Assembly (NCBI GenBank): GCA_964532925.1
Contig: CAZHIP010000001.1
Coordinates: 11,227-75,226, forward strand
Source: an uncultured Gammaproteobacteria bacterium
GTDB taxonomy: Bacteria > Patescibacteriota > Patescibacteriia > GWA2-47-26
Reading direction: 5' to 3'
DNA: 64,000 nt
The notes under the pieces are model-generated. The model worked only from the letters and a program-made list of their open reading frames with translations, made no database searches and was not told the DNA's origin. The position numbers were made by a program, and so were the translations under genes. Below, piece by piece: positions 1 to 64,000 of this stretch; positions within the stretch are counted from its first letter, which is position 1, and the number at the start of each line of letters is the position of its first letter.

Positions 1-272
1 GGTGGCTTACCTACCAACTTTTCAAGAGTATACTCACCGCGCTTGATTGGCGTGTCGGTGCTTATCATACGCAGGTTCCTAGTCACATAGTGAATGCGGT
101 GTCTGACTGGGAATTAAACTTCGTTGGGTATTTGCGCATGAATCTGAGGAAGCGTTTGAATGATCCATTCATGTATGGGTGTGCGCAGGAGCTCCTCGAT
201 CAACTCTGGGGTTTGCGTCAAAAAATTCGCGCAGCATACCCAACAGGCATTCCGGGGGATTCAAGAGTATAG
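1..272 (+). CDS. 3' end of a gene that begins upstream of the window (hypothetical protein)
   Basis: Frame 3 is open from position 3 to the stop at 270-272. No recognisable motif in the roughly 90 aa visible. Confidence 0.3.
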   Translation, partial: WLTYQLFKSILTALDWRVGAYHTQVPSHIVNAVSDWELNFVGYLRMNLRKRLNDPFMYGCAQELLDQLWGLRQKIRAAYPTGIPGDSRV

Positions 273-293
273 ATTTTAATGCACCTTCTCGAT

Positions 294-329
294 AAGGCGC
301 TCACCTCGGTGTGCGCCTTTTGTCTTTTT
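294..329. terminator. Rho-independent terminator hairpin, likely bidirectional
   Basis: aaggcgc-tcacctcggtgt-gcgcctt stem-loop followed by ttgtcttttt. A second hairpin with a T-run on the opposite strand lies at about 336-370. Confidence 0.55.
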
Positions 330-589
330 AAAAACGAGAAACCCGAAGCAAGTGCTCCGGGTTGGAAAAGGTGCGGTTCATGATTGTTTACCGGCGAAGG
401 ATTTCGCTCAAGGTGCGAAGGGGTCCCCAGGTTCCCTGTTTCGACTGCTCACTTGCCGAGGCACGAAGCAAGCAGTTGCTGCAGGTTCCGCAGGAGCTCT
501 CGCTGGCGAGTGATGCTTTGTCTGGTTCAGGGCAGACCACATTGCGCAGCTTCGGTTCTGCGTTTCGAAACAAGCAGAGTATTTCTGTA

Positions 590-1396
590 TCAGGTTGCTT
601 TGGCGACATTGCTCACCTCCAGATCGTCTTTAGGAAAACCTTCTTTGAGTTCATAGTCTTTGTAGAGCTTGGGAAGCATGGCGTCAGGTCGCCACAGTTT
701 CTTGATCTCGAGGATGTCATCGGCGGTCTGATACTTGCCACCTTCAGTGGCATAGCTGGTTGCCAATTCATCGACCTGAAAGAAAGGTATCTGCGCGATG
801 CGCATACCAACCACCAGAGGAATAGAGCACTCCTCCATGTGGTTAGTGATCTCCATGGTCCATCGGTTGATGTACCCAAGATCACCCCAGCCGGCGCATT
901 TGCAGACCGTGATGCCGATGCGACCCATGGAGGAGCGCGCTCGCATCTCGGTTGAGACACACGTACGTCCGCCAATGAACTCGAGTGTGTGCGCGAGAAT
1001 CGTCTGTCCCGGATTTATCAGAATGACCTGGCAGTCATCAGGGATGCGATGGATCACGATGCCGTGCTCTTTCCATTCGTGGACAGTAAGCGCGTCGCAT
1101 GGCTGTCCCCAGCGTTGCCGTACCTGCTCTTCAATGAATGGATTGAAGATGCGATTCTTTCCATGAGGCAGTTTTTGCTCACGGTAGAAGTAGCGTCCGA
1201 GCCGCACATCGTAGCTCGTGGTCTTCAGGTCGCGCGGATTGCCATCGAGATCTTTTGATTCGTTGGCATCTGCGAGATGTTTGAAGCAGATGGGGTCGAT
1301 TACGATGTTGCCGAGCTTGATGTGCTCAAGCACAATATCGCGCGAAAGGAGCGATCGCCCTGGCGGCGGCTTTACGAAAAAATCATGTGCGTTCAT
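590..1396 (-). CDS. dcd: dCTP deaminase-like protein (Dcd/dUTPase superfamily), long form
   Basis: Translation contains SYDVRLG and RSSMGRIGI, matching Dcd signature segments. Start refined to the ATG at 1396 (MNAHDFF), which is preceded by GGAGG with a 5-nt spacer. Confidence 0.6.
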   Translation of the reverse strand: MNAHDFFVKPPPGRSLLSRDIVLEHIKLGNIVIDPICFKHLADANESKDLDGNPRDLKTTSYDVRLGRYFYREQKLPHGKNRIFNPFIEEQVRQRWGQPCDALTVHEWKEHGIVIHRIPDDCQVILINPGQTILAHTLEFIGGRTCVSTEMRARSSMGRIGITVCKCAGWGDLGYINRWTMEITNHMEECSIPLVVGMRIAQIPFFQVDELATSYATEGGKYQTADDILEIKKLWRPDAMLPKLYKDYELKEGFPKDDLEVSNVAKAT

Positions 1397-1524
1397 GTGC
1401 ACCTCCTGAGTCGGATGGTATCCCACCGTGGTAATGGCGTCAAAAAAGCCTATTTTTTAAGCATAAGTCCCTATTTACGCGTAAGCTTTATCATGCTACA
1501 CTCTACGGGCAAATACGATTTCCC

Positions 1525-3519
1525 ATGAATGTCACTGAATTAGCCCGTCGTTTACGGGTCAACACCGAAGAATTGAAGAACGTGCTTCCGGGCATGGGCT
1601 TTGACTTTGGTCGCCGTGCCATCAAAATTCCCGACCTTGTTGCCTGGAAGATCATCAACGCCTGGCCGTCCTACATTCGTGAACAGCAGAAAAAGAAAGA
1701 AGCCGAACGCGATACCGAGCGTTTGAGTGTTGCGCGTGAAGCTGCAAAAGACATTATGTTGCCGCCAGTCTTTAGTGTCAAAGAATTTGCCGCCTATTTG
1801 GGTTTGCCGGTAACGCGCGTTATTGCTGAACTCATGAAGAACGGCATTTTGGCCGCCATGAACGAGCGAATTGACTACACAACCGCGAGTATTATTGCCA
1901 ATGACCTTGGTTTTTCGGTCAAAGCGAAAGAAAAGGACACCGCCGCCAGTGTGTACGAAGAAACCGCCGACGATACGGTCAAGGAACTCATGGGCAAAGA
2001 AGTCGGGCAGGTGCTCGAAGCTCGTCCGCCGGTGGTGGTCATTATGGGTCACGTTGATCACGGGAAGACTACCCTTCTTGATGCTATTCGCCGCACGAAC
2101 GTTGTTGCCAAAGAAGCTGGTGGCATTACGCAACATATTGGCGCCTATCAAGTAGAAAAGAAAGACCGTCACATTACATTTATCGACACTCCTGGCCACG
2201 AAGCATTTACGACCATGCGTTCTCGTGGTGCGCGTATTGCCGATGTTGCAGTCTTAGTTGTTGCCGCAGACGATGGTGTGCAGCCACAAACACTCGAAGC
2301 ACTTTCAATTATTCAGGCCACCAAAGTACCCTACGCGATTGCGGTTAATAAAATGGATAAACCAGCCGCCGACCCAGAACGCGTCAAACGCGAATTGTCG
2401 GAAAAAGGTGTTATTCCTGAAGATTGGGGAGGTCCGGTACCATTTGTACAGCTTTCTGCGAAGACCGGTGATGGTATCGATGGTCTGCTCGATGTGGTCC
2501 TTATTCTTGCGGATATCAACAAAGATGCAATCATGGCTGACCCGAACGGTCGCGCCATTGGTACGGTTATTGAATCGCACGTTGATGACAAAGAAGGCGT
2601 ACTTGCAACAGTTCTTGTTCAAAACGGCACGTTGAAGCGCGGTGACACCCTCGGTGTTCGCGGTGTTCTCTATGGTCGCGTTCGTGCACTCAAAGATTGG
2701 GCACGCAAAGATGTTTTAAATGTAAAACCAGGTACTCCTGTGCAGGTGTTGGGTCTCAAATCAGCACCAGAAGTCGGTGATGTTATTTCGGTACCACTCG
2801 AAGGCGAAGAACTTTCTTCACAAAAGTTTAAACATCGTGCAACACAGGAACCGTCGGTCATGATTACCGCACCAGCTGAATCGGGTGACGAGACAACGGT
2901 TCGCAACTTCAACATGGTTCTTAAAGCCGACGTGCTTGGTTCACTCGAGGCCATTGTGGCGAGTGTCGAAAAGATTAATACGCCAGAGGTAAAAGCTCGC
3001 GTGATCGCGAAAGGTCTCGGCAATATCACCGAGACCGACATTACGCATGCAGAAACAGGCCAAGCGGTGGTGTATGGTTTTAATGTGAATGCATCACTTA
3101 TCATTAACGACCTTGCACGCACGAAAGGTGTTGATATTCGCATGTACAAAATTATTTATGAACTTCTCGACAACGTGAAGCTTGAGATGGAGAAGTTGCT
3201 CGCACCAGAACTCATCCGTACGTCTGTTGGCCGTATTAAAATCATGCGTATTTTCCGCCAAGAGAAGAATGTGGCCATTACCGGTGGTCGCGTGGAAGAC
3301 GGAAAAGCAATCAAAAAATTGCCCGTCATCGTCATGCGTAATGGTGTCTTTGTTGGCAAAGGTAAGCTTACCGAAGTACAATCAGGCAAGCAGCCGGTAG
3401 ACGAGCTCCCGGGTGGCTCCGAAGGTGGTTTCAAAATTGAAGGCAAGTTTACGATGGAAGAAGGCGACGTGGTCGAAGTTATCCGCGAAGAGGAGCGCGA
3501 ACGACACCTCGAAGATTAG
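1525..3519 (+). CDS. infB: translation initiation factor IF-2
   Basis: GTP-binding motifs [15 protein letters not shown] and DTPGHEAF, with a C-terminal IF-2 beta-barrel region; 664 aa. Confidence 0.95.
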
Positions 3520-3592
3520 TTCTCTTAGATATTAAAATCCAACGGCCAAGCATTGGTTTGGTTTTTGGCTTTTGATATTTGACTGCATTCTT

Positions 3593-3910
3593 ATGGTCCA
3601 CACGATTACTGATCAGAACTTTCAAGCAGAAGTGTTAGAGAGCGACATGGTAACGTTGGTTGATTTTTGGGCACCGTGGTGTGGTCCATGTAAAATCATG
3701 GGACCTGTCATCGACGAAATTGCCGCAGAGATGCCGAACATTAAATTCGGCAAGATGAATGTTGATGAACAGGCAGAAACACCATCGCATTATCAGGTCA
3801 TGTCGATTCCAACGATGATCGTTTTTAAAGGTGGCAAACCAATGGATCAGATGATTGGCGTACAGGACAAAAATGCCATGAAGAAAAAGCTCGAGGCATT
3901 CGCGAAATAA
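3593..3910 (+). CDS. trxA: thioredoxin
   Basis: WAPWCGPCK active site. Start moved to the ATG at 3593 to give the typical ~29-aa spacing before the CGPC site; the ORF track begins at a TTG at 3572. Confidence 0.85.
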   Translation: MVHTITDQNFQAEVLESDMVTLVDFWAPWCGPCKIMGPVIDEIAAEMPNIKFGKMNVDEQAETPSHYQVMSIPTMIVFKGGKPMDQMIGVQDKNAMKKKLEAFAK

Positions 3911-3919
3911 GCTATCGTC

Positions 3920-4849
3920 ATGGAAAAAGTCATTATTATTGGTGCGGGGCCAGCAGGATACACCGCCGCAATCTATGCAGCGCGTGCGGATTTAAAACCT
4001 TTGATGTTCGAAGGTTTACAGCCAGGCGGACAATTGACGACAACCACTGATGTTGAGAATTTCCCGGGGTTTCCAAAAGGTGTTATGGGACCCGATCTCA
4101 TGATTGCCATGAAAGAACAGGCGGTGCGGTTTGGCACGCGCGTTGAAACCAAGAATGTTGATCGCGTTGATTTCTCCGGTGATGTCAAAAAGGTCTATGT
4201 GGGCGATGAGGTACATGAGGCAACAACCGTGATTATTGCCACTGGTGCTACAGCAAAGCGTATTGGTCTCTCGGCAGAGCAAGCGCTCTATGGTCGTGGA
4301 GTATCAGCATGCGCAACCTGCGATGCGCCACTCTTTAAGGGTAAGAAAAATGTATTGGTTGTTGGTGGAGGAGATAGCGCAATGGAAGAAGCGCTGTTTC
4401 TCACCAAGTTTGTTGAGACGGTAACCATTGTGCATCGTCGCGACGCGTTCCGTGCCTCAAAGATCATGCAAGACCGCGTCCTCAAACATCCAAAAATTAA
4501 GATCTTGTGGAATAGCGCAGTCGTAGATATTTTGGGCGTTGAAGTGGGTCACGTGACGGGCGCAAAAATAAAAAACACTCAAACAGAAGAAGTGAGTGAG
4601 GTAGTTTGCGATGGTGTTTTTGCTGCGATCGGGCACGAACCGAACGTGAAGTTTTTAAACGGCGCATTACCGCTCGATGAAAAAGGGTATATTGCAACAA
4701 CGAGCCCGAACACGGTGACAACAAATATCTCTGGTGTGTTTGCGTGCGGTGATGTGATGGATTCGCGCTATCGCCAAGCTATTACCGCCGCTGGAACTGG
4801 TTGTATGGCCGCCATCGAGGCAGAGAAGTACCTCGAGGAGCATGAGTAA
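3920..4849 (+). CDS. trxB: thioredoxin-disulfide reductase
   Basis: FAD motif IIGAGPAGYTAA, redox-active CATCDA, NADPH motif GGGDSA; 309 aa; lies immediately after trxA. Confidence 0.9.
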   Translation: MEKVIIIGAGPAGYTAAIYAARADLKPLMFEGLQPGGQLTTTTDVENFPGFPKGVMGPDLMIAMKEQAVRFGTRVETKNVDRVDFSGDVKKVYVGDEVHEATTVIIATGATAKRIGLSAEQALYGRGVSACATCDAPLFKGKKNVLVVGGGDSAMEEALFLTKFVETVTIVHRRDAFRASKIMQDRVLKHPKIKILWNSAVVDILGVEVGHVTGAKIKNTQTEEVSEVVCDGVFAAIGHEPNVKFLNGALPLDEKGYIATTSPNTVTTNISGVFACGDVMDSRYRQAITAAGTGCMAAIEAEKYLEEHE

Positions 4850-4872
4850 CATGTAGTGGTATAAAATAAAGG

Positions 4873-4907
4873 AACCGGTCCGAAAGTCTTCGGGCCGGTT
4901 TTTGTTT
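4873..4907 (+). terminator. Rho-independent terminator after trxB
   Basis: aaccggtccgaaagtcttcgggccggtt hairpin followed by tttttgttt. Confidence 0.6.
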
Positions 4908-4918
4908 GGCCGTTCTTT

Positions 4919-5365
4919 TTACTTTTTAATGAGCACAAACCCGCTGATGCTAGGTTTGTATGCCGCAGTTGCAAGAGTGTGGGAGATGAGTCCCATGTGT
5001 GACGACTTGGCAGCAGAGGAGCGTCGAGATGGTGGCAAGAGTATAGGGCTGTATTTTTCGGAGATTCCGTCACGTCCAGTACGGTTTTCTAAGGTGCCCA
5101 AGGCAACGATGCCGGTGATCGGGTACGTATTGAAAAAAGAACTCATGTCGTAGCGTTGTGATCTCACGATTGCATTGAGATGGTGCTGGTGCCCGAGATC
5201 AAACCCTTGCGTGTTCGCAAAGTGCAGTACGTCTTCGCGGTGCAGTAGTTTTGTGGTGCGGTCGGTCCAACCCGTGAAGATGCCAACACAAAGCGTGTGC
5301 TTTGCTAGGTGCTGGGGATCAACAGGGATTACCTCGAAGACGGGATTCGCGCTGTGTGGATTCAT
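4919..5365 (-). CDS. hypothetical protein (148 aa)
   Basis: Start set at MNPHSANP. Its ATG overlaps the stop of the upstream HAD gene in an ATGA arrangement. A GHQHH segment is vaguely phosphoesterase-like, but the N-terminal metal-binding motifs are absent. Confidence 0.4.
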   Translation of the reverse strand: MNPHSANPVFEVIPVDPQHLAKHTLCVGIFTGWTDRTTKLLHREDVLHFANTQGFDLGHQHHLNAIVRSQRYDMSSFFNTYPITGIVALGTLENRTGRDGISEKYSPILLPPSRRSSAAKSSHMGLISHTLATAAYKPSISGFVLIKK

Positions 5366-6027
5366 GTGCGCCTCGGGAGTTTCTCGGTGAGCGTGAGACC
5401 ATGCAGCGCAAGATCTCGGACGAGTGATCGGTGGCAACGGTAGTGGATTCCGTGCAGGCCATGCGACTGAGCCGCTCGTACGTTTTCTTCGCGATCATCG
5501 ATGAAGATGCACTGAGCTGGTACTGCGCGCACATGTTGCCGTGCATACGCAATGGCAATTTCGTACATCCGTGGTTCGGGTTTGACTGATTGAATGTGCG
5601 GATGCCAGGACTGGACTTCGTGGTCGAAGAGTTCGTGAAGTGCCTCGCCGGGGTGGCGGTGGTGCATCGCAAGAAACGGATCAATGTTGGTACACGAAAT
5701 GATGGTCAGGTCGTGTTGATCTGCGATTGCGCGAATGTGATCGATCACTGTGTGTTCCGGAGCGTGGTCGCCCTCGCGTTGCCACGCTTCATGGAATGTC
5801 TGCATGGAGACGTTCACTCGAAACCGAGCACACAATTCTTGGTGTAGTGCGGATGCATTGATTGCTCCGCGACTAAACGAGACAAAGAGAGCATCGGGAT
5901 CAGTCCATAGTCGATGAATTTGTTCGGGTGACACCGAGAATACGCGAGCCAGAGCCGCGCACCAGAGCTCAAGATTCCAGCGGATAAGCACACCGCCAAC
6001 GTCGAGAACCAACACCTTGATATTCAA
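5362..6027 (-). CDS. HAD-superfamily hydrolase (family IA-like)
   Basis: Motif I VLVLDVGGVL near the N-terminus and FIDDREENV (motif IV). Start refined to the TTG at 6025-6027, preceded by AAGAGGTG. Confidence 0.6.
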   Translation of the reverse strand: MNIKVLVLDVGGVLIRWNLELWCAALARVFSVSPEQIHRLWTDPDALFVSFSRGAINASALHQELCARFRVNVSMQTFHEAWQREGDHAPEHTVIDHIRAIADQHDLTIISCTNIDPFLAMHHRHPGEALHELFDHEVQSWHPHIQSVKPEPRMYEIAIAYARQHVRAVPAQCIFIDDREENVRAAQSHGLHGIHYRCHRSLVRDLALHGLTLTEKLPRRT

Positions 6028-6195
6028 TGAACACCTCTTGGGTAAGAGAACTGGAACGAGTATACTTGACCGTCCTGTGTTCGCCAAGAGGCGGCGTAGT
6101 TGCGAAAGTGTCGCCATGCAGGTACGCTTTTATGGCACTATAATTTGAACACACCTATGCATTTTACTGATCAACTAAAATCCGTTGGAAAGAAG

Positions 6196-7404
6196 ATGAA
6201 ATTTGATAGCGCAATACTGGAGCGACTGCTGACGCCAGAGCGGGTCGTTGAGGTTTCGGTGCCGCTTACTCGCGACAACGGGAAAAAAGAAATCTATCGC
6301 GGGTATCGGGTGCAGTGGAATAGCGCGCGCGGGCCATACAAAGGTGGTTTGCGATTTCATCCAAAAGTTGATTTGAAAGAAGCAGGCATGCTCGCGATGC
6401 TTATGGCCGTAAAGTGCGCGGTAATGGATTTGCCGCTTGGTGGTGGCAAGGGTGGTGTAGCGGTTGACCCAAAAACATTGTCAAAAAAAGAGCTGGAAAG
6501 TCTCACGCGAAACTTTACGCGACTCATTGCGCCCGTGATTGGACCTGACAAAGATATTCCGGCACCCGATGTAAATACGAATGGCCAGATCATGCACTGG
6601 ATTGTTGATGAATATTCAAAAGTGGTGGGAAAGAAAACCCCCGGCGTAGTAACCGGCAAACGACTAGAAGACGGCGGTATCGAAGGTCGCGATGAAGCAA
6701 CAGGCTATGGAGGATTTGTTGCACTCGAAGCGTTTCGGATCGCAACTCCTTCTGTGTCCTTAAAACGCAAGACGATAGTCATTCAAGGTTTTGGAAATGT
6801 GGGTTCGTGGATGGCGCACTTTGCGCATGATGCAGGATATACCGTATTGGCTGTTTCTGATTCAAAGAATGGGATTGTTGATACCACTGGCGATGGGTTG
6901 AGTCCGAGCGAGCTCATTGAACTCAAAAAACAACACAAGAGTTTTGCAGAGATTGTGAAATCAAAACTCGCCAACAAAGATAAGCGGTTTGCACTCATGA
7001 GTAACGCAAAGCTGTTAGAAATTCCGTGTGATGTGCTCGTTCCCGCGGCGCTCGAAAACCAAATCACCAAGAAAAACGCTCGCAAGATCAAAGCAAAAGT
7101 TATTATTGAATTGGCCAATGGTGGCGTTGACCCGTCCGTTGATGCTCTGTTTGCGAAGCGTGGTATTCCCGTGATTCCTGATGTGTTCGCAAATGCCGGT
7201 GGCGTGACCGTGTCGTGCTATGAGTGGCAGCAAAATCTCAAAGGCACCAATCGCAAGCGTGATGAGGTTTTGGCTGAATTAAAATCAGCTATGGAGAAAA
7301 ACTTTGCCGCAATTGCCGAGCGCAAAAAGAAATCAAAAATCACCTGGCGTGAAGCGGCCTACTGGGTTGCACTCGAGAGGATTACCAAAGCGATGCAACA
7401 GTAA
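6196..7404 (+). CDS. gdhA: NAD(P)-dependent glutamate dehydrogenase
   Basis: KGGLRFHP...LPLGGGKGG Glu/Leu/Phe/Val dehydrogenase signature. Start chosen at the ATG at 6196 (MKFDSAILERL), preceded by GGAAAGAAG; in-frame alternative starts exist at 6157 and 6100. Confidence 0.85.
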   Translation: MKFDSAILERLLTPERVVEVSVPLTRDNGKKEIYRGYRVQWNSARGPYKGGLRFHPKVDLKEAGMLAMLMAVKCAVMDLPLGGGKGGVAVDPKTLSKKELESLTRNFTRLIAPVIGPDKDIPAPDVNTNGQIMHWIVDEYSKVVGKKTPGVVTGKRLEDGGIEGRDEATGYGGFVALEAFRIATPSVSLKRKTIVIQGFGNVGSWMAHFAHDAGYTVLAVSDSKNGIVDTTGDGLSPSELIELKKQHKSFAEIVKSKLANKDKRFALMSNAKLLEIPCDVLVPAALENQITKKNARKIKAKVIIELANGGVDPSVDALFAKRGIPVIPDVFANAGGVTVSCYEWQQNLKGTNRKRDEVLAELKSAMEKNFAAIAERKKKSKITWREAAYWVALERITKAMQQ

Positions 7405-7476
7405 TTGACCAGCGCAGAAGGTCTTCGGTATGCTATCTGAGTACTAATTATTTATTTCATTGATATGGAGGATCAC

Positions 7477-7770
7477 ATGAAAGAAGTGCTCGAGGTTGTG
7501 CAGTCCCTAAAGAGTGACATGCTTTTCTTAAAAGAGAACATGGTGTCTAAAGAGGATCTGAGGCAGGAAATCCATGCCAGCGAAAAGCGGATCATTTTAG
7601 GTGTTTGTGGATTTATAGAAGACAATATTACACCACAGCTTGATAGCATGAATAATCGTATGGGTGTAATGAATCAGGAAATAGGTGTCATGAGTGGTCG
7701 TATGGATACCATGAGTGGCGATATTCGTCTCATAAAAACAGCACTTGGGCGACCCATCCTACACACGTAA
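7477..7770 (+). CDS. small hypothetical protein (97 aa) in an AT-rich intergenic island
   Basis: ATG at 7477 preceded by GGAGGA with a 4-nt spacer. The C-terminal half has repeated Met-containing heptad-like segments. No recognisable domain. Confidence 0.45.
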   Translation: MKEVLEVVQSLKSDMLFLKENMVSKEDLRQEIHASEKRIILGVCGFIEDNITPQLDSMNNRMGVMNQEIGVMSGRMDTMSGDIRLIKTALGRPILHT

Positions 7771-7864
7771 TTACCAATCAGAAAACGCACGATTTTGGCC
7801 AGTTTCCGTCTAGGCCTGGAGTTTGGTAGTATTAGCATATTAGTGTGCTATATCTGTATTCATT

Positions 7865-10288
7865 ATGGTAAACAAGTACAATCCAGCGGATTTTGAGGCA
7901 AAGTGGCAGAAGCGATGGGAAGAAGCCAAGATTGGTGAGGTAAAAAACGGCCACAAAGGCGAAAAAGCCATGCTGTTGGTTATGTTCCCGTATCCATCAG
8001 GTGCTGGACTGCATGTTGGTCATGTTGAGTCATATGCAGGAACCGATATCTTAGCGCGGACGTTACGCATGCAAGGCAAACAGGTGATGCAGCCTATGGG
8101 TTGGGACGCCTTTGGGTTGCCAGCGGAGAACTATGCCATCAAGTCCGGTATTCACCCTGCCATTACCACTGCTGAAAACATTGCCACGTTTAAGCGGCAG
8201 ATCAAATCTCTGGGGCTTTCGTACGACTGGTCACGCGAGGTAAATACGACTGATCCAACATATTACAAATGGACGCAGTGGATTTTTATCCAGCTCTTTA
8301 AGCACGGTCTTGCCTACGAAGCCGAAGCGCCGATTAACTGGTGTCCGAAAGATAAGACGGGGCTCGCGAACGAAGAAGTCGTGGGAGGGAAGTGTGATCG
8401 TTGTGGCACCGAGGTCGAGAAGAAAAATATTCGCCAATGGTTGGTTCGGATTACCGACCCAAAATATATTGATCGCCTCGAAGATGATTTGGAAAAAGTT
8501 GACTGGCCGGAGAGCATTAAAAGTTTGCAGAAAAACTGGATTGGGAAGAGTGAAGGGGCAGAGCTTTCGTTTGCTATCAAAGATAGTGCAGAAAAAATTA
8601 CAGTGTTCACCACACGTCCCGACACCTTGTTCGGTGTGACCTATGTTGTGCTATCGCCAGAACACACGCTCATTGCGTCGCTCAAAGAAAAAGTGACCAA
8701 TCGCGCCGACGTCGAAGCATATATCGAACAAGTTGCGAATACGTCTGAGGTTGACCGGATGGCAGCGGCGAAGGAAAAGACCGGAGTTGCACTTGAGGGT
8801 GTGTTTGCAACGAACCCCGTGAATGGAGAACAGGTTCCGGTGTGGATTGCAGACTATGTGTTAGCTTCGTATGGCACTGGTGCAGTCATGGCAGTGCCGG
8901 CGCACGACGAACGCGATTTTGAGTTTGCAAAAAAATACAATTTACCGATAAAAGAAGTGGTTAAAGGCGGCGAGCTTCCATTTACCGGTGATGGTGCTGC
9001 AATCAATTCCGATTTTATTAACGAGTTGCCAACGTGGAAGGCGAAAGCAGATGTCGTGAGCTGGCTTACCGAACATGGCCACGGAGAAAAGCGCGTGCAA
9101 TATCATTTGCGCGACTGGTTGTTTTCTCGTCAGCGCTATTGGGGTGAACCAATTCCGATTGTGCATTGCGAGAAGTGTGGCAATGTTCCCGTTCCGGAAT
9201 CCGAACTACCGCTCATGCTTCCAGAAGTAGAAAAATATGAACCAACGGGTACGGGTGAATCGCCACTTGCCGCACTCACTGATTGGGTGAATACAAAGTG
9301 CCCAACGTGTAAGGGTGATGCCAAACGCGAGACAAATACCATGCCGCAGTGGGCAGGTTCGAACTGGTATTTCTTGCGCTACTGCGATCCAAAAAATGAC
9401 AAAGAATTGGCAAGTGCGGCGGCTATTAAAGAATGGATGCCAGCCGATGTCTACGTCGGTGGCGCCGAACACGCGGTGCTTCATTTACTCTACGCGCGCT
9501 TCATTTACAAGTTCCTCTTCGACATTGGTGCTGTGCCAAAAGAAGTGGGCGATGAGCCGTTCATGAAGCTCAAAAATCAGGGCATGATCTTGGGTACCGA
9601 CAACCAGAAGATGAGTAAGTCGCGTGGCAATGTCGTGAACCCCGATGAAATGGTTGAGCGCTTTGGCGCAGACGCGCTTCGCATGTACGAAATGTTTATG
9701 GGTCCGTTTGATGCAGAAAAACCATGGGACACGAACGGCATGGTTGGCGTGCGCCGGTTCCTCGAACGTGTGTGGGGAATTCGCATGGCTAAACTTTCAA
9801 CCGAGAAGGCAGACAAGTCTGCGGAAATTACGCGCCTCACGCACAAGACGATCAAAAAAGTTGGCGAGGATATTGCCGACTTCCGATTCAATACAGCAGT
9901 CTCGGCAATGATGATTTTGGTGAACGAAATGAATGCACTCGAAGCCGTGCCACAGACGCTGTACGAAAAATTACTCATGATACTCGCACCATTTGCACCA
10001 CACGTTGCCGAAGAGTTGTGGTCCATGCTCGGGCACACTAATCTTGTCGCCGAAGAAAAGTGGCCAACCTACGACGAAGCGCTGACGATTGATGATGAAG
10101 TCGTTATTCCGGTGCAGGTAAACGGCAAACTGCGGGATACCATTACGGTGCCGCGCGAAGCAACGAAAGAAACTATTGAAGCCAAAGCCCGGGCGTCAGA
10201 AAAAGTACAGAAGTCGCTTGCCGGCAAAGAAATAATTCGCGTAGTTACGGTGCCAGGTAAGATGTGTAATATTGTAGTGAAAGAGTAG
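7865..10288 (+). CDS. leuS: leucyl-tRNA synthetase
   Basis: HVGHVESY (HIGH-class motif), KMSKS present as QKMSKSRGNVV; 807 aa with the editing-domain region. Confidence 0.95.
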   Translation: MVNKYNPADFEAKWQKRWEEAKIGEVKNGHKGEKAMLLVMFPYPSGAGLHVGHVESYAGTDILARTLRMQGKQVMQPMGWDAFGLPAENYAIKSGIHPAITTAENIATFKRQIKSLGLSYDWSREVNTTDPTYYKWTQWIFIQLFKHGLAYEAEAPINWCPKDKTGLANEEVVGGKCDRCGTEVEKKNIRQWLVRITDPKYIDRLEDDLEKVDWPESIKSLQKNWIGKSEGAELSFAIKDSAEKITVFTTRPDTLFGVTYVVLSPEHTLIASLKEKVTNRADVEAYIEQVANTSEVDRMAAAKEKTGVALEGVFATNPVNGEQVPVWIADYVLASYGTGAVMAVPAHDERDFEFAKKYNLPIKEVVKGGELPFTGDGAAINSDFINELPTWKAKADVVSWLTEHGHGEKRVQYHLRDWLFSRQRYWGEPIPIVHCEKCGNVPVPESELPLMLPEVEKYEPTGTGESPLAALTDWVNTKCPTCKGDAKRETNTMPQWAGSNWYFLRYCDPKNDKELASAAAIKEWMPADVYVGGAEHAVLHLLYARFIYKFLFDIGAVPKEVGDEPFMKLKNQGMILGTDNQKMSKSRGNVVNPDEMVERFGADALRMYEMFMGPFDAEKPWDTNGMVGVRRFLERVWGIRMAKLSTEKADKSAEITRLTHKTIKKVGEDIADFRFNTAVSAMMILVNEMNALEAVPQTLYEKLLMILAPFAPHVAEELWSMLGHTNLVAEEKWPTYDEALTIDDEVVIPVQVNGKLRDTITVPREATKETIEAKARASEKVQKSLAGKEIIRVVTVPGKMCNIVVKE

Positions 10289-10342
10289 GCAACCCTTCGA
10301 CAGGCCTGCCTACCGGCAAAGGCAGGCTCAGGGAATAAATTA

Positions 10343-10380
10343 AAAACCGCTTGCATCAGCGTTGACGAAGGCGGTTTTTT
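10343..10380 (+). terminator. Rho-independent terminator after leuS
   Basis: aaaaccgcttgcatcagcgttgacgaaggcgg hairpin plus tttttt. An additional upstream hairpin lies at 10304-10327. Confidence 0.55.
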
Positions 10381-10418
10381 GATGTATCTTTTCTGCAGTT
10401 TCTACAAGGGGGGAAATA

Positions 10419-10763
10419 ATGAAGAATAGAGTTCTTTTCCTCTCTGTTGTCCTTGTTGGTGGCTCAGTCGGACTGTTGATCTTTGCTTTGTATTGGCGTG
10501 ATTACCTCTATGTGTACTATGGGGCCATGCCGGTCATGGTCGCGGGAGTCATGCTCCTGGTGAGGGCCCGTAAAAAGAAAGGAAAAGAGGGGGGTGGTAT
10601 GGATTTCGACAAAGAGGTAATAGAGGTCCTCATTCTCGGGGAGTTTGAGCCTCGTGATCGCACGAGCTACGAACTCGCGGTGGCAATTTTGACCCTCGCT
10701 GGTGAAGCGGTCACGCCGGAGAATATCGCGTCAGTATATGAAGGCTGGCGTGAAAGCGAATAA
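10419..10763 (+). CDS. hypothetical small membrane protein
   Basis: ATG preceded by AAGGGGGG; two predicted TM helices followed by a charged segment. Confidence 0.5.
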   Translation: MKNRVLFLSVVLVGGSVGLLIFALYWRDYLYVYYGAMPVMVAGVMLLVRARKKKGKEGGGMDFDKEVIEVLILGEFEPRDRTSYELAVAILTLAGEAVTPENIASVYEGWRESE

Positions 10764-10786
10764 CTGCTCTTCGGGTGCGCCTAATG

Positions 10787-10816
10787 AGTCCGTAACGAAC
10801 GCGTTGCGGACTTTTT
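10787..10816. terminator. bidirectional terminator between convergent genes
   Basis: agtccgtaacgaacgcgttgcggact hairpin followed by ttttt. Confidence 0.5.
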
Positions 10817-11440
10817 CTATTCTATGCTAATCGGTGTGCCAGCTTCTGCCCAATGGTAGAGTTTTTCCATATTTGAGTAGGCGACATTGATACAGCCGTG
10901 TGATCGAGGCGTGCCAAACTTGTTATGCCAGTAGGCGCCATGAATGTAGTAGTTTCCCTTGGGGTGTTTTTTGAACATGAGGTTCCATTTGGTATTCGGG
11001 AAGCTATATCCTACGCCGGTGTAGTTTACGATGGGGCGTTTGATGAGCACGCTATATTGGCCGAGTGGCGTTGGGGTGGCTCGTAACCCACTTGAGATAG
11101 GAAATTCGTCGAGTTTTTTGTCACCAAAATAGTAGGCCAACTTTTGATCTTTGAGCGTGACGGCAATACGTTTTGCAATTTTTTCTACGGAGGCGCTCAA
11201 TGGGTCGTGCCCGGCATTGACTTCAACTCCATCGGTAAATCCATCGCCATCGGTATCAGCTTTGGTTGGATCGGTGCCAAGTATTGTTTCCCAGGTATCG
11301 ATGAGGCCGTCTTTGTCGGTATCAATAGTTACGTTCACGGTAGGAGCCACGGTTACGGGAGCTGCGGCATGGCTATATTGTGGTATTACAAAAAGACTAA
11401 GTGTGAAGAATGTAAAAAACGTGAGGCGCAGTTGGTGCAT
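10817..11440 (-). CDS. secreted L,D-transpeptidase (YkuD domain) with Ca-binding DxDxDG repeats
   Basis: N-terminal signal peptide, DTDKDGLID and DTDGDGFTDG repeats, catalytic segment HGAYWHNKFGTPRSHGCINV. Confidence 0.75.
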   Translation of the reverse strand: MHQLRLTFFTFFTLSLFVIPQYSHAAAPVTVAPTVNVTIDTDKDGLIDTWETILGTDPTKADTDGDGFTDGVEVNAGHDPLSASVEKIAKRIAVTLKDQKLAYYFGDKKLDEFPISSGLRATPTPLGQYSVLIKRPIVNYTGVGYSFPNTKWNLMFKKHPKGNYYIHGAYWHNKFGTPRSHGCINVAYSNMEKLYHWAEAGTPISIE

Positions 11441-11443
11441 AGG

Positions 11444-11746
11444 TTATTTCAATGCCTCGAGGGCCTTGAGGAAATCAGCGATGAGCGTTGCGAGGTTTTC
11501 GGGAGTTTTGTTTTTGTGCCATATAGCGGCTTTTTCGCGAAAGGAGGCGCTTCGTTCAAACAAATTTCGTAGGTTTTCAGAGTATTTTTCGGTAATCCAT
11601 GGGCCAGGTACTTCGCTACCGTGCTCACCAACGGAAATTGGTTTATTGAATGCGTGAATCAAAGCGATTTGAAGATATGCCTTTAGTCGCATGGTCTCGC
11701 GCGGGTATTCCATGGGCGGTGTTTTTGGTGGCAAGGATTCTATCAT
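11444..11746 (-). CDS. hypothetical protein (100 aa)
   Basis: Ends 3 nt before the L,D-transpeptidase start, so probably co-transcribed. No recognisable motif. Confidence 0.4.
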   Translation of the reverse strand: MIESLPPKTPPMEYPRETMRLKAYLQIALIHAFNKPISVGEHGSEVPGPWITEKYSENLRNLFERSASFREKAAIWHKNKTPENLATLIADFLKALEALK

Positions 11747-11932
11747 AGTGATTTGAGCTTGTTATATGAGGATAGTATGGCATTGATTGGCAGGCTTTGC
11801 AAAAACAAAAACCAGCCCCCGAGAGGGCTGATCTTTGGTGCGCAATAATCTTTTTGAAATCACTATGCAATTATAATGATCTTAAAATGATTCCCGTCTA
11901 TTATGACCCGACGGGATGATGGGGTTAAGGTT

Positions 11933-12244
11933 TTATTTCTGGCAAAAGTCATTGATCTCCTCAAGGAGAAAATCTTCGGGGCCAGAAACGGTTCTGATGC
12001 GAGTGGGGCACAGGATGGCGAGCGTCATAGCTTTGGCGAATTCCTCTTTTTTGCCCGAATCAACTATGAATATTACCGTCTGTTTAGTTTGAGCCAGTAT
12101 TTTTAGTGCTGTTGTAGTAGTCAGTACAACAGCTAGATCAACCTCCCTTTTTCCATACATGGGTTTATTGAGAAAGATCGCCGACCCTTCGTCCTCAAGC
12201 AAGTATCTCGGCACAAGGTTTTGGGGCATGTAGATACTAATCAT
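11933..12244 (-). CDS. hypothetical protein (103 aa), second gene of a two-gene operon
   Basis: ATG at 12242-12244 (MISIYMPQ) preceded by GGAG; its start overlaps the upstream gene's stop by 8 nt. Confidence 0.45.
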   Translation of the reverse strand: MISIYMPQNLVPRYLLEDEGSAIFLNKPMYGKREVDLAVVLTTTTALKILAQTKQTVIFIVDSGKKEEFAKAMTLAILCPTRIRTVSGPEDFLLEEINDFCQK

Positions 12245-12593
12245 TCGACTCCTTTTTGTACTCGAGTGGAAGTGGTTTTTCGACTTCATTTTCCGTGTAT
12301 TTGGGCAGGCCGGTAGACTCTCCGTCTCCGTCGAGAGCGTTGGACTCGTACCGTCGGGTTTTTCCATCTTTCAGGAAATCTCGAGCAGCTTGAGCCTTTC
12401 CACCATCGATGGTGGCCTCTGGTCCTTTGCCACAGGTGCAGGGGCTGACCGTCCAGCCGCTCCAGGAAGAGTCGCTGCCTCCCCGCATGTACCATGAGTG
12501 CACATGTGCCTTTCCGTCGATACACACGGTGGCTTCGTTTCTGTCGTTGTTGCACGCAACTACTACGCCAGCAAGCACGATTTCGTCTTCCAC
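12237..12593 (-). CDS. hypothetical Cys4 protein (118 aa)
   Basis: GTG start at 12593 preceded by AAGGAG with a 5-nt spacer. Four Cys (C..C ... C.C) suggest a zinc-ribbon-like fold. No signal peptide. Confidence 0.45.
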   Translation of the reverse strand: MEDEIVLAGVVVACNNDRNEATVCIDGKAHVHSWYMRGGSDSSWSGWTVSPCTCGKGPEATIDGGKAQAARDFLKDGKTRRYESNALDGDGESTGLPKYTENEVEKPLPLEYKKESND

Positions 12594-12633
12594 GGGATCT
12601 CCTTTTTGATTGTCAATGTTCAAAACTCATACG

Positions 12634-12708
12634 AATATATAATAAAATATACTATTTGTCAATATATTTACACCAAAAATTGACATAATATATAAATATG
12701 TATATAAT
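12634..12708. promoter_or_regulatory. divergent near-consensus sigma-70 promoters in an 80% AT spacer
   Basis: Plus strand: TTGACA (12680-85), 17-nt spacer, TATAAT (12703-08). Minus strand: TTGACA (12662-57), 17 nt, TATATT (12639-34). The two -35 boxes form the inverted repeat TGTCAA-N18-TTGACA. Confidence 0.55.
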
Positions 12709-12737
12709 ATTTTATACAATACTAACGAATTTGCCTT

Positions 12738-13511
12738 ATGTTAAGCCAAACGCAATTGCAAGCATCCTTGGACCCTGCTTTGGATGAGCTTGGTCTTACT
12801 CCGTACGAGAAGAACATGTATCTCCTCTCGCTCTCATTGGGTCCGACCCCTATCTCTGCTTTTGCTAAACACCTGGGCATTTCACGTCCGAATGTATATA
12901 AAGTTATCTTAGGCCTAGAAAAACGTGGATTAGCGATATTTTCTGACCGCGCCTCGCGCACCAAGACTTTTGTTGTAGAATCACCGCATATTTTGATAAA
13001 ACGGCTTAAAGAAAAACGCGAACGCATGGAGCAACTCGATGGTAGTGTTCTGAGTATCCTTCCGGATTTACTCGCTTTGTATCAGCAAGGGGACATGGCA
13101 ACCTCTTTAAAAGTCTTTGATACCAAGAAAGCCTGGGTAGATTTGTTTTTTCAGATTTTAACCGAGACGAATGACGAATATCTTTTCTTTGGAAATGTAG
13201 AAAAGTTTTTAGCATTTGCGCCATCAGTCCAAGCGCAGTGGGTAAAAGATCGGGTTGGGCGTGGTATTAAAGGAAAACTGTTGACTTTACCAAGTGTAGT
13301 GGCAAAAGAAAAAAGTACTCATGATAAGGAAGAATTACGGGAAACACGTTTTCTATCATCCATGAAATCATTTGAAGCTTCTTTTCTTATTTTTGGTAAA
13401 AAAGTGATTATCTGGCAACCAAAAGCCCCGTTAGCCATATTGGTCGAGGACGCTTTTATTGTGCAGATGTTACGCAGTATATTTGATGTCTTGTGGGAGC
13501 AAACGAAGTAA
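12738..13511 (+). CDS. TrmB-family transcriptional regulator
   Basis: N-terminal winged-helix segment LGLTPYEKNMYLLSLSLGPTPISAFAKHLGISRPNVYKVILGLEKRGL plus a C-terminal TrmB-like domain; 257 aa. Confidence 0.6.
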   Translation: MLSQTQLQASLDPALDELGLTPYEKNMYLLSLSLGPTPISAFAKHLGISRPNVYKVILGLEKRGLAIFSDRASRTKTFVVESPHILIKRLKEKRERMEQLDGSVLSILPDLLALYQQGDMATSLKVFDTKKAWVDLFFQILTETNDEYLFFGNVEKFLAFAPSVQAQWVKDRVGRGIKGKLLTLPSVVAKEKSTHDKEELRETRFLSSMKSFEASFLIFGKKVIIWQPKAPLAILVEDAFIVQMLRSIFDVLWEQTK

Positions 13512-13514
13512 ATA

Positions 13515-13543
13515 CAAAAAACTCCCATTACTGGGAGTTTTTT
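13515..13543. terminator. bidirectional terminator (TrmB gene and tRNA-Val)
   Basis: aaaaaa-actcccattactgggagt-tttttt. Confidence 0.6.
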
Positions 13544-13617
13544 GGTGCGCAATACTGGGATCGAACCAGTGACCTCTTCGATGTCAACGAAGCGCTCTAC
13601 CACTGAGCTAATTGCGC
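13543..13617 (-). tRNA. tRNA-Val (anticodon GAC), CCA encoded
   Basis: Reverse complement folds as a cloverleaf: GCGCAAT acceptor stem, GCTC/GAGC D-stem, anticodon loop TTGACAT, T-loop TTCGATC, 3' ACCA. Confidence 0.9.
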
Positions 13618-13766
13618 TCGGTATAGGCATGCCACACGTCCGAAAGAATAACGTAATTGAGCTAGACCGTCAACCGTTTTCGGTGATTTTGAGCATGCGA
13701 GTCAAATTCATCCCCACAAGTGCCCTTTTCGCTATGCTTGATTGAGCGTACAATACGTATACAAAT

Positions 13767-15941
13767 ATGGGACGAACACCAAAAGGCGATAGACCACGAA
13801 GGAAGAAAAACCAAGAAGAAGAAGTCGATCCAGCTCGCCGTGAAATAACGGCAGTTATTTTGTTAGCGCTTGGGGCGCTTTTCGCGTTGTCCTACTTTGG
13901 ATTGGCGGGGACTGCGGGGCGGTATATCGACACAGGGCTCGTGTGGATGCTTGGTTCGGTCAGGGCACTGTTGTTTATTATGCTTGTTGCTGTTGGTTTT
14001 TCGGTTCTGGTTCGCGGACTTCGCACCACCAATGTTATTGGTATGGTAGTTTTTATGGGTGTTGCGGCGGGGTTTTCCCACTTGGTTGGCGTGCCCGAAG
14101 CAGAACGTGGTGCCATTATTGCTACGAACATGCCGGGCGGATACGCCGGGGCATACCTTGGCCTACCGCTCTATCAGTTTTTTGGCTACTACGCGAGCCT
14201 CATCGTTTTGGCCGCGTTTTTCTTTATTGCTATCTCGCTTTTGGTTCCCGCGCCGCTTTCTCGCTTGGCCTCCTCAAGCCTGTGGATTGCCCGCGCGATG
14301 GGTATTGTGGTTGGAGTAGTGAGTCGTTTTGTTAATTGGTTGCGTTCCATGTTTTCAACCCCTTCAACAGAAGAAGTACAGGCAAGCGCAGCACCTTCCT
14401 TTGCCATGCATCGCATTGAAGTAGCACCGTCGATTGGTGTGGCTGACGATGATGACGGTGAAGAAGAGGCAGAAGAAGGTGAGCCGGGGAAGTCGACGAT
14501 TGTGCGTAAGCCACGCCGCGCACCACTTCCGGATATCGAGATTCCACTCGTGCTTCTTGAGAAAAACACCACGAAGGCCGCTGCGGGAGATATTCGTACC
14601 CGAAGCGCCATTATTCAAAAAACGCTACAGAACTTTGGTATCGACGTAGAAATGGGGGAGGTTTCGGTGGGTCCAACCGTTGCACAATACACGTTGCGAC
14701 CAACCGATGGCGTCAAACTTGCCTCAATTACCGCGCTTTCAAATGATTTGGCGCTTGCACTTGCTGCCTCTGCTATTCGTATCGAAGCACCAATTCCCGG
14801 AAAGTCACTGGTGGGTATCGAGGTGCCGAACGAGCAGACTACTATGGTCAAAATGCGGGAAATCTTAGAGCACGATGTATGGACACGCCGCAGTTCCAAC
14901 CTTTCGTTCGTGCTCGGTAAAGATGTTGCTGGTAAACCATGGGTTGCAGATTTATCTCGCATGCCGCATTTGCTCGTGGCTGGTTCCACGGGTTCTGGTA
15001 AGTCGGTCTGTCTCAATACTATTATCATGAGTTTGCTCTATGCCAACGGTCCGGCCGATCTTCGACTCATCTTGGTTGACCCAAAGCGCGTGGAGTTACC
15101 AATCTATAACGACATTCCACACCTGCTTTCACCGGTAATCACCGATGTAAAGCGCACGGTTGAGGCACTCAAGTGGGCAATTAACGAGATGGATCGTCGC
15201 TACAAGCTGTTACAAGAGGCAGGTTCACGTGACATCAAAACGTACAACGAGCGTTTGCGCCCCGGAGAAGAGCGCATGCCGTACATTGTCTTTATTGTTG
15301 ATGAATTGGCTGATCTCATGGTATCGGCTGGTTCATCGGTTGAGCCATACATCATTCGCTTAGCACAAATGGCCCGCGCTATTGGCATCCATCTCATTCT
15401 CGCGACACAGCGTCCATCGGTCGACGTTATTACGGGTCTTATCAAGGCAAACTTCCCGGCACGTATTGCGTTTGCGGTCGCATCGCTTGTCGATTCCCGA
15501 ACGATTCTTGATGCCTCTGGTGCAGAGAAGCTCTTGGGTCGTGGCGATATGTTGTTTACTGCTCCAGAATTTGGCAAACCACGTCGTGTGCAAGGAACCT
15601 ATATTTCCGATACTGAGATCCGCAAAGTGTGTGAGTTCTTAAAGCAAGCCGGCGAACCAGAGTATACTGATCTATCTGCTCGTGATGGTGGAGCGCCGGG
15701 GAGCATGAATGATGCAACCGGTGACGAAGATGGAGACGCAATGCTCGGAGAAGCAAAACAGGCCATCATGCAGGCCGGCAAGGCATCTGCCTCGCTCTTG
15801 CAGCGACGACTGAAGGTTGGGTATGCGCGGGCGGCGCGTATTCTCGACATTTTGGAATCGCAAGGGTTTATTGGGCCATCTGATGGCGCGAAACCACGTG
15901 AAATCTTGCAGCAGTCAGAAGGCGGCGATATAATAGAATAA
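13767..15941 (+). CDS. ftsK: DNA translocase FtsK/SpoIIIE
   Basis: N-terminal multi-TM region, Walker A GSTGSGKSV, segments ILVDPKRVEL and ATQRPSVDVITG, C-terminal gamma (winged-helix) region. Confidence 0.9.
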   Translation: MGRTPKGDRPRRKKNQEEEVDPARREITAVILLALGALFALSYFGLAGTAGRYIDTGLVWMLGSVRALLFIMLVAVGFSVLVRGLRTTNVIGMVVFMGVAAGFSHLVGVPEAERGAIIATNMPGGYAGAYLGLPLYQFFGYYASLIVLAAFFFIAISLLVPAPLSRLASSSLWIARAMGIVVGVVSRFVNWLRSMFSTPSTEEVQASAAPSFAMHRIEVAPSIGVADDDDGEEEAEEGEPGKSTIVRKPRRAPLPDIEIPLVLLEKNTTKAAAGDIRTRSAIIQKTLQNFGIDVEMGEVSVGPTVAQYTLRPTDGVKLASITALSNDLALALAASAIRIEAPIPGKSLVGIEVPNEQTTMVKMREILEHDVWTRRSSNLSFVLGKDVAGKPWVADLSRMPHLLVAGSTGSGKSVCLNTIIMSLLYANGPADLRLILVDPKRVELPIYNDIPHLLSPVITDVKRTVEALKWAINEMDRRYKLLQEAGSRDIKTYNERLRPGEERMPYIVFIVDELADLMVSAGSSVEPYIIRLAQMARAIGIHLILATQRPSVDVITGLIKANFPARIAFAVASLVDSRTILDASGAEKLLGRGDMLFTAPEFGKPRRVQGTYISDTEIRKVCEFLKQAGEPEYTDLSARDGGAPGSMNDATGDEDGDAMLGEAKQAIMQAGKASASLLQRRLKVGYARAARILDILESQGFIGPSDGAKPREILQQSEGGDIIE

Positions 15942-16020
15942 TTATTTCAATCCAATGACACGGCAACCTTCTCATCGCTACTCGTCGCATCGTCGCCGTG
16001 GAGCTGTTGCTGTGCCGTTT

Positions 16021-16389
16021 ATGGGTTTTGAGATGCGCAAAATTATTTTTGTTGTGGTTGCCGGATTGTTGTTGCTCTATGTTGGGTTCCAGCTCTTTGG
16101 TTTTTTTACGCCACCATCGCTCACCCTAGATACCCCAACCGAAGGCATGCGCTGTGCAAAACGATCCATCGAAGTGCTTGGCCACACTACCCCTGGCGTG
16201 CATGTTTCGGTAAATGGTGGTACAGTTTCTTTGGATGATGCGGGGAAATTCAAAGCATTATTGGTGCTCGGTGAGGGGGTAAACACGATTTCGGTGCGAG
16301 CAGAGAAGCGCTATGGTCGTGCCAATACAGTTACGCGAACTATTTTGGTGGAGGATAAGGTTTCTGTGGCCCCTAGTTCGGCGCTCTAG
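16021..16389 (+). CDS. hypothetical membrane-anchored protein
   Basis: Start uncertain (ATG at 16021 or 16033). One TM helix followed by a beta-rich domain. Confidence 0.4.
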   Translation: MGFEMRKIIFVVVAGLLLLYVGFQLFGFFTPPSLTLDTPTEGMRCAKRSIEVLGHTTPGVHVSVNGGTVSLDDAGKFKALLVLGEGVNTISVRAEKRYGRANTVTRTILVEDKVSVAPSSAL

Positions 16390-16530
16390 TTGAAGGGTTC
16401 GGGTGCATGCTAAAAATTCCTGCCATTGCGCAGGTTTTGTTATTTTAAAGGGTGTGTATTCATATCAACAGGGTGTTTGTAAGTATTACTTGTTTCGTGG
16501 AGGAGGCTTTGCTACTATAAAAACTCGCTT

Positions 16531-16953
16531 ATGAAAAAAAATCTACTAGTCTCTCTAACCGTTTTTGTGATGATTCTGGTGCTCGGTGTGGGGGTAAGTC
16601 GCAATGCTAGTGCCGCAGTGGGTAGAAACACGTGTATTATTGCAACGTGTCATGCCTCGGATAAACCTGCCTGTGCCCGAGAGACCAAGCTCAAAGGTTT
16701 GGTGTGTTCTATGCAATCAGAGGCAGCGGACTTTTGCATTTCGTTTATTAAATGTGGGGCAAACAAAAAAGGTCAGTGTGTAGTGTCGAACGATAAGGCG
16801 TTTAATACGTGTAAGTCATGTGTAACCGAGTGTTTGGGTGAAGGTGCAGCGAGCGATGCACCGCTTACCCAACGAATTAGCTGTCAGCAGCGATGTGTTG
16901 CTCTTGCAAAAGCTCCTCCGGCAAAGGTTGTGTCTGTTAAAAAAACCAAGTAA
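16531..16953 (+). CDS. small secreted cysteine-rich protein (14 Cys)
   Basis: Signal peptide [28 protein letters not shown] followed by about 112 residues containing 14 Cys. Confidence 0.5.
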
Positions 16954-16964
16954 TAGATAATGGT

Positions 16965-18029
16965 ATGGCAAAGGAAGCAAAGGCTGTTGATCGAATGAAA
17001 TTGGCAGAGGCCGCCATGGGGCAAATTCAAGAACGGTTTGGTGAAGGGTCAATCATGAAGCTTGGTGAGGCCAAGAAAATGACCATCGAATCTATTCCGA
17101 CTGGCTGTCTCTCGCTTGATCTTGCACTCGGCGTTGGCGGGTTTCCTCGAGGTCGTATTATTGAGGTGTATGGCCCAGAATCATCGGGTAAAACCACGCT
17201 GGCGCAACATGTGGTGGCTTCGGTGCAGAAAATGGGAGGGGTAGCTGCATTTATCGATGCCGAGCATGCGCTCGATCCTGAATATGCTAAAAAAATCGGT
17301 GTTGATACTGACCGTTTGATTATTTCCCAGCCAGACAATGGCGAACAGGCACTCGAAATTGTCGACACACTTGTTCGCTCCAACTCCGTTGATGTAATTG
17401 TCGTTGACTCTGTTGCTGCCCTTACACCAAAAGCAGAAATCGAAGGTGAAATGGGTGATTCACACATGGGTTTACAGGCGCGCCTTATGAGCCAAGCGCT
17501 TCGTAAGCTCACCGGCATTATTTCTAAGTCTAATACCTGCCTTATTTTCATCAACCAGATTCGTTCGAAGATTGGCGTGGTCTTTGGAAACCCAGAAGTT
17601 ACGACGGGTGGCAATGCACTCAAGTTTTATGCTTCCATCCGCGTCGAAGTTCGCCGTGCCGCGCAGATTAAGTTTAATGACCAGATTATTGGCAACCGCG
17701 TGAAGGCAAAAGTGGTCAAAAACAAAGTTGCGCCACCGTTCCAGGCTACCGAGTTCGACATTATGTACAACGAGGGTATTTCGCTGGCTGGCGATTTGCT
17801 CGATACTGCGGTACTTAAGACTGTGGTCAAAAAAGCTGGCGCGAGTTACTCGTTTGGTGATATCAAACTCGGTGTTGGTCGCGAGACTGCCAAAAAGTTC
17901 TTGCGTGAAAATCCAGAAATCCTCGAAAACATTCGCACCGAAGTCTGGCGCATGGTAGAAAGCGCCGAACTCGCCGAACAAGGTCCGGTCGTCGACATGG
18001 ATGAAGAAGGAGAAGAGCCCGCGGAGTAG
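16965..18029 (+). CDS. recA: recombinase RecA
   Basis: Walker [10 protein letters not shown] and the canonical RecA core; 354 aa with an acidic C-terminus. Confidence 0.95.
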
Positions 18030-18032
18030 AAG

Positions 18033-18090
18033 AAAAATACAAAAAGAAAACGACCGCAATCATCAGTTGATTGCGGTCGTGGCTTTTCTC
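18033..18090. terminator. bidirectional terminator between recA and the convergent 97-aa gene
   Basis: cgaccgcaatcatcagttgattgcggtcg hairpin; a T-run follows on the minus strand. Confidence 0.55.
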
Positions 18091-18111
18091 GGGCGCGTTG
18101 GCCACGAGGTG

Positions 18112-18405
18112 CTAGTTGGGAAAGCGGCGGAGTCGCTTCGAGACATTCGGGTGGTTGAGCATCTTGAGAGCTTTGGTCTCGTTCTCGATTTCTCGCTTAC
18201 GACGTTCCTCGGGGTTTTCTTTGGCTCTCTTGAGAGCAGATTCGAAGAGTCGATCCTTGTTCTTTTCCCAGTGCTCGGCGACCTCGGCGCTCACGGGCTC
18301 TTCGCAATAGCGCTTGATGGTGTCGTTGGCTTCCTGGTTGTTCGGATCATTTTCAAGATCCTCTAGGGCTTTCAAGACGGCTTCTTCAGTAACGCGTTCG
18401 GACAT
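18112..18405 (-). CDS. hypothetical charged protein (97 aa)
   Basis: Complete ORF rich in E/K/R; no recognisable motif. Confidence 0.4.
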   Translation of the reverse strand: MSERVTEEAVLKALEDLENDPNNQEANDTIKRYCEEPVSAEVAEHWEKNKDRLFESALKRAKENPEERRKREIENETKALKMLNHPNVSKRLRRFPN

Positions 18406-18810
18406 GGAAGCTCCTTTTGTGGAGTTTGAGGTTATTTTGACGGTGCGAATTGAACAAAGGACTATATCTCAAAATAGGCAAAAAGTCAAGAGTTGGCAAG
18501 TAAATGGGGTGTCATTCCCGGCTTGATCGGGAATCCAGTACCCAAGCGTTTTTTCTCTTCCACCTTTGGCGCAAAGGTGGAGCCAAACTCCGTACCCGGG
18601 TCTCCAGTCGCTAGCCATTGAGGACTCGTCAAAATTCCAGCCATGACCTACTCACTCGCTCCGACTCGTTCGATCTGGCTCGCATGGCCGGTCGCGCTGC
18701 TTCGCGACCATTTCTCCTCATCTCCCAATGGCTGCTGCTTCTCGACAGGGTACGGCTAGGACCAGGACCAAAGACAGAGATTGCCACGCGAGTACGCTCG
18801 CAACGACAGA

Positions 18811-18846
18811 AACAAAAAAGCTCGGGTTGAATCCCGAGCTTTTTAA
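18811..18846. terminator. Rho-independent terminator after efp, bidirectional
   Basis: aaaaaa-gctcgggttgaatcccgagc-ttttt. Confidence 0.6.
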
Positions 18847-18855
18847 AATTCTTTT

Positions 18856-19419
18856 TTACGGATTGAATCGTTCGACGTAATCGCCGGTGTCGGTGTTGAT
18901 GATAATGCTTTCGCCTTCTTTGATGAACATTGGCACACGGACAACCAGACCGTTTTCGAGCGTTGCTTCTTTGGTCACGGAGTTTGCGGTATCACCACGG
19001 ACGCCCGGAGGGGAGTCGGTAACTTTGAGAGTGACTTTCTTGGGGAAATCAACGGTGACGGGAACACCTGCATCAGTGAGAAGTTGTAACTCAATACCTT
19101 CTTTAAGGTACTTGGTGTATTCACCCAAAACGTCGGGGCTGATGGAGAACTGTTCGTAGGAGGTATTGTCCATGAACGTATATTCCGTTGGGGTACCGTA
19201 GAGGTACTGCACCTTTTTGCGTTCGAGATCCACCATCTCAATAGCTTCACCAGATTTATAGGTGTGTTCGACAACCTTGCCCGAGCGTAAGCCCTTGAGA
19301 CGGGTGCGCACAAAAGCGGAACCCTTACCCGGGTTTACGTGCTGAAACTCGACCACGAGGTGTGGTTCGTTCTTAAAAACAATGGCAATGCCGCGTTTGA
19401 TGTCTGCTGTAGTAACCAT
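18856..19419 (-). CDS. efp: elongation factor P
   Basis: MVTTADIKRG start; NPGKGSAF loop retains the Lys equivalent to E. coli K34; KOW and OB domains present. Confidence 0.9.
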   Translation of the reverse strand: MVTTADIKRGIAIVFKNEPHLVVEFQHVNPGKGSAFVRTRLKGLRSGKVVEHTYKSGEAIEMVDLERKKVQYLYGTPTEYTFMDNTSYEQFSISPDVLGEYTKYLKEGIELQLLTDAGVPVTVDFPKKVTLKVTDSPPGVRGDTANSVTKEATLENGLVVRVPMFIKEGESIIINTDTGDYVERFNP

Positions 19420-19439
19420 ATTTGTGAGGGCAGTGTAGC

Positions 19440-20510
19440 TTATGTATTGATTTCGGGCAAGACAGGCGCTTCTTTTGTTGGCCACAGCTCAGTTCCCGGG
19501 AAGGCGATTACTTCGTCGATGGTTTTTGAGTCGGTGAGGAGCATAACAAGGCGGTCAATGCCAAATGCGATGCCGGTTGATTGAGGCATGTTGCCAACTG
19601 CGTCGAGGAAGTCTTCATCCAAAGGAATAATGTCTTTGCCAAGCGAGCGGCGAAGCGCGTCTTCTTCGATAAATCGTTCTCGTTGCTCTTTGGCATCAGT
19701 GAGCTCGCTAAACCCATTCGCGAGTTCCAAGCCGCCAATATAAAGCTCCACGCGTTCGGCCCATTGTGGCTCATCAGCTTTTCTACGAGCAAGTGCCGCC
19801 ATCTGTGCGGGGTATTCGTAGAGCAATGTCGGGCGGTCTTTTCCAAGATTTGGTTCGATCTCCGTCAAAAAGATTTTGAAAAATAAATCGTCGTAGGTGT
19901 CTGTCGGGTTTACGGTATAGCCGCGCTTTTCGCAGAGGTCTTTCAAAAATGCATGGTCGGTAATGTGGCCTACTTCGTCTGCGGGAATTTTTGCATACTT
20001 CACCCACGCTTCACGCATCGTGATTCGTTCCCACGGTCGCGCCATGTCGATGGGTTTGCCTTGGTAGAAAATAGTGGTGCTGCCGCTGATCTTTGATGCA
20101 ATAGATGCAACCAATTTTTCGCAATCGTCCATGAGTGCATGGTAGCCAGACAATGTGCGATACCATTCGATCATGGTAAATTCTGCATTATGGCTACCGC
20201 CGCGTGGCTCGGATCCACGGAATGTTTTGGTAATCGTGAAGATGTTACCAAACCCCGCTGCGAGCAATTTTTTCATCGCATATTCGGGTGACGTGATGAG
20301 GTATGCGGGGTAGAGTTTGTCTGCCTCATCGGTAAACAAGGTAGTCAGTGGATCAAGATGTGGTTCTTGGCCGGCTGCCGGGACGACGATGGGTGTTTCG
20401 ACTTCAAGGAATCCGTTGTGCGTAAAGAACGAACGGATCAAAGCAAGAACCTCCGCGCGAATGCGGAGGTTTTCTTGTAGGCGTTCGCTTTTGAGGCGTG
20501 TCCAGGACAT
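19440..20510 (-). CDS. epmA: EF-P-lysine lysyltransferase (EpmA/PoxA/GenX-type class II LysRS paralogue)
   Basis: Class II aaRS catalytic core beginning directly at motif 1 (LEVETPIV) with no OB anticodon-binding domain; 356 aa. Start abuts the rpsR stop and lies immediately upstream of efp. Confidence 0.8.
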   Translation of the reverse strand: MSWTRLKSERLQENLRIRAEVLALIRSFFTHNGFLEVETPIVVPAAGQEPHLDPLTTLFTDEADKLYPAYLITSPEYAMKKLLAAGFGNIFTITKTFRGSEPRGGSHNAEFTMIEWYRTLSGYHALMDDCEKLVASIASKISGSTTIFYQGKPIDMARPWERITMREAWVKYAKIPADEVGHITDHAFLKDLCEKRGYTVNPTDTYDDLFFKIFLTEIEPNLGKDRPTLLYEYPAQMAALARRKADEPQWAERVELYIGGLELANGFSELTDAKEQRERFIEEDALRRSLGKDIIPLDEDFLDAVGNMPQSTGIAFGIDRLVMLLTDSKTIDEVIAFPGTELWPTKEAPVLPEINT

Positions 20511-20511
20511 G

Positions 20512-20748
20512 TTATTCCGGGATGTACGGCATCAAAGCCATGGTGCGGGCGCGTTTGATGGCGCGGGCGACTTGGCGTTGGTGCGTGGCACAAAGACCCG
20601 AGCGGCGGCGCGGTGCAATCTTCATGTAGGAAGAAATGAATCGTGAGAGTGTGCCAGTATCTTTCCAGTCCACTGCGGAGTCTTTCGTGACGCAGAAGTA
20701 GCACTGTTTTACTTCAACTTTTTTTGCTTGTGTTTGAGACTGTTGCAT
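20512..20748 (-). CDS. rpsR: 30S ribosomal protein S18
   Basis: CYFC...DYKD-like S18 core segment; 78 aa. Confidence 0.9.
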   Translation of the reverse strand: MQQSQTQAKKVEVKQCYFCVTKDSAVDWKDTGTLSRFISSYMKIAPRRRSGLCATHQRQVARAIKRARTMALMPYIPE

Positions 20749-20773
20749 ATACGTTTAATGGGAGTGTGTAGTT

Positions 20774-21235
20774 TTAAAATGGAATGGCCTCGATCTTGAT
20801 GCCCTCGTCACCGTTCTCGTCTGCAGGTGGAACATGTTGAGACTCAAAGCTTGGTGGCGTGCTCGATGAGCCAGCGGGGCGAGGTGTGCCAGCGGCTCCT
20901 GCACCAGGTGCGCGGTCCAAGATCTGGAGGTTTTCTGCAATGATCTCCGTGCGGCTACGCTTCACGGCGTCTTGCCCTTCCCATTCGCGAGTTTGGAGAC
21001 GGCCTTCAACAAAGACTTTGCGGCCTTTGGCAAGATATTGGCCAGCGATTTCTGCTAAACGACCCCAGGCAACAACACTGTGATATTCAACTTGCTCTTG
21101 CTTCACCCCTTTTTGGTCGTTCCAGACGCGGTTGGTTGCAACACCAAACGAGCAGACATTTTGACCAGAGGTGGTCGTGCGCAATTCCGGGTCGCGAGTT
21201 AGGTTTCCGAGGATGAGTACCTTGTTGAGGCTCAT
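20774..21235 (-). CDS. ssb: single-stranded DNA-binding protein
   Basis: OB-fold N-terminal region, Gly/Pro-rich linker and acidic C-terminal tail ending IPF. Confidence 0.9.
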   Translation of the reverse strand: MSLNKVLILGNLTRDPELRTTTSGQNVCSFGVATNRVWNDQKGVKQEQVEYHSVVAWGRLAEIAGQYLAKGRKVFVEGRLQTREWEGQDAVKRSRTEIIAENLQILDRAPGAGAAGTPRPAGSSSTPPSFESQHVPPADENGDEGIKIEAIPF

Positions 21236-21241
21236 ACGTGG

Positions 21242-21796
21242 TTAGTTCGACTTACCCAAGATCTCTCCCAGGCGCTTGTCGAGGTCTTCTAGAGTTGCCT
21301 TGTCTTCAACTTTTTCTTCTGCAGGGGCAGCTGCTTCGGCTGACTTTTCTTCGGTCATCAGATCTTCGCGCTTGGTCCATCCCTTTGCTGTCTTTTCTGT
21401 GGACATGGCGCCAACTGGTGCAGCGGCGGCTTTTGCACCTTCCTGCGCGCTCAACGCATCAATGTGCGGACGCAGCATTTCTGGCATGAGGGAGAGATCG
21501 CGAGTGATTGCCTTCACGTTCCCTGGAATTACGGAGAAGCGGATGAAGAAGTACACGCCCTGTTGTGTTTTGCGGATTGGATATGCAAAGCGAGCACGCA
21601 TCGGAGCGGCTTCGGACTTTATTGCTGCATCATGAGCAGCAAAAATCTTTTTAACACGTTCGAGAAAATCGGCAATTTCGGTATCGGAGAGGTTTGTGGA
21701 GATGGCGGTCAGCTCGTAGGGGCGAACATCGGCGTGTTTATCATGGAATTGAACCAACTCGGCGAGGGCTTCTTGGTGTACAGATGCTTTTTTCAT
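21242..21796 (-). CDS. rpsF: 30S ribosomal protein S6 with a long Ala/Glu/Lys-rich C-terminal extension
   Basis: S6-like N-terminal fold (YELTAI...) in the classic rpsF-ssb-rpsR order; 184 aa. Confidence 0.7.
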   Translation of the reverse strand: MKKASVHQEALAELVQFHDKHADVRPYELTAISTNLSDTEIADFLERVKKIFAAHDAAIKSEAAPMRARFAYPIRKTQQGVYFFIRFSVIPGNVKAITRDLSLMPEMLRPHIDALSAQEGAKAAAAPVGAMSTEKTAKGWTKREDLMTEEKSAEAAAPAEEKVEDKATLEDLDKRLGEILGKSN

Positions 21797-21962
21797 GGTT
21801 GTATGGTACCCGTGTGTACTCGTCTTAGGGCGAGGACAACCTTACGTAGGTAAGGCATGGACGGGGTAACTTAATGGGCTGATTCTAGCCTTAAAAGGCC
21901 ACGGCTGTCAACCCTTTTGACCGATACGGGTTTTTGTGATATACATAGTCGTCTGACCCTTT

Positions 21963-23174
21963 ATGAAAACGTACCCTTATTTCTTCGTCTTAGGCCGTAA
22001 TCCAGCGCTTTCTTTAGCGGAAATTTTGGCTGCCTTCCCGGGAAGCCATGTTGCTCAATTGGGCAAAGAGGTCGTCATTATTGAGGCACTTGAGCCAATT
22101 ACCATAGAAATGGCTCGAAAACTCGGTGGTACAGTCAAATACGGCACGATTATTGGTACTGCAGCCGGTGCCGAGGAGATTTTGGAAGGCTGCGAGAAAA
22201 TCGTGTCTGAGCTCAAAGAAGAGCGCAAGATCTTTGGATTGAGCATTTATCCGGTTTTTGGCGCTGATATGCGCGTAAAAGCCTATGAAAAGCTCGGGTT
22301 TACCCTCAAACGCCGCATTAAAGATGCTGGTGGATCTGGCCGCTTGGTTACAGCAAAAACCCCTACATTGTCGGCAGTAGTTGTCGAAAAGAACCACTTA
22401 CTCACCCGTGGTGCAGAAATCGTCCTTATTCCAACACTCAACAACGTCCATGTGGGTAAAACTCTGGCCGTCCAAGAGTTCGAGGCCCAGTCACACCGCG
22501 ACTTCGGCCGCCCTGAACGCCGTATGGATGTTGGTATGGTGCCGGTCCAGCTTGCCAAGATCATGATCAACCTCGCGCACCCAAAAGTGAGCGACAATAT
22601 CCTTGACCCATTCTGTGGACTCGGCACTATTTTGTCCGAAGCCGTTGCCATGGGGTTTCATAACATAATTGGCACTGACAAAGAAGAAGCAATGGTCGAC
22701 GCGACCGAGAAAAATTTGGCGTGGCTCACTTCACAAAAGGGGATCCAAGCAGATTTGGTAGACTTGCAACTCTTTGCGTCGCCAGTAGAACACATTTCCG
22801 AACGTCTTGGTCGCAACACCGTGAATGCGGTGATCACCGAGCCATACTTGGGGCCAATCAAAGCCAGCGAACAAGGAGATTACCCAGTCGAAGACCTCAC
22901 CCAGCTCTACATTCGTGCGTTTGAACAGCTGTCGATTCTTGTTCACTCTGGTGGTCGCGTAGTCTTTATCTTCCCGGCGGTCAAAACTGGACACGCGCTC
23001 GTTAAGACATCAGAAGGCGCACTGCCAGAAATCAAAAAGATGGGTTTCAAGGCTGTGCCACTCTTACCAGAAGCATTGTTTCCAAAATTCAATTTGAAAA
23101 ACTCCTACTCCATTGTCTACTCTCGTCCAGAACAAAAAGTTATCCGCGAAATTCTGGTGTTCGAAAAGCGATAA
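21963..23174 (+). CDS. THUMP-like domain plus class I SAM-dependent RNA methyltransferase (m2G/m6A amino-MTase family)
   Basis: Motif I DPFCGLGTILSEAV and an NPPY-like TEPY segment after an N-terminal domain of about 180 aa. Confidence 0.5.
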   Translation: MKTYPYFFVLGRNPALSLAEILAAFPGSHVAQLGKEVVIIEALEPITIEMARKLGGTVKYGTIIGTAAGAEEILEGCEKIVSELKEERKIFGLSIYPVFGADMRVKAYEKLGFTLKRRIKDAGGSGRLVTAKTPTLSAVVVEKNHLLTRGAEIVLIPTLNNVHVGKTLAVQEFEAQSHRDFGRPERRMDVGMVPVQLAKIMINLAHPKVSDNILDPFCGLGTILSEAVAMGFHNIIGTDKEEAMVDATEKNLAWLTSQKGIQADLVDLQLFASPVEHISERLGRNTVNAVITEPYLGPIKASEQGDYPVEDLTQLYIRAFEQLSILVHSGGRVVFIFPAVKTGHALVKTSEGALPEIKKMGFKAVPLLPEALFPKFNLKNSYSIVYSRPEQKVIREILVFEKR

Positions 23175-23220
23175 GAGCCGGTGTCATCCCCGACTTGATC
23201 GAAAATTCATCTCCACTCAG

Positions 23221-23248
23221 AAAAACCCCGCTACTCAGCGGGGTTTTT
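23221..23248 (+). terminator. Rho-independent terminator
   Basis: aaaaaccccgctactcagcggggttttt. Confidence 0.6.
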
Positions 23249-23282
23249 GATGTATTGCACCGTCGGGTCCACACCAAAAATA

Positions 23283-23310
23283 AAAACGCTCCCGGGCGGG
23301 AGTTCTTTTG
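23283..23310. terminator. terminator downstream of tRNA-Ile (minus strand), bidirectional
   Basis: gctcccgggcgggag hairpin with T-runs on both strands. Confidence 0.5.
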
Positions 23311-23392
23311 TGTCAGCCAGGATTGTCCGTGATGTAACGGATACCCACCTCTGGTAAAAATGTATCAAGAAAATGGTGGTTAGTTAATCAAA

Positions 23393-23464
23393 TGCGCCTG
23401 CTTGGATTCGAACCAAGAACCAGTCGTGTATAAGACGACTGCTCTGCCGTTGAGCTACAGGCGC
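23393..23464 (-). tRNA. tRNA-Ile (anticodon UAU, predicted AUA decoder); no encoded CCA
   Basis: Reverse complement GCGCCTG-TA-GCTC-AACGGCA-GAGC-A-GTCGT-CTTATAC-ACGAC-TGGTT-CTTGG-TTCGAAT-CCAAG-CAGGCGC-A is a canonical 72-nt cloverleaf with anticodon loop CTTATAC. Confidence 0.8.
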
Positions 23465-23554
23465 GTAATTTCACTGCCTGTATACTACCGCCCCAACTCA
23501 GAAACTTCAATATTATTGCGTTTTAAGGCAAAAAATAGTACGCTTGAAGCTTAT

Positions 23555-25117
23555 ATGAGCACAAAACTACCGCTATTTCTCACAAACCTTGAAGAGCGCC
23601 TCCGTGCGCCAGAGTTTGTATTTATCGCCACTCTTTTGGAGGCGTTTCCAGTCGCCCAGGTTTATTTGGTTGGGGGAGCTGTCCGTGATGCAGCACTTGC
23701 TCGTGAGAGCAAAGACTATGACTTTGTGGTGACTGGTGTTCCGGCCGAAGAGCTCCAGCGCTTTTTGGCTTCTATTGGAATTGTGAACTTTGTCGGTCGC
23801 GTTTTTGGTGTGTTGAAGTTTGTTCCAGATGCGGCATACGACCAAGTGAAGGTGCAAGGCCTCGAACCATTTGATATTGCTTTGCCGCGCACCGAAGTCC
23901 CTGCGGGTACTGGCGGCTACCGCGACGTCGAAGTGCAGTCAGATCACACTATGCGGATTGAAGACGATCTGGGTCGCCGTGACTTTACGGTGAACGCCAT
24001 GGCAGTGAAACTTCTTACGGCAGGTGGGCGTGTGGTGGTCGAAGAGCTGGTTGACCCATTTGGTGGACTCAACGACCTCGAGAAGAAGCTTATTCGTGCA
24101 GTCGGAGAGGCCGAGACGCGTTTCCAAGAAGACTACACCCGCATGCTCCGCGCACTTCGGCTGGCGGTGCAGCTTGGTTTCAAAATTGAACCCGTAACAC
24201 ACGGCGCGATCGAAAAACTCATCGGTCATATCGACGACATGCGCGACGGCGTGCACTTGGTGCCGCGTGAAACCATTGCGAAAGAACTCATCCGTGCGTA
24301 TGTAGCCAAACCACTAGCGGCATTCGATCTCGCCGAAGAGCTCGGCATTCATCGCGTGCTGTTTCCTGAATTCGCGGCGATGAAAACTTGTCCGCAGCCA
24401 CATGAATGGCATGCTGAAGGTGATGTGTTCACGCACACACGACTCGCGATGACTCACCTGGGCTCAAAAGAGTTCGCAGAATTTTTTGGTGATGCAGAAT
24501 GGGACGCGCTTTTGGTTTTTGCGGTACTTTTGCATGACATTGGTAAGCCACCAACACTCAAAACGCCAGAGAAAGACGGAACTGACCGTGTCCGCTTCGA
24601 TGGCCACGACGAAGTTGGTGCAAAAATGGTTGGCGTGATTGCTGATCGTCTTAAGTTGTCCTCCATGCCCGAAGGTTCGCGCTATCACATCAACCGCGAT
24701 CACCTCGTGTGGCTCGTGCGCAACCACCTCATCTCCATGAACCCTGCTGACGAAATGCGTTCAACTACGATTGAAAAATATTTTTACAATCCATTAGTCC
24801 CTGGCGAGCATTTACTGCGCCTCACGTTCTGCGACGGCTCGGCATCTTTGCCGGCAAATGGGGGAGCATCTGATTTGAACAATCTTCGTACCCTGGTCGA
24901 CCGCATGAAAAAGGTTGGCATCATGGCCGAGGCCAAGAAGCGTCTGCCAAAACCACTCATCGACGGCATTGTGGTTATGGAAACACTCAATCTGCCACCC
25001 TCGAAGACCATCGGCGACATCCTGAAAGTCCTTCGCGAGGAGCAACTTCTGGGAAACCTGAAGACTCCAGAGGAAGCCATCGAATACTTGCAGAAGGAAT
25101 ACAAAAAAGAGCCCTAG
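23555..25117 (+). CDS. cca: CCA-adding tRNA nucleotidyltransferase with C-terminal HD domain
   Basis: GGAVRD, DLGRRDFTVNAMAV (class II nucleotidyltransferase head) and the HD motif LLHDIGKP. Start moved to the ATG at 23555 so the CDS clears the tRNA. Confidence 0.8.
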   Translation: MSTKLPLFLTNLEERLRAPEFVFIATLLEAFPVAQVYLVGGAVRDAALARESKDYDFVVTGVPAEELQRFLASIGIVNFVGRVFGVLKFVPDAAYDQVKVQGLEPFDIALPRTEVPAGTGGYRDVEVQSDHTMRIEDDLGRRDFTVNAMAVKLLTAGGRVVVEELVDPFGGLNDLEKKLIRAVGEAETRFQEDYTRMLRALRLAVQLGFKIEPVTHGAIEKLIGHIDDMRDGVHLVPRETIAKELIRAYVAKPLAAFDLAEELGIHRVLFPEFAAMKTCPQPHEWHAEGDVFTHTRLAMTHLGSKEFAEFFGDAEWDALLVFAVLLHDIGKPPTLKTPEKDGTDRVRFDGHDEVGAKMVGVIADRLKLSSMPEGSRYHINRDHLVWLVRNHLISMNPADEMRSTTIEKYFYNPLVPGEHLLRLTFCDGSASLPANGGASDLNNLRTLVDRMKKVGIMAEAKKRLPKPLIDGIVVMETLNLPPSKTIGDILKVLREEQLLGNLKTPEEAIEYLQKEYKKEP

Positions 25118-25131
25118 ACTGGGCTCTTTTG
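25105..25131 (+). terminator. Rho-independent terminator after cca
   Basis: agagccctagactgggctct followed by tttt. Confidence 0.55.
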
Positions 25132-25240
25132 ATTATGAAAGAGGCATCATTAATTGACCATAAGAGAAAACAATGGTACCAATAAGCGTTGTTCTTTTTA
25201 TCGGGCTTCAGATAACAACCAACAGCCAAGGAGAATTCTG

Positions 25241-25843
25241 ATGGTACAGGAGATTCGAATTGAGATGCGCATGAGGAACAACATCCTCTATCGCGCGATT
25301 TTCGATAAATGGCCATCGGTTCAGGTTTTCTGTAGGAAATATGAGCTTGATGCGGGAGTAGTTGGTAAACTCTTGAATTTGAAGTGTTCGCCGCTTAACA
25401 AACACGGTGAGTTCCGGTCGATTTGTAAGCGGCTAGCAGCAATCTTCTTCATGGAGTGTCAGGAGCTCTTTCCGTTGCATCTTTATACTGGGCAGAATCC
25501 GCAGGTAGCCATTGAGGTTTCGTTCGCGGAGCTGCCTCGCGGTACCGCAACGTTACTTCAGATTCCTGCGCCCATGACGGTAGAGGATGAGCTTGATCGT
25601 GCGGAATGTGCGCAGGCTATCGAAGATATACTCAAGACGTTGACGCTACGACAACGGCAAGTCTTACATTTGCGTTTTGGTCTTGAGGATGGCCAAGAGC
25701 GGACACTGAAAGAGGTCGGCGATGTTTTGCGGCTGACTCCGGAGCGTGTTCGTCAGATTGAAGCAAGTGGATTGCGTCGCTTGCGTCATCCCGTCCGCCG
25801 GGACATCCTTCGGGAGTTCGCTGGCCTGAAGGAGGACGAGTAG
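25241..25843 (+). CDS. protein with only a sigma-70 region 4 domain (RpoD C-terminus-like HTH), 200 aa
   Basis: C-terminal LTLRQRQVLHLRFGLEDGQERTLKEVGDVLRLTPERVRQIEASGLRRLRHP closely parallels primary-sigma region 4.2. There is no region 2. ATG at 25241 preceded by AAGGAGA. Confidence 0.55.
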   Translation: MVQEIRIEMRMRNNILYRAIFDKWPSVQVFCRKYELDAGVVGKLLNLKCSPLNKHGEFRSICKRLAAIFFMECQELFPLHLYTGQNPQVAIEVSFAELPRGTATLLQIPAPMTVEDELDRAECAQAIEDILKTLTLRQRQVLHLRFGLEDGQERTLKEVGDVLRLTPERVRQIEASGLRRLRHPVRRDILREFAGLKEDE

Positions 25844-25856
25844 TTTATTGGCCCCT

Positions 25857-25905
25857 TGGCCCAAGGTGCGCGCTCCGTTGCCGCATCTTGGGCCTTTTCT
25901 TTTTA
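25857..25905 (+). terminator. Rho-independent terminator
   Basis: gcccaaggtg...catcttgggc stem followed by cttttcttttt. Confidence 0.5.
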
Positions 25906-25914
25906 AAATTAGCC

Positions 25915-25943
25915 TTGACACAAGGCCGATTTCTGGGTATATT
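25915..25943 (+). promoter_or_regulatory. sigma-70-type promoter upstream of rluD
   Basis: TTGACA, 17-nt spacer, TATATT. Confidence 0.5.
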
Positions 25944-26029
25944 TGAGCGTACTTTGCAAGGATTTCGCTTCCAGGCCTGGATGTACCGGGCCTTTTCATT
26001 TATTCAAATTCACGGTTTAATACACTACT

Positions 26030-26926
26030 ATGATTCTCAACATTACCCCCGAGGAAGCCGGAGAGCGCTTGGACAAGTTTGTCCTTAAGCATTTCCCCGC
26101 ATTTTCACGTTCTCACATTCAGGCGGCCATCAAAAAAGGCGACATTAAAGTTAGCGGTAAAAAAGTAGCACCAAAACACCCGGTTGCGATCGGGGAGACC
26201 ATCAATGTCGAGATGGAAGCACCCACCAAACTCGTTGCCGAACCAAACAAGCTGATCGAAGTGCCGATTATCTTTAAGTGTGTGGATTATCTCGTCGTAA
26301 ATAAACCGTCTGGTATGGTGGTGCACCAAGGTGACGGACATGGCAGTGCAGATACACTCGTAAATGGGCTTTTGGCTCGCTACAAAGAAATCCGCGAGGT
26401 TGGCCCTGACCCCATTCGCCCAGGTATTGTGCATCGCTTGGACCGCGGCGTTTCTGGCGTTATGGTTGTTGCTCGCACACCAGAAATGTATGACTCATTG
26501 GTGAAGCAGTTTTCTGAACACACGGTGTACAAAGAATATGCAGCCGTGGTTGTTCGCACACCAAGTGCGCCAAACGGTATTATTACCGCTCCAGTTGGCC
26601 GCGCAGAAAACGGTGCTGCGACCATCGACGAAGATGGCAAAGAGGCAATTACTGAATACGAAGTTTTGAAATCATGGAATAGCTGTTCACTATTAAAGAT
26701 TGTGACGAAGACCGGCCGCATGCACCAAATCCGCGTGCACATGAACCACATTGGTCACCCGATTATGGGAGAAGAGTGGTATGGCAACCAAGCGCCAAAG
26801 GCAGGCAGCAAAGTAAATGCAAAAGAAAGCCGCCTCATGCTCCACGCCCGCAAACTCGGATTTACGAACTTGAAGGGCGATCACGTTGAATACGAAGCAG
26901 AGTTGCCAGAAGAGTTTGATCGATAA
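26030..26926 (+). CDS. rluD: RluA-family 23S rRNA pseudouridine synthase (RluD-like)
   Basis: N-terminal S4 domain; catalytic HRLDRGVSGVMVVAR; 298 aa. Confidence 0.85.
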   Translation: MILNITPEEAGERLDKFVLKHFPAFSRSHIQAAIKKGDIKVSGKKVAPKHPVAIGETINVEMEAPTKLVAEPNKLIEVPIIFKCVDYLVVNKPSGMVVHQGDGHGSADTLVNGLLARYKEIREVGPDPIRPGIVHRLDRGVSGVMVVARTPEMYDSLVKQFSEHTVYKEYAAVVVRTPSAPNGIITAPVGRAENGAATIDEDGKEAITEYEVLKSWNSCSLLKIVTKTGRMHQIRVHMNHIGHPIMGEEWYGNQAPKAGSKVNAKESRLMLHARKLGFTNLKGDHVEYEAELPEEFDR

Positions 26927-26935
26927 CCAATAGCC

Positions 26936-27511
26936 ATGCACCCCATTATCACCATTTCTGGTTCACCTGGTTCGGGGAAGTCTACCGTCGCAAAGCTGGT
27001 CGAAGAAAAGCTCGGCTTTGTTCGGTTGAATGCAGGAGACCTCTTCCGCGCCATGGCAAAGGAGAAGGGTGTGACGGTGGAAGAGTTGGTGCGACAGGCG
27101 GTTGAAAAACCTTCGATCCATGCGGACTTTGATGTCTTCCTCATGAACAAGATCAAAGAGATGGCTACCGAGAAGCCTTTGATCTTTGAAGCCAGATTAG
27201 GTGGATTTCTTACCAAGAAGAACAGTATTCCCGCATTTCGAGTCTGGGTAGACGCGGGAATTGGCATCCGAGCCATGCGGGTTTCTGAGCGAGAGCGTAT
27301 CCTAGAAGACGAAGCAAAGCGGATACTAAAAGCCAGGGAAGCCGATGAGCAGGCAGGCTTTGAGAAGAGTGCTGGGGCAGACTTGCACGATGAGAGCATC
27401 TATGATATGGTTGTGCGCACTGATAGGCTCCGCCCAATTGAGGTCCGGAACCGCATAATTAAAGGTTTTCAAAGCTATGTACGAAGAAATCAAGCCGGGA
27501 ATGACCGTTAA
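26936..27511 (+). CDS. cmk: (d)CMP kinase-like nucleoside monophosphate kinase
   Basis: P-loop ITISGSPGSGKSTVAK with a cytidylate-kinase-like layout; 191 aa. Confidence 0.6.
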   Translation: MHPIITISGSPGSGKSTVAKLVEEKLGFVRLNAGDLFRAMAKEKGVTVEELVRQAVEKPSIHADFDVFLMNKIKEMATEKPLIFEARLGGFLTKKNSIPAFRVWVDAGIGIRAMRVSERERILEDEAKRILKAREADEQAGFEKSAGADLHDESIYDMVVRTDRLRPIEVRNRIIKGFQSYVRRNQAGNDR

Positions 27512-27812
27512 GGTCCACGAACGGCTCAAAGAAAAAGGAGCAAAAGGTGAAGAAAAGGAACGCATTCAAATTTTTGAAGGCATTATTTTGACATGCCGCA
27601 ATCGTGGTGTTGCTGGTGGAACCTTTACGGTTCGCAAGATCGGCGCCAATGATATCGGTGTCGAAAAGATCTACCCATTTGCCTCTCCGTCGATCGCCAA
27701 GGTTGAGATCGTGAAGCAAGCAAAGGTTCGTCGCGCAAAGTTGTACTTCCTCCGCGACTACGCCAAGCGCCTCAAAGATATCAAAAAGCCAGTCGTTGCC
27801 AAAAAGGCATAA
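27477..27812 (+). CDS. rplS: 50S ribosomal protein L19
   Basis: RIQIFEGIIL...TFTVRKIG...VEKIYPFASP...KVRRAKLYFLR matches the L19 core; overlaps the cmk 3' end in a different frame. Confidence 0.85.
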   Translation: MYEEIKPGMTVKVHERLKEKGAKGEEKERIQIFEGIILTCRNRGVAGGTFTVRKIGANDIGVEKIYPFASPSIAKVEIVKQAKVRRAKLYFLRDYAKRLKDIKKPVVAKKA

Positions 27813-27828
27813 CATCGAAAAAACAAAA

Positions 27829-27858
27829 ACACCTCGGGAAACCGGGGTGTTTTTTTAT
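27829..27858 (+). terminator. Rho-independent terminator after rplS
   Basis: acacctcgggaaaccggggtgt followed by ttttttt. Confidence 0.6.
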
Positions 27859-27869
27859 TCAGTGCTATA

Positions 27870-28517
27870 ATGAAAGTACTTAACCATTTTTTTATGAACA
27901 AGGAGAATCTGCAGTGGGCGGTGATTGGGGTCTTGGTCGTGGCGGTTGCGGCTGGCGGTACACTCGTCAAAACGCAGAATGAGGAAATCGGTCTTAAACT
28001 ACAGGAGTTAACGCAAGCGATAGATACCACGAATAGGAAACTTGAAAATGCAATAGTTCGATACGATGGTAAGTTAATATTAGAAGAACCAGCGATCTCA
28101 GCGCCAAATCGTTTTAATTTTAACGTGCATAAAGTAGGGGATGTTATTGCGGGATTGAAGATTATTTCCATTGAACCCGTCCCAGGTATCCAGTCTCCCT
28201 TTGGTTCTGAAAATTATCGTGTGGTTTTTTCGGGGCAAAAAACGTTTGATGTGTCATATTCATATGCAGACAGTGCGTTTGCTGGTCCAAGAGTGATTAT
28301 TTCACCCCTGAATCCAGATGATCTCCCAATGGAGGCCGGTGAGATCGGCGATGTTTTCTATCAGGTGCGTAATCTAGATGTATTCCGTAAGCTTGTGAAT
28401 AAAGAATATGGCGATGGTAAGGCTACAGTGGTTATGACTAATTTTGAGTTAAATCACGCTCCTGCGGAAGTTATGCCTCAGGCCGACCTGGTCCAGGTAA
28501 TTTCAAAATCGAAATAA
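27870..28517 (+). CDS. hypothetical membrane-anchored protein
   Basis: Single N-terminal TM helix then a soluble domain with no recognisable motif; the start may be the ATG at 27894. Confidence 0.4.
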   Translation: MKVLNHFFMNKENLQWAVIGVLVVAVAAGGTLVKTQNEEIGLKLQELTQAIDTTNRKLENAIVRYDGKLILEEPAISAPNRFNFNVHKVGDVIAGLKIISIEPVPGIQSPFGSENYRVVFSGQKTFDVSYSYADSAFAGPRVIISPLNPDDLPMEAGEIGDVFYQVRNLDVFRKLVNKEYGDGKATVVMTNFELNHAPAEVMPQADLVQVISKSK

Positions 28518-28524
28518 CCGTCTA

Positions 28525-28566
28525 ATAAAAAAAGACCCCCGATACGTATCGGGGGTCTTTTTTTAT
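28525..28566. terminator. bidirectional terminator between convergent genes
   Basis: aaaaaaa-gacccccgatacgtatcgggggtc-ttttttt. Confidence 0.65.
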
Positions 28567-28570
28567 ACTT

Positions 28571-31432
28571 TTACAACAGCTTCTTCAAATATTGTCCGGT
28601 GATGGATTGTTTTACTTTGGCAACATCTTTTGGTGTGCCAGCCGCAACAATCTCACCGCCCTTACCACCACCTTCAGGACCAAGATCAATGATCCAGTCG
28701 GCAGTACGGGCAACGTCGAGGTTGTGTTCAATCACGAGCACGGTGTTTCCTTTGTCGACGAGCTGATGGAGAACTTTTAAGAGATGGTGAGTGTCTTCAA
28801 AGTGAAGGCCGGTAGTTGGCTCATCAAGAATGTAGATGGTTTTACCGGTAGCGCGACGACCAAGTTCGGTGGCGAGCTTCACGCGCTGAGCTTCACCGCC
28901 AGAGAGGTGTGGCGCAGGTTGGCCAAGCTTCATGTAGCCAAGACCAACTTCTTCGAGCACGTGGAGTTTTTCGGAAAGCAGTGGTACGTCTTTGAAAAAC
29001 ACCGAGGCGTCAGAAACGGACATATCAAGAATCTGCGCAATGTTCATGCCATGATAATGGATCTCGAGGATCTCTCGGCGATAGCGCGTACCTGAACACT
29101 CGGAACATTCAACGTAGGTCTCGGGCAAGAACTGCATGGGGATGCGAACATAGCCTTCGCCAGCGCAGTTTTCGCAACGACCACCTTTGACGTTGAAGCT
29201 AAACGCGCCAGCGTCAAAACCGCGCAATCGTGCTTCGGGGATTTCGGTAAACAAGTCACGGATGACGGTGAAGATACCTGTGTAGGTTGCGGGGTTTGAG
29301 CGTGGTGTGCGGCCAATCGGAGACTGGTCAACGGTGATGACTTTGTCGACGTGATCCATGCCTTTGATTTCTTTGTGTTCGGCGGGGAGCTCTTTTGATC
29401 CGTAGAGTTTGTGGGAAAGTGCGTTGGCCAAGATGTCGAGAATCAAACTCGACTTACCCGAACCAGACACGCCGGTGACACAGACAAACTGACCAAGCGG
29501 GATTTTTGCCGTGACGTTCTTTAGGTTAAACGCTTTGGCGCCAATGATTTCGATATATTTGCCGGTGCCTTTGCGCATCGACTTTGGTGCTTCAATCTTT
29601 TTTTTGCCAGAGAGATATTGTGCCGTCAAACCTTTGCCTTTTCTGATGACCTCGGATGGTGTACCGGCTGCAATCACTTCGCCGCCGCCTTTGCCAGCAA
29701 GGGGACCCATGTCGATAAGGTAGTCAGCCTCGCGCATCACGCGGGCATCGTGCTCAACGGTGATGACCGTGTTGCCATTGTCGCGGAGTCGGCCAAGAAG
29801 TGTGATGAGTTTTTCGGTATCGCGTTCGTGGAGTCCGACAGTTGGTTCATCAAGCACGTAGATGACGCCAGACAGTGGGGTGCCAAGCTGCATGGCGAGT
29901 CGCACCCGCTCACCTTCACCACCGGAAAGCGTTGGGGATGAACGAGCGAGGGAGAGGTAGTCGAGACCAACGTCGATGAGGTAGCTCAAGCGGTTGAGAA
30001 TTTCTTGGGTCACGGCTTTGGCCACGGCTTTGGCAGTGGCTGAGAGATTTGAGCTCGTGGCTGTCATGTGCTTGGTAAACACAGCAACCTCGGGCAGGGT
30101 TAGTTCGGCAACATCGGCAATGGTTTTTCCCGCAATCGTCACCGAGAGTGCGCGCGGGTTTAATCGTTTGCCAATGCATTCGGGGCATTGCACTTTGCGC
30201 ATGGCATTTTCGATTTCTTTCCTAATGAAGTCAGAATCCGTTTCGCGATGACGGCGGACGAGATCGGGGATGACGCCGGCAAAGGTGACAGCGTGCATGC
30301 CGACTTTGTACGTTTCATCACCCGTGCCAAAGAGGATTTTGTCCTGGGCTTTTTTGGAGATTTTATCGAATGGGGTCGTCGTGGTGAACCCGTATTTTTT
30401 GCCAACTGCTTCGAGGAGTTGTAAATGCGTTGACTGGTTGGTGTTGATGCGGACCCATGGGCGAATAGCGCCTTCGGCGAGCGTGAGTCGGACGTTCGGA
30501 ATCAAGAGTTCAGCGTCGATCAACATACGGTCGCCCAAGCCATCGCACGACGAACACGCACCGCGGGGAGAGTTGAATGAAAAGTCGTTCGGTTCGAATC
30601 GACCAACGCGCTTGTGGCACTTGGGGCAAAAGAGATCTTTTGAGAGTGGTTGTTCCGTGGTGCCATGCAATGCAAAAATCGTACCATCACCCAGTTCGAG
30701 TGCCGTGAGTATTACGTCGCGTACGCGCAGCATGTCTGTTTTGATATCGTCGGGTGCAATCGTGCCCATGTCGATATCGAGGGTGGTAATAGGGAAGTGG
30801 TCGGGGTTTGCTTCGATTTCGGCAAGGGTTACCCGAGTCCCATTGACGCGCAGTTTTATAAACCCTGCTTTTTTGAGACGTTCCTTAAAGTCCACTTCTG
30901 CTTCTTTGCCCGGGTAGATGATGGGCGCAAAAATGGTGACTGGTTCTTTTTTGGCAAGAGAAAAAATGATCTCAATAATTTCTTCGGGTGCGCGGCGGAT
31001 GAGCTCTGTGCCACAGCTTTCGCAATGGGCAATACCAGCGCGCGCAAAGAGAAGGCGGAGGTAATCGGTGATTTCGGTCACGGTGCCGACGGTTGAGCGC
31101 GGGTTTTCGAATACCTGTTTTTGCTCAATCGCAATGGTTGGAGTGAGCCCGCGAATCTCGTCGACATCTGGTTTGTCGTGGAGCTCGAACATGTGTTTGG
31201 CGCCACCAGAAAGCGATTCAAAAAAACGCCGCTGACCTTCGGCAAAAATAGTGTCGAATGCAAGCGACGATTTTCCTGATCCCGATAGCCCGGTGATAAC
31301 CGTGAGCTTGTATTTGGGGATCGTGATGTCGATGTTTTTGAGGTTGTGGGCACGCGCACCCTTAATGACAAGATTATCGTTGTCGATCTTCTGTTTTGGG
31401 GCGCGTTTTGAGGCAGTTCGTTTGGTAGTCAT
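28571..31432 (-). CDS. uvrA: excinuclease ABC subunit A
   Basis: Two ABC ATPase modules ([10 protein letters not shown] and [10 protein letters not shown] Walker A sites) and zinc-finger Cys clusters; 953 aa. Confidence 0.95.
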
Positions 31433-31461
31433 CTACTGGATGGCTAAGAATCAACGAACCG

Positions 31462-31490
31462 AGTATACACGGGAAACAAGAAAGGTTCAA
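31462..31490 (-). promoter_or_regulatory. putative uvrA promoter
   Basis: Minus strand TTGAAC, 17 nt, TATACT, lying in the 75-nt gap upstream of uvrA. Confidence 0.4.
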
Positions 31491-31506
31491 GGGTTTGGCC
31501 TAATTT

Positions 31507-33069
31507 CTATTTGCAACGTTTTTTGTTGCATGCAGTAGTGCATTGGCGGTCTGCATTACAAGGGGTGCTGCCACAACTCATACTGCGACCATCCAGGCGC
31601 ATACCCTCATTGCTATCATTGCACGCACTCGAGCAGTCAGAGTCTTTATCACACAGACCGCCTCTTGGAATTTTTGTTGCCTCTAAATCAGGTCTACAGT
31701 AATTTGATGAAAGGACTCGTGTGATGCATGAGTTTCCGGAACAGCACTCGATACTATTATTATCACTGCCACAGGCTACACCGGCTGCTGCACAGTTAGT
31801 TTCGGCTCCATTTGGGGTTGACGTAGTGATGCATTTGTTGTCGATGCATTGCTGGCTGGTGGGATTAGGGCAAGGTAGGCTTGCACTGCAAGTAGTAGGT
31901 TTCCATGTGCATTTGCGATCGCCATATGTACACATTCCATCTGCGCCGGAATACGCCATACAATCAGTTGGGTTCGGGTCGTTGCTCAGCGCTTGGCAAC
32001 GAGCGGCATCACCAGGTCCGCGATCGTATCGGTGAACGCGGTCGTCTCCGGTGCATTGGCAACATACATTTACTTTTGTTGCATCAGCGAGACAGGCTGC
32101 GCGCTGCTGTTCTTTTTTTGCAGCGTCCGCGGGGGTTGCTGATGCTGTCTGTGCCCATGTGCAAGGATCAAGCACTGCATGATTTAAATACCCCGCAGCA
32201 CCACATCGAGAGGCACACGATGTTCCGCTGGGTCGTGGAACTTCGATGTAATATCTTTGGCCATTATATTGGTAACCACTCTCGAGGGCGAGGGGATCTG
32301 CGGCGGGTTGTGCCGCTTCACGGCTTCGATCGGAGTATGGATCACGTGCCGCCAATGCTGCACATGGGTTTTTGCACGAACAACATCCAGCACCATTTTC
32401 CACTTGGTAGGCAATTATTTTGTCAGCTCCTCCACATTGCAGTGCGCAGGCGGCTCGATCCGCCGGACCATTCGCTGTAGCAGTGAGTTCCGATAAACCA
32501 ATAGTGCATCGTTCACTTTTGGCGGGCATTTCTTCCTGTCGAATCAGCTTGATCGGTGCCATCTGTAGGCTTAGGAGCGCGGGGTTGATGGTATAAAGGA
32601 TGGTGTATGAACCAAGTGCAAGCACGAGCCCGATGAGCGCATTCATTATCTTTTCTCGGGAGTGTTTAATCTTCCCGCTATCTCCAGCGGCAGTAAGCCA
32701 TTCAAAGCCAGCAATCACAATCATGATGCCCGCGAGTATTCCTGCTGACCCGATGAGGAATTTATAAATGATAACAATATAGTTTTGCAGGCCGGTGATT
32801 TCGGTAAGTCCAGCGAGGGGGGTGTTGAGTTTTACGGGAGGTGGGGAGGAAATGCAATTATATGTATAGGGAACAAAAGATTTGCATTCTTGGCTCGCAA
32901 CGGCAAAGCTATTTTTGTACTTTCCGGTGGCACACTCGTCTTGTTTGAAGCATTGTTGGGGAGGAGTTTGGGGGGTGGCTGGTTGTGATTGGGCGAATAC
33001 TTGAGGGGTTGCGCTATTAAAAAGAATGACGACGAGTGCCAGAATGAGAGCGGATTTTCTAAAGCGCAT
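31507..33069 (-). CDS. secreted or membrane-anchored cysteine-rich protein (~40 Cys) with a VirB2/TrbC-like two-helix module
   Basis: Signal peptide. Residues ~85-165 ([36 protein letters not shown]...[17 protein letters not shown]) form a two-TM pilin-like pattern, followed by ~345 aa with CC, CxC and CxxxC clusters. Translationally coupled to the upstream dsbA-like gene. Confidence 0.55.
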
Positions 33070-33071
33070 AT

Positions 33072-33869
33072 TTATTTACTGTTCGTAAGCAGTTTCTCGA
33101 ACAAGTCCGATGGAATCGCTCCTTCAACTTTGTTGCCGTTGATAAAAAATGTTGGGGTGCCCGCAACACCAGCTTCGGTGCCAACAGTAGTGTCGGTAGC
33201 AACTTCTTTTTTTGTGGTGGGATCAATAAGGCAGAGTTGGAACGCATTTACATTGAGCCCGATTTGGTTGGCATACGCCTGGAGGTCGGTAGCGGAGAGC
33301 TTGTCTTGGCTACCAAAGACTTTGTCATGCATCTGCCAGAAACGGTTTTGCTTGTTTGCACACGAAAGCGCAAGTGCGGCGCGTGTTGCATTCGGGTGAA
33401 TGTCGTTTAGGGGAAAGTCTTTAAAGACAAAATGGAACTTGTCGGGATACGCGAGCATGGCTTTTCGAAGGGTTTGGGAGAACGCGGCAGAGTAGGGGCA
33501 CTGTGCATCAGCAAATTCAATTATCTGAATAGGTGCGGTTGGCTCACCAAAGGTAGGGTCACCATCAGTATCGGCGATTTTGGCGATGAGTTCTGTTGAT
33601 ATCGCGGTGGTGCGTGGTAGACTTGATGAGCGAGTAAAGCCACTCGTGGTGGTGACGCCGGTGATGGTATCGCCACGACGAATTTTAACCGTATAAAAGC
33701 CCACAAGGACAATAAACGCCACCACACAAGAGGCCATGAATCCGACTAAAACACCGAGGAAAACACGCGCAGTTCGGCTCATAAAAATCTCGGGTTTGGC
33801 TTGACAAATAAGTGCTTGTAGTATATCATAATTTACTACATTGGTGTGCGCTTCGCTTGGAGCTTTCAT
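33072..33869 (-). CDS. membrane-anchored DsbA-family thioredoxin-fold oxidoreductase (CPYS active-site variant)
   Basis: N-terminal TM helix, active site AQCPYSAAF, and a cis-Pro motif GTPTFFING. Start ambiguous (ATG at 33869 or 33782). Confidence 0.6.
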   Translation of the reverse strand: MKAPSEAHTNVVNYDILQALICQAKPEIFMSRTARVFLGVLVGFMASCVVAFIVLVGFYTVKIRRGDTITGVTTTSGFTRSSSLPRTTAISTELIAKIADTDGDPTFGEPTAPIQIIEFADAQCPYSAAFSQTLRKAMLAYPDKFHFVFKDFPLNDIHPNATRAALALSCANKQNRFWQMHDKVFGSQDKLSATDLQAYANQIGLNVNAFQLCLIDPTTKKEVATDTTVGTEAGVAGTPTFFINGNKVEGAIPSDLFEKLLTNSK

Positions 33870-34050
33870 TTGAGACGAACTCTCGCTTCCCTCTATATGT
33901 CAGAGGCGTTTCTCAAAAATAGAATAAGTCAGTTTGAACGCCGGGCAAAGAAGCGGAGTCCTTCGATGCGCATGAGCGGAAAGGGTACCAAGCGGTTATT
34001 GGCACATATAATGAAGAAAAGTAAATAATACGATTTGGTTATCTGATACT

Positions 34051-34269
34051 ATGAAACAAGCACTCTCGATCATTCAAGTAGTCTCAGCCATTGTTCTCGT
34101 CATCAGCGTGCTCATGCAGCAACGCGGTTCTGGCCTTGGTGGTGTATTTGGAGGTGATGGTGGTGTGTATCGCACCAAGCGCGGTATCGAAAAGGGTCTC
34201 CTCTATATTTCAATCATTGCATCCATCTTGTTCTTGGGTTCACTGGCAGCAACTTTCATTCTTGGTTAA
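34051..34269 (+). CDS. secG: preprotein translocase subunit SecG
   Basis: 72 aa with two TM helices and a Gly-rich loop (LMQQRGSGLGGVFGGDGG). Confidence 0.7.
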   Translation: MKQALSIIQVVSAIVLVISVLMQQRGSGLGGVFGGDGGVYRTKRGIEKGLLYISIIASILFLGSLAATFILG

Positions 34270-34287
34270 TTTTGACCGTTACCTCAC

Positions 34288-36015
34288 ATGGAGCCATCAT
34301 GGTTCTTTGGCCGGATTCGTCAAAAGTTGACGATAGCGGTAAAAAAACAAGGAGTACAGCTTGATAAAAAGCTGGTCTTTAAGAAAAACGAGCGCACGCT
34401 ACCAACTGTGGCACAGTGGCGCCGCTTGCCCCAGCTTCTTTCGCAAAAAGAACGGCGGATTCTTGGTGTCTTGGTGCTTGTCTTTGCTGTTTCTGGCGCT
34501 GTTGCCTTCTTTGGTTTTACGGGCGGAAGATTTGCGCTCGCGCCTGCCGAGGGTGGTCGCTGGATTGAAGGAGCAGTGGGTGCCCCGCGACTCGTAAACC
34601 CGATGTTAGCAACCCGCGATGTTGATCGCGATATCACGAAGCTCGTGTATTCAGGGCTCATGCGCGAAACTACTGATGGTATATATGTACCAGATGTAGC
34701 CGAACGTGTCGTCGTTAGCCCTGATTCCACGCGGTATACTGTTACGGTGCGGCAAAATGTTTTATTTCATGATGGCGAACCATTAACGGTAAAGGATGTT
34801 CTTTTCACCTATCATGCAATCCAAGATGCGGCATGGCATTCGCCCTATTGGAAGAGTCTGAAAGATGCGCAGATTACCGCGAGCGACGATACCACCATCG
34901 TATTTGCTTTGGGTAAGTCGTTTCCGGCATTCGAATCGTTGCTGGGGATTGGTATTTTGCCAGAACATTTATGGAAAAATGTTTTGCCAGAGCAAGCTCC
35001 GTATGCAGTTTGGAATGTAAAACCAGTAGGGACTGGTCCGTTCCAGTTTGAGTCGATTGAACGTCAGCAATCTGGCGAAATCACTGCCATGGATTTAAAT
35101 CGAAACGAAGCTTTTTATGAGCGTCGTCCTTATTTGGACCATGTCACGGTGCGTTTTTACGGTGACTTGCCTAGTGCGATCGCAGCGCTATCGGATGGTC
35201 GTGTACAGGGAGTATTTGTTCCTGCACGCCACACCGACACGGAATTCCCCGAAAAGCGATTCCGTTCTACTGCATTTGAGACGCCACAAGTAGTAACCCT
35301 GTACTTCAATGCAAAAGAAACGGGGCTTACGAGTGTTGTACGCGAGGCATTATCGCGCGCAATTGATCGCAAGGGGATTGTCGAGAAACTGAAAGGCGGC
35401 GCCACGGAAAGTTTTTCACCCGTACCGACAGTGCTTGATGGTCCAGCTGGTCCTCTCTATGTGTATGACAAAGAAGAGGCAAAGGCTGCAATTCTTAAAC
35501 TCAAGGCTCCGGTAACGTTTACCTTGCTTGCCCCAGCGGATCCGTTTTATCACGACATTACCGAAGCATTAAAACAGTCATATACTGAGATCGGTGTTAC
35601 GCTCAACGTGAGCGAGCTCGACAGCCAAGACTTTGTCCAGGCGGTCCGTGGTCGTTCATATGACTTGTTGTTGTGGAGTAATCTTATGCCGTATGGTATT
35701 GATTTGTACCCATATTGGCATTCGAGTCAGATTGAGGATCCTGGATTGAATTTTGCGGGATACCGCAATCGTAAGGTAGACACGTTGCTCGAAAAGTTGC
35801 GTGGTTCACTGGATGGAGCCGAACGGGTAACTGCCTATGCTGACATTAGCAAAATGTTGCGCGATGAATTGCCTGCAATTTTCTTAGTCAGTCCCAAACC
35901 ACAGTATATTACCGTGCGTCGTTTGCATGCGGATATGGCAAAAATTGCCCAATTCCCCTCGAGTCGCTTTGACTCTGTACGAGACTGGTACGTAAAACAA
36001 CGCATTGCTTGGTAA
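34288..36015 (+). CDS. ABC transporter substrate-binding protein, family 5 (oligopeptide/nickel-type), membrane-anchored
   Basis: N-terminal TM helix; size and segments such as LFHDGEPLTVKDVLFTYH fit family-5 SBPs. Confidence 0.55.
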   Translation: MEPSWFFGRIRQKLTIAVKKQGVQLDKKLVFKKNERTLPTVAQWRRLPQLLSQKERRILGVLVLVFAVSGAVAFFGFTGGRFALAPAEGGRWIEGAVGAPRLVNPMLATRDVDRDITKLVYSGLMRETTDGIYVPDVAERVVVSPDSTRYTVTVRQNVLFHDGEPLTVKDVLFTYHAIQDAAWHSPYWKSLKDAQITASDDTTIVFALGKSFPAFESLLGIGILPEHLWKNVLPEQAPYAVWNVKPVGTGPFQFESIERQQSGEITAMDLNRNEAFYERRPYLDHVTVRFYGDLPSAIAALSDGRVQGVFVPARHTDTEFPEKRFRSTAFETPQVVTLYFNAKETGLTSVVREALSRAIDRKGIVEKLKGGATESFSPVPTVLDGPAGPLYVYDKEEAKAAILKLKAPVTFTLLAPADPFYHDITEALKQSYTEIGVTLNVSELDSQDFVQAVRGRSYDLLLWSNLMPYGIDLYPYWHSSQIEDPGLNFAGYRNRKVDTLLEKLRGSLDGAERVTAYADISKMLRDELPAIFLVSPKPQYITVRRLHADMAKIAQFPSSRFDSVRDWYVKQRIAW

Positions 36016-36044
36016 GACGGTGGACTGCCTACTTTCGTGGGTAT

Positions 36045-36130
36045 GCCCGGATGGCGAAATGGCAGACGCACTAGCTTCAGGAGCTAGCGGGAGCAATCCC
36101 ATGGGAGTTCAAGTCTCCCTCCGGGCACCA
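36045..36130 (+). tRNA. tRNA-Leu (anticodon CAG), CCA encoded
   Basis: GCCCGGA acceptor stem, anticodon loop TTCAGGA, long variable arm, T-loop TTCAAGT, 3' ACCA. Confidence 0.9.
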
Positions 36131-36277
36131 TAGAATATGTAAAAAAGAGACGCTGTTTATTGTTGGTTGCCTGTTATATCTATCTGTAATTGATAATGCG
36201 CAACCAATAGCGAATAGCCTCGACATGCCAATAGGTAGTCTGTAGCTTTTTAATTACTCGCTTAATTCAACTATCGT

Positions 36278-38200
36278 ATGACTGAAGAATCAGCACGAAA
36301 TCGACCGTCTCGCCCGCCTGTCCGCGAGGCAAATCGCGAAGGCTCGCCTACAAGCCCGGCAGGTACCACTGCTCGACCAGCAGGTCAGCCACCTCGTCGT
36401 CGCAATTTCCGCGATCGACCAACCTCGACACCGCGCTCTCCTATGCGTTCGCCGAGTGGTCACGTAGGACAACTTAACTCAACTCAGGTAGCAGATCCGT
36501 CAGCAGTCGTATCTTCGGCATATGACTCGAGCGGTAAGCCAAAGCTTCGCGTGTATGCGCTGGGCGGTCTCGAAGAAGTTGGCCGTAACTGTACCGTGTT
36601 CGAATGCGGTGATGACATTGTCATTGTCGATATGGGTATTCAGTTCCCCGAGGAGGATATGCATGGAGTAGATTTTGTTATTCCGAACATCGTCTCACTT
36701 ATCCCCAAGAAAAAAAATATTCGAGGTATCTTGGTGACACACGGTCACTTTGACCACATCGGTGCTATTCCGTATGTGCTCGACCGCTTGGGTAATCCGC
36801 CGATTTTTACGGCACCACTGACCGCTGGCTATATTCGTAAGCGACAAGAGGAGTTCCCGAATTCCCCCAAAGCAAATATTGTTATCGTGAAGCCAAAGAT
36901 GAAAATTGCTCTGGGTAAACATTTTGTATTCGAACCATTCCACCTTACGCACAGCATTATTGACGCGTTTGGTATTGCATTGCAGACACCGTACGGAACC
37001 ATATTGTGCACAGGCGATTTCAAGTTTGACTACACGCCAGTCAATGACACGCCAGCCGATCTCATTCACATTGCATCATACGGTGCTCGCAATCCGCTCA
37101 TGCTGTTGTCTGACTCAACTGACGCGACGTATCCGGGACTGCAAATTTCGGAACACGATGTCATTGACGAACTCCGCAAGGTGTTTGTCCAAGCTCCTGG
37201 ACGCATTATCTTTGGAACCTTTGCCTCGCTCTTAACGCGTATTCAAATCATCATCAGTTTGGCGGAAGAATATGGGCGCAAAGTTCTTATTCAGGGTCGT
37301 TCCATGCATACGAGTCTTGAAATTGCGCACGAGCTGGGTTACATGAAGTACAAAAAAGATACCATCATCGAAGAATCCGACTTTGCACGCATCCCCGAGA
37401 ACAAAGTAATTGTTATCTGTACGGGCGCTCAAGGCCAAAAAAACGCGCAATTGATGCGCATGGCCAACAAAGAGCACCGATTGATTTCTATTAAACCAGG
37501 CGACTCACTGGTCTTTTCCTCCTCGGTGATTCCAGGAAACGAACGCACAATTCAATCATTGAAAGATGTCCTTATTCGTCATGGTGCAAAGATGTACCAT
37601 ACGGATACCATGGATGTTCACGCTGGTGGTCACGGGAAGGCAGAAGACCTTAAGCTCATGATGCGCCTTACGCACCCACGGTACTTTATGCCGATTCACG
37701 GCAATCGATATATGTTGCAGGCTCACGCAGATCTTGCGGCGGATGTTGGTATTCCCAAAGAAAATATTTTTGTCGCAGACAATGGGCAAATTATTGAATT
37801 TGATGATAAAGGTGGGCACCTGACCGAAGAGCGCGTGAATACCGACTATGTCATGGTTGATGGTCTCGGTGTCGGTGACGTGTCCGAAATCGTGCTTCGT
37901 GATCGCCAAATGTTGGCAGAAGACGGTATGTTCGTCGTCATCATGACTATTGATAAAAAGACGGGTCAGATGATTGGCTCGCCAGACATCATCTCTCGTG
38001 GCTTTATCTACTTGAAAGAATCCAAAGAGCTGATTGAGCGCGCACGTGCACGGGTCAAAAAGATTATGAAAGAGGGAGACCGCACGACGCCTGCGTTCGA
38101 AGACTATATTAAGAATAAAGTCAGAAACGACGTCGGCCAGTTCCTCTTCCATGAGACTCGCCGCCGCCCAATGGTATTGCCGGTGTTGATTGAAGTGTAA
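36278..38200 (+). CDS. rnj: ribonuclease J with a ~90-aa Arg/Pro-rich N-terminal extension
   Basis: Metallo-beta-lactamase motif HGHFDHIGA, a beta-CASP region and a C-terminal domain; 640 aa. Confidence 0.85.
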   Translation: MTEESARNRPSRPPVREANREGSPTSPAGTTARPAGQPPRRRNFRDRPTSTPRSPMRSPSGHVGQLNSTQVADPSAVVSSAYDSSGKPKLRVYALGGLEEVGRNCTVFECGDDIVIVDMGIQFPEEDMHGVDFVIPNIVSLIPKKKNIRGILVTHGHFDHIGAIPYVLDRLGNPPIFTAPLTAGYIRKRQEEFPNSPKANIVIVKPKMKIALGKHFVFEPFHLTHSIIDAFGIALQTPYGTILCTGDFKFDYTPVNDTPADLIHIASYGARNPLMLLSDSTDATYPGLQISEHDVIDELRKVFVQAPGRIIFGTFASLLTRIQIIISLAEEYGRKVLIQGRSMHTSLEIAHELGYMKYKKDTIIEESDFARIPENKVIVICTGAQGQKNAQLMRMANKEHRLISIKPGDSLVFSSSVIPGNERTIQSLKDVLIRHGAKMYHTDTMDVHAGGHGKAEDLKLMMRLTHPRYFMPIHGNRYMLQAHADLAADVGIPKENIFVADNGQIIEFDDKGGHLTEERVNTDYVMVDGLGVGDVSEIVLRDRQMLAEDGMFVVIMTIDKKTGQMIGSPDIISRGFIYLKESKELIERARARVKKIMKEGDRTTPAFEDYIKNKVRNDVGQFLFHETRRRPMVLPVLIEV

Positions 38201-38205
38201 AAAGA

Positions 38206-38245
38206 TACAAAAAACAGACCGCTCACGCGGTCTGTTTTTATTTCA
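38206..38245. terminator. bidirectional terminator between rnj and the convergent methyltransferase gene
   Basis: aaacagaccgctcacgcggtctgttt with T-runs on both strands. Confidence 0.6.
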
Positions 38246-39182
38246 AGTAAAACGTCGCACTGTCGCCGTCGGCAGAAGCATTTAAATCACGCGCTTGTTT
38301 TTCAAAGTCGGCGATTTCTTTTTTGGTGAACATTGAGTTGGTGGGATTTTGGCCGTATGAATTTTCTGCCATAAGAGGGATTCCTTTTTGGTATTGGATC
38401 GAGCCCCAGAACTGGAAGGCAGAGGAATCAAAGTGGCCAGATGCAAGCTGTAGCCCTGATTGTTCCGCTAATTTTTTAAAGCCATCAACCGTTGGAATCC
38501 AAAGATGTCGCGGTGCATCAAGCTGGACCCAATCGGCACCAAAGGTTTTAAATGCGCGTGTTCCCGTAATAGGGAGGCGGACAATAATGGTTCCGTTTGT
38601 GCTGAGCAATTTTTGTGCTCGGGTTAAAACGGTTGTTGGATTGGGAACGTGCTCGAGTGAATGATCAAAAATAATGACATCAAACTCACCACTGGTTGCA
38701 AAGATATCTTGCTTCAACAGGTTCACCACGCCAACGGTTTTACTTGTCGTTATAAAAGGATCAATGCCTGTGAGATTTTCCAAGCCGTCACTAGCCAAGC
38801 TAACGAGCAAGTGTCCGGCACCGCAACCCACATCTAAAACGCGCGCAGTCTCATCGATGTGGGCCGGATGGAGCCATGTGTAATAGTTGGGGAGTGGAAG
38901 GCCGAGTGACGGCGCATGTCCAAATAAGTAGAGTTCGGCAAGGAATCGCTTGATGAATTTTTTAATACCAGTCAGCGCACGTGGCGTTTCAAACGAGTAG
39001 TAGTCACGTGGGTAAAACGACCCCAAATTTTCGGGGATTGTTTCGAGTGTCAGGCTGCCACAGGCTCCACATTCGCCATAGGTACATGACCCACCAAGTC
39101 CATACATTTGTTCTTGGGCTACAATAGTTTGGCTGGTTGTAGTATTCCCGCAGGCTTTGCAGGCAGAGGTGATTCCTTGCAT
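38238..39182 (-). CDS. class I SAM-dependent methyltransferase with an N-terminal CxxC...CxxC zinc ribbon
   Basis: LDVGCGAGHLL motif I; N-terminal SACKAC...CTYGECGAC. Start at 39182 is uncertain (alternative ATG at 39107); the ORF track's 39395 start would overlap trpS. Confidence 0.5.
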   Translation of the reverse strand: MQGITSACKACGNTTTSQTIVAQEQMYGLGGSCTYGECGACGSLTLETIPENLGSFYPRDYYSFETPRALTGIKKFIKRFLAELYLFGHAPSLGLPLPNYYTWLHPAHIDETARVLDVGCGAGHLLVSLASDGLENLTGIDPFITTSKTVGVVNLLKQDIFATSGEFDVIIFDHSLEHVPNPTTVLTRAQKLLSTNGTIIVRLPITGTRAFKTFGADWVQLDAPRHLWIPTVDGFKKLAEQSGLQLASGHFDSSAFQFWGSIQYQKGIPLMAENSYGQNPTNSMFTKKEIADFEKQARDLNASADGDSATFYLK

Positions 39183-39203
39183 AGTATTGGCAGGTATCCT
39201 ATC

Positions 39204-40196
39204 ATGAAAGACATTAATGTAAACACTTTTATGCGTGCATTTTCTGGTATTCAGCCATCGGGGGATCTTCATTTGGGCAACTATTTTGGTGCGATCAAGC
39301 AATGGGTTGATCAGCAAAACGAGTTTGAGGCACTCTATTGTATTGTCGATCTTCATGCGATTACTGTTCCACAAAAGCCAGAGGAGTTGCGGCATCGTAT
39401 CCGCGAGGTTGCGGCGACGTATTTGGCGGCCGGCATTGACCCAAAGAAGAACATTATTTTCATCCAGTCACATGTACCTGAGCACGCGGAACTCGGGTGG
39501 TTATTGAACACTGTTATTCGCATGTCAGAGCTCGAGCGTATGACGCAATACAAGGACAAGGCGCTTACCAAGGGGGAGAATGTTTCAGTTGGGTTGTTTG
39601 ATTACCCCGTACTCATGGCGGCGGATATTTTGCTCTACGATACTGATGTAGTGCCGGTGGGGCATGATCAGCTCCAGCATGTTGAGCTCGCCTCTGACAT
39701 TGCCAAGCGTTTTAATAAGACCTACGGCCAGACGTTTAAGATTCCGAAGGGAATTATGCAGAAGGTTGGCGCACGCATCATGTCGCTCGATGACCCAGAA
39801 GCCAAGATGTCCAAATCGCAGAAAAACACGATTACCCTCATGGATGATGCGGCCACAATTCGGAAAAAGATTTCGCGTGCGGTGACTGACTCGCAGGGGA
39901 CTATCTCGTATGACAAAAAGCGTCCTGGTATTTCGAACCTCATCGATATTTACCATCATGCAAGCGGCATGGCAATTAGCGACATTGTAGAAAAGTACGA
40001 GGGTCAGGGTTATAAAGAATTTAAGTCCGACTTAGGGGATTGCTTGGTAGAAATGCTCGAGCCTTTGCAAGAAAAAGTTCGTGAATATATGGCAGGCGAC
40101 GAACTCGATCGCATTCTTGCTGATGGTGCCAAACGGGCCACTGAGCTTGCCGAAGCAAAACTGAAAATCGCGAAAGAGAAAATGGGTTTGATGTAA
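39204..40196 (+). CDS. trpS: tryptophanyl-tRNA synthetase
   Basis: FSGIQPSGDLHLGNYFGA (HIGH region) and KMSKS; an alternative start lies at 39231. Confidence 0.9.
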   Translation: MKDINVNTFMRAFSGIQPSGDLHLGNYFGAIKQWVDQQNEFEALYCIVDLHAITVPQKPEELRHRIREVAATYLAAGIDPKKNIIFIQSHVPEHAELGWLLNTVIRMSELERMTQYKDKALTKGENVSVGLFDYPVLMAADILLYDTDVVPVGHDQLQHVELASDIAKRFNKTYGQTFKIPKGIMQKVGARIMSLDDPEAKMSKSQKNTITLMDDAATIRKKISRAVTDSQGTISYDKKRPGISNLIDIYHHASGMAISDIVEKYEGQGYKEFKSDLGDCLVEMLEPLQEKVREYMAGDELDRILADGAKRATELAEAKLKIAKEKMGLM

Positions 40197-40207
40197 ATAT
40201 CTCAATC

Positions 40208-40789
40208 ATGCCGAAATCTTTAAAAAGTTCAAAAAGATTTAAGGCGTTATTCGTCATTGCTGGCTTTATTGTAGGGGTAGTTTTATTGAGAAGCATTTTT
40301 TATGTTCTTATTGATTATCCAGTAGCAAGGTTCATCGGCGTGTTACTGTTGTTTATATTTCTCATTTTACTTACGCCATTGATTTACATAGTGAAAAATT
40401 ATGTAAAATATTCAAAAAAGCCATCAATGGAACAGTCAAAACATGGAAAAAATCCATGGAAAGGTGTCTATATTTCTATTGGATTAGCTCTCGTTATTGG
40501 AGCTATCATTGTTTCCCTAAATGGATTCAGTGATGTCTGGCGGGCGATCCATAATCAATTTAATGTTATTACCGGTACGGTGACTTACTCTGAACGAGGG
40601 GGTCGTAGGGTTGGACGGATCATACAAACAGTAAGGATAAATGGAGATAATGGCTCTGAAGCTAGAGTTACTTATTATCTTTTCCCTCCTTTGCATGCAT
40701 GGGGAGAGCCCTTAAAAGGAAAGCGAGTTAGAGCAATTTACTTACCTCATACTCGGTATGGTGTTAGTTTTGAGATTTTGAATAACTAA
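40208..40789 (+). CDS. hypothetical multi-TM membrane protein in an AT-rich stretch
   Basis: Three predicted TM helices; no recognisable domain; local GC is clearly below that of the flanks. Confidence 0.4.
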   Translation: MPKSLKSSKRFKALFVIAGFIVGVVLLRSIFYVLIDYPVARFIGVLLLFIFLILLTPLIYIVKNYVKYSKKPSMEQSKHGKNPWKGVYISIGLALVIGAIIVSLNGFSDVWRAIHNQFNVITGTVTYSERGGRRVGRIIQTVRINGDNGSEARVTYYLFPPLHAWGEPLKGKRVRAIYLPHTRYGVSFEILNN

Positions 40790-40811
40790 AGCATTTACGG
40801 GAGATAGACCC

Positions 40812-40840
40812 TTTACAAAAAGCCTTTTTTCTGCTAGTAT
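40812..40840 (+). promoter_or_regulatory. promoter of rnpB
   Basis: TTTACA, 17-nt spacer, TAGTAT, ending 8 nt before the predicted RNase P RNA 5' end. Confidence 0.5.
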
Positions 40841-40848
40841 ATTGTTGT

Positions 40849-41250
40849 CCAGATGACCGGGCGACCGCTGTAGAGCAATCTATAGAGGAAAGTCCGAACA
40901 CCAATTTTGGCGCAAGCCAGAGGAAAACGGTACCATCTAACGGATGGGCAGTCTGACATGGATAACTCTCACGAGGAAACCGTGCTGACGGATTAGTACC
41001 ACAGAGACAATACTAGCTCGAGCGCAAGCTTGGGTGAACGGTGAAAAGTGAGGCGGTGTTACGTTGCGACTCTAAAGGTTTATGCGTGTTGCTACGCCTC
41101 TCGCTCTGCAGTAATGCAGAAACGTGGAAAACCCTACCTGGTGCAAGTCTTTATGACGCATGAGGCTGTACGCGAGTGCAGTCCCAGAGAGATGGTCGTC
41201 CATTTGCTTCGGCAGAGGACAGAATTCGGCTTACAGGTCACCTGGACACC
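40849..41250 (+). ncRNA. rnpB: RNase P RNA (bacterial type A)
   Basis: Conserved P4 strands AGGAAAGTCCG (5') and ACAGAATTCGGCTTA (3'); a GGTACC..TAACGG..GGG region in the P8/P9 position; P1 pairing CCAGATGACC/GGTCACCTGG; followed by a terminator. Confidence 0.8.
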
Positions 41251-41288
41251 AAAAAATCCTATCCGCGCGGTAGGATTTTTTGTTTTTT
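41251..41288 (+). terminator. Rho-independent terminator after rnpB
   Basis: aaaaaatcctatccgcgcggtaggatttttt followed by gtttttt. Confidence 0.65.
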
Positions 41289-41334
41289 AATATTGCGACA
41301 CCGGTAGTTTTACGGTAGAGTAGATGTAACAAAT

Positions 41335-42717
41335 ATGAAACGCATCGAACTGTTTTTTATGATGTTGCGGGTGCCGGTTGACTATGCGTCAATCCTATTG
41401 GCGGGGATCGCGGCTTATTTTTTGCGATTCCAAACACTCGCGGGGATTCGTCCGGTTATCTTTAATTTGCCTTTTACAGAATTTTTACACCTGATCACAG
41501 CGGTAGGCCTTGGATGGGTTGTGTTGTTTGCTTTCTCGGGGCTGTATAGTCCACAGAGTGGTCGGGGGTTAGGTAGTGAGCTTCGAAAGATTATCTTGGC
41601 CTCATCAACGGGAGCCGCGATCATGCTTGCGGTGCTCTTTTTCTCGCGTGAATTGTTTTCATCACGCTTTATCTTCTTGGTAGCGTGGGCATTTGCGATT
41701 ATATTCCCCATGATTGGGCGGATGTGGATTCGTTTTATAGAATCCTCGATGTATCGAGCCGGTGTTGTCCGCAAACGAGTGGTCATTATTGGTGACACGA
41801 GCGCTGCCACCGCACTTGCGGCAGATTTTCGTACTCATCGAGGTCGCGGCATTGTTGTGTTGTTGACGCTCGACAATTGGAATGCTGAATCGCGGGCAAA
41901 AGTAGAAAAACTCAAACAGCTTGATGATATTTATTGCATGGTGAACTTGTCGAAGCGTGAATCAGAGAGCTTGCTAACCTTTGCAACTGAACACCAGATT
42001 ACTATCATCTATTCAGCAGATCTTTTTTCTACGCAGTCGGCAAACTTGGCATTTTTTACCGCTGCGGGAGTTCCCCTTATTGCTGCACGTCGCACTAAAC
42101 TGGATGGTTGGGGGAGTGTCTACAAACGCTTGTTCGATATCGTCGCTTCGTTCATGTTGATTATTGTTGCGTCTCCCATCATGTTGCTCGTTGCGATTAT
42201 AATAAAACTTGATTCACGTGGTCCGGTATTTTTCCGACATCCACGTGTCGGTAGAGACGGTGTATTGTTTGGCTATCTCAAGTTTCGTTCCATGAAACCA
42301 AACATGCACGAGATGCGGTACAAAGAGTTGGCACATTTGGATATTCGTAAAGGGCCACTCGTGAAGTTTCGCGATCAAGATGATCCGCGCATTACCCGTG
42401 TTGGTCGTGTGCTCCGGAAGACCTCGCTCGATGAACTGCCAGAACTATTTTTGGTACTTTTTGGGTACATGTCATTGGTTGGTCCACGGCCACACCATCA
42501 CGAAGAAGTTGCGATGTATGAACCCAATCAAAAACGGGTGCTCCAGATCAAACCAGGCATGACCGGATTGCCACAAGTCTCGGGCCGAGCCAATCTTTCC
42601 TTTGACGAGGAAGTACAACTCGATAGCTACTACATTGAACATTGGTCCCCATGGCTGGATTTGAGTATTTTGCTCCGCACTATTGGGGTTGTGTTCAAAA
42701 AGACTGGTGCGTATTAA
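41335..42717 (+). CDS. polyprenyl-phosphate sugar phosphotransferase (WbaP/bacterial sugar transferase family)
   Basis: Multi-TM N-terminus and the C-terminal domain KRLFDIVASFMLIIVASPIMLLVAIIIKLDSRGPVFFRHPRVG...MSLVGPRP. Confidence 0.8.
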   Translation: MKRIELFFMMLRVPVDYASILLAGIAAYFLRFQTLAGIRPVIFNLPFTEFLHLITAVGLGWVVLFAFSGLYSPQSGRGLGSELRKIILASSTGAAIMLAVLFFSRELFSSRFIFLVAWAFAIIFPMIGRMWIRFIESSMYRAGVVRKRVVIIGDTSAATALAADFRTHRGRGIVVLLTLDNWNAESRAKVEKLKQLDDIYCMVNLSKRESESLLTFATEHQITIIYSADLFSTQSANLAFFTAAGVPLIAARRTKLDGWGSVYKRLFDIVASFMLIIVASPIMLLVAIIIKLDSRGPVFFRHPRVGRDGVLFGYLKFRSMKPNMHEMRYKELAHLDIRKGPLVKFRDQDDPRITRVGRVLRKTSLDELPELFLVLFGYMSLVGPRPHHHEEVAMYEPNQKRVLQIKPGMTGLPQVSGRANLSFDEEVQLDSYYIEHWSPWLDLSILLRTIGVVFKKTGAY

Positions 42718-42778
42718 GACGCAGGGAAGTGTTTACGGCAGAGGCAAAACGTGGTAAACATACACCACGTTTTTTTGT

Positions 42779-43903
42779 ATGAAAATCGCCCTGGTTCATG
42801 ACTATTTAACCCAAGATGGCGGTGCCGAACGGGTATTGAAGGTCTTTCAAGAGATCTGGCCCGAGGCGCCTATTTTTGTGCTTTTCCACGACAAGTCTCG
42901 CGCACCAAGCGTGTTTAGTGGTCGCAACATTCATACATCCTTTTTACAAAAAGTTCCGGGGGCTATTCGTAAGTACCAGTGGTTTTTGCCGTTTATGCCT
43001 GCCGCCACAGAACATCATAATTTGAGTGAATTCGATGTGGTACTTTCATCGTCGTCTGCCTTTGCCAAAGGAGTGATCACACGCCCCAATACACTGCATA
43101 TTTGCTACTGCCATACGCCGACGCGGTACTTGTGGTCAGATACGCATGAATACGTCGCCGGTTTGCCATACAATCGACTCGTAAAGTGGTTTGTGCCGTT
43201 TCTTCTTACACAGCTTCGTTTGTGGGATCGGTTAACGAGCGAGCGCGTGGATCATTTTATTGCAAATTCAAAAACAGTGGCACATCGTATCCGCAAATAT
43301 TACGGTCGTGAATCTCTGGTTATGTATCCACCGGTCGAGGCGCGCTCGTTCCAGATATCTGATACTATCGGCGATTATTATTTGGCTGGTGGGCGCTTGG
43401 TTCCGTACAAGCGGTTCGATTTGGTAGTGCAGGCATTTAATAAGTTGGGATATCCGCTTAAGATTTTTGGACAAGGCCCAGAAGAAGCAAGGTTGCGTGC
43501 CATGGCTAAGCCGAATATCCAATTTGTGGGCAAAGTGAACGACCAGGATCGGGGAGAGCTGTACCGATATGCGGCCGCGTTTATCCATCCGCAAGTCGAA
43601 GATTTTGGTATTACTGCGCTTGAATCTATGGCATCGGGGCGGCCCGTTGTTGCGTATCGAGCTGGTGGTGCCACTGAAACGGTGATAGATAAGGTAACAG
43701 GTACATTTTTTGACGATCAGTCGTGGCAGGCGCTTGCACATACCTTGGTAAACTTTGACCACAAAGCCTTTGATCCCGAGCAGATCCGTAAGCATGCCAT
43801 GCAGTTTGACGAGGAGCATTTCAAAAAGCAGATCAAGCAGTTTGTCGAAACAGAATATGCTAAGTTTGCGTTTGAGCACGACGCGCGAAACCGGTTGTTG
43901 TAA
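42779..43903 (+). CDS. GT4-family glycosyltransferase
   Basis: MKIALVHDYLTQDGGAERV N-terminus with a C-terminal E-x7-E-type GT-B core. Confidence 0.75.
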   Translation: MKIALVHDYLTQDGGAERVLKVFQEIWPEAPIFVLFHDKSRAPSVFSGRNIHTSFLQKVPGAIRKYQWFLPFMPAATEHHNLSEFDVVLSSSSAFAKGVITRPNTLHICYCHTPTRYLWSDTHEYVAGLPYNRLVKWFVPFLLTQLRLWDRLTSERVDHFIANSKTVAHRIRKYYGRESLVMYPPVEARSFQISDTIGDYYLAGGRLVPYKRFDLVVQAFNKLGYPLKIFGQGPEEARLRAMAKPNIQFVGKVNDQDRGELYRYAAAFIHPQVEDFGITALESMASGRPVVAYRAGGATETVIDKVTGTFFDDQSWQALAHTLVNFDHKAFDPEQIRKHAMQFDEEHFKKQIKQFVETEYAKFAFEHDARNRLL

Positions 43904-43909
43904 TCTCGT

Positions 43910-45046
43910 ATGCGCATTGTTATCGATGGTCGTCCGCTCATGTGGCACTTGGGGGGTGGTGTACCTGTTTTTACCAAAGAAATTATACATGCACTTGCGA
44001 GGCAAGGTGATCATGAGCTCATGCTTTGGCAAAATGCTTGGAGCAAGCTTTCTTTCGGACCTTTGCCAGTCTCGGTAACAATGAAGCAGACGCATATACC
44101 AAACAAAATACTGAATCCGCTGTTGCGCATTGCTCAGTGGCCAAAGATAGATGCGCTGACGGACGAAGCAGATGTCTTTTTTCTTCCAAACTTGAACTTT
44201 ATTTCTAAGCCAAAACACGGCAAAGTCGTTGTGACCGTGCACGATCTTTCCTTTATTCGCGCACCGCATTTTTTTAACCTGAAGCAACGGCTGTGGCACA
44301 AGGCACTGAACGTCGGGAAGCTTTTTGAAACCGTTGATCATATTGTCGCGGTATCACAACACACGAAGGATGATCTCCTGGAGCTTTTTCCTAAGATTCA
44401 TACCGACAAGGTCAGCGTGATCGGTATTGGTATTGATGTGCCAACAGTGTCTGGTGGTGAAATTACGAAGGCACAAGAAACATATATTCTTACAAAACCC
44501 TACATCTTGCATGTCGGGACACTCGAGCCGCGCAAAAACATCGTGAATCTCATGCGCGCATTTGAGACTGTGGCTAATTCGTACGAATTAGACCACTATG
44601 ATTTAGTCTTGGTTGGTGCCAAAGGCTGGGGATGGAAGGATGTCGAGCGTGAACACCAAAAGAGTTCAGTGAAAAATCGCATTAAAATTCTCGGCAGTAT
44701 TCCGGATGCAGATAAGCACGCACTCATGGCTGGCGCAAAACTGTTCGTCTATCCGTCGTGGTACGAGGGTTTTGGCATCCCGCCACTCGAAGCCGCTGCC
44801 CACGGCGTGCCAGTGATTGCCAGTTCAGTGACTGCAATGCCAGAAACATTGGGAGATAGCGCACTGCTTGTTAACCCGTGGGACGTTGCAGGGCTTGGTC
44901 AGGCAATGGTTGCGATGATGAGCGATGATGTATTGCGCGCTCGATATGCTGCGAAAGGCAAAGAACGCGCCGCGCATTATCGCTGGGAAGATGTCGCACA
45001 TCGATTGGTAAAAGTATTTGAAAATAGGTACAGTACCTTCTTATGA
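43910..45046 (+). CDS. GT4-family glycosyltransferase
   Basis: GT-B fold with FVYPSWYEGFGIPPLEA (EX7E motif). Confidence 0.75.
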   Translation: MRIVIDGRPLMWHLGGGVPVFTKEIIHALARQGDHELMLWQNAWSKLSFGPLPVSVTMKQTHIPNKILNPLLRIAQWPKIDALTDEADVFFLPNLNFISKPKHGKVVVTVHDLSFIRAPHFFNLKQRLWHKALNVGKLFETVDHIVAVSQHTKDDLLELFPKIHTDKVSVIGIGIDVPTVSGGEITKAQETYILTKPYILHVGTLEPRKNIVNLMRAFETVANSYELDHYDLVLVGAKGWGWKDVEREHQKSSVKNRIKILGSIPDADKHALMAGAKLFVYPSWYEGFGIPPLEAAAHGVPVIASSVTAMPETLGDSALLVNPWDVAGLGQAMVAMMSDDVLRARYAAKGKERAAHYRWEDVAHRLVKVFENRYSTFL

Positions 45047-46203
45047 AAATCGCCATAGACGCCAGACTGTATGGTCTCAAGAACAGAGGTCTTGGGCGTT
45101 TTTTAATTGAGCATTTGAAGGGCCTGGAGTCAGTCGATGAACAAAACTCGTATTCAGTGTTTTTGAAAGAAGAAAATAAGGACGAGTATCAGCCTGCCAA
45201 AAAGAACTTTGTAAAAAAGATCTGGAATACGCCGTGGTATTCATTGAAAGAGCAGACTGATACCAAGGTCTTAAAAGAAGAGCAGGCCGACCTCTATTAC
45301 TTCCCGCACTGGAATGTGCCGATGCTCCTCGGGAAGCCGTATGTGGTGACGATCCATGACATGATTTTGTTTGATTTCCCTGATCGTCGCGCAAGTACGC
45401 AGAGTTGGTTGCGGTACAAACTGAAATACGTCGCCTTTCGCATGCTCATGGGAGCGGTACTTCGTCGTGCCAAGGCGGTCGTGGCTGTTTCCGGCTCAAC
45501 ACGCGACGCGATTTTGAAGCATTTTCCGAACACGAAGCATATTCAGGTCATCTACGAAGGTGCTCCTGAGCTTGCTCCATCGGAAGTGGTTAACCTGGGG
45601 AAGCATGGAATTCAAAAACCATATATACTATATGTAGGTGCGGCGTATCCGCATAAGAATTTGCCGTTCCTCCTGCGTTCGTTCCAAGAAGCGCGAAAAA
45701 CGATTGATTGTCAGCTCGTACTCGTCGGCCGAAAAGACTTTTTTTATGAGCGATTGGCATCCGATGCTGCGCGCTCAGGAATTGATAAAGATGTAGTCTT
45801 TTTTGGCGGCGCAACCGATGGTGAACTTGCGTATCTCTACGAGCATGCACACATGGCAGTCAGTCCGTCGCTGGTTGAAGGGTTTGGGTTTGGTGGACTT
45901 GAGGCAATGACAAAGGGTATTCCTGTTGTTGCTTCTCGGATCTCATGTTTTCGAGAGATTTTCGGAGATGCTCCGCAGTACTTTGATCCAACAAATGAAC
46001 ATGATTGTGCGCGTGCACTTATTTTGGTTTCTCGAGACGAGTCCGCGCGTACCAGCATGATTCAGGTAGGAAACACTATCCCGGTGCGATATAATTGGAA
46101 GAAGAGTGCAGAAGAATATACACATCTTTTTGAACGTTTGGTAAATAACAAGAGCGATGGAGGGTCAACACCACAACAAACGAGCGGTTCGCATCACGCG
46201 TAA
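45043..46203 (+). CDS. GT4-family glycosyltransferase
   Basis: MKIAIDARLYGLKNRGLGRF N-terminus; AVSPSLVEGFGFGGLEAM (EX7E); overlaps the previous gene by 4 nt. Confidence 0.75.
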   Translation: MKIAIDARLYGLKNRGLGRFLIEHLKGLESVDEQNSYSVFLKEENKDEYQPAKKNFVKKIWNTPWYSLKEQTDTKVLKEEQADLYYFPHWNVPMLLGKPYVVTIHDMILFDFPDRRASTQSWLRYKLKYVAFRMLMGAVLRRAKAVVAVSGSTRDAILKHFPNTKHIQVIYEGAPELAPSEVVNLGKHGIQKPYILYVGAAYPHKNLPFLLRSFQEARKTIDCQLVLVGRKDFFYERLASDAARSGIDKDVVFFGGATDGELAYLYEHAHMAVSPSLVEGFGFGGLEAMTKGIPVVASRISCFREIFGDAPQYFDPTNEHDCARALILVSRDESARTSMIQVGNTIPVRYNWKKSAEEYTHLFERLVNNKSDGGSTPQQTSGSHHA

Positions 46204-46282
46204 GGGAGTACAACCCTCACCGCACGTTATTCATTTGGGTAGATCAAAAGAGCGTGTTCGTGTGCAAAAGATAGAGAAACCA

Positions 46283-48400
46283 ATGGCACCACCGCGGTCG
46301 CTGGCCATCGAATTTGCCATTGATTCATTCCGCAATGAAATGGCGGATCGCGCTCGCAATGCGTTTCAGCAATTCAATCGCACGGCAAGTCGTGTTCGTT
46401 CTTTTGGTTCCCGTTCGTTGCGCAAAAAAAGAGAATTACTTTCGACCACAGAAGCATTGGTAGATGCTATGGTTCCAGTGCTTGAGCATGTAAAAGAGGT
46501 GGCAGAAGAGAAATTGTCCTTGCGAAAACGTGTTGCGACCTGGCTTGCGAGTCGGGTGACCACCGCGCATATTTATGTACCACCACGCTCACTTTCGATT
46601 GCCTTTTTCGTGGCAATGCTTGTATTGCTTACCTTGCCATTTGGAGTGATTCACGTATATCGCGATGTAAAGGTGCGCCAAGCTGAATTTAGGGAGAGAA
46701 AGATTGTTATGGTTGCGCTTTCCGACCAGGTAAGTACCTCATTGCGTACCGGTGACCTGGAGGGAGCGTTGCGTGCGCTGCATGCGCTCGAAGAGTCGGT
46801 GCAGGCAGCAGCAGATGCGATTGATGCAAGCGGTGTATTCAAATATGCGCCACCATTGCACCAAACACAGAACGCGTTGAAATCCGCTGTTGCGGCGCTT
46901 GGTCAAGGAAGAGTTGCTTTGGCAGGCGTACAGCGTTTTCCGTGGAATAAAGATGTGTTTATTGCAATAACCAAAACTCTTGATGCTGCAGAGAGGACTG
47001 CGTGGTACGTGGATCGCACTCGCATGGGCATTGATACAGGCCCAGCAAAGAGCTATATTCGTCTCGCAAAAGATAACCTCATGCTTGCGCAAGCATTTTT
47101 GGGGCAGCAAGACAGTCGGTATCTTGTCGTATTTCAGAACGAGAATGAGATTCGGCCGACCGGTGGTTTTATGGGCAGTTTTGCCGTGCTGACTCTCAAA
47201 GACGGTGTGTGGTCAATCGAAATGCCGTCGCAAGGATCATATGCACTTCAGGGGTGGCTCACTACTGCAGTCCGTGCGCCGCGACCATTATCACTCATCA
47301 ATCCGCGGTTTGAGTTTCAAGATGTAAATTGGTTTCCAGATTTCCCTACAACAGCAAAAAAGATTATGTCGTTTTACGAAGATGGGGGAGGGTCGAGTGT
47401 CGATGGGGTCATTGCGGTCAACAGTTCATTTTTAAATGATGTGTTGGCGTTGGCGGGGCCGCTCGATGTGAAAGAGATTAGCCCTGTAGCACTCAAGAAC
47501 GGTACCGTGGTTGAGGCGCTCGAAAAAGCCATTGCACGAGATCGTGCTACCACTGCGCCAAAAGCAGTAATGGGAGGTCTTCTTGATGCGCTTGCCACGC
47601 GATTTCAGTCAGGTGCGGTTGCGCCAATTGCTGCTGCTCGTCTTGCTGCCATTGGTCTTAGTGAAAAAAAGATCCAGCTATATTTCCGTGATGATTCCAA
47701 TCAGTCGGCTGCAGCACGATTGGGTTTTGATGGAGGTATTCCTCGTAGCGGAGATAAGGATTTTTTCATGCTTGTTTCGGCAAATGTTGCTGGAGGTAAG
47801 ACAGATGGTTCCATTCACGATGTCGTGGGCTATAAAGTATCGGTGAACGAGAATGGAGAAATGGTGGCTCATGTGACCTTGACGCGTACCCACGAAGGTT
47901 TGCGTGGAGATGCGTTGCGAGGCGGCAGAAATGTGAGCTATGTTCGGCTGTATGCCCCCTTAGGCAGTGAGTTTTTAGGGGCCAGTGGTTTCAGCAAAGC
48001 TCCTTCATGGCGATTTGAAAACCCTGAATCAACGCTCATTCCCGACGAAGATGTTCGTGCGTCAGAACTTACCGAAAAGATAGACACCAATAGTGGTACA
48101 ATTATTGCAACAGAATCGGGGAAGCAAGTCTTTGGAAACTGGTTCATACTCGACCCTGGAGAAGTAAAAACCGTACAACTTAGGTATCTGTTGCCAAGCC
48201 GTATTACCAAAGACATGCAGAATAAGTATGCGCTTATGGTTGCCAAGCAATCAGGCCGTACCACGGACTTTCATTTTACGATGAATGCACCAGGGTTTAC
48301 TATTGTCGCTCTAGACTCCCAGGAAACAAGTCGTGAGGGATATGCAATGAAACGCGCATTGACGACCGATAGTATTACTCGATTGGTGCTTACACCATAA
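46283..48400 (+). CDS. DUF4012-like membrane-anchored envelope protein
   Basis: Single TM helix then a large extracytoplasmic domain containing VFQNENEIRPTGGFMGSFAV, which I recall as DUF4012-like. Start set at the ATG at 46283, after the upstream stop. Confidence 0.45.
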   Translation: MAPPRSLAIEFAIDSFRNEMADRARNAFQQFNRTASRVRSFGSRSLRKKRELLSTTEALVDAMVPVLEHVKEVAEEKLSLRKRVATWLASRVTTAHIYVPPRSLSIAFFVAMLVLLTLPFGVIHVYRDVKVRQAEFRERKIVMVALSDQVSTSLRTGDLEGALRALHALEESVQAAADAIDASGVFKYAPPLHQTQNALKSAVAALGQGRVALAGVQRFPWNKDVFIAITKTLDAAERTAWYVDRTRMGIDTGPAKSYIRLAKDNLMLAQAFLGQQDSRYLVVFQNENEIRPTGGFMGSFAVLTLKDGVWSIEMPSQGSYALQGWLTTAVRAPRPLSLINPRFEFQDVNWFPDFPTTAKKIMSFYEDGGGSSVDGVIAVNSSFLNDVLALAGPLDVKEISPVALKNGTVVEALEKAIARDRATTAPKAVMGGLLDALATRFQSGAVAPIAAARLAAIGLSEKKIQLYFRDDSNQSAAARLGFDGGIPRSGDKDFFMLVSANVAGGKTDGSIHDVVGYKVSVNENGEMVAHVTLTRTHEGLRGDALRGGRNVSYVRLYAPLGSEFLGASGFSKAPSWRFENPESTLIPDEDVRASELTEKIDTNSGTIIATESGKQVFGNWFILDPGEVKTVQLRYLLPSRITKDMQNKYALMVAKQSGRTTDFHFTMNAPGFTIVALDSQETSREGYAMKRALTTDSITRLVLTP

Positions 48401-48410
48401 GTACGAAGAC

Positions 48411-50189
48411 ATGACCGACCAAAAACCACCCAATACAACATTGCGTTCAATTTACGAAGAAGATGGTACGCTCCCAGATATGAGCAAGCTTGATCCAAAA
48501 GGGGACCCGCGTTGGGCAAAATCATTTGGGTATTTTGTGGGTATTTTAGTGTTAGGTACTGCGGTAGCCTGGCTTGGTTTTCGTTTGTTTATACCCTCAA
48601 ACCCTGGAGATGTTGTCTTGGTCAAAATTGATGCACCTGAACATGTAACTGCAGGAGCAAAAATGAAGATCGTGCTTCATTATGAAAACAATGATCGTAG
48701 TCCGCTCGCCCTCGCGGTACTGAAGGCTCGTCTTCCCAAAGAATTTGTTCCTGAAAGTGCTTTGCCACGTTCCGACGATGACACTCTGACCAGCTGGACA
48801 CTCGGTACACTGGATCGTGGGGCCAAAGGGGATATCGAAATCCAAGGCCGTGCATTGGGTGCCATTGGAACGAACGCTCAAATCCAAAGTACTCTCACCT
48901 ATAAGCCAGCATCGTTCAACGCAGAGTTTACGTCACTCGCAAATCGTAGTTTTGTGATCGATACTGCGCCGATCGAGATCACGTTTGATGGTCCGAGTGA
49001 GGCGAGTGCTGGGCAATCAGTGGTGTTTACCGTGCGCTACAAAAATACGAGTGATGCGGCCCTTGCAAATACGCAGATTGTCTTTATCCCCGGCGCATCA
49101 TTTTCTGTAACAAAAACCAGCAAAAAACCGTTACATGATACGACATGGGCATTGCCAGCACTCGAACCAGGTGCGGTTGGTGAAATGAGTATTACTGGTG
49201 CGGTGACATCATCTGCCGAGGTAGCCACAGTGTTGCCGTTTCAAGTTATTACGCAAGTGAAACGAGAAGATATTGTGTTGGCAAAAGCTGCATACGAACT
49301 TACAGTAACTCAAGGGGATCTCGCGCTATCTATCGAACGCGACGACACAGATCCTGTGCGCATGGGCGATACTATTTCTGGTCGCATTATCGTAGCAAAT
49401 AACTCAAGTGTGCCCATCGGCGATATCAATATTCAGCTTACAAGCCCAAACTCAATTGATTGGGGTATGGCAACATCTGCGGTGAAAATATCTTCAAGCA
49501 AAGGTGGTGTGGCCTGGAGTGGGTCGGGTGTTGAAAAGTTAAAGCTTTTGCCTGCTACTGAACGTTTTTCTATTCCATTTACCATAAAAGCACCCGCAAC
49601 CACGGACCTTTCCGAAGTGGTTTTTTCTGCAAGCGCTAAGGCGTTGAAGCGCAACAATACAGCGGCAATACTCATTGCAAAGAGCGCTGATTTTTCTATT
49701 GCGATAAGTTCACATATTTCAGCCGACGGTGTTGCAATGTATTATGATATGTCGGGCTTACCCGTGGGTGCTGGACCATTACCACCCCGAGTAGGCGAAG
49801 AAACAAAATATCGCGTTCAATGGAAAATTAAAAATGGATCACGTGATTTGGCGGACGTAACCCTTTCTGCTCTTCTGGGGGAAAATGTCGTGTTTGGTAC
49901 AAAGCAGGGGGTGGGGGCAGGTGCAATTATATTTGATGCCGATACTCGTACGGTGCGTTGGGCAATGAGTCGTCTACCCTCGAATGTCTCGGAAGTCATA
50001 GCTCAATTTGATGTAGTGCTAACTCCGGTGACGAATGACCAAGGTAAGACGGTTGAGCTTTTGGCTAAAGGAGTACTAACAGCAACCGATCCACTTATTA
50101 CTGATCCGGTCAACATAGAGATTCCTCATCTGACAACTGATCTTGTGCGTGACCAAAAAGCAGTTGGGCGAGGTGTTGTCTTACCTTAA
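48411..50189 (+). CDS. membrane-anchored surface protein with repeated DUF11-like beta-sandwich domains
   Basis: N-terminal TM anchor then at least four repeat units, each with a T/S-rich beta pattern (e.g. ...TVRYKNTSDAALANTQIVF...). Confidence 0.5.
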   Translation: MTDQKPPNTTLRSIYEEDGTLPDMSKLDPKGDPRWAKSFGYFVGILVLGTAVAWLGFRLFIPSNPGDVVLVKIDAPEHVTAGAKMKIVLHYENNDRSPLALAVLKARLPKEFVPESALPRSDDDTLTSWTLGTLDRGAKGDIEIQGRALGAIGTNAQIQSTLTYKPASFNAEFTSLANRSFVIDTAPIEITFDGPSEASAGQSVVFTVRYKNTSDAALANTQIVFIPGASFSVTKTSKKPLHDTTWALPALEPGAVGEMSITGAVTSSAEVATVLPFQVITQVKREDIVLAKAAYELTVTQGDLALSIERDDTDPVRMGDTISGRIIVANNSSVPIGDINIQLTSPNSIDWGMATSAVKISSSKGGVAWSGSGVEKLKLLPATERFSIPFTIKAPATTDLSEVVFSASAKALKRNNTAAILIAKSADFSIAISSHISADGVAMYYDMSGLPVGAGPLPPRVGEETKYRVQWKIKNGSRDLADVTLSALLGENVVFGTKQGVGAGAIIFDADTRTVRWAMSRLPSNVSEVIAQFDVVLTPVTNDQGKTVELLAKGVLTATDPLITDPVNIEIPHLTTDLVRDQKAVGRGVVLP

Positions 50190-50250
50190 CTATCTATATA
50201 ATGTTTTTGCTGTTTCAGCAGGAGCGTCTGCTGAAACTTCCTATATCCAT

Positions 50251-52617
50251 ATGGCAGATTTTTTGAGCGCACTCTCTTCTTCGCGGTCTAGGCGGACGAT
50301 AAAACCTAAGCGTGTAATCCCGGCTTCTCATGAAGGTAGTGATGAGGAGATGCGTTTGTCTGACGCGACGAATCCCGCAAGTGCGCCGCCACGATTAAGC
50401 CGTGCGTTGTTTGTGGTGCTCATCACACTGATTGTGGGTGTAGTGACAATTCCGCTTGCCTATATGCCTAAGGCACTCGCAATTTCTGAATGGCTCCGTC
50501 AGACCATTCTTTTTGGTGTTGCATTAGTTGGGTTGGTGGCCACCTTAGTCCACATTGTTCGTCGGAAGTCACTCAGTCTTCCGCGCCAATGGTTCACATT
50601 CGCACTCGTTGGGGGCGTTTCGCTCTCAGCAATAGTGAGCGCGCTGATGAGCAAGACTCGCTATTTGTCATTGTATGGATATGATGGGGTTGAAGGGTAT
50701 GCGGCAACTACCTATGTTGCTGCAGCGATTGTGATGATATTGGTTGCTATTATTGGTCATGAGCGACGCAAGCTCTACTATGCCTGGCTTACCGGTGGAG
50801 CAGTGGTAATGGGTCTTTCGGTGCTTTCTTTGTATCATGTGAATGTCTTTCCTGGGGTTGGTATTTCGAGCTGGACACCTTTTGGTGGCACATTGGCACT
50901 GGTCGTTATGGCAGCTCTTACGATTGTCGGGTCATATGGTGTTCTCACGGAGTATCGACCATCGCGTGCACTGTATGCCATAGCAGCCCTTGCTGCCCTC
51001 TGTAGTTTTATCGTTCTTATTTCGGTGAATAATCGGTATGGGTTTTTAGTGCTTGCTGGTGGATCTCTTGTCTTTTTGATTGGTGCAGCATTTCGAAAAG
51101 AAGAGATTTTGTCGAGATCAATGATGGCGCCGTGTATCGGCCTGTTTCTTTCGATTGTCTATTTATTTATGGCAATCCCGAGCATTGTGTCTACGCCGCT
51201 CGAGGTGAATATATCTCTCAAAGAAAGCGTGCGAGTTGCAGGTGCAGCACTGCATGCAAATCCAGTCTTTGGGTCAGGGCCAGGAACGTACGCCAATCAG
51301 TTTTTACGTTTGCGTGGTGCGGAGGTCACTCGCCAAGGCTTTGGTAATATTGATTTTCACAGTGGCGCAGGGATGGTCCTTACTCTGTTGGTTACTGTTG
51401 GTATTTTTGGGGGTCTCCTTTGGACAGCGCTGGTGCTCTGGTCATTATGGATGAGCGGTAAAGGTATTGTTCGGGATCGCCGAACAGGGTCCTATCTAGC
51501 GATTCAGTCTGTTTTGTTTACGGTACTTGTTGCTACGTTGTTTTTACCTGTCAGCCCCACTATCTTGTTTACCGCCGTACTGTTTCTCGGCTTGAGCCTT
51601 GCAGAAGGCACGTATCGCGAGATTTCCATGGCTCGCTCTGAGCGTGGAATAGCACTTCGTAATGGTGCTGTTGCACTTGTGTTACTTATGCTTGTTATTG
51701 GAACGGTCGTGGTAGTGCGAAGAACAGGCGGAGTATATTTTGCGCTCCGTGGTGCTCGTGCATTTGCACAAAATGCCCCCACTGCTATTGAGGCCATGAC
51801 AAAGGCTATCGTATTTGATAACGGTCATGATGGTTACTGGCGAATGCTTTCTGATGCACGGCGGACACAATTGAACACGGCAAGCGCTCAGCTAGGCAGC
51901 GGTGATGTTACGCCAGAAGCAAAGACAGCGCTGCAATATATGAGAGCTCAAATGCTCGATGCTGCAACTCGCGCGACAATGTTGGCACCAGGTTCGGCGC
52001 TGAACTGGGCGACGCTTGGCCAGGCAAAACTGGTTTCTGGGGCGTCTAATCAAGATGCACTCACCGACGCGCACAGTGCGTTTGGGCGTGCACAAGAATT
52101 AAACCCTACAGATCCAGGCGTGGTCACAGCGCTCGGTGTTACCGAGCGGCTTCAGGCATTCGTGAGTGCAAAAGGTGAGAAGCCTGATAATACCAAAGCA
52201 GTTGTGTTACTCGAGCAGGCAATTGCATTACAACCTGCGTATGTACAGGCGCACTTAGAATTGGCCCGTTTGTATGCTTCGTCTCTTGAGGAGGAGAAGG
52301 CGTTCGTTGCATATGGTAATGCTCGCTTGGCGGCGCCATATGATCCGCGGGTTGCCTATGAGGTTGCTATGTATTTGCGCGAAGGTAAGAAAACCGTAGA
52401 AGCAATTGCCGAACTTGAGCGTGCGGTGAAGCTTGCACCAAATTTTGTGGATGCTCACCTGGTACTGTCTGATCTCTATGTCTTTACAGGTGATTATGCG
52501 AACGCCATTCTTCATACAGAAGCCTTATTGAAACTCTACCCAGACAGCAAAGAACTTCAGGCTCGGCTTGAATCGTTGAAAGAAAAAGCCGCCGCACCAC
52601 CAAAGAAAAAGAAATAA
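50251..52617 (+). CDS. O-antigen ligase/polymerase-like multi-TM protein with C-terminal TPR repeats
   Basis: About 10-12 TM helices over the first ~470 aa, then TPR-like repeats (AHLELARLYASSLEEEKA, AYEVAMYLREGKK..., AHLVLSDLYVFTGDYANA). Confidence 0.55.
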   Translation: MADFLSALSSSRSRRTIKPKRVIPASHEGSDEEMRLSDATNPASAPPRLSRALFVVLITLIVGVVTIPLAYMPKALAISEWLRQTILFGVALVGLVATLVHIVRRKSLSLPRQWFTFALVGGVSLSAIVSALMSKTRYLSLYGYDGVEGYAATTYVAAAIVMILVAIIGHERRKLYYAWLTGGAVVMGLSVLSLYHVNVFPGVGISSWTPFGGTLALVVMAALTIVGSYGVLTEYRPSRALYAIAALAALCSFIVLISVNNRYGFLVLAGGSLVFLIGAAFRKEEILSRSMMAPCIGLFLSIVYLFMAIPSIVSTPLEVNISLKESVRVAGAALHANPVFGSGPGTYANQFLRLRGAEVTRQGFGNIDFHSGAGMVLTLLVTVGIFGGLLWTALVLWSLWMSGKGIVRDRRTGSYLAIQSVLFTVLVATLFLPVSPTILFTAVLFLGLSLAEGTYREISMARSERGIALRNGAVALVLLMLVIGTVVVVRRTGGVYFALRGARAFAQNAPTAIEAMTKAIVFDNGHDGYWRMLSDARRTQLNTASAQLGSGDVTPEAKTALQYMRAQMLDAATRATMLAPGSALNWATLGQAKLVSGASNQDALTDAHSAFGRAQELNPTDPGVVTALGVTERLQAFVSAKGEKPDNTKAVVLLEQAIALQPAYVQAHLELARLYASSLEEEKAFVAYGNARLAAPYDPRVAYEVAMYLREGKKTVEAIAELERAVKLAPNFVDAHLVLSDLYVFTGDYANAILHTEALLKLYPDSKELQARLESLKEKAAAPPKKKK

Positions 52618-52624
52618 TAGCAGA

Positions 52625-52656
52625 TAAAAACCAGGCTACAATAGCCTGGTTTTTTG
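52625..52656 (+). terminator. Rho-independent terminator closing the glycan locus
   Basis: aaaaa-ccaggctacaatagcctgg-tttttt. Confidence 0.7.
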
Positions 52657-52682
52657 ATATCCATATCTCAGCGCCACGCTCC

Positions 52683-52754
52683 TGCTCCCGGGCCGATTTG
52701 AACGGCCATCACTGCCTTCGGAGGGCAATACTCTATCCGTTGAGCTACGGGAGC
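52683..52754 (-). tRNA. tRNA-Gly (anticodon UCC); no encoded CCA
   Basis: Reverse complement GCTCCCG-TA-GCTC-AACGGATA-GAGT-A-TTGCC-CTCCGAA-GGCAG-TGAT-GGCCG-TTCAAAT-CGGCC-CGGGAGC-A is a canonical cloverleaf. Confidence 0.9.
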
Positions 52755-52771
52755 AAAGGTATAGTGCCTAG

Positions 52772-53884
52772 TTACATTCGCCGCAAGGAACGCGCGACTC
52801 GGTAGAGCTTATACCACATGTTCTTGAGCGGCAAATCAAAGGCCCCAGGATACTCGACAACGTGTCCACCAAAACCCATTTTGAAACGTGTTACGCCTGG
52901 CCATTTTTGTGCATCAATGCCCCAGAAGTCGTAATAGCGGTAGCCTTCTTTGCGCGCAAAGCGCATTACTTCCCAATGCAGCATAAATGGCGCCATGAGT
53001 TGTCGAGCGTCATGGTCTGACGCGCCATGCAAGTAGGTTACTGTATCGCCAAAAAATCCTAACAGCGCGCCAGCGACCGGCTTGTCATCATCGTAGGCCA
53101 TGGCAAGTTGTACGGAGAACTTTGCGTGAGTAAGATGCTCACTATGCAAGCATGTACCCATCTTTCGGTAATACTCGGCGTCGTGCATGCGGAAACCGTT
53201 CCGGCGAGCGGTATCACTCAACATGCCAATAAATTGTTCCATGGGCTTGCCGGTCGCGGGCTCTATCACCACGCGTACTTCTTTTTTGGTCGCCAGGCGA
53301 ATATTGTAGCGTGTTTTGTCGTGCATTGCCGCAAAGAGTTTTTCGTCTGAATCAGTGAGATCAACAACCAATGTTTTTTTGGGTTGGACGGGGTCGACGG
53401 GAATACTCTTGCCAATAAGATACTTACCGCCACTGGTCTTGAGGCTTGTTGCTTCGAGTGGCTGGATGGCGCCGTAGCCACTGACACCTCGATGTAGTGG
53501 AGCAGTATTTGCAAGTGGTTCGTGGCGCCAAAATATGTCGGATGAGCGAGTACTCGTCGTCTCTAAGTGCAGTCGGATTTCCTTGAATAGATCCAAGAAT
53601 TCTGCAGCGTTCATTTCGTCCTTCATGATGGGGCCGCGTGGGCTATACCAATAGTATTTACCAAGCGGAAGCGGTAGGTGAGTGAGGCCAATGATGGCAT
53701 GGAGCGGTCCAGATTCAAGGGTTTCATGTGGAGAGAGGATGGCAAGATATGTTGCGGTGCGGCCAAGCGTATGTTGAAACTGGAGCCATTCCCAAGATTG
53801 CTGAAAAAGTCCTGTTTGGGTTGCAAGCGAGAGAAGAAAATTATTCCATGCTTGAGCGTCTTTCCATTCTGTAATGCGCAGCAT
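52772..53884 (-). CDS. FemABX-family aminoacyl-tRNA-dependent peptidyltransferase (peptidoglycan cross-bridge)
   Basis: KTRYNIRLA and TRFKMGFGG segments typical of the FemABX fold; 370 aa. Confidence 0.7.
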   Translation of the reverse strand: MLRITEWKDAQAWNNFLLSLATQTGLFQQSWEWLQFQHTLGRTATYLAILSPHETLESGPLHAIIGLTHLPLPLGKYYWYSPRGPIMKDEMNAAEFLDLFKEIRLHLETTSTRSSDIFWRHEPLANTAPLHRGVSGYGAIQPLEATSLKTSGGKYLIGKSIPVDPVQPKKTLVVDLTDSDEKLFAAMHDKTRYNIRLATKKEVRVVIEPATGKPMEQFIGMLSDTARRNGFRMHDAEYYRKMGTCLHSEHLTHAKFSVQLAMAYDDDKPVAGALLGFFGDTVTYLHGASDHDARQLMAPFMLHWEVMRFARKEGYRYYDFWGIDAQKWPGVTRFKMGFGGHVVEYPGAFDLPLKNMWYKLYRVARSLRRM

Positions 53885-53885
53885 A

Positions 53886-54479
53886 TTAGAGGACTTTCAG
53901 TGCCGCTTTAATCTTTTCTTCCACGGTGGCGCCACTCACCATAGCGAGGGCATCGCGAGCCTCGACGGCAGAGTACCCCAAGCGACGAAGTGCTTCGACG
54001 GCATCAGTGTCGATGGTGGTGATGCCTTGTTCGGAGAGGACACCTTTAAGGTCGAGGATGATTTTTTGTGCGGTCTTTTTGCCAACACCAGAAGCAGAGG
54101 TAAGGATACCGACATCGCCTTTGGCTATAGCATCACGCACGCGGTCTGACCCCAGAGAGAGGACGGTGAGACCCATTTTTGGCCCAACACCAGAAACGGA
54201 AATCAGCTTTTCAAATAAGACGAGGTCAGCCTGTTCAGTGAATCCGAAAAGGTCTCGGGCATCCTCTCGGATGTGGTCGTGCGTGTAAAGGATTATAGGC
54301 GCACCGATGGTGAGTGATTCGAGTGTAGCACTAGAAATAGAGACTTTGTAGCCAATGTCGTGAACAAGGACAATGGCGTGGTCTTTGCCTTTGTTTAGTA
54401 TGGACCCGGATAAGTAAGAGATCATATCATTATGGCCAGTATAGCACGCCCTGAAAACAAATAAACCCGCCTTTTTCAA
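53886..54479 (-). CDS. ruvA: Holliday junction DNA helicase RuvA
   Basis: N-terminal OB domain; HhH pairs (LISVSGVGPKMGLTVLS, LTSASGVGKKTAQKIIL); C-terminal RuvB-binding domain. Confidence 0.85.
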   Translation of the reverse strand: MKKAGLFVFRACYTGHNDMISYLSGSILNKGKDHAIVLVHDIGYKVSISSATLESLTIGAPIILYTHDHIREDARDLFGFTEQADLVLFEKLISVSGVGPKMGLTVLSLGSDRVRDAIAKGDVGILTSASGVGKKTAQKIILDLKGVLSEQGITTIDTDAVEALRRLGYSAVEARDALAMVSGATVEEKIKAALKVL

Positions 54480-54488
54480 GCGGGTTTA
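54450..54488 (-). terminator. Rho-independent terminator after ileS
   Basis: Minus strand aaacccgcttgaaaaaggcgggttt followed by atttgtttt. Confidence 0.6.
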
Positions 54489-54500
54489 TGGAGTTGATTG

Positions 54501-57500
54501 TTAGCATTTGATGCCGATCCAGACTGGTGCGCTATCGACTTCAACGGTTGCCCCAAAGTCGGCAGGGGTTTCGGCATCAACAATTGTAATGTTTGTAGCC
54601 AATGTGCCTTTTGTGAGCTCTGCATTGAAGTGTTGTATGGCATGTACCACCATCTCATTTTCGCTCTGGATGAGAATACCAACGCGATCTTGTGGCGTAA
54701 GGCCTGCTTTTTTGCGCGTGTCGTTGATCTGGCGCGAGAGTTCGCGGACCAGCCCAAGCTCGGTGAGTTCTGGGGTGAGAACGATGTCCAAACCAACCGT
54801 GGCTTCGCTAACAGCCTTGTTGGGCCATGATTCTGGGATAGATTTCAGAAGTTCAACTTTTTGCACATTTACTTCATCGGCGACAATTTCCAAAAGTTCT
54901 TCTGAGAGTTTGGTGCCGGTAACTGCCAAAGAGGCGAGTGGTTGGCGGACCTTCATTTTGTTTTCGGCGCGCAACGAGTGTGCGGCTTCGACAATGGCAC
55001 GGACAGTGTCCATCTCGTGAACAATTGTAGTGTTCGCGTGTTTTTTGTTTGCAGTTGGCCACTCACTCAAGTGAACCGATTCTTGTTCGCCACCAACTTC
55101 TTGGTACATATGTTCTGCGAGGAATGGAGTGAACGGTGCCAAGAGTTCGGCAAGTGTTATAAGTGCGTAGCGAGTGGTGGCAAGTGCAGCATCTTTATCA
55201 GCACCTTCATCTTTGAAGCGGTCGCGTGAGCGACGCAAGTACCAGGTTGAGAGGTCGTTAATGAATGGTGCAAATAATATTGCGGCCTGACGTACTTCGT
55301 ATTTTTCAAGTGCTGTCGTGGCTTCGGCTACCAGCTCGTTCAGTTTTGCAAGAATCCAGACATCAAGCGGATGCTTCGTGCTCGGTTGTTTGTCTGTATT
55401 TTTTGTTGCGTACATTTGGTAGAACGAGAGCACGTTGCCGAGTGTCATGAGCACACGGTTCATGTCACCAACGCCGCGGTCGGAGAATCGAGATTCTTCG
55501 GCCTCAACGGATGGAGAGGTGAGGAGATAGAGGCGCAGCGCATCAGCGCCGTATTTGTTTATGATCTCTTCGGGTTCTGGATAGTTTTTGAGGCGCTTGG
55601 ACATTTTGCGACCATCTTCGGCGAGTAAGATGCCGTTGACAATACAGTTTTTGAACGATGATTTTCCAAAGAGGGCAACACTAAGCACGAGCATGGTGTA
55701 AAACCAGCCACGCGTCTGATCAATACCTTCCGCAATGAATTCGCCGGGGAAAGAATGTTCAAAACCAGCCTTGTCTTCAAATGGGTAGTGCTTTGAAGCA
55801 TACGGCATGGCACCCGATTCAAACCAGCAGTCGAGTACTTCCTCGATGCGAGTCATTGTTCCGCCGCAACTCTTCTCGCACGGCCACGTCACCGCATCAA
55901 TTACGGGGCGATGTAGGTTGATTTCGCCAGCCTCGTTTACGAGTGTACCAAGAAACGGAATCTCAATAGGTGTCGCAAACTCTGGATACGTAAGGTCCTG
56001 TACACCATGTGCCGTTTTTGCGCTCATTGCCCACAAAACCATGAGGAGTGGGTCGCCATGCGAAACAATCAAGATCGTTTCGTTTTCGTGACCAGCATCA
56101 ATTGCCTTGATTGTTGTCATCATGCGCACCACCAGTTCTGACCAGGTTTCATTTTCGCCAATCTTTTTTTGGAAGCGTTCTTCTTGGACGGAGAATTGTG
56201 ATTGGTGCGCGCTAACTGGTTTGCCGTCAAAGCCAGGTAAGTTGAATTCGTGTAATCCAGTGTTTGTTTCTACAGGTAAGCCTAATGTTTCAGCAACAAT
56301 GGTGGCAGTTTCTTGCGTGCGGAAAAATGGTGAAGCAATGATCTTGGTGACGCCTTTGGTTTTTAATTCCTCACCAGCTTTTTTTGCACGAGCCTGACCA
56401 TTTTTTGTCAGCGGATATTGAGCGCTTGTTTCAAGTGATGCACTAATAACATCTTGAGTGTTTGATTCGCTTTCACCGTGACGCATGAAGATAAACGTAT
56501 TGCGCTTGGTGGCCTTTTTGAGGAGTGTCTCGACGGATGGAACACACTCGACGTGTTTGCATTCGTTACACTGCCAGACGGGTAGCGGTGTACCCCAGTA
56601 GCGGTTACGGGAAATTGCCCAATCGCGTGCTTCGCTAATCCAGTTACCAAAACGACCGCCACCAACATGTTCGGGCACCCAGTTGATCTTTTTATTTGCC
56701 GTTACGAGGTCATCGCGCATTTCGGAGACGCGGACAAACCATGTGTCGATGGCCTTATAGAGAAGCGGGCTATCACAGCGCCAGCAGTGTGGATAGGAGT
56801 GAGTTGTTGTGGTTTTATGGAGGAGCTTTTCGCCCAGAGCCTCCATGATAAGTGGGTTGGTCTTTTTGAAAAACATGCCTTCGTATGGCGCGACAAGCTT
56901 CGTGAAGTGGCCGTTGCCATCAAGCGGATCAACCATTGGAATATGATTGGCAGAAGCGAGTTTGAAGTCATCTTCGCCAAACGCTGGAGCAATGTGGACA
57001 ATGCCCGTACCATCTGTCGTCGTGACGAAATCTGCAACGTGCACTTTGAATGCACCTTCGCTTGCTTTGTCAGCAAAGAAACCAAAGAGTGGCTCGTAGG
57101 TGATGCCAGCTAGAGTAGAGCCTTTTCGTTCTGTAAGAGCTTCGTATTCGCCAGGGAACGATGAAAGGCGATCTTTTGCTACGATGAGTTGTTCACAATT
57201 TACCACAATAGTGGTGTAAGTGATGTCAGCCCCAACCGCCAATGCCATGTTCGCAGGCAATGTCCATGGAGTGGTGGTCCAGGCTACGAGGTATGTTGGT
57301 TTCGAGAATTTTTTGTCGGTGATTTTAAATTTTACAAACACGGCCGGGTCTTGCACGTCGCGGTATGCACCTGGTTGGTTTACTTCAAAGTTTGAAAGCG
57401 GGGTTGCGCAGCGTGGGCAGTAGGGAAGCACTTTGTTGCCTTTGTAGATTTTTTTGTCTTCGTGAAGGCGTGAGAAAACCCACCAGATGGACTCCATAAA

Positions 57501-57941
57501 TGAAGCGTCCATGGTGCGGTACGGTGTACGCATATCGACCCAGCGGCCGGTGCGCTCAATAGTCTTTTCCCAATCATTTGTGTAGCGGAGCACGATAGAA
57601 CGGCATGCTTCATTAAACTTGGCCATGCCAAGCTTTTCTTCGATATCGCGTTTGCCGGAGATCTTCAAGTCTTTTTCGGTTTCGTATTCCACCGGCAATC
57701 CGTGACAATCCCAGCCCCACTGACGAGGCACGCTATAGCCCTTCATGCTCTTAAAACGCGGAATGACATCTTTTATGGTGCCAGCCAAAATATGGCCATA
57801 ATGTGGTAATCCGGTGGCAAACGGCGGGCCATCGTAAAAGACAAACTCACCGTTCGGTGACTTCTTGGTTAAGGTCTTTTCGAAGATGCCTTTTTCCTTC
57901 CAATTCGTGAGTATTTCTTGTTCGCGTTCTGGTATTGACAT
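54501..57941 (-). CDS. ileS: isoleucyl-tRNA synthetase (type 2) carrying an inserted histidine-phosphatase (PGAM-like) domain
   Basis: HIGH-class PFATGLPHYGHIL, WAISRNRYWGTPLPVW, KMSKR. Residues ~480-667 (FIFMRHGESESN ... RTQETA ... SHGD) form a histidine-phosphatase-like domain between WQCNEC and CEKSCGG, before LHRPVIDA/WFESG. Total 1146 aa. Confidence 0.9.
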   Translation of the reverse strand: MSIPEREQEILTNWKEKGIFEKTLTKKSPNGEFVFYDGPPFATGLPHYGHILAGTIKDVIPRFKSMKGYSVPRQWGWDCHGLPVEYETEKDLKISGKRDIEEKLGMAKFNEACRSIVLRYTNDWEKTIERTGRWVDMRTPYRTMDASFMESIWWVFSRLHEDKKIYKGNKVLPYCPRCATPLSNFEVNQPGAYRDVQDPAVFVKFKITDKKFSKPTYLVAWTTTPWTLPANMALAVGADITYTTIVVNCEQLIVAKDRLSSFPGEYEALTERKGSTLAGITYEPLFGFFADKASEGAFKVHVADFVTTTDGTGIVHIAPAFGEDDFKLASANHIPMVDPLDGNGHFTKLVAPYEGMFFKKTNPLIMEALGEKLLHKTTTTHSYPHCWRCDSPLLYKAIDTWFVRVSEMRDDLVTANKKINWVPEHVGGGRFGNWISEARDWAISRNRYWGTPLPVWQCNECKHVECVPSVETLLKKATKRNTFIFMRHGESESNTQDVISASLETSAQYPLTKNGQARAKKAGEELKTKGVTKIIASPFFRTQETATIVAETLGLPVETNTGLHEFNLPGFDGKPVSAHQSQFSVQEERFQKKIGENETWSELVVRMMTTIKAIDAGHENETILIVSHGDPLLMVLWAMSAKTAHGVQDLTYPEFATPIEIPFLGTLVNEAGEINLHRPVIDAVTWPCEKSCGGTMTRIEEVLDCWFESGAMPYASKHYPFEDKAGFEHSFPGEFIAEGIDQTRGWFYTMLVLSVALFGKSSFKNCIVNGILLAEDGRKMSKRLKNYPEPEEIINKYGADALRLYLLTSPSVEAEESRFSDRGVGDMNRVLMTLGNVLSFYQMYATKNTDKQPSTKHPLDVWILAKLNELVAEATTALEKYEVRQAAILFAPFINDLSTWYLRRSRDRFKDEGADKDAALATTRYALITLAELLAPFTPFLAEHMYQEVGGEQESVHLSEWPTANKKHANTTIVHEMDTVRAIVEAAHSLRAENKMKVRQPLASLAVTGTKLSEELLEIVADEVNVQKVELLKSIPESWPNKAVSEATVGLDIVLTPELTELGLVRELSRQINDTRKKAGLTPQDRVGILIQSENEMVVHAIQHFNAELTKGTLATNITIVDAETPADFGATVEVDSAPVWIGIKC

Positions 57942-58006
57942 AATGCTACAAGATTACGAGGAAAATGAGCGTACGTCAAACGCGAGTAATGGTATACTAT
58001 GTACCT

Positions 58007-58489
58007 ATGCCAACTACAAAGCGTACAAACAGCAAGTCAGTACGGCCAAAGATTTTTATTGGCGCCGATCATGCGGGGTTCAAACTCAAAGAAGCAGTAA
58101 AAAAATGGCTTTCGAAGTCAGGGTATACGGTGGTTGATTGCGGTGCGCCAACGCTTAATCCGGCAGACGATTACCCGGATTATGCCGCCAGGGTCGGCAA
58201 GAAGGTGGTGGCTACAAAAAATGCATTGGGAATTCTTGTCTGTGGATCTTCAGAAGGTGTGTGTGTGGCTGCCAATAAAGTAACAGGTATCCGTGCGGTG
58301 AATGTGTATGATGTGGATCCAGCGAAGAAAGCACGTGAACACCTCGACGCCAATGTGCTCTGTCTTTCTGGGTGGTACTTGTGGCAAAACCAGGCGCTCC
58401 AGATTACGAAGACTTGGCTCACAACCCCGTTTTCAGGAGAGGTTCGACACGTGCGGCGGATTGCTAAGATTGCAAAGCTCGAAAAATAA
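58007..58489 (+). CDS. rpiB: ribose-5-phosphate isomerase B
   Basis: KIFIGADHAGFKLKE RpiB/LacAB signature. ATG at 58007; the ORF track's upstream extension lacks support. Confidence 0.85.
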   Translation: MPTTKRTNSKSVRPKIFIGADHAGFKLKEAVKKWLSKSGYTVVDCGAPTLNPADDYPDYAARVGKKVVATKNALGILVCGSSEGVCVAANKVTGIRAVNVYDVDPAKKAREHLDANVLCLSGWYLWQNQALQITKTWLTTPFSGEVRHVRRIAKIAKLEK

Positions 58490-58490
58490 T

Positions 58491-59126
58491 ATGAAACCAG
58501 AAATTATTCCAGCGATATTAGCACACACGCCCAAGGAACTTAAAGAGCAGTGGGGGGTGTTTTCAAAAATAAAACCCGTATTCATACAAGTAGACGTGTG
58601 TGATGGCAAGTTTGCGGGCAAGAAAACCGTGAGCGTTGATGACATAAAGAAATTAAAACTGCCAAAGTTTGAAGTGGATCTTATGGTTGCAAAGCCAGCC
58701 GAGGTTGCGCTGGAGTGGATTTTGGCAGGGGCGGCACGAATTATTTTTCATATTGAATCTGTAGAAGATGCACATGTTGTGATCGACCTCTGTCGGCTTT
58801 ATAATAAAGAAGTCGGCATTGCACTAAAACCCGAAACACCCTGGAGTACGGTAGTTCCTTTTTTATCCTCCATCGATCGTGTGCAGTTTAAAGGTGTTGA
58901 ACCAGGTGCGAGTGGGCAAAAATTAAAAGATACAGTAGTCAAAAAGATTGCCGCGTTCCACGCAAAGCACCCAAAGGTAACGATTGCAGTAGATGGTGGT
59001 GTGCGGAGAGAGACCATCGAACAACTTACAGAGGCTGGTGCAAAGAGTTTTGCGGTATCGTCAGTGCTTCTTGATGCCGTGGATGCAAAAAAAGAAATAA
59101 GTGCGTTACAAAAATTAGTCAGTTGA
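58491..59126 (+). CDS. rpe: ribulose-phosphate 3-epimerase
   Basis: MKPEIIPAIL, VDVCDGKF, HIESV, GIALKPETP and VDGG segments of the Rpe TIM barrel. ATG at 58491, immediately after the rpiB stop. Confidence 0.8.
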   Translation: MKPEIIPAILAHTPKELKEQWGVFSKIKPVFIQVDVCDGKFAGKKTVSVDDIKKLKLPKFEVDLMVAKPAEVALEWILAGAARIIFHIESVEDAHVVIDLCRLYNKEVGIALKPETPWSTVVPFLSSIDRVQFKGVEPGASGQKLKDTVVKKIAAFHAKHPKVTIAVDGGVRRETIEQLTEAGAKSFAVSSVLLDAVDAKKEISALQKLVS

Positions 59127-59147
59127 TAAATTAGTAATTATCTTTAT

Positions 59148-59687
59148 ATGTTGAGCAAGTTTTATTCGGTCCTTATTGGAATCGTTATTGCCCTTACGAT
59201 GTTAGGTCTTGTCGTGGCTGGTGTAACCAAGGTGCGTATGAGTCGTCAGGCAGTGACGCCCGAAGTAGTGACTGATGTTGCTCCTGCCGCGACGTTACCG
59301 GTTGCAGAAGCTCCCGTCGTAGAAGCACCGGTAGTCGCAAATCCAGGCGATGCCGACACAGGTATTGCTATCAAAGGTTCAGTCGGTACAGAGGCGAAAG
59401 TAGAAGAACCAAAAGTACGCGACATTACGATTCTCGCAAAAAATTTCAAATTTGAGCCATCGCAAGTGAAAGTGAAAAAAGGTGAAAAAGTTACTATTAC
59501 GGTGAAGTCAGCTGAGGGCGTGCATAATTTATTTATCGGCGGCTACGATGTTCGCTCCGATGTGAAGGGGATGAGCGAGAGCGCTACGGTTTCATTTGTT
59601 GCTGACAAGACTGGCACCTTTGACATGTGGTGCGAGGTTGGTTCGCACAAAGCGTTAGGCATGACAGGGAAGTTGATTGTTGAATAA
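59148..59687 (+). CDS. membrane-anchored cupredoxin-domain (type 1 copper) protein
   Basis: TM anchor, Ala/Pro/Val-rich linker, then a cupredoxin-like C-terminus GVHNLFIGG...MWCEVGSHKALGMTG with His/Cys/His/Met ligands. Confidence 0.6.
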   Translation: MLSKFYSVLIGIVIALTMLGLVVAGVTKVRMSRQAVTPEVVTDVAPAATLPVAEAPVVEAPVVANPGDADTGIAIKGSVGTEAKVEEPKVRDITILAKNFKFEPSQVKVKKGEKVTITVKSAEGVHNLFIGGYDVRSDVKGMSESATVSFVADKTGTFDMWCEVGSHKALGMTGKLIVE

Positions 59688-59722
59688 TAAGAAAACCTTT
59701 CGACACGCTCAGGGATTATTGC

Positions 59723-60583
59723 ATGAGTCATATTCACGATACAAAAATTGCAGAGATTGAATTGATTGCGAATGAGATTCGCGAGTTGATTATTGAATCT
59801 CTGGTGGCAGCTGGTTCCGGTCATTCTGCAGGACCACTCGGTATGGCAGATATTTTTGCTGCACTGTATTTTCATGTGCTTCACCATGATCCTGAAAACC
59901 CAACATGGCCAGAACGGGATCGACTGATTTTGTCGAATGGGCATATTTGTCCAGTTCGGTATGCTGCCATGGCGCGAGCGGGCTATTTCCCGATTTGGGA
60001 GTTAAAAAGTTTGCGGAAATTCGGTTCACGATTACAAGGTCATCCAGAACGCGGGAGGCTGCCGGGGCTTGAAACGACATCTGGGCCGCTTGGTTCTGGT
60101 CTTGGGCAAGCTGCGGGTATGGCGTATGCGGCGCGGATGGATTCACAAACATGGCGAACGTATTGCGTTATGTCTGATGCAGAACAAGCATGTGGGGTTA
60201 CGTATGAAGCCATGCTGTTTGCGGGGCGTAATCGACTTTCAAATCTCGTTGGTATTATTGATCGCAACAACATTCAAATCGACGGTTTTACTGAAGATAT
60301 TATGCCGCTCGAGTCGTTGCGCGCCAAATATGAAGCTTGTAATTGGCACGTTATTGAAATCGGGGGACACAACATCGAGCAATTTATTGATGCCGTGGAA
60401 GAAGCAAAAGCCGTCTACGAAAAACCAACATGCATCATCGCCCACACCATACCTGGTCGCGGTGTTTCATTTATGGAACAAAAGTTTGAGTGGCATGGTA
60501 TTCCACCAAAACCAGAGCAGGCGAAGATTGCGCTCGCAGAGCTCAGGACTCTGGGGGGCAAAATTAAAAGTGAACACGAATAG
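59723..60583 (+). CDS. transketolase, N-terminal (TPP-binding) subunit
   Basis: GHSAGPLGMADIF...ERDRLILSNGH thiamine-diphosphate-binding region; split-transketolase arrangement. Confidence 0.85.
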   Translation: MSHIHDTKIAEIELIANEIRELIIESLVAAGSGHSAGPLGMADIFAALYFHVLHHDPENPTWPERDRLILSNGHICPVRYAAMARAGYFPIWELKSLRKFGSRLQGHPERGRLPGLETTSGPLGSGLGQAAGMAYAARMDSQTWRTYCVMSDAEQACGVTYEAMLFAGRNRLSNLVGIIDRNNIQIDGFTEDIMPLESLRAKYEACNWHVIEIGGHNIEQFIDAVEEAKAVYEKPTCIIAHTIPGRGVSFMEQKFEWHGIPPKPEQAKIALAELRTLGGKIKSEHE

Positions 60584-60589
60584 GCTTGT

Positions 60590-61585
60590 ATGGACATCAA
60601 TCAGAACATGCGGCTCAATCCGCACATATTTAACGCAGAACATTTAGAAGAGCGCCCAACCCGCGATGGGTATGGTCAGGGCTTGGTTGCTGCGGGTCAT
60701 GCAAACCAAAATCTTGTGGTGTTGTGCGCTGATCTTACGGAGTCAACGCGATCGCTGGCGTTTAAAAAAGAATTTCCTGAGCGATTTGTTCAGATGGGTG
60801 TGTCGGAGCAGTCACTCGTGGTGGTTGCCGCAGGAATGGCGCTTTCGGGGAAGGTTCCATGGGTTGCTTCCTATGCAGCGTTTTGTCCGGGTCGTGCGTG
60901 GGAGCAGATTCGTACGAGTGTTGCGTTGCAAAATGTGAATGTAAAAATTGCCGGAGCGCATGCGGGTGTATCGGTTGGCCCTGATGGCGCGACACATCAA
61001 GCACTGGAAGACATAGCCACCATGCGGGTTATGCCGAACATGGTAGTGGTCGCACCTGCTGATACGATCGAAACGCGGAAAGCGATTATTGCGGCATCCG
61101 CATACCCAGGGCCAGTGTATGTTCGGTTTACACGCGAAAAATCTCCTATTTTTACTACCGAAGAAACGCCCTTTACTATCGGGAAAGCAAATATCTTAAC
61201 AGAAGGTCGAGACGTAGCAATCGTTGCATGTGGTCCGCTCGTGCATAATGCACTTTTGGCAGCGTATGCACTCTCAAAAGAAGGAATACAGTGTCGCGTT
61301 ATCAATAATCACACCATAAAACCAATGGATGAGGCAGCTATTATTGCCGCAGCGCGAGATTGTGGTGCGATCGTTACGGTAGAAGAACATCAAGTCCACG
61401 GTGGTATGGGTTCGCGCGTCGCAGAGATTGTTACTCAGGTTGCGCCATGTCCTATGGAGTTTGTTGGTGTCCGCGATCGCTACGGTGAATCGGGTGAACC
61501 AACGGAATTGATTGAAGCTTTGGGCATGGGAGTGGGGGCAATTCAACATGCGGTGAAAACCGTCTTCGCACGGAAGCGCTCTTAG
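60590..61585 (+). CDS. transketolase, C-terminal (pyrimidine-binding) subunit
   Basis: Transketolase middle and C-terminal domains; directly follows the N-terminal subunit gene. Confidence 0.85.
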   Translation: MDINQNMRLNPHIFNAEHLEERPTRDGYGQGLVAAGHANQNLVVLCADLTESTRSLAFKKEFPERFVQMGVSEQSLVVVAAGMALSGKVPWVASYAAFCPGRAWEQIRTSVALQNVNVKIAGAHAGVSVGPDGATHQALEDIATMRVMPNMVVVAPADTIETRKAIIAASAYPGPVYVRFTREKSPIFTTEETPFTIGKANILTEGRDVAIVACGPLVHNALLAAYALSKEGIQCRVINNHTIKPMDEAAIIAAARDCGAIVTVEEHQVHGGMGSRVAEIVTQVAPCPMEFVGVRDRYGESGEPTELIEALGMGVGAIQHAVKTVFARKRS

Positions 61586-61586
61586 T

Positions 61587-62561
61587 ATGCTCGATGTTAT
61601 TGCAATTGGAGATGTTACCCTCGATACCTTTGTTGGTATCAAAGATGCAACAGTCACGTGTAGTATCCATAAAGAAGACTGTAAGCTTTGCTTGAGTTAC
61701 GCCGACAAGATTCCGGTGACGAGTTTTGAACAAAAAAGTGCCGGTAATGCCGGTAATGTTGCTGTTTCTTGGGCGCGGTTAGGTCTCCGTTCGGCGATTT
61801 ATACTCACATTGGTGATGACGAACCTGGTCTAAAGATTAAGCGTTCGTTGGCTCGCGAAGGAGTGATGATGAAGTATGTGCATGTAGACAGCGGAAAACC
61901 AAGCAACAACTCAATCGTCCTAAACTTTCAAGGAGAGCGAACTATTTTGGTGTACCATCATCCACGAGATTATGCTATTCCAAAACTCGAAGTCACGCGC
62001 TGGATGTACTACACGTCAGCAGCACCGGAGCACCATAAACTGCAAGAAGAAGTCGTTCGAACCATTCGTGGTCTTCATGGCAAAATGAAGTTAGCTTTTA
62101 ATCCTGGCACACATCAGCTGAAGTTAGGTTTAAAAAAACTTTCACCAGTCTTAGCACTTACTTCGGTTTTGTGTATCAATAAAGAAGAGGGAGAACGCTT
62201 GGTGGGCAAAAAACTCGATAGTATTGCTCTGATGCACGTGCTCAAGAAATCCGGACCAGAGATTGTGGTGGTAACAGATGGCCCGAATGGTGCATATGCT
62301 TATAATGGTGTGCAGTCGTATGGTATGCCAACCATGCCAGTCAAAGTAGTAGAGCGCACAGGTGCAGGAGATGCGTTTGCGGCAGGTTATTTGGCGGCCG
62401 CCATGCGCGGGGAGCCGATGAAAGAAGCATTACGGTGGGGTACTGCAAATTCTGCGGGGGTCATACAAAAAGTGGGACCTCAAGCTGGACTCTTGGATAT
62501 TCATGATATGGAGATGATGTTGGCACGATTTAAAAAAGTAGTACCTAAGAAGCTTGGATAA
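61587..62561 (+). CDS. PfkB-family carbohydrate/nucleoside kinase
   Basis: C-terminal TGAGDAFAAGYL (ribokinase-family anion hole / ATP motif) and an N-terminal GG-type substrate lid. Confidence 0.75.
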   Translation: MLDVIAIGDVTLDTFVGIKDATVTCSIHKEDCKLCLSYADKIPVTSFEQKSAGNAGNVAVSWARLGLRSAIYTHIGDDEPGLKIKRSLAREGVMMKYVHVDSGKPSNNSIVLNFQGERTILVYHHPRDYAIPKLEVTRWMYYTSAAPEHHKLQEEVVRTIRGLHGKMKLAFNPGTHQLKLGLKKLSPVLALTSVLCINKEEGERLVGKKLDSIALMHVLKKSGPEIVVVTDGPNGAYAYNGVQSYGMPTMPVKVVERTGAGDAFAAGYLAAAMRGEPMKEALRWGTANSAGVIQKVGPQAGLLDIHDMEMMLARFKKVVPKKLG

Positions 62562-62564
62562 TGT

Positions 62565-63401
62565 ATGGCTTTGTTTATTTTGCCGTTTGATCATCGCGCT
62601 GGCCTGGAGCGTGAACTATTTGGAATCACCGATCAGAAACTTACTGCTCGCGAACGATCAACCATGGTGCTTGTGAAAGAAATTATTTTTAATGGCTTCA
62701 AGAAGGCCATGCCGCAGCTCAATGGTGAGGGCATGGTTTTGGTTGATGAAGAGTTTGGTAGCACGGTTCTTGATCGCGCACAAAAAGCAAAAATTCAATT
62801 CGCGTTGACGACCGAGAAAAGTGGTTCACCGGTGTTTGAGTTTATCCATGGGAAAAATTTTGGTAAGGCTATTCTCAAGCGTTCTCCGCGATATGCAAAG
62901 GCCCTTGTTCGATATATCGTCGGAGAAGAAGAGGTAAATGCTGCGCAGCGAGCACGGCTTCGAGAACTGTCTGACTGGTGCCGGTTGCACGGTATTGGAT
63001 TACTGCTTGAGCCACTTTTGGGCAAGGAACAACCATCGGCAAAACTCATGGTAACCATGATGAAGGAAATCATTGATGCGGGAATTCGACCGTCTTTGTG
63101 GAAGGTTGAGGGTCTAAAGAAATCCTCGGACTGGAAGAAGGTTCGCACGATTGCTGGTGCCCCGATTGTTGTGTTGGGTCGTGCATCGTCTGCGACCGCT
63201 GTTCGCGCATGGCTACAGGCAGCCGCAGAAAGCGGGCAGGTGGAAGGTTTTGCGGTGGGGCGAACCATTTTTATGGATCCACTCAAACAGTTTGTTGCAG
63301 GCAAAATAACGAAAACTGCTGCAAGTGAAGCGATTGCGAAATCATTTCTTAGTTTTGTGTCATCATGGAATCGAGCGGCGACAACGGTATATAAAAAATA
63401 A
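62565..63401 (+). CDS. DUF2090-like putative aldolase (IolC C-terminal-domain-like)
   Basis: MALFILPFDHRAGLE N-terminus and a TIM-barrel-like alternation of segments. Adjacent to the PfkB kinase, as in fused kinase/aldolase proteins. Assignment from memory of the family. Confidence 0.35.
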   Translation: MALFILPFDHRAGLERELFGITDQKLTARERSTMVLVKEIIFNGFKKAMPQLNGEGMVLVDEEFGSTVLDRAQKAKIQFALTTEKSGSPVFEFIHGKNFGKAILKRSPRYAKALVRYIVGEEEVNAAQRARLRELSDWCRLHGIGLLLEPLLGKEQPSAKLMVTMMKEIIDAGIRPSLWKVEGLKKSSDWKKVRTIAGAPIVVLGRASSATAVRAWLQAAAESGQVEGFAVGRTIFMDPLKQFVAGKITKTAASEAIAKSFLSFVSSWNRAATTVYKK

Positions 63402-63405
63402 TGCT

Positions 63406-64000
63406 ATGCCTCGTATTTTTGTAACTCGTATCATTCCCGATGAGGGGATCAATCTCTTAGAGAGCAAGGGGTTTGAGGTTGATGTGTATCCACATGACGA
63501 AATTATTTCACGTCGAGAATTGCTCGCGCGCGTACGTGGAGTTGATGCGATCCTTTCGATTTTGACAGATAAAATAGATGAAGGCGTTTTGAAGGCAGCG
63601 GGATCGCAATTAAAAATCGTGGCCAATTATGCGGTGGGTTTTGATAACATTGATTTGGCTGCTGCGGCGAAATGTAACATCTTTGTTACGAATGCGCCGG
63701 GTCCAGAAATTGCCGAAGCAGTTGCTGAACACACCATAGCACTGATGCTCGGTCTCTCGCGTCGCATTGCTGAGTCCGATAGGTTTACTCGCCAGGGTAA
63801 ATACACTGGTTGGGGGCCACAAATGATGCTTGGGAGCGCGCTCAAAGGGAAGACGCTGGGTATTGTTGGGCTTGGGCGTATCGGCTATGTGGCGGCGGAA
63901 CATGCGGTTATGGGGTTTGGTATGAACGTTGTGTATTTTGATCATAAGACGCACGAAGATTTTGAAAAGCAATACGGAGCAAAAAACATGCCGCTCAAAA
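63406..64000 (+). CDS. D-isomer-specific 2-hydroxyacid dehydrogenase (glycerate/glyoxylate reductase-like), 5' partial
   Basis: MPRIFVTRIIPDEG...; NAD-binding GIVGLGRIG; runs off the end of the window. Confidence 0.75.
   Translation, partial: MPRIFVTRIIPDEGINLLESKGFEVDVYPHDEIISRRELLARVRGVDAILSILTDKIDEGVLKAAGSQLKIVANYAVGFDNIDLAAAAKCNIFVTNAPGPEIAEAVAEHTIALMLGLSRRIAESDRFTRQGKYTGWGPQMMLGSALKGKTLGIVGLGRIGYVAAEHAVMGFGMNVVYFDHKTHEDFEKQYGAKNMPLK

Follow-up and report, generated by a model that had tools for sequence, protein, structure and literature searches.

The locus lies in a 64-kb stretch of DNA, which is called the window throughout. It holds a regulator gene on the plus strand, two overlapping small ORFs (w118 and w103) on the minus strand, the spacer between them, and a tRNA-Val gene. 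The features are as follows.

11806-11837, minus strand: intrinsic terminator ending the minus operon; a 14-bp stem and then a T run (fold -20.6 kcal/mol, z = -4.0)
11834-11847, no strand: left copy of the 14-nt repeat TTTGGTGCGCAATA; an exact, att-like, displaced copy of the tRNA-Val 3' end (repeat family D4)
11933-12244, minus strand: w103, ORF of 103 aa with an ATG start, overlapping the w118 stop by 8 nt
12237-12593, minus strand: w118, protein of 118 aa with a GTG start; a small new family
12599-12605, minus strand: Shine-Dalgarno sequence of w118, AAAGGAG, 5 nt ahead of the GTG, as read from the sequence
12662-12634, minus strand: promoter TTGACA-17-TATATT, its equivalent position kept in orthologues
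12635-12652, no strand: distal operator candidate ATATATAATAAAATATAC, 9/10 to GTATA-N8-TATAC (direct-repeat family D1)
12680-12708, plus strand: promoter TTGACA-17-TATAAT, also conserved in orthologues
12700-12717, no strand: proximal operator candidate GTATATAATATTTTATAC, an exact GTATA-N8-TATAC over the plus -10 and start site
12738-13511, plus strand: TrmB-family (TrmBL2-like) regulator gene, 257 aa, with a PF01978 match
13515-13544, no strand: bidirectional terminator hairpin lying between regulator gene and tRNA-Val (inverted repeat I4; -18.3 kcal/mol, z = -5.6)
13543-13617, minus strand: tRNA-Val(GAC), found by ARAGORN and scoring 72.6 bits in Rfam

The spacer measures 144 bp from start codon to start codon and is 78.5% AT, with a 110-bp core of 83.6% AT. 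A preliminary description of this DNA had given about 110 bp and about 80% AT; the AT-richness stands and the length is corrected here. The two divergent promoters that it had reported are both present in the sequence. On the plus strand, TTGACA (12680-12685) is followed after a 17-nt spacer by TATAAT (12703-12708), matching the consensus at 12/12 positions. Transcription is predicted to start at about 12714-12716, leaving a 22-nt leader without a Shine-Dalgarno sequence. On the minus strand, TTGACA (12662 to 12657) and TATATT (12639 to 12634), also separated by 17 nt, match at 11/12 positions, and the predicted start at about 12627 is 34 nt ahead of the w118 GTG. The promoter pattern at up to 1 mismatch was found six times in the window against 0.48 expected, a number reached in 0 of 100 shuffles, and two of the six matches fall inside the regulator/w118 spacer. 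The two -35 hexamers form the inverted repeat TGTCAA/TTGACA that had been described, with a measured gap of 17 nt instead of 18. An RNA-based explanation was rejected, as the tRNA was the sole match in the Rfam search and both predicted leaders were unstructured in RNA folding.

The plus-strand gene had been assigned to a TrmB-family winged-helix regulator, and Pfam supported this assignment with a PF01978 winged-helix match at residues 15-69 (36.6 bits, above the gathering cut-off of 25.6). Positions 18-258 of the regulator profile aligned with residues 13-261 of TrmBL2 (PDB 5BOX, a 263-residue chain; E = 3.7e-7). The protein has the features of the TrmBL2-like subgroup: about 260 aa, a colinear winged helix, helix and C-terminal domain, and no last sugar subdomain of about 70 aa. 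The PF11495 sugar-binding domain was not among its Pfam matches up to E = 1. A Tyr in the recognition helix, Y54, was invariant in 37 regulator homologues and aligned with the Tyr in the TrmBL2 motif PRTYDV. The recognition-helix Tyr is Y50 in P. furiosus TrmB and TrmBL2 (PMC4158304). Scores against the NCBIfam equivalogs were 23-24 bits for TrmB/TrmBL1 (cut-offs 600-650) and 15.6 bits for TrmBL2 (NF041141, cut-off 530), all below the cut-offs. We found 250 homologues of the regulator, all from CPR wherever they were named, and a full-text literature search found no paper linking TrmB with CPR names. By sequence comparison, the regulator is a distant TrmBL2 relative and not an orthologue.

The first gene of the minus operon is w118. 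Its start was placed at the GTG at 12593 over an upstream TTG at 12623, because the homologues begin ME[DNS]. These homologues are full length at 114-120 aa and at most 57% identical, with synonymous sites saturated. The family conserves C24, K28, H30, C52(-T-C54) and ADFLKDGKTR, with the pattern C..H..CxC. In each of the four loci whose context is available (the window, L004, L010, and L011), the w118 family member adjoins a TrmBL2-like gene. Judged from its homologues, w118 is a real conserved small protein and represents a new family linked to TrmBL2-like genes. Profile searches of Pfam, NCBIfam, PADLOC, and PHROGs gave no match for either w118 or w103, in agreement with the earlier statement that neither has a recognisable domain. 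The proposal of a Cys4, zinc-ribbon-like protein did not hold for w118. Its Cys residues are C14, C24, C52, and C54, and the set conserved in homologues is C24, C52, and C54 plus H30. Since it has no CxxC or CPxC knuckles, w118 is not a zinc ribbon, and zinc-ribbon structures were absent from its fold matches. The C/H/CxC motif is probably metal-binding. Scans of JGI metagenomes and of viral contigs yielded no further relatives of w118, and plasmid and phage records gave no match. Matches to two giant proteins (P0125 and P0126) were rejected as spurious, resting on a W-S-G-W-type stretch within repeated domains.

The second ORF, w103, has the Shine-Dalgarno sequence AAGGAG (12249-12254) 4 nt ahead of its ATG, and its 8-nt overlap with w118 was confirmed. 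We consider that w103 is probably a second gene, translationally coupled and restricted to the lineage of the window. It is possible, with a lesser probability, that w103 is not a gene at all, so that w118 is the only gene of the minus operon and the 400 nt from there to the terminator form an untranslated tail or the remains of a gene. This is suggested by the lack of any w103 homologue in a word-seeded search of 5.8 billion proteins and in the related loci. The single-sequence model of w103 reached a pLDDT of only 46, too poor for a fold search, and a PDB sequence search gave no match. The codon score of 0.069 lies between the true-gene 5th percentile (0.031) and the spurious-ORF 95th percentile (0.072), and the Logan gene caller picked an antisense 67-aa ORF with a codon score of 0.132. 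However, this antisense ORF has no Shine-Dalgarno sequence and runs head-on to w118. In addition, an ORF of at least 103 aa arose in just 0.3% of shuffles of the 413-nt region, and a good AAGGAG together with an 8-nt overlap with the w118 stop is typical of translational coupling. The terminator at 11806-11837 also folds on the plus strand. We rejected the idea that w118 and w103 are a split form of a divergent protein of about 265 aa encoded at L005, L007, and L010, as tblastn and a family HMM found nothing in the window and the w118 homologues are full length.

Two copies of a palindrome, GTATA-N7/8-TATAC, are present in the spacer. The proximal site is the single exact match to GTATA-N8-TATAC in the 64 kb (0.02 expected), and at up to 1 mismatch the window holds two sites only, both within the regulator/w118 spacer. 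The distal site spans the spacer and -10 of the minus promoter. The association with the regulator gene is exclusive. Related loci totalling 554 kb contained 65 exact GTATA-N7/8-TATAC palindromes, and 64 of these were located within 130 nt upstream of the regulator ATG. This was replicated in an independent metagenome set, made up of the promoter regions of closer regulator relatives, where 53 of 54 exact palindromes were at the upstream position; no w118 or w103 orthologue was found with these closer relatives. The exact proximal site was absent from 12 of 68 loci. The spacing of the two sites is quantised: the palindrome centres are 65 bp apart in the window, about six helical turns, and in orthologues a second site (at least 8/10) lies at either 54-55 or 64-65 bp from the proximal one, two distances that differ by a single helical turn. 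The right half-site, TATAC(A), is nearly invariant, yet it lies downstream of the -10 and outside the promoter consensus. Part of the palindrome conservation is promoter conservation, because the AT-rich palindrome overlaps the -10 boxes. The half-sites are invariant among loci and therefore give no covariation-type evidence for the palindrome. These results suggest that the conserved regulatory element is probably the GTATA-N7/8-TATAC palindrome, a candidate operator, and not the -35 inverted repeat. The palindrome could also be bound by some factor other than the TrmBL2-like regulator.

The same promoter layout recurs 5' of regulator orthologues in about 100 CPR loci, which upholds the earlier link between the promoters and the regulator. 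Lineages in which it is conserved include Uhr-, Kerfeld-, Magasanik-, Falkow-, Moran-, Jacksonbacteria and others. The plus promoter matched at 11/12 positions or better in 25 of 66 loci and the minus promoter in 30 of 66, against an expectation of 0.0033 per 130 nt. The regulator and its control region were found in many CPR lineages (62 species-level loci), and in close relatives conservation extends from the minus -10 as far as the regulator ATG and ends there. A divergent ORF starts 90-240 nt upstream in 55 of 65 loci, often with a Shine-Dalgarno sequence. The divergent gene changes even between regulators that are 82-87% identical, and only the divergent genes are lineage-specific. They include genes for a 2-hydroxyacid dehydrogenase, methyltransferases, a PLP-dependent decarboxylase, binding proteins, and radical-SAM enzymes, as well as many orphans such as w118 and w103, and some have a GC content at least 10 points above their surroundings. 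The locus had been called an autoregulated accessory module. Autoregulation is likely and the divergent genes are indeed variable, but the regulator is not accessory, since it can be aligned over its full length with archaeal TrmBL2 and occurs widely in CPR together with its control region.

We suggest that the spacer is likely a conserved two-way control region of the TrmBL2-like gene, through which the regulator represses both its own gene and the w118(-w103) operon opposite. The two promoters, near-consensus sigma-70 elements placed back to back, are each overlapped by one copy of GTATA-N8-TATAC. Regulator dimers, or a TrmBL2-like tetramer, would bind both palindromes on one face of the DNA, block RNA polymerase at both promoters and thereby repress the regulator gene and the operon. 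A signal acting on the C-terminal domain of the regulator would then cause its release and strong transcription. We infer from the sequence elements that this TrmBL2-like protein is what binds there and that it acts by repression rather than activation. TrmBL2 is tetrameric (PMC4877046). Its DNA binding is largely without sequence specificity (PMC4158304, PMC4877046), which counts against a specific-operator model. The score of the regulator far under the TrmBL2 equivalog cut-off and the loci that lack the exact proximal site also speak against this model.

Repression from this control region is compatible with a further, doubtful but not negligible reading, in which 11848-13540 (w103, w118, the spacer, and the regulator) is an accessory islet inserted in the tRNA-Val 3' end, either the remnant of an integrative element or a trans-mobilised one. 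The right copy of the 14-nt repeat (13541-13554) is the acceptor 3' strand of tRNA-Val plus ACCA, and the two copies are spaced 1707. With up to 1 mismatch allowed, the left copy is the sole other occurrence of TGGTGCGCAATA in the window. The exact direct repeat TTTGGTGCGCAATA brackets exactly w103, w118, and the regulator, for which about 0.01 is expected by chance (a rough estimate), and the left copy is followed by an apparent original tRNA terminator. The neighbours of the regulator vary between related genomes, and in L004, L026, L038, and L039 the regulator gene is followed by a tRNA no more than 250 nt downstream. The GC content of w118 is 55%, compared with 42% for the regulator and 49% for the long genes of the window. 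However, an integrase is absent inside the repeats and nearby, where the flanking genes encode LeuRS, YkuD, FtsK, and RecA. Comparable repeats were not found around the regulator in the other tRNA-adjacent loci, and chance partial copies of the tRNA end (11-12 nt) occur elsewhere. The scanned viral contigs held no relative of the regulator, as of w118, which also went unmatched in the plasmid and phage records, and the regulator is widespread in CPR. The closest relative, L004, shares the side with the regulator, tRNA-Val, and FtsK, and its contig ends inside the w118 homologue. Any insertion must be old because L004 has this same gene order. Some independent support for local insertion comes from the 14-nt tRNA-Val repeat that flanks the module.

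The minus promoter itself may be read in another way. It could be mainly an upstream auxiliary operator that looks like a promoter since the operator is TATA-rich, with w118 and w103 not driven from there; we regard this as rather improbable. An element that is conserved while its neighbour changes is expected if it serves the conserved gene, and the distal palindrome itself provides a -10-like TATAnT. However, a separate TTGACA is conserved exactly 17 nt from the minus -10. Across orthologues every -35 stays 17 nt from its own -10 even with a palindrome spacer of 7 instead of 8, as the gap between -35 and palindrome then changes from 4 to 5. The minus element is also nearer to consensus than the plus element (11/12 or better in 32 of 56 loci versus 23 of 56), and the divergent ORF close downstream in most loci, often with its Shine-Dalgarno sequence, agrees with a working promoter.

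The inverted -35 hexamers, TGTCAA-N17-TTGACA, had been proposed to double as the binding palindrome of the regulator. In the window they are indeed arranged as an inverted repeat, but their gap in orthologues is -7 to -5 (overlapping), 3-5 or 14-18 nt, whereas a palindrome for a dimer is expected to hold a constant spacing. Because the gap differs among orthologues, the -35 inverted repeat is probably not an operator, and we give this proposal very little weight. The constant geometry belongs to GTATA-N7/8-TATAC, which occurs twice in the spacer and is exclusive to the regulator promoter. There is an even slighter chance that w118/w103 is a toxin-antitoxin or anti-phage defence pair, as small overlapping lineage-specific genes beside a tRNA might suggest, given that neither protein matched the profile collections, that w118 homologues occur in other loci without a w103-like partner, and that control of toxin-antitoxin pairs by a separate deeply conserved regulator is not usual.

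How CPR (Patescibacteria) bacteria regulate their genes has hardly been studied. This locus offers a concrete regulatory unit with a widespread TrmBL2-like protein and a candidate operator, GTATA-N7/8-TATAC, whose two sites are at whole helical turns. The spacer promoters are two of the best consensus promoters in the CPR genomes concerned. As its promoters fit the E. coli-type consensus, the proposed two-way repression could be tested in E. coli without culturing the source organism. The small C/H/CxC proteins tied to TrmBL2-like genes are defined here as a new family. Why the gene opposite a conserved promoter should keep changing is a further question that the locus poses. In a speculative reading, which we think is rather less likely to be right than wrong by a wide measure, the divergent arm of the regulator cassette may be an "expression slot", in which unrelated genes are placed or swapped behind a conserved, regulator-controlled strong promoter. 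If true, this would be a regulator-linked hotspot in CPR bacteria at which genes are captured or newly arise, and proteins of the w118 type may act as partners of the TrmBL2-like regulators.

We compared the locus with known systems. TrmBL2 of Thermococcales (P. furiosus PF0496, T. kodakarensis TK0471; PDB 5BOX, 5BPD, and 5BQT) is similar in length, with 264 aa against 257-265 in CPR, and in its winged helix, dimerisation helix, and C-terminal domain without a sugar-binding subdomain. The two align end to end and share the conserved recognition-helix Tyr (PMC4158304), and each is the most widely retained family member in its own lineage. The near-consensus promoter in CPR points to high expression, and expression of TrmBL2 is constant and high (PMC4877046). 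TrmBL2 is a chromatin protein and global repressor that coats DNA with little sequence specificity (PMC4158304, PMC3031468). In contrast, the CPR regulator is bacterial and is associated with a specific palindrome and apparent autoregulation; the similarity is at the profile level only. The sugar-sensing repressors TrmB and TrmBL1 have PF01978 in common with the CPR regulator and also use palindromic operators (TACT-N3-AGTA; the Thermococcales glycolytic motif). They repress via a palindrome that overlaps core promoter elements, thereby excluding RNA polymerase (PMC4158304). They differ in being archaeal with archaeal promoters, in carrying PF11495, which was undetected in the CPR regulator, and in operator sequence and spacing.

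The tetR-tetA genes of Tn10 are a classical divergent repressor-target unit with two operators. As in the CPR locus, promoters lie back to back in a short AT-rich spacer with two palindromes, and a single repressor would control both its own gene and the one opposite. The proteins belong to different families, and the CPR operators are not adjacent but 54 or 65 bp apart, which corresponds to whole helical turns. Unlike in tetR-tetA, the divergent gene in CPR is not fixed and differs between closely similar regulators.

The preliminary description had proposed that divergent consensus promoters link a TrmB-family regulator gene to two small genes, w118 and w103 (118 and 103 aa). In this study, we found both promoters, each with a 17-nt spacer, in the window sequence. 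The plus promoter faced a gene with a TrmB winged helix and the minus promoter the two small genes, which overlapped as described. The features, in window coordinates, are as follows.

12738-13511 (+): regulator gene, 257 aa, PF01978 TrmB winged helix (36.6 bits; cut-off 25.6)
12680-12685 and 12703-12708 (+): plus promoter read from the sequence, TTGACA, 17 nt, TATAAT
12662 to 12657 and 12639 to 12634 (-): minus promoter read from the sequence, TTGACA, 17 nt, TATATT
12700-12717: proximal palindrome, the only exact GTATA-N7/8-TATAC in the window (0.02 expected)
12635-12652: distal palindrome, the only other window copy at one mismatch
12237-12593 (-): w118, GTG start, AAAGGAG 5 nt upstream
11933-12244 (-): w103, ATG start, AAGGAG 4 nt upstream, 8-nt overlap with w118
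11806-11837 and 13515-13544: strong hairpin terminators closing both transcription units (terminator scan, RNA folding)

The start codons of w118 and the regulator gene are 144 bp apart; this spacer is 78.5% AT and its 110-bp core 83.6% AT. Allowing at most one mismatch, the 64-kb window had six matches to the promoter pattern where 0.48 were expected. Six was reached in 0 of 100 shuffles, and two of the six matches fell in this spacer. Elsewhere in the window, a perfect TTGACA-17-TATATT lies at 25915-25943 (+) and one-mismatch promoters lie at 1753-1781 (-), 33801-33829 (+), and 47031-47059 (+); GTATA-N7/8-TATAC was absent from these four. The predicted start of the plus promoter is at about 12714-12716. 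The predicted 22-nt regulator leader (12716-12737) has no Shine-Dalgarno sequence, as in close relatives, and w118 and w103 have strong ones. Within the predicted w118 leader, TTGTCAAT recurs as a third copy at 12609-12617 (ATTGTCAAT, nearly a palindrome), after the predicted start and ahead of the Shine-Dalgarno sequence.

The regulator had 250 homologues in the protein collection. Every named one belonged to the CPR (Patescibacteria), the closest to Candidatus Uhrbacteria. A scan of one genome per species gave 62 regulator loci with 36-73% identity in Uhr-, Kerfeld-, Magasanik-, Falkow-, Moran-, Jackson-, Zambryskii-, Vogel-, Giovannoni-, and Buchananbacteria, among other lineages. Positions 18-258 of the family profile aligned end to end with residues 13-261 of archaeal TrmBL2 (PDB 5BOX, E = 3.7e-7), and the recognition-helix tyrosine, Y54, was invariant in the homologue alignment. 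The sugar-binding domain PF11495 was not detected by Pfam search. The regulator scored far under the NCBIfam equivalog cut-offs, and it is therefore a distant TrmBL2-like protein rather than an orthologue. In one related locus (L075), two TrmB-family genes lie tail to tail at 256-1050 (+) and 1075-1860 (-), the second being divergent from genes for a 275-aa protein and a methyltransferase.

For every regulator orthologue, the upstream 170 nt were compared. Almost all shared one layout, running from the minus -10 through TATAC, TGTCAA (the minus -35), a gap, and TTGACA (the plus -35) to a -10 placed 17 nt further on inside TGTATA, with TATACA following after 7-8 nt. Promoters matching at least 11 of 12 positions with a 17-nt spacer were present at 25 (plus) and 30 (minus) of 66 loci. 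The remainder of these loci contained 24 such matches in 476 kb, or 0.0033 expected per 130 nt per strand. Exact GTATA-N7/8-TATAC occurred 65 times in 554 kb of related loci, 64 of them no more than 130 nt upstream of a regulator start codon. An independent set of 56 metagenome loci gave 53 of 54 exact palindromes upstream of the regulator. The sole other one, a GTATA-N7-TATAC at position 4791 of locus L088, is about 120 nt past the regulator stop codon, before downstream genes of which one belongs to the 265-aa family, and may mark another promoter under regulation. In nucleotide alignments of close relatives, conservation extended from the minus -10 to the regulator ATG, and similarity was gone directly beyond.

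In the window, the two palindromes form a 20-nt direct repeat 65 bp apart, as found by repeat search. The proximal copy spans the -10 and predicted start of the promoter that serves the regulator gene; its right half-site, which is part of no promoter consensus, hardly varies across orthologues. The distal copy overlaps the minus promoter at its spacer and -10. Between species, centre-to-centre distances took two values only, 54-55 bp or 64-65 bp, which was replicated in a second analysis. The values differ by one helical turn, a classical signature of what would be one protein complex touching two sites on the same DNA face. A palindrome spacer of 7 rather than 8 nt goes with a gap of 5 rather than 4 nt from the minus -35 to the palindrome, which preserves the 17-nt promoter spacing. 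This compensation argues that the minus element would function as a promoter rather than solely as an auxiliary operator.

The inverted repeat of the two -35 hexamers had been suggested as the operator, with 18 nt between them; the count is 17. Across orthologues this gap varied (-7 to -5, 3-5, or 14-18 nt) while each -35 stayed 17 nt from its own -10, and the hexamers are therefore best read as two independent -35 boxes. In the best-supported model, the TrmBL2-like protein would instead bind both palindromes cooperatively and keep RNA polymerase from the two near-consensus promoters, so that its own gene and the w118(-w103) operon would be repressed until some signal releases it. We consider this mechanism probable. 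The sequence data establish the elements themselves, their conservation, their exclusivity to this gene, and their spacing by whole helical turns; which protein binds, whether it represses or activates, where transcription starts, and what the effector is are inferred.

The gene across the spacer varied. A divergent ORF started 90-240 nt upstream of the regulator in 55 of 65 loci, and the encoded proteins were unrelated to one another. A 2-hydroxyacid dehydrogenase of about 483 aa was the divergent gene in eight species; others were methyltransferases, a PLP-dependent decarboxylase, solute-binding proteins, a B12/radical-SAM enzyme, and orphans. Loci that show this variation are listed here, with identity to the window regulator.

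L004: 87% identical; w118 homologue divergent, contig cut inside it
L005: 84% identical; divergent protein of about 265 aa without known domain, 2954-3751 (-)
L074: 82% identical; GC-rich stretch and other small ORFs
L010: 79% identical; w118 homologue, then a protein of about 265 aa (1540-2340, +) and a methyltransferase
L007: 74% identical; divergent protein of about 265 aa without known domain, 5061-5855 (-)
L088: protein of the 265-aa family, 6459-7316 (+)
L011: TrmBL2-like paralogue, 16-804 (-); its divergent operon includes two genes of the w118 family (116 and 127 aa; 1407-1757 and 2390-2773, +)

The family of about 265 aa has no Pfam domain, carries CDG and HHH motifs, is a divergent regulator partner in close relatives, and often precedes a SAM methyltransferase gene; it is absent from the window. 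At L074 (1340-1640), a GC-rich stretch of about 300 nt, in which no gene is called, separates the conserved minus promoter from the first small ORF. The divergent gene was at least 10 GC points above its surroundings in roughly one-sixth of loci. For w118, GC was 55% (windows up to 59-60%) versus 42% for the regulator and 49% for long genes of the window, which hints at a foreign origin of the cargo gene. It is unusual for a control region to be kept in very distant lineages while the gene beside it constantly changes. The changing neighbour may merely reflect poor gene-order conservation in CPR genomes; that the divergent arm is a gene-capture slot seems improbable. The locus had also been called an accessory module. 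The cargo varies between relatives while the regulator and control region are conserved, and "accessory" therefore applies to the cargo only.

Neither w118 nor w103 matched Pfam, NCBIfam, PADLOC, or PHROGs, in line with the earlier statement that they lack a recognisable domain. Exhaustive searching with HMMER yielded three proteins judged to be real relatives of w118, namely P0122 (52% identical), P0123 (51%), and P0124 (43%); matches to two giant proteins were judged spurious. C24, K28, H30, and C52 are conserved throughout the family, including the L004 fragment and the second L011 paralogue, and closer members also keep T53, C54, W47, and the block A-x-x-DFLKDGKTR. The label "zinc-ribbon-like" is not supported because the alignment contains no CxxC knuckles; a putative C/H/C/C metal site is plausible. 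The w118 model (pLDDT 70, pTM 0.67) has three strands, a helix, and short strands, and structure search gave no convincing neighbour. In all loci with known context (window, L004, L010, L011), the w118-family gene is divergent from a TrmBL2-like gene. The L011 paralogue is only 22% identical to the window regulator, and its spacer has TTGACA-17-TATTGT and no GTATA palindrome. The shared arrangement at these loci suggests a functional link between the w118 family and this regulator type.

No homologue of w103 was found in the protein collection or related loci. Its codon-usage score is ambiguous, and its single-sequence structure model is poor. In identical Logan contigs, the gene caller chose a 67-aa antisense ORF (11903-12106, +; codon score 0.132 versus 0.069 for w103; no Shine-Dalgarno sequence). 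An ORF as long as w103 appeared in only 0.3% of shuffles of the stretch, and w103 has a Shine-Dalgarno sequence and a coupled start. We regard it as likely to be a real gene.

The segment made up of w103, w118, the spacer, and the regulator gene is precisely bracketed by an exact 14-nt direct repeat, TTTGGTGCGCAATA, at 11834-11847 and 13541-13554. Its right copy corresponds to the 3' acceptor strand and ACCA of tRNA-Val(GAC) (13543-13617). On the tRNA strand, the left copy directly precedes the 11806-11837 terminator and resembles a displaced end of the tRNA, still followed by the terminator it originally had. Such bracketing is a signature of tRNA-gene integration, and the repeat may be the scar of an old, integrase-less event. 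However, the window ORF list has no integrase gene, other tRNA-adjacent loci have no comparable repeat, viral contigs gave no relative of the regulator or w118, plasmid and phage records gave no w118 match, and the closest relative already has the order regulator, tRNA-Val, FtsK. An old insertion into the tRNA-Val gene, which would be compatible with the regulatory model, is rather doubtful. The window also carries a tRNA-Ile with anticodon TAT (UAU) at 23393-23464 (-). Few bacteria have this tRNA; AUA decoding in bacteria usually relies on a modified CAU anticodon.

A full-text search with incomplete coverage found no literature pairing TrmB with CPR names. Neither the operator nor the spacing of its two sites nor the w118 family seems to have been described before. 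If the gene-capture reading were true, a conserved control region would serve changing cargo genes. Archaeal TrmBL2 forms tetramers, is expressed at high levels, and is the best conserved of the TrmB-family proteins of Thermococcales (PMC4158304, PMC4877046). The regulator shares its end-to-end architecture and recognition-helix tyrosine but is bacterial and distant, and is a new member of the TrmB family. The proposed arrangement is of the same kind as tetR-tetA, with a self-regulated repressor, a divergent target, and two operators.

Follow-up and report, generated by a model that had tools for sequence, protein, structure and literature searches.

How is the isoleucine codon AUA read, with AUG avoided, in an organism whose tRNA gene for this codon encodes a UAU anticodon? 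Lysidine is regarded as the bacterial solution to this problem, and TilS is treated as essential throughout bacteria, with exceptions in few, scattered genomes. The canonical tRNA-Ile2(CAU)/TilS system shares the AUA codon, the amino acid isoleucine, and the role of a minor isoacceptor with the tRNA-Ile(UAU) gene described here. In the canonical tRNA, however, C34 must be modified before isoleucyl-tRNA synthetase (IleRS) accepts it, whereas the gene described here has T34. The gene lies in a 64-kb stretch of DNA, the whole of which was analyzed and is referred to as the window.

The tRNA-Ile(UAU) gene is 72 nt long and occupies positions 23393-23464 on the minus strand. ARAGORN assigned it the isotype Ile with anticodon tat, and the Rfam model RF00005 matched end-to-end on the same 72 nt with a score of 71.1 bits (E = 1.5e-13), similar to the scores of the window's three other tRNAs. 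The sequence, GCGCCUGUAGCUCAACGGCAGAGCAGUCGUCUUAUACACGACUGGUUCUUGGUUCGAAUCCAAGCAGGCGCA, contains the anticodon loop CUUAUAC (C32, U33, U34, A35, U36, A37, and C38) and the discriminator base A73. Its minimum free energy is -30.2 kcal/mol, compared with -18.5 +/- 2.8 kcal/mol in 200 shuffles (z = -4.18). Both programs therefore agree with the original prediction of a canonical minus-strand fold with the loop CTTATAC and anticodon UAU, and ARAGORN assigned no other anticodon or fold at these coordinates. The 3' flank of the gene reads TTTGAT, so that CCA is not encoded, as had also been predicted. Among the other tRNAs of the window, tRNA-Val(GAC) and tRNA-Leu(CAG) have an encoded CCA, and tRNA-Arg(CCG) does not.

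TAT and CAT are a single base apart, and the anticodon could in principle reflect a sequencing error, a recent C-to-T change in what had been the anticodon of tRNA-Ile2(CAU) or tRNA-Met, or the decay of a pseudogene. A pattern of the anticodon arm in which position 34 was N was run against metagenome contigs and returned at least 120 stretches; T34 was present in 120 of 120 among the matches listed, with no C, G, or A. The full homolog set comprised at least 130 genes from independent assemblies, with 86 distinct core sequences, and 68 distinct 72-nt sequences were used for covariation. Among the matches listed, all 130 genes have T34, as does the window gene, and not the C that is the substrate of TilS. 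Because the search pattern fixed the anticodon arm, part of the invariance seen there in the metagenome set follows from the search itself, and only the loci reached via cca or ftsH (L001-L011 and L212-L217) are free of this constraint. In these loci, the same CUUAUAC loop is carried by a different stem, which is CCAAG/CUUGG in L009 and L212. Across the 68 distinct sequences, the cloverleaf pairs were kept in 99.9% of cells, and both-sided changes occurred in 11 of 21 pairs (203 cells); covariation was seen in every one of the seven acceptor pairs and in three pairs of the T stem. The covariation score was 0.415, versus 0.124 in shuffles, with none of 500 shuffles reaching the observed value, and a control in which the 3' partners were slid by 1 to 3 columns gave pairing of 28 to 45%. 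A sequencing error in the anticodon loop, named in the original prediction as a source of doubt, is excluded by T34 across the homologs and by the covariation. With compensatory substitutions maintaining the stems and an Rfam score on par with those of the other tRNAs in the window, any account of the gene as an artifact or as decaying is almost certainly wrong.

The homologs came from a broad range of related genomes. tRNA-Ile(tat) adjoins cca in every relative reached via the Cca protein, down to 47% identity: at Cca identities of 90% (L001), 85% (L002-L004), 67% (L005), 56% (L006-L007), and 52% (L009-L011) and, at 47 to 48%, in the Uhrbacteria assemblies GCA_016187515.1 and GCA_001791415.1 (within L212-L214). 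The gene was found in named Uhrbacteria, Azambacteria, and Giovannonibacteria genomes, and by its sequence distribution it is best described as a lineage-wide trait of Parcubacteria-type CPR (Uhrbacteria, Azambacteria, and Giovannonibacteria) rather than a peculiarity of one genome. Bacterial tRNA-Ile(UAU) genes have been recorded in about 17 to 19 genomes (PMC8450103, PMC4013482), and the known carriers include Mycoplasma, Bifidobacterium, Neorickettsia, and a few bacteria with tilS, in addition to the archaea Nanoarchaeum and Korarchaeum (PMC8450103, PMC4013482, PMC3575796). The rarity ascribed to a native UAU anticodon thus holds for cultured bacteria but not for the host lineage, where such a gene is the norm, with at least 130 examples. 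The nearest tRNAs without a UAU anticodon (Val, Lys, and Ile-GAU) match 51 to 55 of the 72 positions, a generic similarity that did not pick out any one of them as the parent of the family.

The contents of the window itself are those expected of a chromosome. The window contains infB, trx/trxB, leuS, ftsK, recA, efp, epmA, rpsR, ssb, rpsF, cca, and uvrA, together with RluD-like and cmk-like genes, a gene for a T4SS-pilin protein, rnj, ruvA, and ileS. The nearest homologs of its Cca and IleRS proteins, and the nearest FtsH homologs, belong to metagenome-assembled Patescibacteria, the named ones being "Candidatus Uhrbacteria" and other Parcubacteria groups. The window is best read as an ordinary stretch of a Patescibacteria (Uhrbacteria-like) chromosome. 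Rare-codon tRNAs are common cargo of phages, and on one small metagenome contig (L152) the tRNA pattern lies beside an odd tRNA cluster, which would suit a gene that belongs to a mobile element such as a phage or prophage and stands outside the decoding set of the host. In the window, however, the gene lies between rpsF-ssb-rpsR-epmA-efp and cca-rluD-cmk-uvrA, which are core genes in a conserved order; G+C content is even at about 49%, with no break; and the tRNA pattern was absent from 2.9 million viral contigs. A mobile origin is therefore extremely unlikely.

The gene next to tRNA-Ile(UAU), at 23555..25117 on the plus strand, encodes a class II tRNA nucleotidyltransferase with a PolyA_pol head, an RNA-binding domain, and an HD domain (Pfam) and is a candidate for the CCA-adding enzyme. 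Its best NCBIfam matches are CCA nucleotidyltransferases, with scores below the equivalog level (166 against a cutoff of 439 and 141 against a cutoff of 451), and its homologs carry the name CCA tRNA nucleotidyltransferase. A CCA-adding enzyme is needed in this organism because neither tRNA-Ile(UAU) nor tRNA-Arg(CCG) has an encoded CCA. The tRNA gene had been placed immediately upstream of the gene for this enzyme; the two are indeed adjacent, but they are divergent, lying head-to-head and 90 nt apart, and so do not form one transcription unit. In relatives, the orientation is divergent or codirectional, with a gap of 3 to 9 nt between the tRNA and the start of cca in the codirectional cases. 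A functional coupling of the missing CCA to the adjacent cca gene was considered and set aside. The adjacency is kept in L009, where a tRNA-Ile(UAU) gene with an encoded CCA lies 3 nt before cca. Among the matches listed, CCA is encoded in 56 of 130 genes of the family, and cca is near the tRNA in only 16 of 130 loci, ten of which were fetched via cca itself. The adjacency in L009 and the neighbors seen in the wider family therefore leave a functional link unsupported.

The neighbors in the wider family are of a different kind. Among the matches listed, ftsH lies directly upstream of tRNA-Ile(UAU) in 60 of 130 loci, a gene for an RluA-family pseudouridine synthase is nearby in 35 of 130, tRNA-Val(GAC) is in tandem with tRNA-Ile(UAU) in 22 of 130, and rplS is nearby in 18 of 130. 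In the ftsH-linked loci, the tRNA often begins 1 to 9 nt past the ftsH stop codon, and the FtsH protein of this group is that of "Candidatus Azambacteria." A 585-kb contig of the Azambacteria assembly GCA_001774215.1 has the order S1-domain protein, two hypothetical genes, ftsH, tRNA-Ile(UAU), tRNA-Val(GAC), pseudouridine synthase, rplS, tRNA-Leu, and nusA; the Giovannonibacteria assembly GCA_016204885.1 has ftsH, mazEF, and tRNA-Ile(UAU); and in Uhrbacteria the order is tRNA-Val, tRNA-Ile(UAU), cca, rluD, cmk/gmk, and rplS. The Uhrbacteria order looks like the core of the ftsH-linked group with cca inserted, and the divergent layout of the window looks like a further rearrangement. The adjacency of tRNA-Ile(UAU) and cca is conserved among Uhrbacteria-like relatives only, and the usual neighbor in the wider family is ftsH. 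The tRNA genes beside cca are different ones, typically tRNA-Arg(UCG), in other CPR such as Saccharibacteria, Paceibacteria, and Jorgensenbacteria. Among the matches listed in a Cca-alignment scan of genome contigs, identity was at most 48%, many of the relatives were non-CPR, and none had tRNA-Ile(tat) beside cca.

A functional tRNA-Ile(UAU) presupposes that AUA is in use and that it specifies isoleucine. Forty-three credible genes of the window together contain 17431 codons, 99 of which are AUA (5.7 per 1000 and 9% of isoleucine codons), and the codon is present in 35 of the 43 genes, including leuS, ileS, uvrA, ftsK, efp, and rpsF. At this frequency and distribution, a decoder for AUA is required. 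The codon usage check proposed along with the original prediction, run on the window, thus found AUA to be in use. The AUA frequency in Escherichia coli, 4.9 per 1000, is comparable (PMC12514573).

The tRNA could nevertheless be charged with an amino acid other than isoleucine, with AUA reassigned, for example, to methionine. AUA encodes methionine in many mitochondria, and the isotype given by ARAGORN comes from the anticodon alone. In a small sample of 32 positions, ATA codons of the window aligned with Leu in 35%, Ile in 31%, and Met in 2% of cases in homologs, whereas ATG positions aligned with Met in 37%. In ileS, 5 of the only 7 ATA positions were mainly Ile or Val among 119 homologs. 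Across both alignments, ATA positions aligned with Ile, Leu, and Val and contained only 2 to 4% Met, compared with 37 to 39% at ATG positions. The tRNA has A35, U36, A37, A73, U12-A23, C29-G41, and C4-G69, and the 68 homologs show no variation at A73, U12-A23, and C29-G41, while most of them have C4-G69. Position 38 is C, which departs from the A38 of E. coli tRNA-Ile and from the identity set of that species. All of the other elements just listed reportedly belong to the E. coli IleRS identity set defined by Nureki et al. in 1994, and A35, U36, A37, A73, U12-A23, and C29-G41 suit recognition by IleRS. MetRS, for its part, requires CAU according to a passage in PMC12514573. Reassignment of AUA is thus very unlikely, and aminoacylation of tRNA-Ile(UAU) with isoleucine is suggested by the anticodon together with the identity elements. 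The isoleucine-type features bear out the original reading of the gene as a genomically encoded UAU tRNA and point to a route to AUA that is independent of lysidine.

The enzyme presumed to charge this tRNA is encoded at 54501..57941 on the minus strand, 31 kb from the tRNA gene, and is the only IleRS in the window. The protein, of 1146 amino acids, matches the NCBIfam ileS equivalog with 905.7 bits, the next-best matches being mupirocin-resistant MupA/MupB. It contains the PF19302 C-terminal domain, has no Zn-finger domain (Pfam), and carries a histidine-phosphatase domain inserted at residues 484-646. The PF19302 domain, the absence of a Zn finger, and the similarity to MupA/MupB therefore identify it as a type 2 (archaeal/eukaryote-like) IleRS, as its homologs also indicate. 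Two solutions for accepting U34 have been described in tilS-less bacteria with tRNA-Ile(UAU) (Taniguchi et al., PMC3575796). In mycoplasmas, a type 1 IleRS has Trp replaced by Arg or Lys in its Zn-binding domain (Trp905 position), whereas Bifidobacterium and Neorickettsia have a eukaryote-type IleRS, the eukaryotic relatives of which charge psi-A-psi tRNA-Ile (PMC3575796). The predicted architecture of the window's IleRS fits the class able to accept U34. Type 2 IleRS is compatible with a UAU anticodon but not diagnostic of it, because enzymes of this type are common among bacteria (bioRxiv 10.64898/2026.02.03.703510).

The observed gene, fold, conservation, covariation, AUA usage, and IleRS type very probably belong to a functional elongator tRNA-Ile that, with its encoded UAU anticodon, reads AUA as isoleucine without lysidine. 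Whether it does so alone is a separate question. ARAGORN and Rfam detected no CAU tRNA within the 64-kb window, and no PP-loop open reading frame (SGGxDS motif) was found in it. The regions flanking homologous tRNAs, 855 kb in total, contained no normal-looking CAU tRNA, and guaA accounted for all of their PP-loop open reading frames; the lack of tilS there is of little weight, since genomes that all possess the gene would by chance place only about one copy in that much sequence. No TilS domain was found in the Pfam-annotated loci (±10 kb) around the homologs; a scan for the PP-loop motif found one TilS-like open reading frame in the genome loci, in a non-CPR organism (L063, Lachnospiraceae). 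The surroundings of ftsH are also of interest here, since tilS-hpt precedes ftsH in many bacteria. Neither hpt nor tilS was found upstream of ftsH in the ftsH-linked loci, the upstream genes there encoding instead an S1-domain protein, hypothetical proteins, or dprA. These loci show no remnant of a tilS-hpt-ftsH cluster, a suggestive though not a decisive result.

Genomes in which a functional tRNA-Ile(UAU) coexists with tilS and tRNA-Ile2(CAU), so that AUA is read by both LAU and UAU anticodons, have been proposed for Lactobacillus casei/plantarum, Cyanothece, and Ferrimonas (PMC3575796). The data here consist of the 64-kb window, out of a 266-kb contig and a genome probably of about 1 Mb, and of loci of ±10 kb; a tilS gene elsewhere in the genome would be compatible with them. 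Against such an arrangement, the anticodon loop is invariant across lineages whose Cca proteins are 47% and whose FtsH proteins are 65% identical, whereas a redundant gene would be expected to suffer sporadic loss. The genes upstream of ftsH in Azambacteria and Giovannonibacteria (S1-domain protein, hypothetical proteins, or dprA, and not tilS-hpt) and the 855 kb of flanks in which no normal-looking CAU tRNA occurs argue in the same direction. A dual system is a real possibility but is judged rather unlikely. The deep conservation of the gene is the reason for regarding it as nonredundant, and the evidence leans toward tRNA-Ile(UAU) being the sole AUA decoder, in replacement of TilS and lysidine-modified tRNA-Ile2(CAU). 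Much of the Parcubacteria, including at least Uhrbacteria, Azambacteria, and Giovannonibacteria, may have dropped TilS and lysidine and may read AUA with a tRNA-Ile(UAU) of the C32/C38-loop type, charged by a type 2 IleRS with a histidine-phosphatase insert, although the balance tips slightly against so broad a proposal.

A tRNA with U34 that reads AUA must avoid AUG. The 32-38 pair tunes ribosome binding, and C32 together with C38 was found in all 130 genes of the family (among the matches listed), compared with 2 of 187 other tRNAs of the same loci. Because of that influence on ribosome binding, the C32/C38 combination may be part of the decoding solution, and tuning by this unusual loop is one of three ways in which AUG could be avoided. 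A second is a modification of U34. Pus1 modifies the anticodon uridines of eukaryotic psi-A-psi tRNA-Ile, and by analogy the RluA-family synthase that travels with the tRNA gene might modify the anticodon uridines of tRNA-Ile(UAU), which is a weaker possibility. In the window, this synthase (RluD-like, with an S4 domain; Pfam and NCBIfam) is encoded at 26030..26926 on the plus strand and matches TIGR00005 with 238 bits, with a score for the RluD equivalog that is under the cutoff. The third is that U34 stays unmodified, as in Mycoplasma mobile, where discrimination by the organism's own ribosome and competition from tRNA-Met keep the tRNA from AUG (PMC3575796). The original prediction that a different modification strategy is needed to avoid AUG is thus too strict, since the M. 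mobile tRNA does without modification of U34.

Among known systems, the M. mobile tRNA-Ile2(UAU) resembles the tRNA described here in its encoded TAT, in reading AUA without lysidine, and in an A37 suited to t6A (Taniguchi et al. 2013, PMC3575796). The IleRS of M. mobile, however, is of type 1, with Arg865 in place of a conserved Trp in its Zn-binding domain, whereas the enzyme here is of type 2 and has no Zn-binding domain; in addition, experiments on M. mobile showed that tilS is missing, that U34 is unmodified, and that the ribosome discriminates, whereas the window is known from sequence alone. The nearest match in architecture is to Bifidobacterium adolescentis and Neorickettsia sennetsu, which combine tRNA-Ile(UAU) with a type 2 IleRS (PMC3575796, PMC8450103). 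For these two organisms, complete genomes establish that tilS is absent, whereas 64 kb was read here; the histidine-phosphatase insert in the catalytic body also sets the IleRS of the window apart from those of Bifidobacterium and Neorickettsia, and Patescibacteria are unrelated to both. Nanoarchaeum equitans and Korarchaeum cryptofilum are likewise ultrasmall or reduced organisms in which a UAU tRNA, tRNA-Ile3(UAU), stands in for a C34-modification system and IleRS has the type 2 C-terminal organization (PMC8450103), but they are archaea, and the system replaced is TiaS/agmatidine rather than lysidine (PMC8450103).

That tRNA-Ile(TAT) genes abound in the environment was known before, from 371 unique metagenomic sequences with no organism attached (Taniguchi et al., PMC3575796). 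These are probably the same kind of gene as that described here, but the present family, unlike those sequences, is tied to Uhrbacteria, Azambacteria, and Giovannonibacteria genomes and to conserved neighborhoods. What is new is therefore not the kind of gene but the assignment of a large tRNA-Ile(UAU) group to named CPR lineages with conserved synteny, which offers an organismal home for many of the unassigned metagenomic tDNA-Ile(TAT) sequences. Within the literature that could be searched, no paper was found that links lysidine, tilS, or AUA decoding to Patescibacteria, CPR, or Parcubacteria. The assignment to CPR predicts a different way of decoding AUA in a major bacterial radiation, and if TilS has indeed been dropped, CPR would be the largest known bacterial group with non-lysidine AUA decoding; the significance of the finding would grow if surveys show Parcubacteria to be without TilS. 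The combination of a C32/C38-loop tRNA, a type 2 IleRS with a phosphatase insert, and a reduced CPR ribosome provides material for the question of how U34 is kept from AUG. There is also a consequence for annotation, as pipelines that expect tRNA-Ile2(CAU) would score such genomes as lacking an AUA decoder.

The surroundings of the gene suggest how the tRNA might be made. It would be transcribed as its own short unit, possibly from a weak promoter-like element recognized by eye on the minus strand at 23482..23510 (TTGAAG, a 17-nt spacer, and TAGTAT); a consensus scan reported no promoter at 23482..23510, where the element falls under the scan threshold. The element stops 17 nt short of the 5' end of the tRNA, a gap that would imply a short leader cut by RNase P. 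The RNA component of this ribozyme for 5'-end processing (bacterial class A) is encoded in the window at 40849..41249 on the plus strand (RF00010, 159.1 bits) and would trim the 5' end of the transcript. The adjacent nucleotidyltransferase would then add CCA, and the type 2 IleRS encoded 31 kb away would charge the product. A terminator scan returned 3 sites, versus 0.7 expected, one of the three being the anticodon arm of the tRNA itself. The sites also include a G+C-rich hairpin with T-runs on both strands at 23288..23303, about 90 nt beyond the 3' end of the tRNA, which is likely a bidirectional terminator for tRNA-Ile(UAU) and the converging methyltransferase gene.

All of the tRNA-Ile(UAU) genes among the matches listed (130/130) carry a cytosine at both position 32 and position 38 of the anticodon loop, including those found without the search pattern. 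This combination of C32 and C38, which in the window lies in the anticodon arm at 23421-23441, occurs in just 2 of the 187 other tRNAs encoded at the same loci. A tRNA-Ile(UAU) gene of a different subtype occupies the same position in L001 (3536-3607), a relative that shares 90% identity with the window in its Cca protein. The L001 tRNA has the acceptor stem CGGUCCG (C1-G72) and a T stem unlike that of the window tRNA, and the genes upstream of it also differ from those in the window. The C1-G72 type accounts for approximately 13 of the 68 distinct family members among the matches listed, which, together with the differing subtype at L001, suggests that tRNA-Ile(UAU) comprises two sublineages that can replace each other.

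In the most common arrangement among the matches listed, tRNA-Ile(UAU) begins 1 to 9 nt after the stop codon of ftsH and is followed by tRNA-Val(GAC), a gene for an RluA-family pseudouridine synthase, and rplS. Loci with this arrangement include L216 (11846-12732; "Ca. Azambacteria" GCA_001774215.1), L098, L106, L163, L169, L178, L181, and L210; the "Ca. Azambacteria" pseudouridine synthase has 236 amino acids and does not contain an S4 domain. The short spacing and the gene order suggest that ftsH and tRNA-Ile(UAU) are cotranscribed at these loci and that the block of tRNA, pseudouridine synthase, and rplS genes has been conserved over a long time.

The presumed charging enzyme of this tRNA, a type 2 isoleucyl-tRNA synthetase (IleRS; window 54501-57941, minus strand), contains a complete histidine phosphatase domain (His_Phos_1, PGM/SixA-like) at residues 484 to 646 that splits the catalytic body into two halves and preserves both of the catalytic motifs, RHGE and SHG. 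The same insertion is present in approximately 115 of the best 120 IleRS matches, which span many groups of Parcubacteria (Paceibacterota, Niyogi-, Lloyd-, Yonath-, and Zambryskibacteria, and Minisyncoccota) and are labeled by NCBI only as "class I tRNA ligase family protein." A literature search for isoleucyl-tRNA synthetase together with histidine phosphatase found no reports.

The window tRNA gene is convergent with a gene (21963-23174, plus strand) encoding a 403-amino-acid UPF0020/Trm11-Trm14-like methyltransferase of the TIGR01177 family, a putative tRNA guanine-N2 methyltransferase with a syntenic counterpart of approximately 72% identity in the relative L002. Between cca and the RluD-like gene lies an open reading frame (25154-25843, plus strand) for a 229-amino-acid protein with sigma-70 region 4 as its sole domain. 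In the relatives L002, L005, and L006, the RluD-like gene directly follows cca, which marks the 229-amino-acid gene as an insertion in the lineage of the window.

Among the matches listed, the nearest non-CPR homologs of the window Cca came from Nitrospirota/Nitrospiria genome bins (48 to 50% identity; loci L012 and L014), as close as the named Uhrbacteria homologs (47 to 48%), which hints at horizontal transfer of this nucleotidyltransferase. In other CPR genomes among the matches listed (L021, L024, L046, L048, L050, L054, L058, L061, L070, L078, and L091), including those of Saccharibacteria, Paceibacteria, and Jorgensenbacteria, tRNA genes also border cca, and its most frequent tRNA neighbor there is tRNA-Arg(UCG). 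The UCG anticodon of tRNA-Arg is uncommon among bacteria that use ICG. On L152, a 1.7-kb metagenome contig, the tRNA-Ile(UAU) pattern is matched in truncated form next to tightly packed atypical tRNAs (two with CAU anticodons, Leu[AAG], Lys[CUU], and Leu[UAA]) that may represent a phage or mobile-element tRNA array.

Follow-up and report, generated by a model that had tools for sequence, protein, structure and literature searches.

The gene under study (P0001) lies on the + strand of the window, that is, the whole stretch of 64 kb that was analyzed, between the gene for a CCA-adding enzyme and rluD. Its neighbors are housekeeping genes (S6-SSB-S18, MTase, CCA enzyme, RluD, Cmk, L19, and UvrA), and no phage genes were found nearby. 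Public assemblies call the identical 200-aa protein, and the N-termini of its homologues line up at the ATG at 25241 in the family alignment; the longest in-frame ORF begins only 87 nt 5' of this codon. The CCA-adding-enzyme gene ends at 25117, which leaves a gap of 124 nt to the ATG, and because the terminator hairpin of the upstream gene isolates it (Table 1), the ORF forms its own transcription unit. At the other end, the hairpin of the intrinsic terminator is followed by UUUUCUUUUU and folds with -30.7 kcal/mol (z = -5.6), a value equalled in 0 of 200 shuffles. The original prediction of a Shine-Dalgarno sequence and a terminator belonging to the gene itself was therefore correct.

Table 1. 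Position of the gene, its expression signals, and the protein domains that it encodes.
Feature	Position in the window	Strand	Description
Terminator hairpin of the upstream CCA-adding-enzyme gene	25105..25130	+	10-bp stem, -16.6 kcal/mol, z = -3.1, followed by UUUUGAUU
Putative promoter	25154..25182	+	TTGACC 25154-25159, 17-nt spacer, TGg 25174-25176, weak -10 TACCAA 25177-25182; read from the sequence
Shine-Dalgarno AAGGAGA	25228..25234	+	6 nt 5' of the ATG; from the sequence
Coding sequence P0001	25241..25843	+	ATG 25241, TAG 25841-25843; 200 aa plus stop
N-terminal domain (aa 4-94)	25250..25522	+	Predicted XRE/lambda-repressor-like five-helix HTH, with two clasping beta-strands
Flexible linker (aa 95-113)	25523..25579	+	Family motif L-P ... 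L-P-A-P; pLDDT 55-79; conservation
Sigma-70 region 4 (aa 114-194)	25580..25822	+	Regions 4.1 and 4.2, HTH aa 156-181, RHP motif, C-terminal helix H5
Intrinsic terminator of the XRE + region-4 gene	25858..25904	+	Hairpin 25858-25894 and U-tract

The TTGACC/TACCAA pair upstream of the ATG is a tentative candidate for the promoter of the gene, and it was missed in the consensus scan of the + strand because its -10 fits only 3 of 6 positions. Within its spacer we read a 5-bp inverted repeat (ACCAT-N12-ATGGT, 25158-25179, + strand), which may serve as an operator for autoregulation or be coincidental. Just downstream of the gene lies TTGACA-17-TATATT (25915-25943), and TTGACA was also found 5' of many family genes in the upstream regions of relatives, being clearly present for the majority of the chromosomal ones; on this basis, CPR promoters are canonical.

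Several other features of the window were recorded. A tRNA gene on the - strand (23393-23464; Rfam, 71 bits) overlaps both the 5' end of the longest ORF of the CCA enzyme (23402-25117, + strand) and the public gene call for this enzyme (window position 23426), and the true start of the CCA-adding enzyme is probably the Met near 23555 (MSTKLPLF...). At 54501-57941 (- strand), a 1145-aa IleRS-like class I aminoacyl-tRNA synthetase (tRNA-synt_1, E = 1e-140; Anticodon_1) has an unusual insertion within the synthetase, a His_Phos_1 domain of the histidine-phosphatase superfamily (aa 483-645, E = 6e-30). The window further contains a bacterial class A RNase P RNA (40849-41249, + strand, 159 bits) and a DUF4012 protein (46157-48400, + strand, E = 1e-27); a DUF4012-containing family is discussed among CPR families (PMC6744442).

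The C-terminal sigma region 4 module

The C-terminal residues had been described as the region 4 HTH of a primary sigma factor, RHP tail included, and profile searches bore this out. Pfam Sigma70_r4 (PF04545) matched aa 131-183 with E = 1.2e-15 and 57.2 bits against a gathering cut-off of 24.1, covering profile positions 2-50 of 50. The NCBIfam RpoD/SigA/RpoS models matched aa 113-195 (all sigma models within aa 110-200) with E-values down to 1e-23, through the C-terminal ends of the models only and with scores far under the full-length cut-offs. In the PDB, the top match was region 4 of B. subtilis SigA (aa 124-193, E = 9e-20), followed by the primary sigmas of S. aureus, cyanobacteria, mycobacteria, and E. 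coli. Identity to primary sigma region 4 was 58-63% (approximately 58% over 70 residues with B. subtilis SigA), and in E. coli numbering the window protein keeps R554, R562, L573, E585, R586, R588, Q589, R596, R599, H600, P601, L607, and F610, the last two in H5. The C-terminus is a complete region 4 of the primary-sigma (group-1) type. Two positions deviate, with Pro at position 584 (R584 in sigma70) and Lys at position 574 (E574), and given these substitutions the protein may read the 3' half of TTGACA differently.

No Pfam match to Sigma70_r2, r3, or r1_2 was obtained in the window protein at E <= 1, and aa 1-120 gave no match in Pfam, NCBIfam, or PHROG; the PHROG matches of the protein were to sigma-factor families only, via region 4. 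The protein is without regions 1.2, 2, and 3 and therefore has no means of binding the beta' clamp helices or of melting the -10 element. With a region 4 that carries the -35-reading HTH and no region 2, it is not a sigma factor. There are no other sigma-like ORFs in the 64-kb window.

The N-terminal domain and the linker

The absence of sigma regions 2 and 3 from the N-terminus had been anticipated and held, but this part of the protein is not featureless: structure prediction indicates a conserved folded domain. AlphaFold2 on a 61-member alignment gave a mean pLDDT of 89, with both domains above 90 and the linker at 55-79, and a pTM of 0.51; the relative orientation of the domains is therefore undefined in the model. 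Modelled alone, the N-domain reached a pLDDT of 86 and a pTM of 0.71. The predicted helices span aa 14-21, 27-33, 38-45, 60-68, and 73-82, and the strands aa 4-10 and 88-94. This is the five-helix arrangement of XRE/Cro-C1 domains, in which helices 2 and 3 form the HTH, and the N-domain is predicted to be a divergent XRE/lambda-repressor-like HTH. The protein is thus not the stand-alone region 4 of the original prediction; its region 4 is fused to a conserved domain with a predicted HTH fold.

Only fold comparison succeeded in identifying this domain; sequence-profile routes did not. The N-domain of the window protein had no significant Pfam match and no PDB profile match. When 34 family N-domains were compared with Pfam, marginal matches were obtained in 8, namely HTH_3 in 1 (E = 0.19), HTH_26 in 1 (E = 0.033), and HTH_35 in 6 (best E = 0.0037), and none of the 34 reached the curated threshold of an HTH_3/HTH_26/HTH_31-type family. 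An hhalign comparison of the N-domain with the 434 repressor was non-significant (3% probability), though the register was as expected. A fold search of viral proteins (BFVD) returned sigma-factor and region-4 proteins only, none with the XRE + region-4 architecture. The N-domain thus appears to be a divergent XRE-like domain outside Pfam coverage that merits a family definition.

Family size and residue conservation

An exhaustive HMMER search with the N-domain against 1.84 billion representatives, with clusters at 50% identity, retrieved 508 clusters with E <= 1e-3, of which 174 had E <= 1e-10; most are 180-220 aa long, and region 4 was recognizable in 136 of the 150 best clusters. A word-index search with aa 1-120 returned the protein itself only. 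By sequence similarity, the two-domain protein is a member of a large, uncharacterized, and essentially CPR-restricted family of at least 508 clusters. The 61 aligned members share one plan, in which an N-terminal block (consensus KEIRIEARxRNNxLWHAIFDxWxSVxAFCR...VGxLLNLKxSP...G.Y..C..LA......LFPxxLY) is followed by a variable linker with LPAP and by region 4.

We mapped the 136 region-4 domains onto E. coli sigma70 numbering. Among the -35-reading residues, R554 is kept in 84% (with Lys in a further 11%), R562 in 66%, T572 in 74%, E585 in 63%, R586 in 88%, R588 in 70%, Q589 in 90%, and K593 in 52% (with Arg in a further 23%), and at least 4 of the 5 residues R554, E585, R586, R588, and Q589 are present in 97 of the 136 members. 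R584, which is Pro in the window protein, is Arg in only 32%. In the basic patch and tail, conservation amounts to 69% for R596, 84% for L598, 79% for R599, 50% for H600, and 59% for P601, and in H5, where alignable, to 82% for L607 and 69% for F610. The median identity of these domains to sigma70 residues 548-601 is 48%.

The N-domain has a near-invariant scaffold (N13, I20, F30, N46, L47, P51, P78, and Y82), and it varies most where the predicted recognition helix begins (aa 37-40 and 43). A variable recognition-helix start on a constant scaffold is the pattern expected of an HTH with member-specific specificity. Overall identity in the family is 42% for the N-domain versus 32% for region 4, a difference that is partly an ascertainment effect because the family was collected by N-domain similarity. 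The N-domain is also an independent module, since P0079 (288 aa) has three tandem copies of it without region 4. Long forms of approximately 300-350 aa also occur (P0037, P0087, and P0142, of 328-350 aa), with the N-domain, region 4, and a conserved C-terminal extension of approximately 140 aa. One long-form gene (locus L027, 1557-2558) is preceded by a gene for an ECF sigma and by an ORF of 266 aa.

Hosts and genomic contexts of the relatives

Among GTDB species genomes, relatives were found in Uhrbacteria, Falkowbacteria, Magasanikbacteria, Staskawiczbacteria, Peribacteraceae, Parcubacteria, and Patescibacteria, and nearly all named members are on Patescibacteria chromosomes, with a few on phage-like contigs. 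The label "uncultured Gammaproteobacteria" is attached to three loci and "Vicinamibacterales" to one; at least two of these four labels look wrong. The ThiI-[pair]-RsmI-MetRS synteny of locus L015 is common to a Parcubacteria contig, and the UvrA from the L010 contig falls among those of Patescibacteria. The UvrA of the window is closest to proteins of Parcubacteria, Patescibacteria, Kerfeldbacteria, and Doudnabacteria, its nearest named relative being 58% identical, and so assigns the window to Patescibacteria/Parcubacteria-like lineages.

The chromosomal context differs between lineages and is shared within them. The window and locus L005 have S6-SSB-S18 and MTase in common, and loci L004, L008, and L026 share PheS, an M50 peptidase, the family gene, an Asp/Glu racemase, and PGM. 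No neighbor gene is conserved across the whole family; synteny is found at the lineage level, which points to vertical inheritance. Tandem XRE + region-4 paralogue pairs are present between thiI and rsmI-metG at L015 (5371-6642) and L016 (3067-4379), and in the L015 pair one region 4 is canonical (IRMIEAQALRKLRHP) and one diverged (VSRIEMDAFVKLKRED). At L009 and L013 (one from a named Magasanikbacteria, one from a Patescibacteria group), several paralogous TrmB-type HTH genes of approximately 240 aa surround the family gene.

Relatives were also found in virus-like DNA, on two IMG/VR contigs. At locus L022, the family gene lies between the gene of the large terminase (TerL) and an Acb2/Tad1-like gene plus a portal gene; other relatives are on contigs rich in hypothetical genes and with ParB-like genes. 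The search of 50,697 GenBank phage records revealed no family members, only region-4 matches to RpoD-like genes. L022 (IMGVR_UViG_3300031983_000023) further contains, at 3185-3900, approximately 18-20 tandem 36-nt units of the form GAGAAACCCA-N8-GAGCGGGCCA-N8, located just 5' of putative small and large terminase genes. On the + strand these units encode a 12-residue repeat, EKPxxxERAxxx, and they may represent a repeat protein or an array of DNA sites.

Comparison with known systems

The C-terminal module resembles region 4 of group-1 sigmas (RpoD/SigA) in having the same helices, R554/E585/R586/R588/Q589, the basic 593-603 patch, RHP, and H5. Unlike these sigmas, the window protein is without regions 1.2, 2, and 3, carries an unrelated N-terminal HTH, and has Pro for R584 and Lys for E574. 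The arrangement that we propose, with an XRE-fold domain beside sigma region 4 on promoter DNA, is that of the lambda cI-NTD/sigma region 4/DNA complex (PDB 1RIO). In contrast to that complex and to XRE/Cro-cI regulators, the modules of the window protein are covalently linked, the predicted N-domain has an extra two-stranded beta clasp, and its Pfam XRE matches are not significant; in addition, no dimerization domain is evident, a further difference from XRE/Cro-cI regulators.

Members of the LtrA family are late activators in phages of Gram-positive bacteria with "limited similarity" to region 4, and LtrA activates terS and the late operon (PMC3753634, Quiles-Puchalt et al. 2013). Like LtrA, the window protein is small and its sigma similarity is confined to region 4, and one of its relatives lies in a phage packaging module (L022). 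However, LtrA has no XRE-like domain, and the window gene sits on the chromosome of a CPR bacterium and is not a phage gene beside a terminase or late operon; only some distant relatives are phage-borne. T4 AsiA/MotA and gp33 are alike in concept, in that a region 4/beta-flap/-35 contact is replaced or re-used to re-target RNA polymerase (PMC2988021), but no sequence or fold relationship links them to the window protein, and AsiA and MotA bind region 4 whereas the window protein is region 4. No homology was found to anti-sigmas or appropriators that target region 4 (AsiA, Rsd, gp39 type). The match to MzaA of the MZA anti-phage system (NF041931) reached 83.6 bits against a cut-off of 800, at profile positions 633-715 only, and the PADLOC match to MzaA likewise involves the region-4 part only.

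No paper describing the XRE + region-4 family or architecture was found in the literature on stand-alone region 4 in CPR. The closest entry is fam21714, a CPR-enriched family of function "unknown" in which only Sigma70_r4 is recognized (PMC6744442, Supplementary Data 1, Meheust et al. 2019). It comprises 1320 proteins of length 346, is present in 1250 CPR versus 2 non-CPR genomes, and is not discussed in that paper (PMC6744442). The listed length of 346 aa differs from the 200 aa of the window protein and is similar to that of the long forms P0037, P0087, and P0142, which also have a similar Pfam profile; in this comparison, made by description only, fam21714 may be the long form of the XRE + region-4 family.

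Discussion

We propose, with a probability of roughly 0.45, that the product of the gene is a two-part DNA-binding regulator which acts at promoters and belongs to a Patescibacteria (CPR) family; the architecture is observed, and the mechanism is what we infer from it. The region-4 module keeps the -35-reading residues of sigma70 and would sit on a TTGACA-like -35 element, and the XRE module, whose base-contacting positions vary among members, would read an adjacent gene-specific operator. The two HTHs would act as two half-site readers of one monomer, on a composite site made of a TTGACA-like hexamer and a neighboring half-site. Because CPR promoters are canonical, such composite sites would coincide with real -35 elements. 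At a real promoter, the -35 hexamer needed by the housekeeping sigma would be occupied, so that by default the protein would compete at selected promoters and thereby repress them; the same binding could instead recruit polymerase, provided that region 4 has kept its RNA polymerase contact as well. Whether the outcome is repression or activation we can only infer. No recurrent composite motif was found upstream of the relatives, at the promoter-like sites of the window, or in the repeats of the phage-like loci. Three further points speak against the bipartite reading: the XRE assignment comes from a predicted structure only, without a significant Pfam or PDB sequence match; the window protein has Pro for R584 and Lys for E574, which may alter how it reads the 3' half of TTGACA; and the collection of the family by its N-domain inflates the apparent conservation of that domain. 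The original prediction had the protein competing against region 4 of RpoD, either for -35 elements or for the beta-flap, an idea that fits the kept -35-reading residues and the less strongly kept H5. It also suggested an anti-sigma; the protein is not one in the AsiA/Rsd sense, because nothing suggests sigma binding.

The main alternative to this promoter-directed regulator, possible if unlikely, is a swap of region 4, or single-chain sigma appropriation, in which region 4 would dock on the beta-flap tip and the XRE domain would give an extra upstream DNA contact. The housekeeping region 4 would be displaced, or a polymerase with a free flap would be used, and a dedicated promoter set would be activated, a mode of action reminiscent of T4 AsiA+MotA or of the LtrA late activators of phages. 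To our knowledge, H5 and the RHP tail are not needed in a purely DNA-binding HTH, and ECF region 4 and LuxR/GerE domains are without them; here both are present. Nothing is missing from region 4, which has the 4.1 helices H1 and H2 and the group-1-specific H5, and these three helices are the beta-flap-contacting parts of sigma70 (PMC2988021). L548, L551, V558, L559, F563, L598, L607, and F610 are conserved where alignable, and an H5-like L..F tail occurs in 85 of the 136 members, by a test that is a loose pattern with a high chance rate. The L022 relative, between TerL and portal in a phage packaging module, also fits, as region-4-only late activators are known in phages (LtrA family, PMC3753634). 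However, conservation is lower in H5 than at the DNA-reading residues, the domain core, too, is built from these hydrophobic residues, and the window gene is chromosomal and not on a phage. Rather doubtful is a CPR-wide cellular factor that provides "region 4 in trans", with the sigma-4 module on the beta-flap replacing the housekeeping region 4 and the XRE domain adding a new promoter element upstream. Such a factor would be the host's own single-polypeptide equivalent of sigma appropriation by phages, in organisms with very few conventional transcription factors, and might relate to fam21714, which is near-universal in CPR.

It is improbable that the family consists mainly of CPR-phage transcription factors (late-gene activators or lysogeny regulators), with the window copy a domesticated or remnant regulator of little host function. 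Phage repressors typically have the XRE fold, and IMG/VR viral contigs carry relatives (one of them between terminase and portal), as do hypothetical-rich contigs with ParB-like genes; for some copies a phage remnant is possible. This reading is a poor fit to the window gene, whose ORF is intact, has its own Shine-Dalgarno sequence and terminator, and lies among housekeeping genes with no phage genes nearby; synteny is common to the window and L005, to L004, L008, and L026, and to L015 and L016, and there were 0 relatives among the 50,697 phage records. Two-subunit sigmas such as SigO-RsoA and T4 gp55/gp33 are precedents for a split sigma, in which the protein would give region 4 in trans to a separate protein with region 2 (or 2 + 3). 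A region 4 without region 2 and the tandem paralogue pairs at L015 and L016 agree with such a split, but we consider it very improbable: both partners of the tandem pairs are XRE + region-4 proteins, no adjacent region-2-like ORF was seen in the window or in approximately 20 distinct loci, and a phmmer search of 282 kb of related loci with SigA as query hit nothing but region 4 of the family itself, without any region-2 partner. Nor is the primary sigma itself split, because 2026 CPR genomes are listed as having a canonical full-length RpoD family (fam00428; PMC6744442, Supplementary Data 1). That the gene is a decayed sigma paralogue or pseudogene, or that an upstream frameshift hides a full-length sigma, as had also been considered, is scarcely credible. 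A region 4 without recognizable regions 2/3 gave that first impression, but the N-terminal 100 residues are predicted to form a conserved, confidently folded, non-sigma domain, and the same architecture recurs across the 508-cluster family with conserved residues in both domains. The CCA-enzyme gene and its terminator end 124 nt upstream, a gap too short for regions 2 and 3, so there is no frameshifted full-length sigma, and the ORF can be extended only 87 nt upstream. Both versions were thus rejected.

Patescibacteria (CPR) have tiny genomes and few recognizable regulators, and almost no experimental genetics is available for them. The family described here is a concrete, testable candidate for the tuning of promoter use by CPR bacteria and by the viruses that infect them. 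Its architecture combines two known kinds of module, and the proposed mechanism is plausible. If region 4 only reads DNA, the family would be a case of domain re-use, in which a reader of promoter elements has come to serve as one half of a repressor. Should region 4 dock on RNA polymerase as well, the family would represent a new cellular route to re-target the polymerase without a full alternative sigma.

Follow-up and report, generated by a model that had tools for sequence, protein, structure and literature searches.

The window, that is the whole 64-kb stretch of DNA analysed here, carries on its minus strand a gene for a DsbA-like oxidoreductase, followed by a gene for a protein very rich in Cys. 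Its relatives assign the source to Patescibacteria (CPR), a group of ultrasmall bacteria. The two ORFs, the spacer between them and the probable start of the upstream gene are as follows:

33072..33869, minus strand: longest ORF of the DsbA-like gene, 265 aa (Thioredoxin_4 and DSBA profiles, PDB profile matches, orthologs)
33072..33782, minus strand: probable DsbA-like coding sequence, 236 aa, from Met30 at 33782 (ortholog lengths)
33070..33071, minus strand: intergenic spacer of 2 nt (AT), from the DsbA-like stop to the ATG of the Cys-rich gene (sequence)
31507..33069, minus strand: gene for the Cys-rich protein, 520 aa, predicted to be secreted and membrane-anchored, with 40 Cys and a T4SS_pilin (VirB2-like) hairpin

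Both ORFs were found where an earlier note on this DNA had placed them, and the 2-nt gap that it counted is exact: the TAA of the DsbA-like ORF occupies 33074-33072, and after AT comes the ATG of the Cys-rich ORF at 33069. This spacing suggests that the pair may be translationally coupled; no Shine-Dalgarno-like sequence is obvious 5' of the second ATG. The two genes are almost certainly co-transcribed. A scan for promoters and terminators yielded a number of sites not above that of shuffled sequences.

The DsbA-like gene most likely begins at Met30, because its orthologs are 234-235 aa long and begin there. A promoter-like site directed to secG lies inside the doubtful N-terminal extension of the ORF.

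The neighbours of the pair are housekeeping genes: SecG, UvrA, RNase J and SBP. Within the 64-kb window we recognised neither a T4SS ATPase or channel gene nor a second DsbA-like ORF. Another secreted Cys-rich protein is encoded in the window, at 16531-16950. A mobile element or conjugative island at the locus was considered and ruled out, given the housekeeping flanks, the deep synteny and the fact that no relaxase or VirB4 was seen.

The DsbA-like enzyme

Three features define the upstream protein:

33678..33776, minus strand: N-terminal TM anchor, residues 32-64 of the 265-aa ORF (hydropathy)
33489..33500, minus strand: active-site tetrapeptide C124-P-Y-S127 (TGC CCC TAC TCT), a monothiol CxxS replacing CxxC (sequence)
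33147..33161, minus strand: predicted cis-Pro loop G-T-P-T-F of the thioredoxin fold (sequence, alignment A2)

The thioredoxin-fold match for 33072..33869, on which the earlier note had staked its reading, is strong. Pfam Thioredoxin_4 (PF13462) aligns over positions 2-163 of its 165 with an E-value of 5.7e-28 and 98.6 bits (cutoff 23.2), and DSBA (PF01323) follows with an E-value of 7.7e-22 and 78.5 bits (cutoff 25.6). The nearest PDB profile matches are Corynebacterium diphtheriae DsbA/MdbA (4pwp, E 3e-35), BdbD (E 2e-26) and Wolbachia alpha-DsbA1. By these profile matches, the enzyme is assigned to the MdbA/BdbD branch of oxidative folding. ScsC and copper-resistance proteins also occur among its PDB relatives in the profile search.

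The description of a membrane-anchored protein with the motifs CPYS and GTPTFFING proved accurate: there is one TM segment, and both motifs are in the sequence. The Kyte-Doolittle window mean of the anchor reaches 2.79, and orthologs carry the same anchor. Residues G237, T238 and P239 of the cis-Pro loop are nearly invariant in alignment A2. By homology, the catalytic domain would lie outside the cell; charged residues are present on both flanks of the TM segment.

The Cys-rich protein

From N- to C-terminus, the 520-aa protein is divided as follows:

32992..33069, minus strand: Sec-type signal peptide, residues 1-26 (MRFRK, a hydrophobic core and VFA/Q; hydropathy, sequence)
32791..32991, minus strand: N-terminal extracellular domain of small size, residues 27-93, whose four Cys (C40, C46, C62 and C72) are invariant (alignments A1 and A3)
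32563..32790, minus strand: two-helix membrane hairpin, the PF18895 T4SS_pilin module, residues 94-169 (Pfam, AF2)
31510..32544, minus strand: C-terminal ectodomain rich in Cys (36 in residues 176-520), an orphan (phmmer, alignments)
31696..31794, minus strand: candidate inhibitor-cystine-knot spacing CX6CX8CCX4CX9C, residues 426-458 (regular expression; a lead only)

This layout is the one that the earlier note had described: a signal peptide, a two-helix hydrophobic module and 36 of the 40 Cys in an ectodomain of 345 aa. There are exactly 40 Cys, four at positions 40-72 and 36 beyond residue 175, which amounts to 7.7% of the residues, far above the other ORFs of the window. Homologs P0002-P0008 have the N-terminal module in common with the protein, and A26 and Q27, on either side of the presumed cleavage site, are invariant across eight homologs. 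In the AF2 model the N-domain consists of short β-strands with a pLDDT of about 60-70.

The only confident part of the N-module model is the hairpin, with helices H91/94-126 and H131-169 at a pLDDT of 81-88. By hydropathy, the hydrophobic helices span residues 97-129 and 140-162, and the basic loop that connects them, [12 protein letters not shown], is predicted to be cytoplasmic. A signal peptide, two hydrophobic helices and a short basic loop together make up the layout of a VirB2-like pilin, as seen in both hydropathy and AF2. Of the VirB2/TrbC-like assignment in the earlier note, one part stands: PF18895 (T4SS_pilin) passes marginally over residues 94-157 (27.4 bits, cutoff 26.6). The family that was named, TrbC/VirB2 PF04956, stays below its cutoff (E 0.31, 11.7 bits against 27.9), and so does the NCBIfam 'pilin-like conjugal transfer protein' (28.5 bits, cutoff 40). 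Relatives sharing the hairpin module score higher on PF18895: 43 bits at locus L025 and 35.9 bits at L006. An HMM built from the module retrieves arrays of small Cys-free T4SS_pilin genes at loci L023 and L024; their products hold 0-2 Cys, none of them in the mature part, and no DsbA gene adjoins them. A PDB sequence-profile search with the module found nothing. Foldseek with the N-module model gave no PDB match at E < 1, the Aeropyrum conjugation pilin 8dfu being at rank 27 with E 2.7. That the protein acts as an adhesin or at a pilus tip is speculation.

An orphan ectodomain with conserved cysteines

With residues 176-520 as the query, phmmer was run exhaustively over 1.84 billion representatives and returned only the protein's own cluster; neither Pfam nor NCBIfam matches the ectodomain. 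The cysteines are conserved, a point on which the earlier note could have failed: ortholog P0003 retains all 40, at an identity of 45.6% at the other positions of the ectodomain. In P0004-P0008, the ectodomain is replaced by unrelated Cys-rich domains. As judged from these comparisons, the ectodomain is an orphan that is swapped between close relatives.

Every mature protein of the clade has an even number of Cys (40, 40, 44, 40, 36, 36, 34, 34 and 40). This is consistent with full pairing and speaks against a lasting covalent adduct. AF2 on the full protein with eight sequences gave no disulfide map: the mean pLDDT is 51.5 and the confidence in the ectodomain is low. The spacing at residues 426-458 fits the knottin consensus C-x(2-7)-C-x(3-11)-CC-x(1-17)-C-x(1-19)-C and is kept in P0001-P0003, at low AF2 confidence there. 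In knottins the disulfides connect Cys 1-4, 2-5 and 3-6 in a knot. An internal duplication of a 'CxxxCG...CCxC' module, suspected by eye, was rejected, its local alignment being no better than that of shuffles (z = 0.39).

The gene pair across Patescibacteria

We counted a pair wherever the stop of a DsbA-like gene lies within 200 nt of the first pilin-domain start. At 37 of the 61 evaluable unique loci, a DsbA-like gene is located at this distance upstream on the same strand. The stop-to-start distance in these 37 loci ranges from -35 to +183 nt and is mostly below 35 nt; in orthologous pairs it is 1 nt (L003 and L027), 3 nt (L005) and 183 nt (L025). In the 80 fetched loci, with about 495 genes in all, there are 43 DsbA-like ORFs, and each is directly followed by a large pilin-domain gene. 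The pair occurs in two synteny contexts, SecG|DsbA-PIL-UvrA and M426-DsbA-PIL(1-3)-RadA. It is conserved in close and distant relatives alike, so that the earlier note is not refuted on this point.

The remaining 24 evaluable loci have no adjacent DsbA gene, and some of them encode proteins with 20-30 Cys (L038, L039). Pilin-domain proteins are richer in Cys at the DsbA-bearing loci, with a median of 18 against 12 (Mann-Whitney p = 0.008).

On this genomic evidence, newly described here, Patescibacteria conserve the DsbA-pilin pair as a module. Adjacency shows co-inheritance, not client specificity. The pair probably consists of a dedicated folding catalyst and a fast-evolving surface client; the dedicated oxidative-folding or isomerase partner proposed earlier remains the best-supported reading, from genomic association.

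A conserved monothiol active site

The catalytic dithiol CxxC, typical of DsbA and Thioredoxin_4 proteins, is absent from the enzyme, which has CPYS instead. The same holds for 12 of the 37 DsbA-pilin pairs, whose enzymes are CxxS; the others retain CxxC. In a rough NJ tree, the CxxS enzymes group together. Orthologs keep Ser127 through four different codons (TCT, TCC, TCG and TCA). Together, the use of four Ser codons and the 12 CxxS pairs indicate that CxxS is under selection and not an error. Selenocysteine and a sequencing error at Ser127 were also ruled out: the codon is an ordinary TCT, and the orthologs use the four Ser codons. Since two thirds of the pilin-linked homologs retain CxxC, the ancestral partner would have been a normal oxidase.

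A thioredoxin-fold protein with CxxS is unable to carry oxidising equivalents and lends itself to shuffling, as described for Eug1p (PMC2195995). AGR2 and ERp44 bind Cys-rich clients, mucins for example, through mixed disulfides (PMC12384036). This published work agrees with the earlier view that CxxS is unusual here and favours an isomerase or mixed-disulfide function. With its conserved natural CxxS in a thioredoxin fold of a putative secretory compartment, the enzyme matches the class of monothiol isomerases and client-retention proteins by likeness, not as a homology family.

Proposed mechanism and its alternatives

We find it rather probable that an MdbA-type oxidoreductase has become a monothiol shufflase of disulfides here, specialised for a disulfide-knotted and hypervariable surface protein with which it is co-expressed. 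Gene 1 would encode the membrane-anchored, outward-facing DsbA/MdbA-type enzyme and gene 2 its principal client. The client would leave the cytoplasm through Sec and stay in the membrane by means of its VirB2-like (PF18895) hairpin, which may serve as an anchor or possibly allow the client to be displayed. The N-domain, with two disulfides, and the 345-aa C-terminal domain, with 18, would both be outside the cell. Lacking a resolving Cys (CPYS), the enzyme could not store an oxidising disulfide. Its most likely chemistry would be disulfide shuffling: the single thiolate would attack wrong disulfides in the nascent ectodomain, a transient mixed disulfide would form, and another client Cys would release the enzyme. 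Oxidising equivalents would come from elsewhere: oxygen, small disulfides or a DsbA/VKOR with CxxC. Against this reading, the 64-kb window showed no evident source of such equivalents (CxxC DsbA, VKOR or DsbB), 24 of the 61 evaluable loci have no DsbA neighbour, and an enzyme with one Cys can still work as an oxidase, as SdbA does. Once finished, the ectodomain may be a rigid, fully disulfide-bonded and rapidly diversifying surface module, for which contact with host cells seems the most plausible use.

The enzyme might instead be a general envelope oxidoreductase, whose adjacency to the Cys-rich gene reflects co-expression with its most demanding substrate or inherited synteny. The old synteny among housekeeping genes (SecG, UvrA, RNase J, SBP) and the CPR-wide occurrence of the family reported by Meheust et al. 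(bioRxiv 10.1101/335083) suit such a role, as does the second secreted Cys-rich protein at 16531-16950. The pair is, however, held in two unrelated synteny contexts, all 43 DsbA-like ORFs adjoin a pilin-domain gene, and a CxxS enzyme cannot act as a general oxidase (PMC2195995); on balance we hold this explanation to be somewhat unlikely. Unlikely as well is that the CPYS enzyme works as a net oxidase with its one Cys, being charged as a mixed disulfide with a small molecule or as a sulfenic acid and passing this oxidising equivalent on to the client. No second DsbA-like oxidase is visible in the 64-kb window, and an obligate episymbiont could draw small disulfides from its host or surroundings. 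Single-Cys variants of Streptococcus gordonii SdbA are reported to act in this way, but the residue named there as sufficient is the C-terminal Cys (Davey et al. 2016), while the enzyme here keeps the N-terminal one. Moreover, CxxS homologs of PDI depend on a separate CxxC oxidase in vivo (PMC2195995), and the CxxC of two thirds of the pilin-linked homologs speaks for a normal oxidase as ancestral partner.

A thiol holdase in the manner of ERp44 and AGR2 (PMC12384036), tethering the Cys-rich protein until it is handed over to an assembly machine such as a T4SS, would agree with a membrane-anchored enzyme and a pilin-like hairpin client, and F-plasmid TraF, a thioredoxin fold without CxxC, acts in F-pilus extension by a mechanism described as unclear (PMC11315126). 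We regard the holdase as improbable, since the even Cys counts leave no spare Cys for a long-lived tether and no T4SS genes were recognised in the 64-kb window. It is also conceivable that the ectodomain Cys bind metal, as in metallothioneins or as Fe-S or Zn sites, and that the enzyme handles metal or redox stress like ScsC-type copper proteins. Its PDB relatives include ScsC and copper-resistance proteins, and the Cys density is very high; yet the ectodomain is extracytoplasmic by topology and poor in His (2 in 345 aa), Cys parity is always even, and the partner enzyme falls in the MdbA/BdbD oxidative-folding branch. We give this last explanation very little weight.

Comparison with known systems

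Actinobacterial MdbA and Bacillus subtilis BdbD are membrane-anchored DsbA-like oxidoreductases of monoderms that fold pilins and other exported proteins. The enzyme shares with both the N-terminal TM anchor, the Thr-cisPro loop and the monoderm setting; it differs in having CPYS where they have CxxC, and in its operon with one specific putative client rich in Cys. Salmonella SrgA is an operon-encoded DsbA paralog adjoining the gene of its substrate, the fimbrial subunit PefA. Paralogs of this type retain CxxC and work beside the housekeeping DsbA/DsbB in the periplasm.

An MdbA-like family of CPR bacteria, with CxxC in 92% of its members, was earlier proposed as a pilin-folding catalyst (bioRxiv 10.1101/335083). 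In that work of Meheust et al., type IV pilins were the envisaged client, and the most frequent neighbour was VKOR, not a pilin-domain gene (bioRxiv 10.1101/335083). The pilins of PF18895 are small VirB2-like proteins of Patescibacteria, encoded in arrays of 2-11 genes, often near virB4 (PMC12102498 / bioRxiv 10.1101/2025.01.22.634366). They share with the Cys-rich protein the signal peptide and the two-helix hairpin with a basic loop. However, they are about 100-130 aa long and nearly all hairpin, whereas the Cys-rich protein has 520 aa, with a 4-Cys N-domain and a 36-Cys ectodomain of 345 aa. Array pilins are essentially Cys-free and without a DsbA neighbour. The protein with 40 Cys and a DsbA-like neighbour has just one gene, which lies among housekeeping genes, and no T4SS genes were recognised in the 64-kb window. 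Pam pili, a recently described CPR system, were ruled out as a counterpart: their Ig-like donor-strand pilins have an unrelated architecture.

In the F plasmid, TrbB and TraF are T4SS thioredoxin-fold proteins whose putative clients are the Cys-rich TraN, TraU and TraH (PMC11315126). The likeness lies in a secretion-linked thioredoxin-fold isomerase for proteins with many Cys, and TraF also has no CxxC. In contrast, TrbB and TraF are DsbC-like, periplasmic and encoded in the tra operon of diderms, while here an MdbA-like anchored enzyme belongs to a chromosomal two-gene module, and its putative client is the pilin-like protein itself.

Natural CxxS motifs in a thioredoxin fold, as in our enzyme, occur in Eug1p (CLHS/CIHS), AGR2 (CPHS) and ERp44 (CRFS). 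AGR2 serves very Cys-rich secreted mucins, which resembles the putative Cys-rich client. Homology to these eukaryotic monothiol PDIs is limited to the fold: the enzyme is a predicted bacterial exofacial protein of DsbA architecture, with a helical insertion.

Significance

CPR bacteria live as obligate episymbionts. In the single species in which this was tested, the T4SS proved essential, yet its role has been called 'completely unknown' (PMC11665869). The module ties a hairpin of T4SS-pilin type to hypervariable disulfide-rich domains and a probably dedicated folding enzyme, which provides concrete candidates for host contact and a simple two-gene experimental system. A much wider reading, which we put forward tentatively and with a low expectation that it holds, is that Patescibacteria possess a phylum-wide and previously undescribed class of surface proteins. 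These would combine the VirB2-like hairpin with interchangeable disulfide-knotted ectodomains (orphan Cys-rich here, peptidase-like or peptidoglycan-hydrolase-like elsewhere), each matured by its own upstream MdbA-like enzyme, a monothiol CxxS isomerase in about a third of the lineages. The hairpin may let a T4SS extract and present such proteins, at a pilus tip or along a filament, to the host cell as determinants of host recognition or attack.

Enzyme-client pairs of this kind could aid the production of disulfide-knotted proteins. If the proposed chemistry is true, the recurrent, selected change from CxxC to CxxS in an exofacial bacterial enzyme of the DsbA family, whose putative client has 20 disulfides, would offer a natural test case and could reveal a route of disulfide isomerisation in monoderm cells without the DsbC/DsbD pathway.

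The gene pair and its surroundings

The enzyme and its putative client are encoded by adjacent genes, in a neighbourhood that includes a tRNA gene:

33072..33869, minus strand: DsbA-like ORF, 265 aa (ORF listing)
31507..33069, minus strand: Cys-rich ORF, 520 aa (ORF listing)
36045-36127, plus strand: tRNA gene (Rfam RF00005, 53.9 bits), flanked by the genes of the solute-binding protein and RNase J

The 2-nt spacing claimed in the earlier note is read directly in the junction DNA, AGT AAA TAA AT ATG, with the first stop at 33072 and the second start at 33069; it shows an operon organisation of the pair. Translational coupling is plausible, and no clear Shine-Dalgarno motif was seen before the second ATG in this junction. 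UvrA is encoded downstream, and the flanks also hold SecG, a family-5 solute-binding protein, the tRNA and RNase J. The window otherwise carries housekeeping genes (IF-2, LeuRS, FtsK, RecA-like, glycosyltransferases, thioredoxin and thioredoxin reductase); its 64 kb showed no recognisable gene for a T4SS ATPase or channel.

Other secreted or envelope proteins are encoded in the window. The product of 16531-16950 (plus strand; 140 aa) has a signal peptide and 12 cysteines, without a Pfam match or an adjoining thioredoxin-fold gene. A secreted L,D-transpeptidase (10820-11440, minus strand; YkuD, E 7e-21) carries bacterial TSP3 repeats at its N-terminus. Downstream of the glycosyltransferase cluster, 46157-52614 (plus strand) encodes three large envelope proteins in a row (DUF4012, DUF11 and TPR-rich), with 0, 0 and 2 cysteines, against 40 in the Cys-rich protein.

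A DsbA-like enzyme with a monothiol active site

The product of 33072..33869 belongs, as proposed, to the DsbA family: it matches Pfam Thioredoxin_4 (E 5.7e-28, profile positions 2-163 of 165) and DSBA (E 7.7e-22). Among solved structures, C. diphtheriae DsbA/MdbA, BdbD and Wolbachia alpha-DsbA1 are closest to it. The predicted active site, C124-P-Y-S127 (TGC CCC TAC TCT), and the GTPTFFING loop are both present, together with a single strongly hydrophobic N-terminal segment, residues 32-64 of the 265-aa ORF. C170 and C213 are conserved family-wide in the homolog alignment; a structural disulfide between them, within the helical domain, may be presumed. The three closest orthologs are 234-235 aa long, with starts that correspond to Met30, so that the true start is probably 33782; the first 29 codons of the ORF (33783-33869, minus strand) are probably untranslated. 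Within this doubtful extension lies a sigma-70-like match, TTGACA-17-TATCAT (11/12; 33801-33829, plus strand), directed toward the divergent secG.

In the homolog alignment the nearest clade has CPYS, CAYS, CTHS or CPFS, and farther homologs have CPxC. The serine codon varies among assemblies: TCT, TCC, TCG and TCA are all used, which indicates selection for serine. A sequencing error or selenocysteine at this position is excluded by the same four codons.

A forty-cysteine protein with a pilin-like hairpin

The 520-aa protein begins with a signal-peptide-like N-terminus (MRFRK, a hydrophobic core, VFA|Q), and its two anticipated hydrophobic helices were located at 97-129 and 140-162, with a basic loop between them. 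If the signal peptide is cleaved, the N-domain and the 345 C-terminal residues both lie outside the cell in this topology. The resemblance to VirB2/TrbC noted earlier stands in part: residues 94-157 match PF18895 T4SS_pilin, marginally (27.4 bits for a cutoff of 26.6), and do not match PF04956 TrbC/VirB2 (E 0.31). Relatives of the protein match PF18895 clearly; in NCBIfam, the protein itself matches a 'pilin-like conjugal transfer protein' of Mycoplasma below threshold. Structure comparison of the hairpin gave weak matches, as any helical hairpin would. PF18895 proteins count as VirB2-like pilins of CPR T4SS; their genes form variable arrays and often lie close to virB4 (PMC12102498 / bioRxiv 10.1101/2025.01.22.634366). 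Of the traits of such pilins, the 520-aa protein has the hairpin topology, and neither the small size nor, within the window, the linkage to T4SS genes. Read minimally, the hairpin anchors the protein in the membrane and descends from a pilin.

An exact count gives the 40 cysteines reported: 4 at positions 40-72 and 36 beyond residue 175, in the ectodomain. Their conservation among homologues is borne out by P0003, a 50% identical relative, in which all 4 + 36 align with cysteines although, cysteines aside, only 45.6% of the ectodomain is identical; one additional 4-Cys insert occurs in P0003. Mature cysteine counts in the clade are all even (40, 40, 44, 40, 36, 36, 34, 34, 40), as full disulfide pairing predicts, and this speaks against any cysteine being left over for a permanent adduct. 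Metal binding by the ectodomain cysteines is very unlikely, with only 2 histidines in 345 residues. Residues 426-458 (CX6CX8CCX4CX9C) fit cystine-knot spacing and are conserved in three orthologs; a possible cystine-knot module here is a lead only.

Conservation across Patescibacteria

Among GTDB species representatives, every related locus is from a Patescibacteria/CPR MAG, although a few carry plainly wrong names in their deposited records. Three Patescibacteria-type pilin-domain loci (L008, L009 and L024; CAYNUS010000009.1, CAZYLV010000006.1 and CAZCGQ010000006.1) are labelled 'uncultured Gammaproteobacteria bacterium', probably a taxonomic mislabel of these MAGs.

The gene pair recurs in close orthologs. 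A CPYS DsbA-like gene directly precedes P0003 (1-nt gap) and the 33% identical P0006 (3-nt gap). The upstream neighbour of P0007 (234 aa, CPYS) has no precomputed Pfam match and matches the DsbA HMM at E 4e-72. All three share with the window the order SecG / DsbA - pilin-domain gene - UvrA. Downstream of a more distant CAYS enzyme (P0029) come a 498-aa, 40-Cys PF18895 protein and then UvrA.

We used the conserved N-terminal module to scan GTDB genomes and JGI metagenomes, and searched the resulting loci with enzyme and pilin-module HMMs. Of 61 evaluable loci, each unique and offering 800 nt or more upstream, 37 have on the same strand a DsbA-like gene whose end is at most 200 nt from the first large pilin-domain gene. 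Every one of the 43 DsbA-like ORFs among the ~495 genes of the fetched loci stands, in turn, directly upstream of a pilin-domain gene; two slipped past the automatic rule, solely through overlapping start calls. CxxS is found in 12 of the 37 pairs (CPYS, CPNS, CAYS, CAVS) and CxxC in 25. A rough neighbour-joining tree without support values places the window-type CxxS enzymes in one clade, neighboured by CPFC-type pilin-linked enzymes. Pilin-domain proteins have a median of 18 cysteines with the enzyme versus 12 without (p = 0.008).

Because the pair stands in two contexts unrelated to each other, it is itself the conserved unit. In the window type (21 loci) UvrA lies downstream; in the other (14 loci) the order is a membrane protein, the enzyme, one to three pilin-domain genes, and then RadA and RecG:

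Loci with the upstream membrane protein: L006, L012, L013, L014, L017, L045, L049, L051, L052, L067, L068, L075, L080, L083

This protein is conserved, membrane-anchored, 402-426 aa long and on the same strand; its L013 copy is cut short by the end of the contig. In that lineage it may belong to the module as a third member. By eye, it resembles a TolB/PD40-like beta-propeller.

Two further loci, L023:2288-4437 and L024:5559-7705, contain tandem arrays of about six small T4SS_pilin genes (roughly 110-130 aa, some ORF calls shorter), resembling the described CPR 'VirB2 arrays'. These pilins are essentially cysteine-free (0-2, none in the mature part), and the enzyme HMM found no DsbA-like neighbour in either locus.

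Proposed role of the enzyme

As far as genomics reaches, conservation of the pair and of the cysteines supports the earlier suggestion of a dedicated folding or isomerase partner. From what is known of CxxS proteins in the PDI field, we propose that the enzyme would act as a monothiol shufflase for a 20-disulfide client, which would leave the Sec channel beside it. In vivo, Eug1p depends on CxxC paralogs (PMC2195995); in AGR2 and ERp44, CxxS binds specific clients, very rich in cysteine, through mixed disulfides (PMC12384036). An ERp44-like retention role is improbable here. A single-Cys oxidase mechanism has a precedent in SdbA, and we consider it unlikely; that the enzyme is a general housekeeping oxidoreductase is a doubtful possibility.

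The component parts of the module are already known. Analogies exist in TrbB/TraF with the Cys-rich TraN, TraU and TraH of the F plasmid, in MdbA-FimA and in operon-encoded DsbA paralogs. A CPR-enriched MdbA-like family, in which 92% of members have CxxC and the commonest neighbour is VKOR, was noted by Meheust et al., who suggested that it folds type IV pilins (bioRxiv 10.1101/335083). The T4SS survey covers small VirB2-like arrays, and mentions neither DsbA, disulfides nor Cys-rich fusions (PMC12102498 / bioRxiv 10.1101/2025.01.22.634366). A full-text literature search that combined CPR/Patescibacteria with DsbA, cysteine-rich and pilin turned up no description of the pair. The conserved enzyme-client operon, the architecture joining a pilin hairpin to a Cys-rich ectodomain and the recurrent monothiol active site thus appear undescribed so far.

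An exchangeable ectodomain

Searched with phmmer, without filters, against 1.84 billion cluster representatives, residues 176-520 matched only their own cluster. In P0004-P0008, relatives of the window protein, the N-terminal module is 58-74% identical and the C-terminal domain only about 20-26%: the latter is evidently a different Cys-rich domain. In P0004 identity breaks sharply just past the hairpin (72% in the module, 26% in the ectodomain), which suggests recombinational replacement. Other large PF18895-hairpin proteins carry further ectodomains:

L012:4562-6580: Peptidase_C39_2 (E 5e-17)
L014:9305-11203: glucosaminidase-like domain, sub-threshold
L006:5617-6828 and P0019: VanY-like traces

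These swaps and alternative ectodomains point to a constant chassis, made of signal peptide, N-domain and hairpin, with interchangeable extracellular payloads. As read from these sequences, they suggest that a pilin hairpin with an exchangeable extracellular payload is a general architecture in Patescibacteria.
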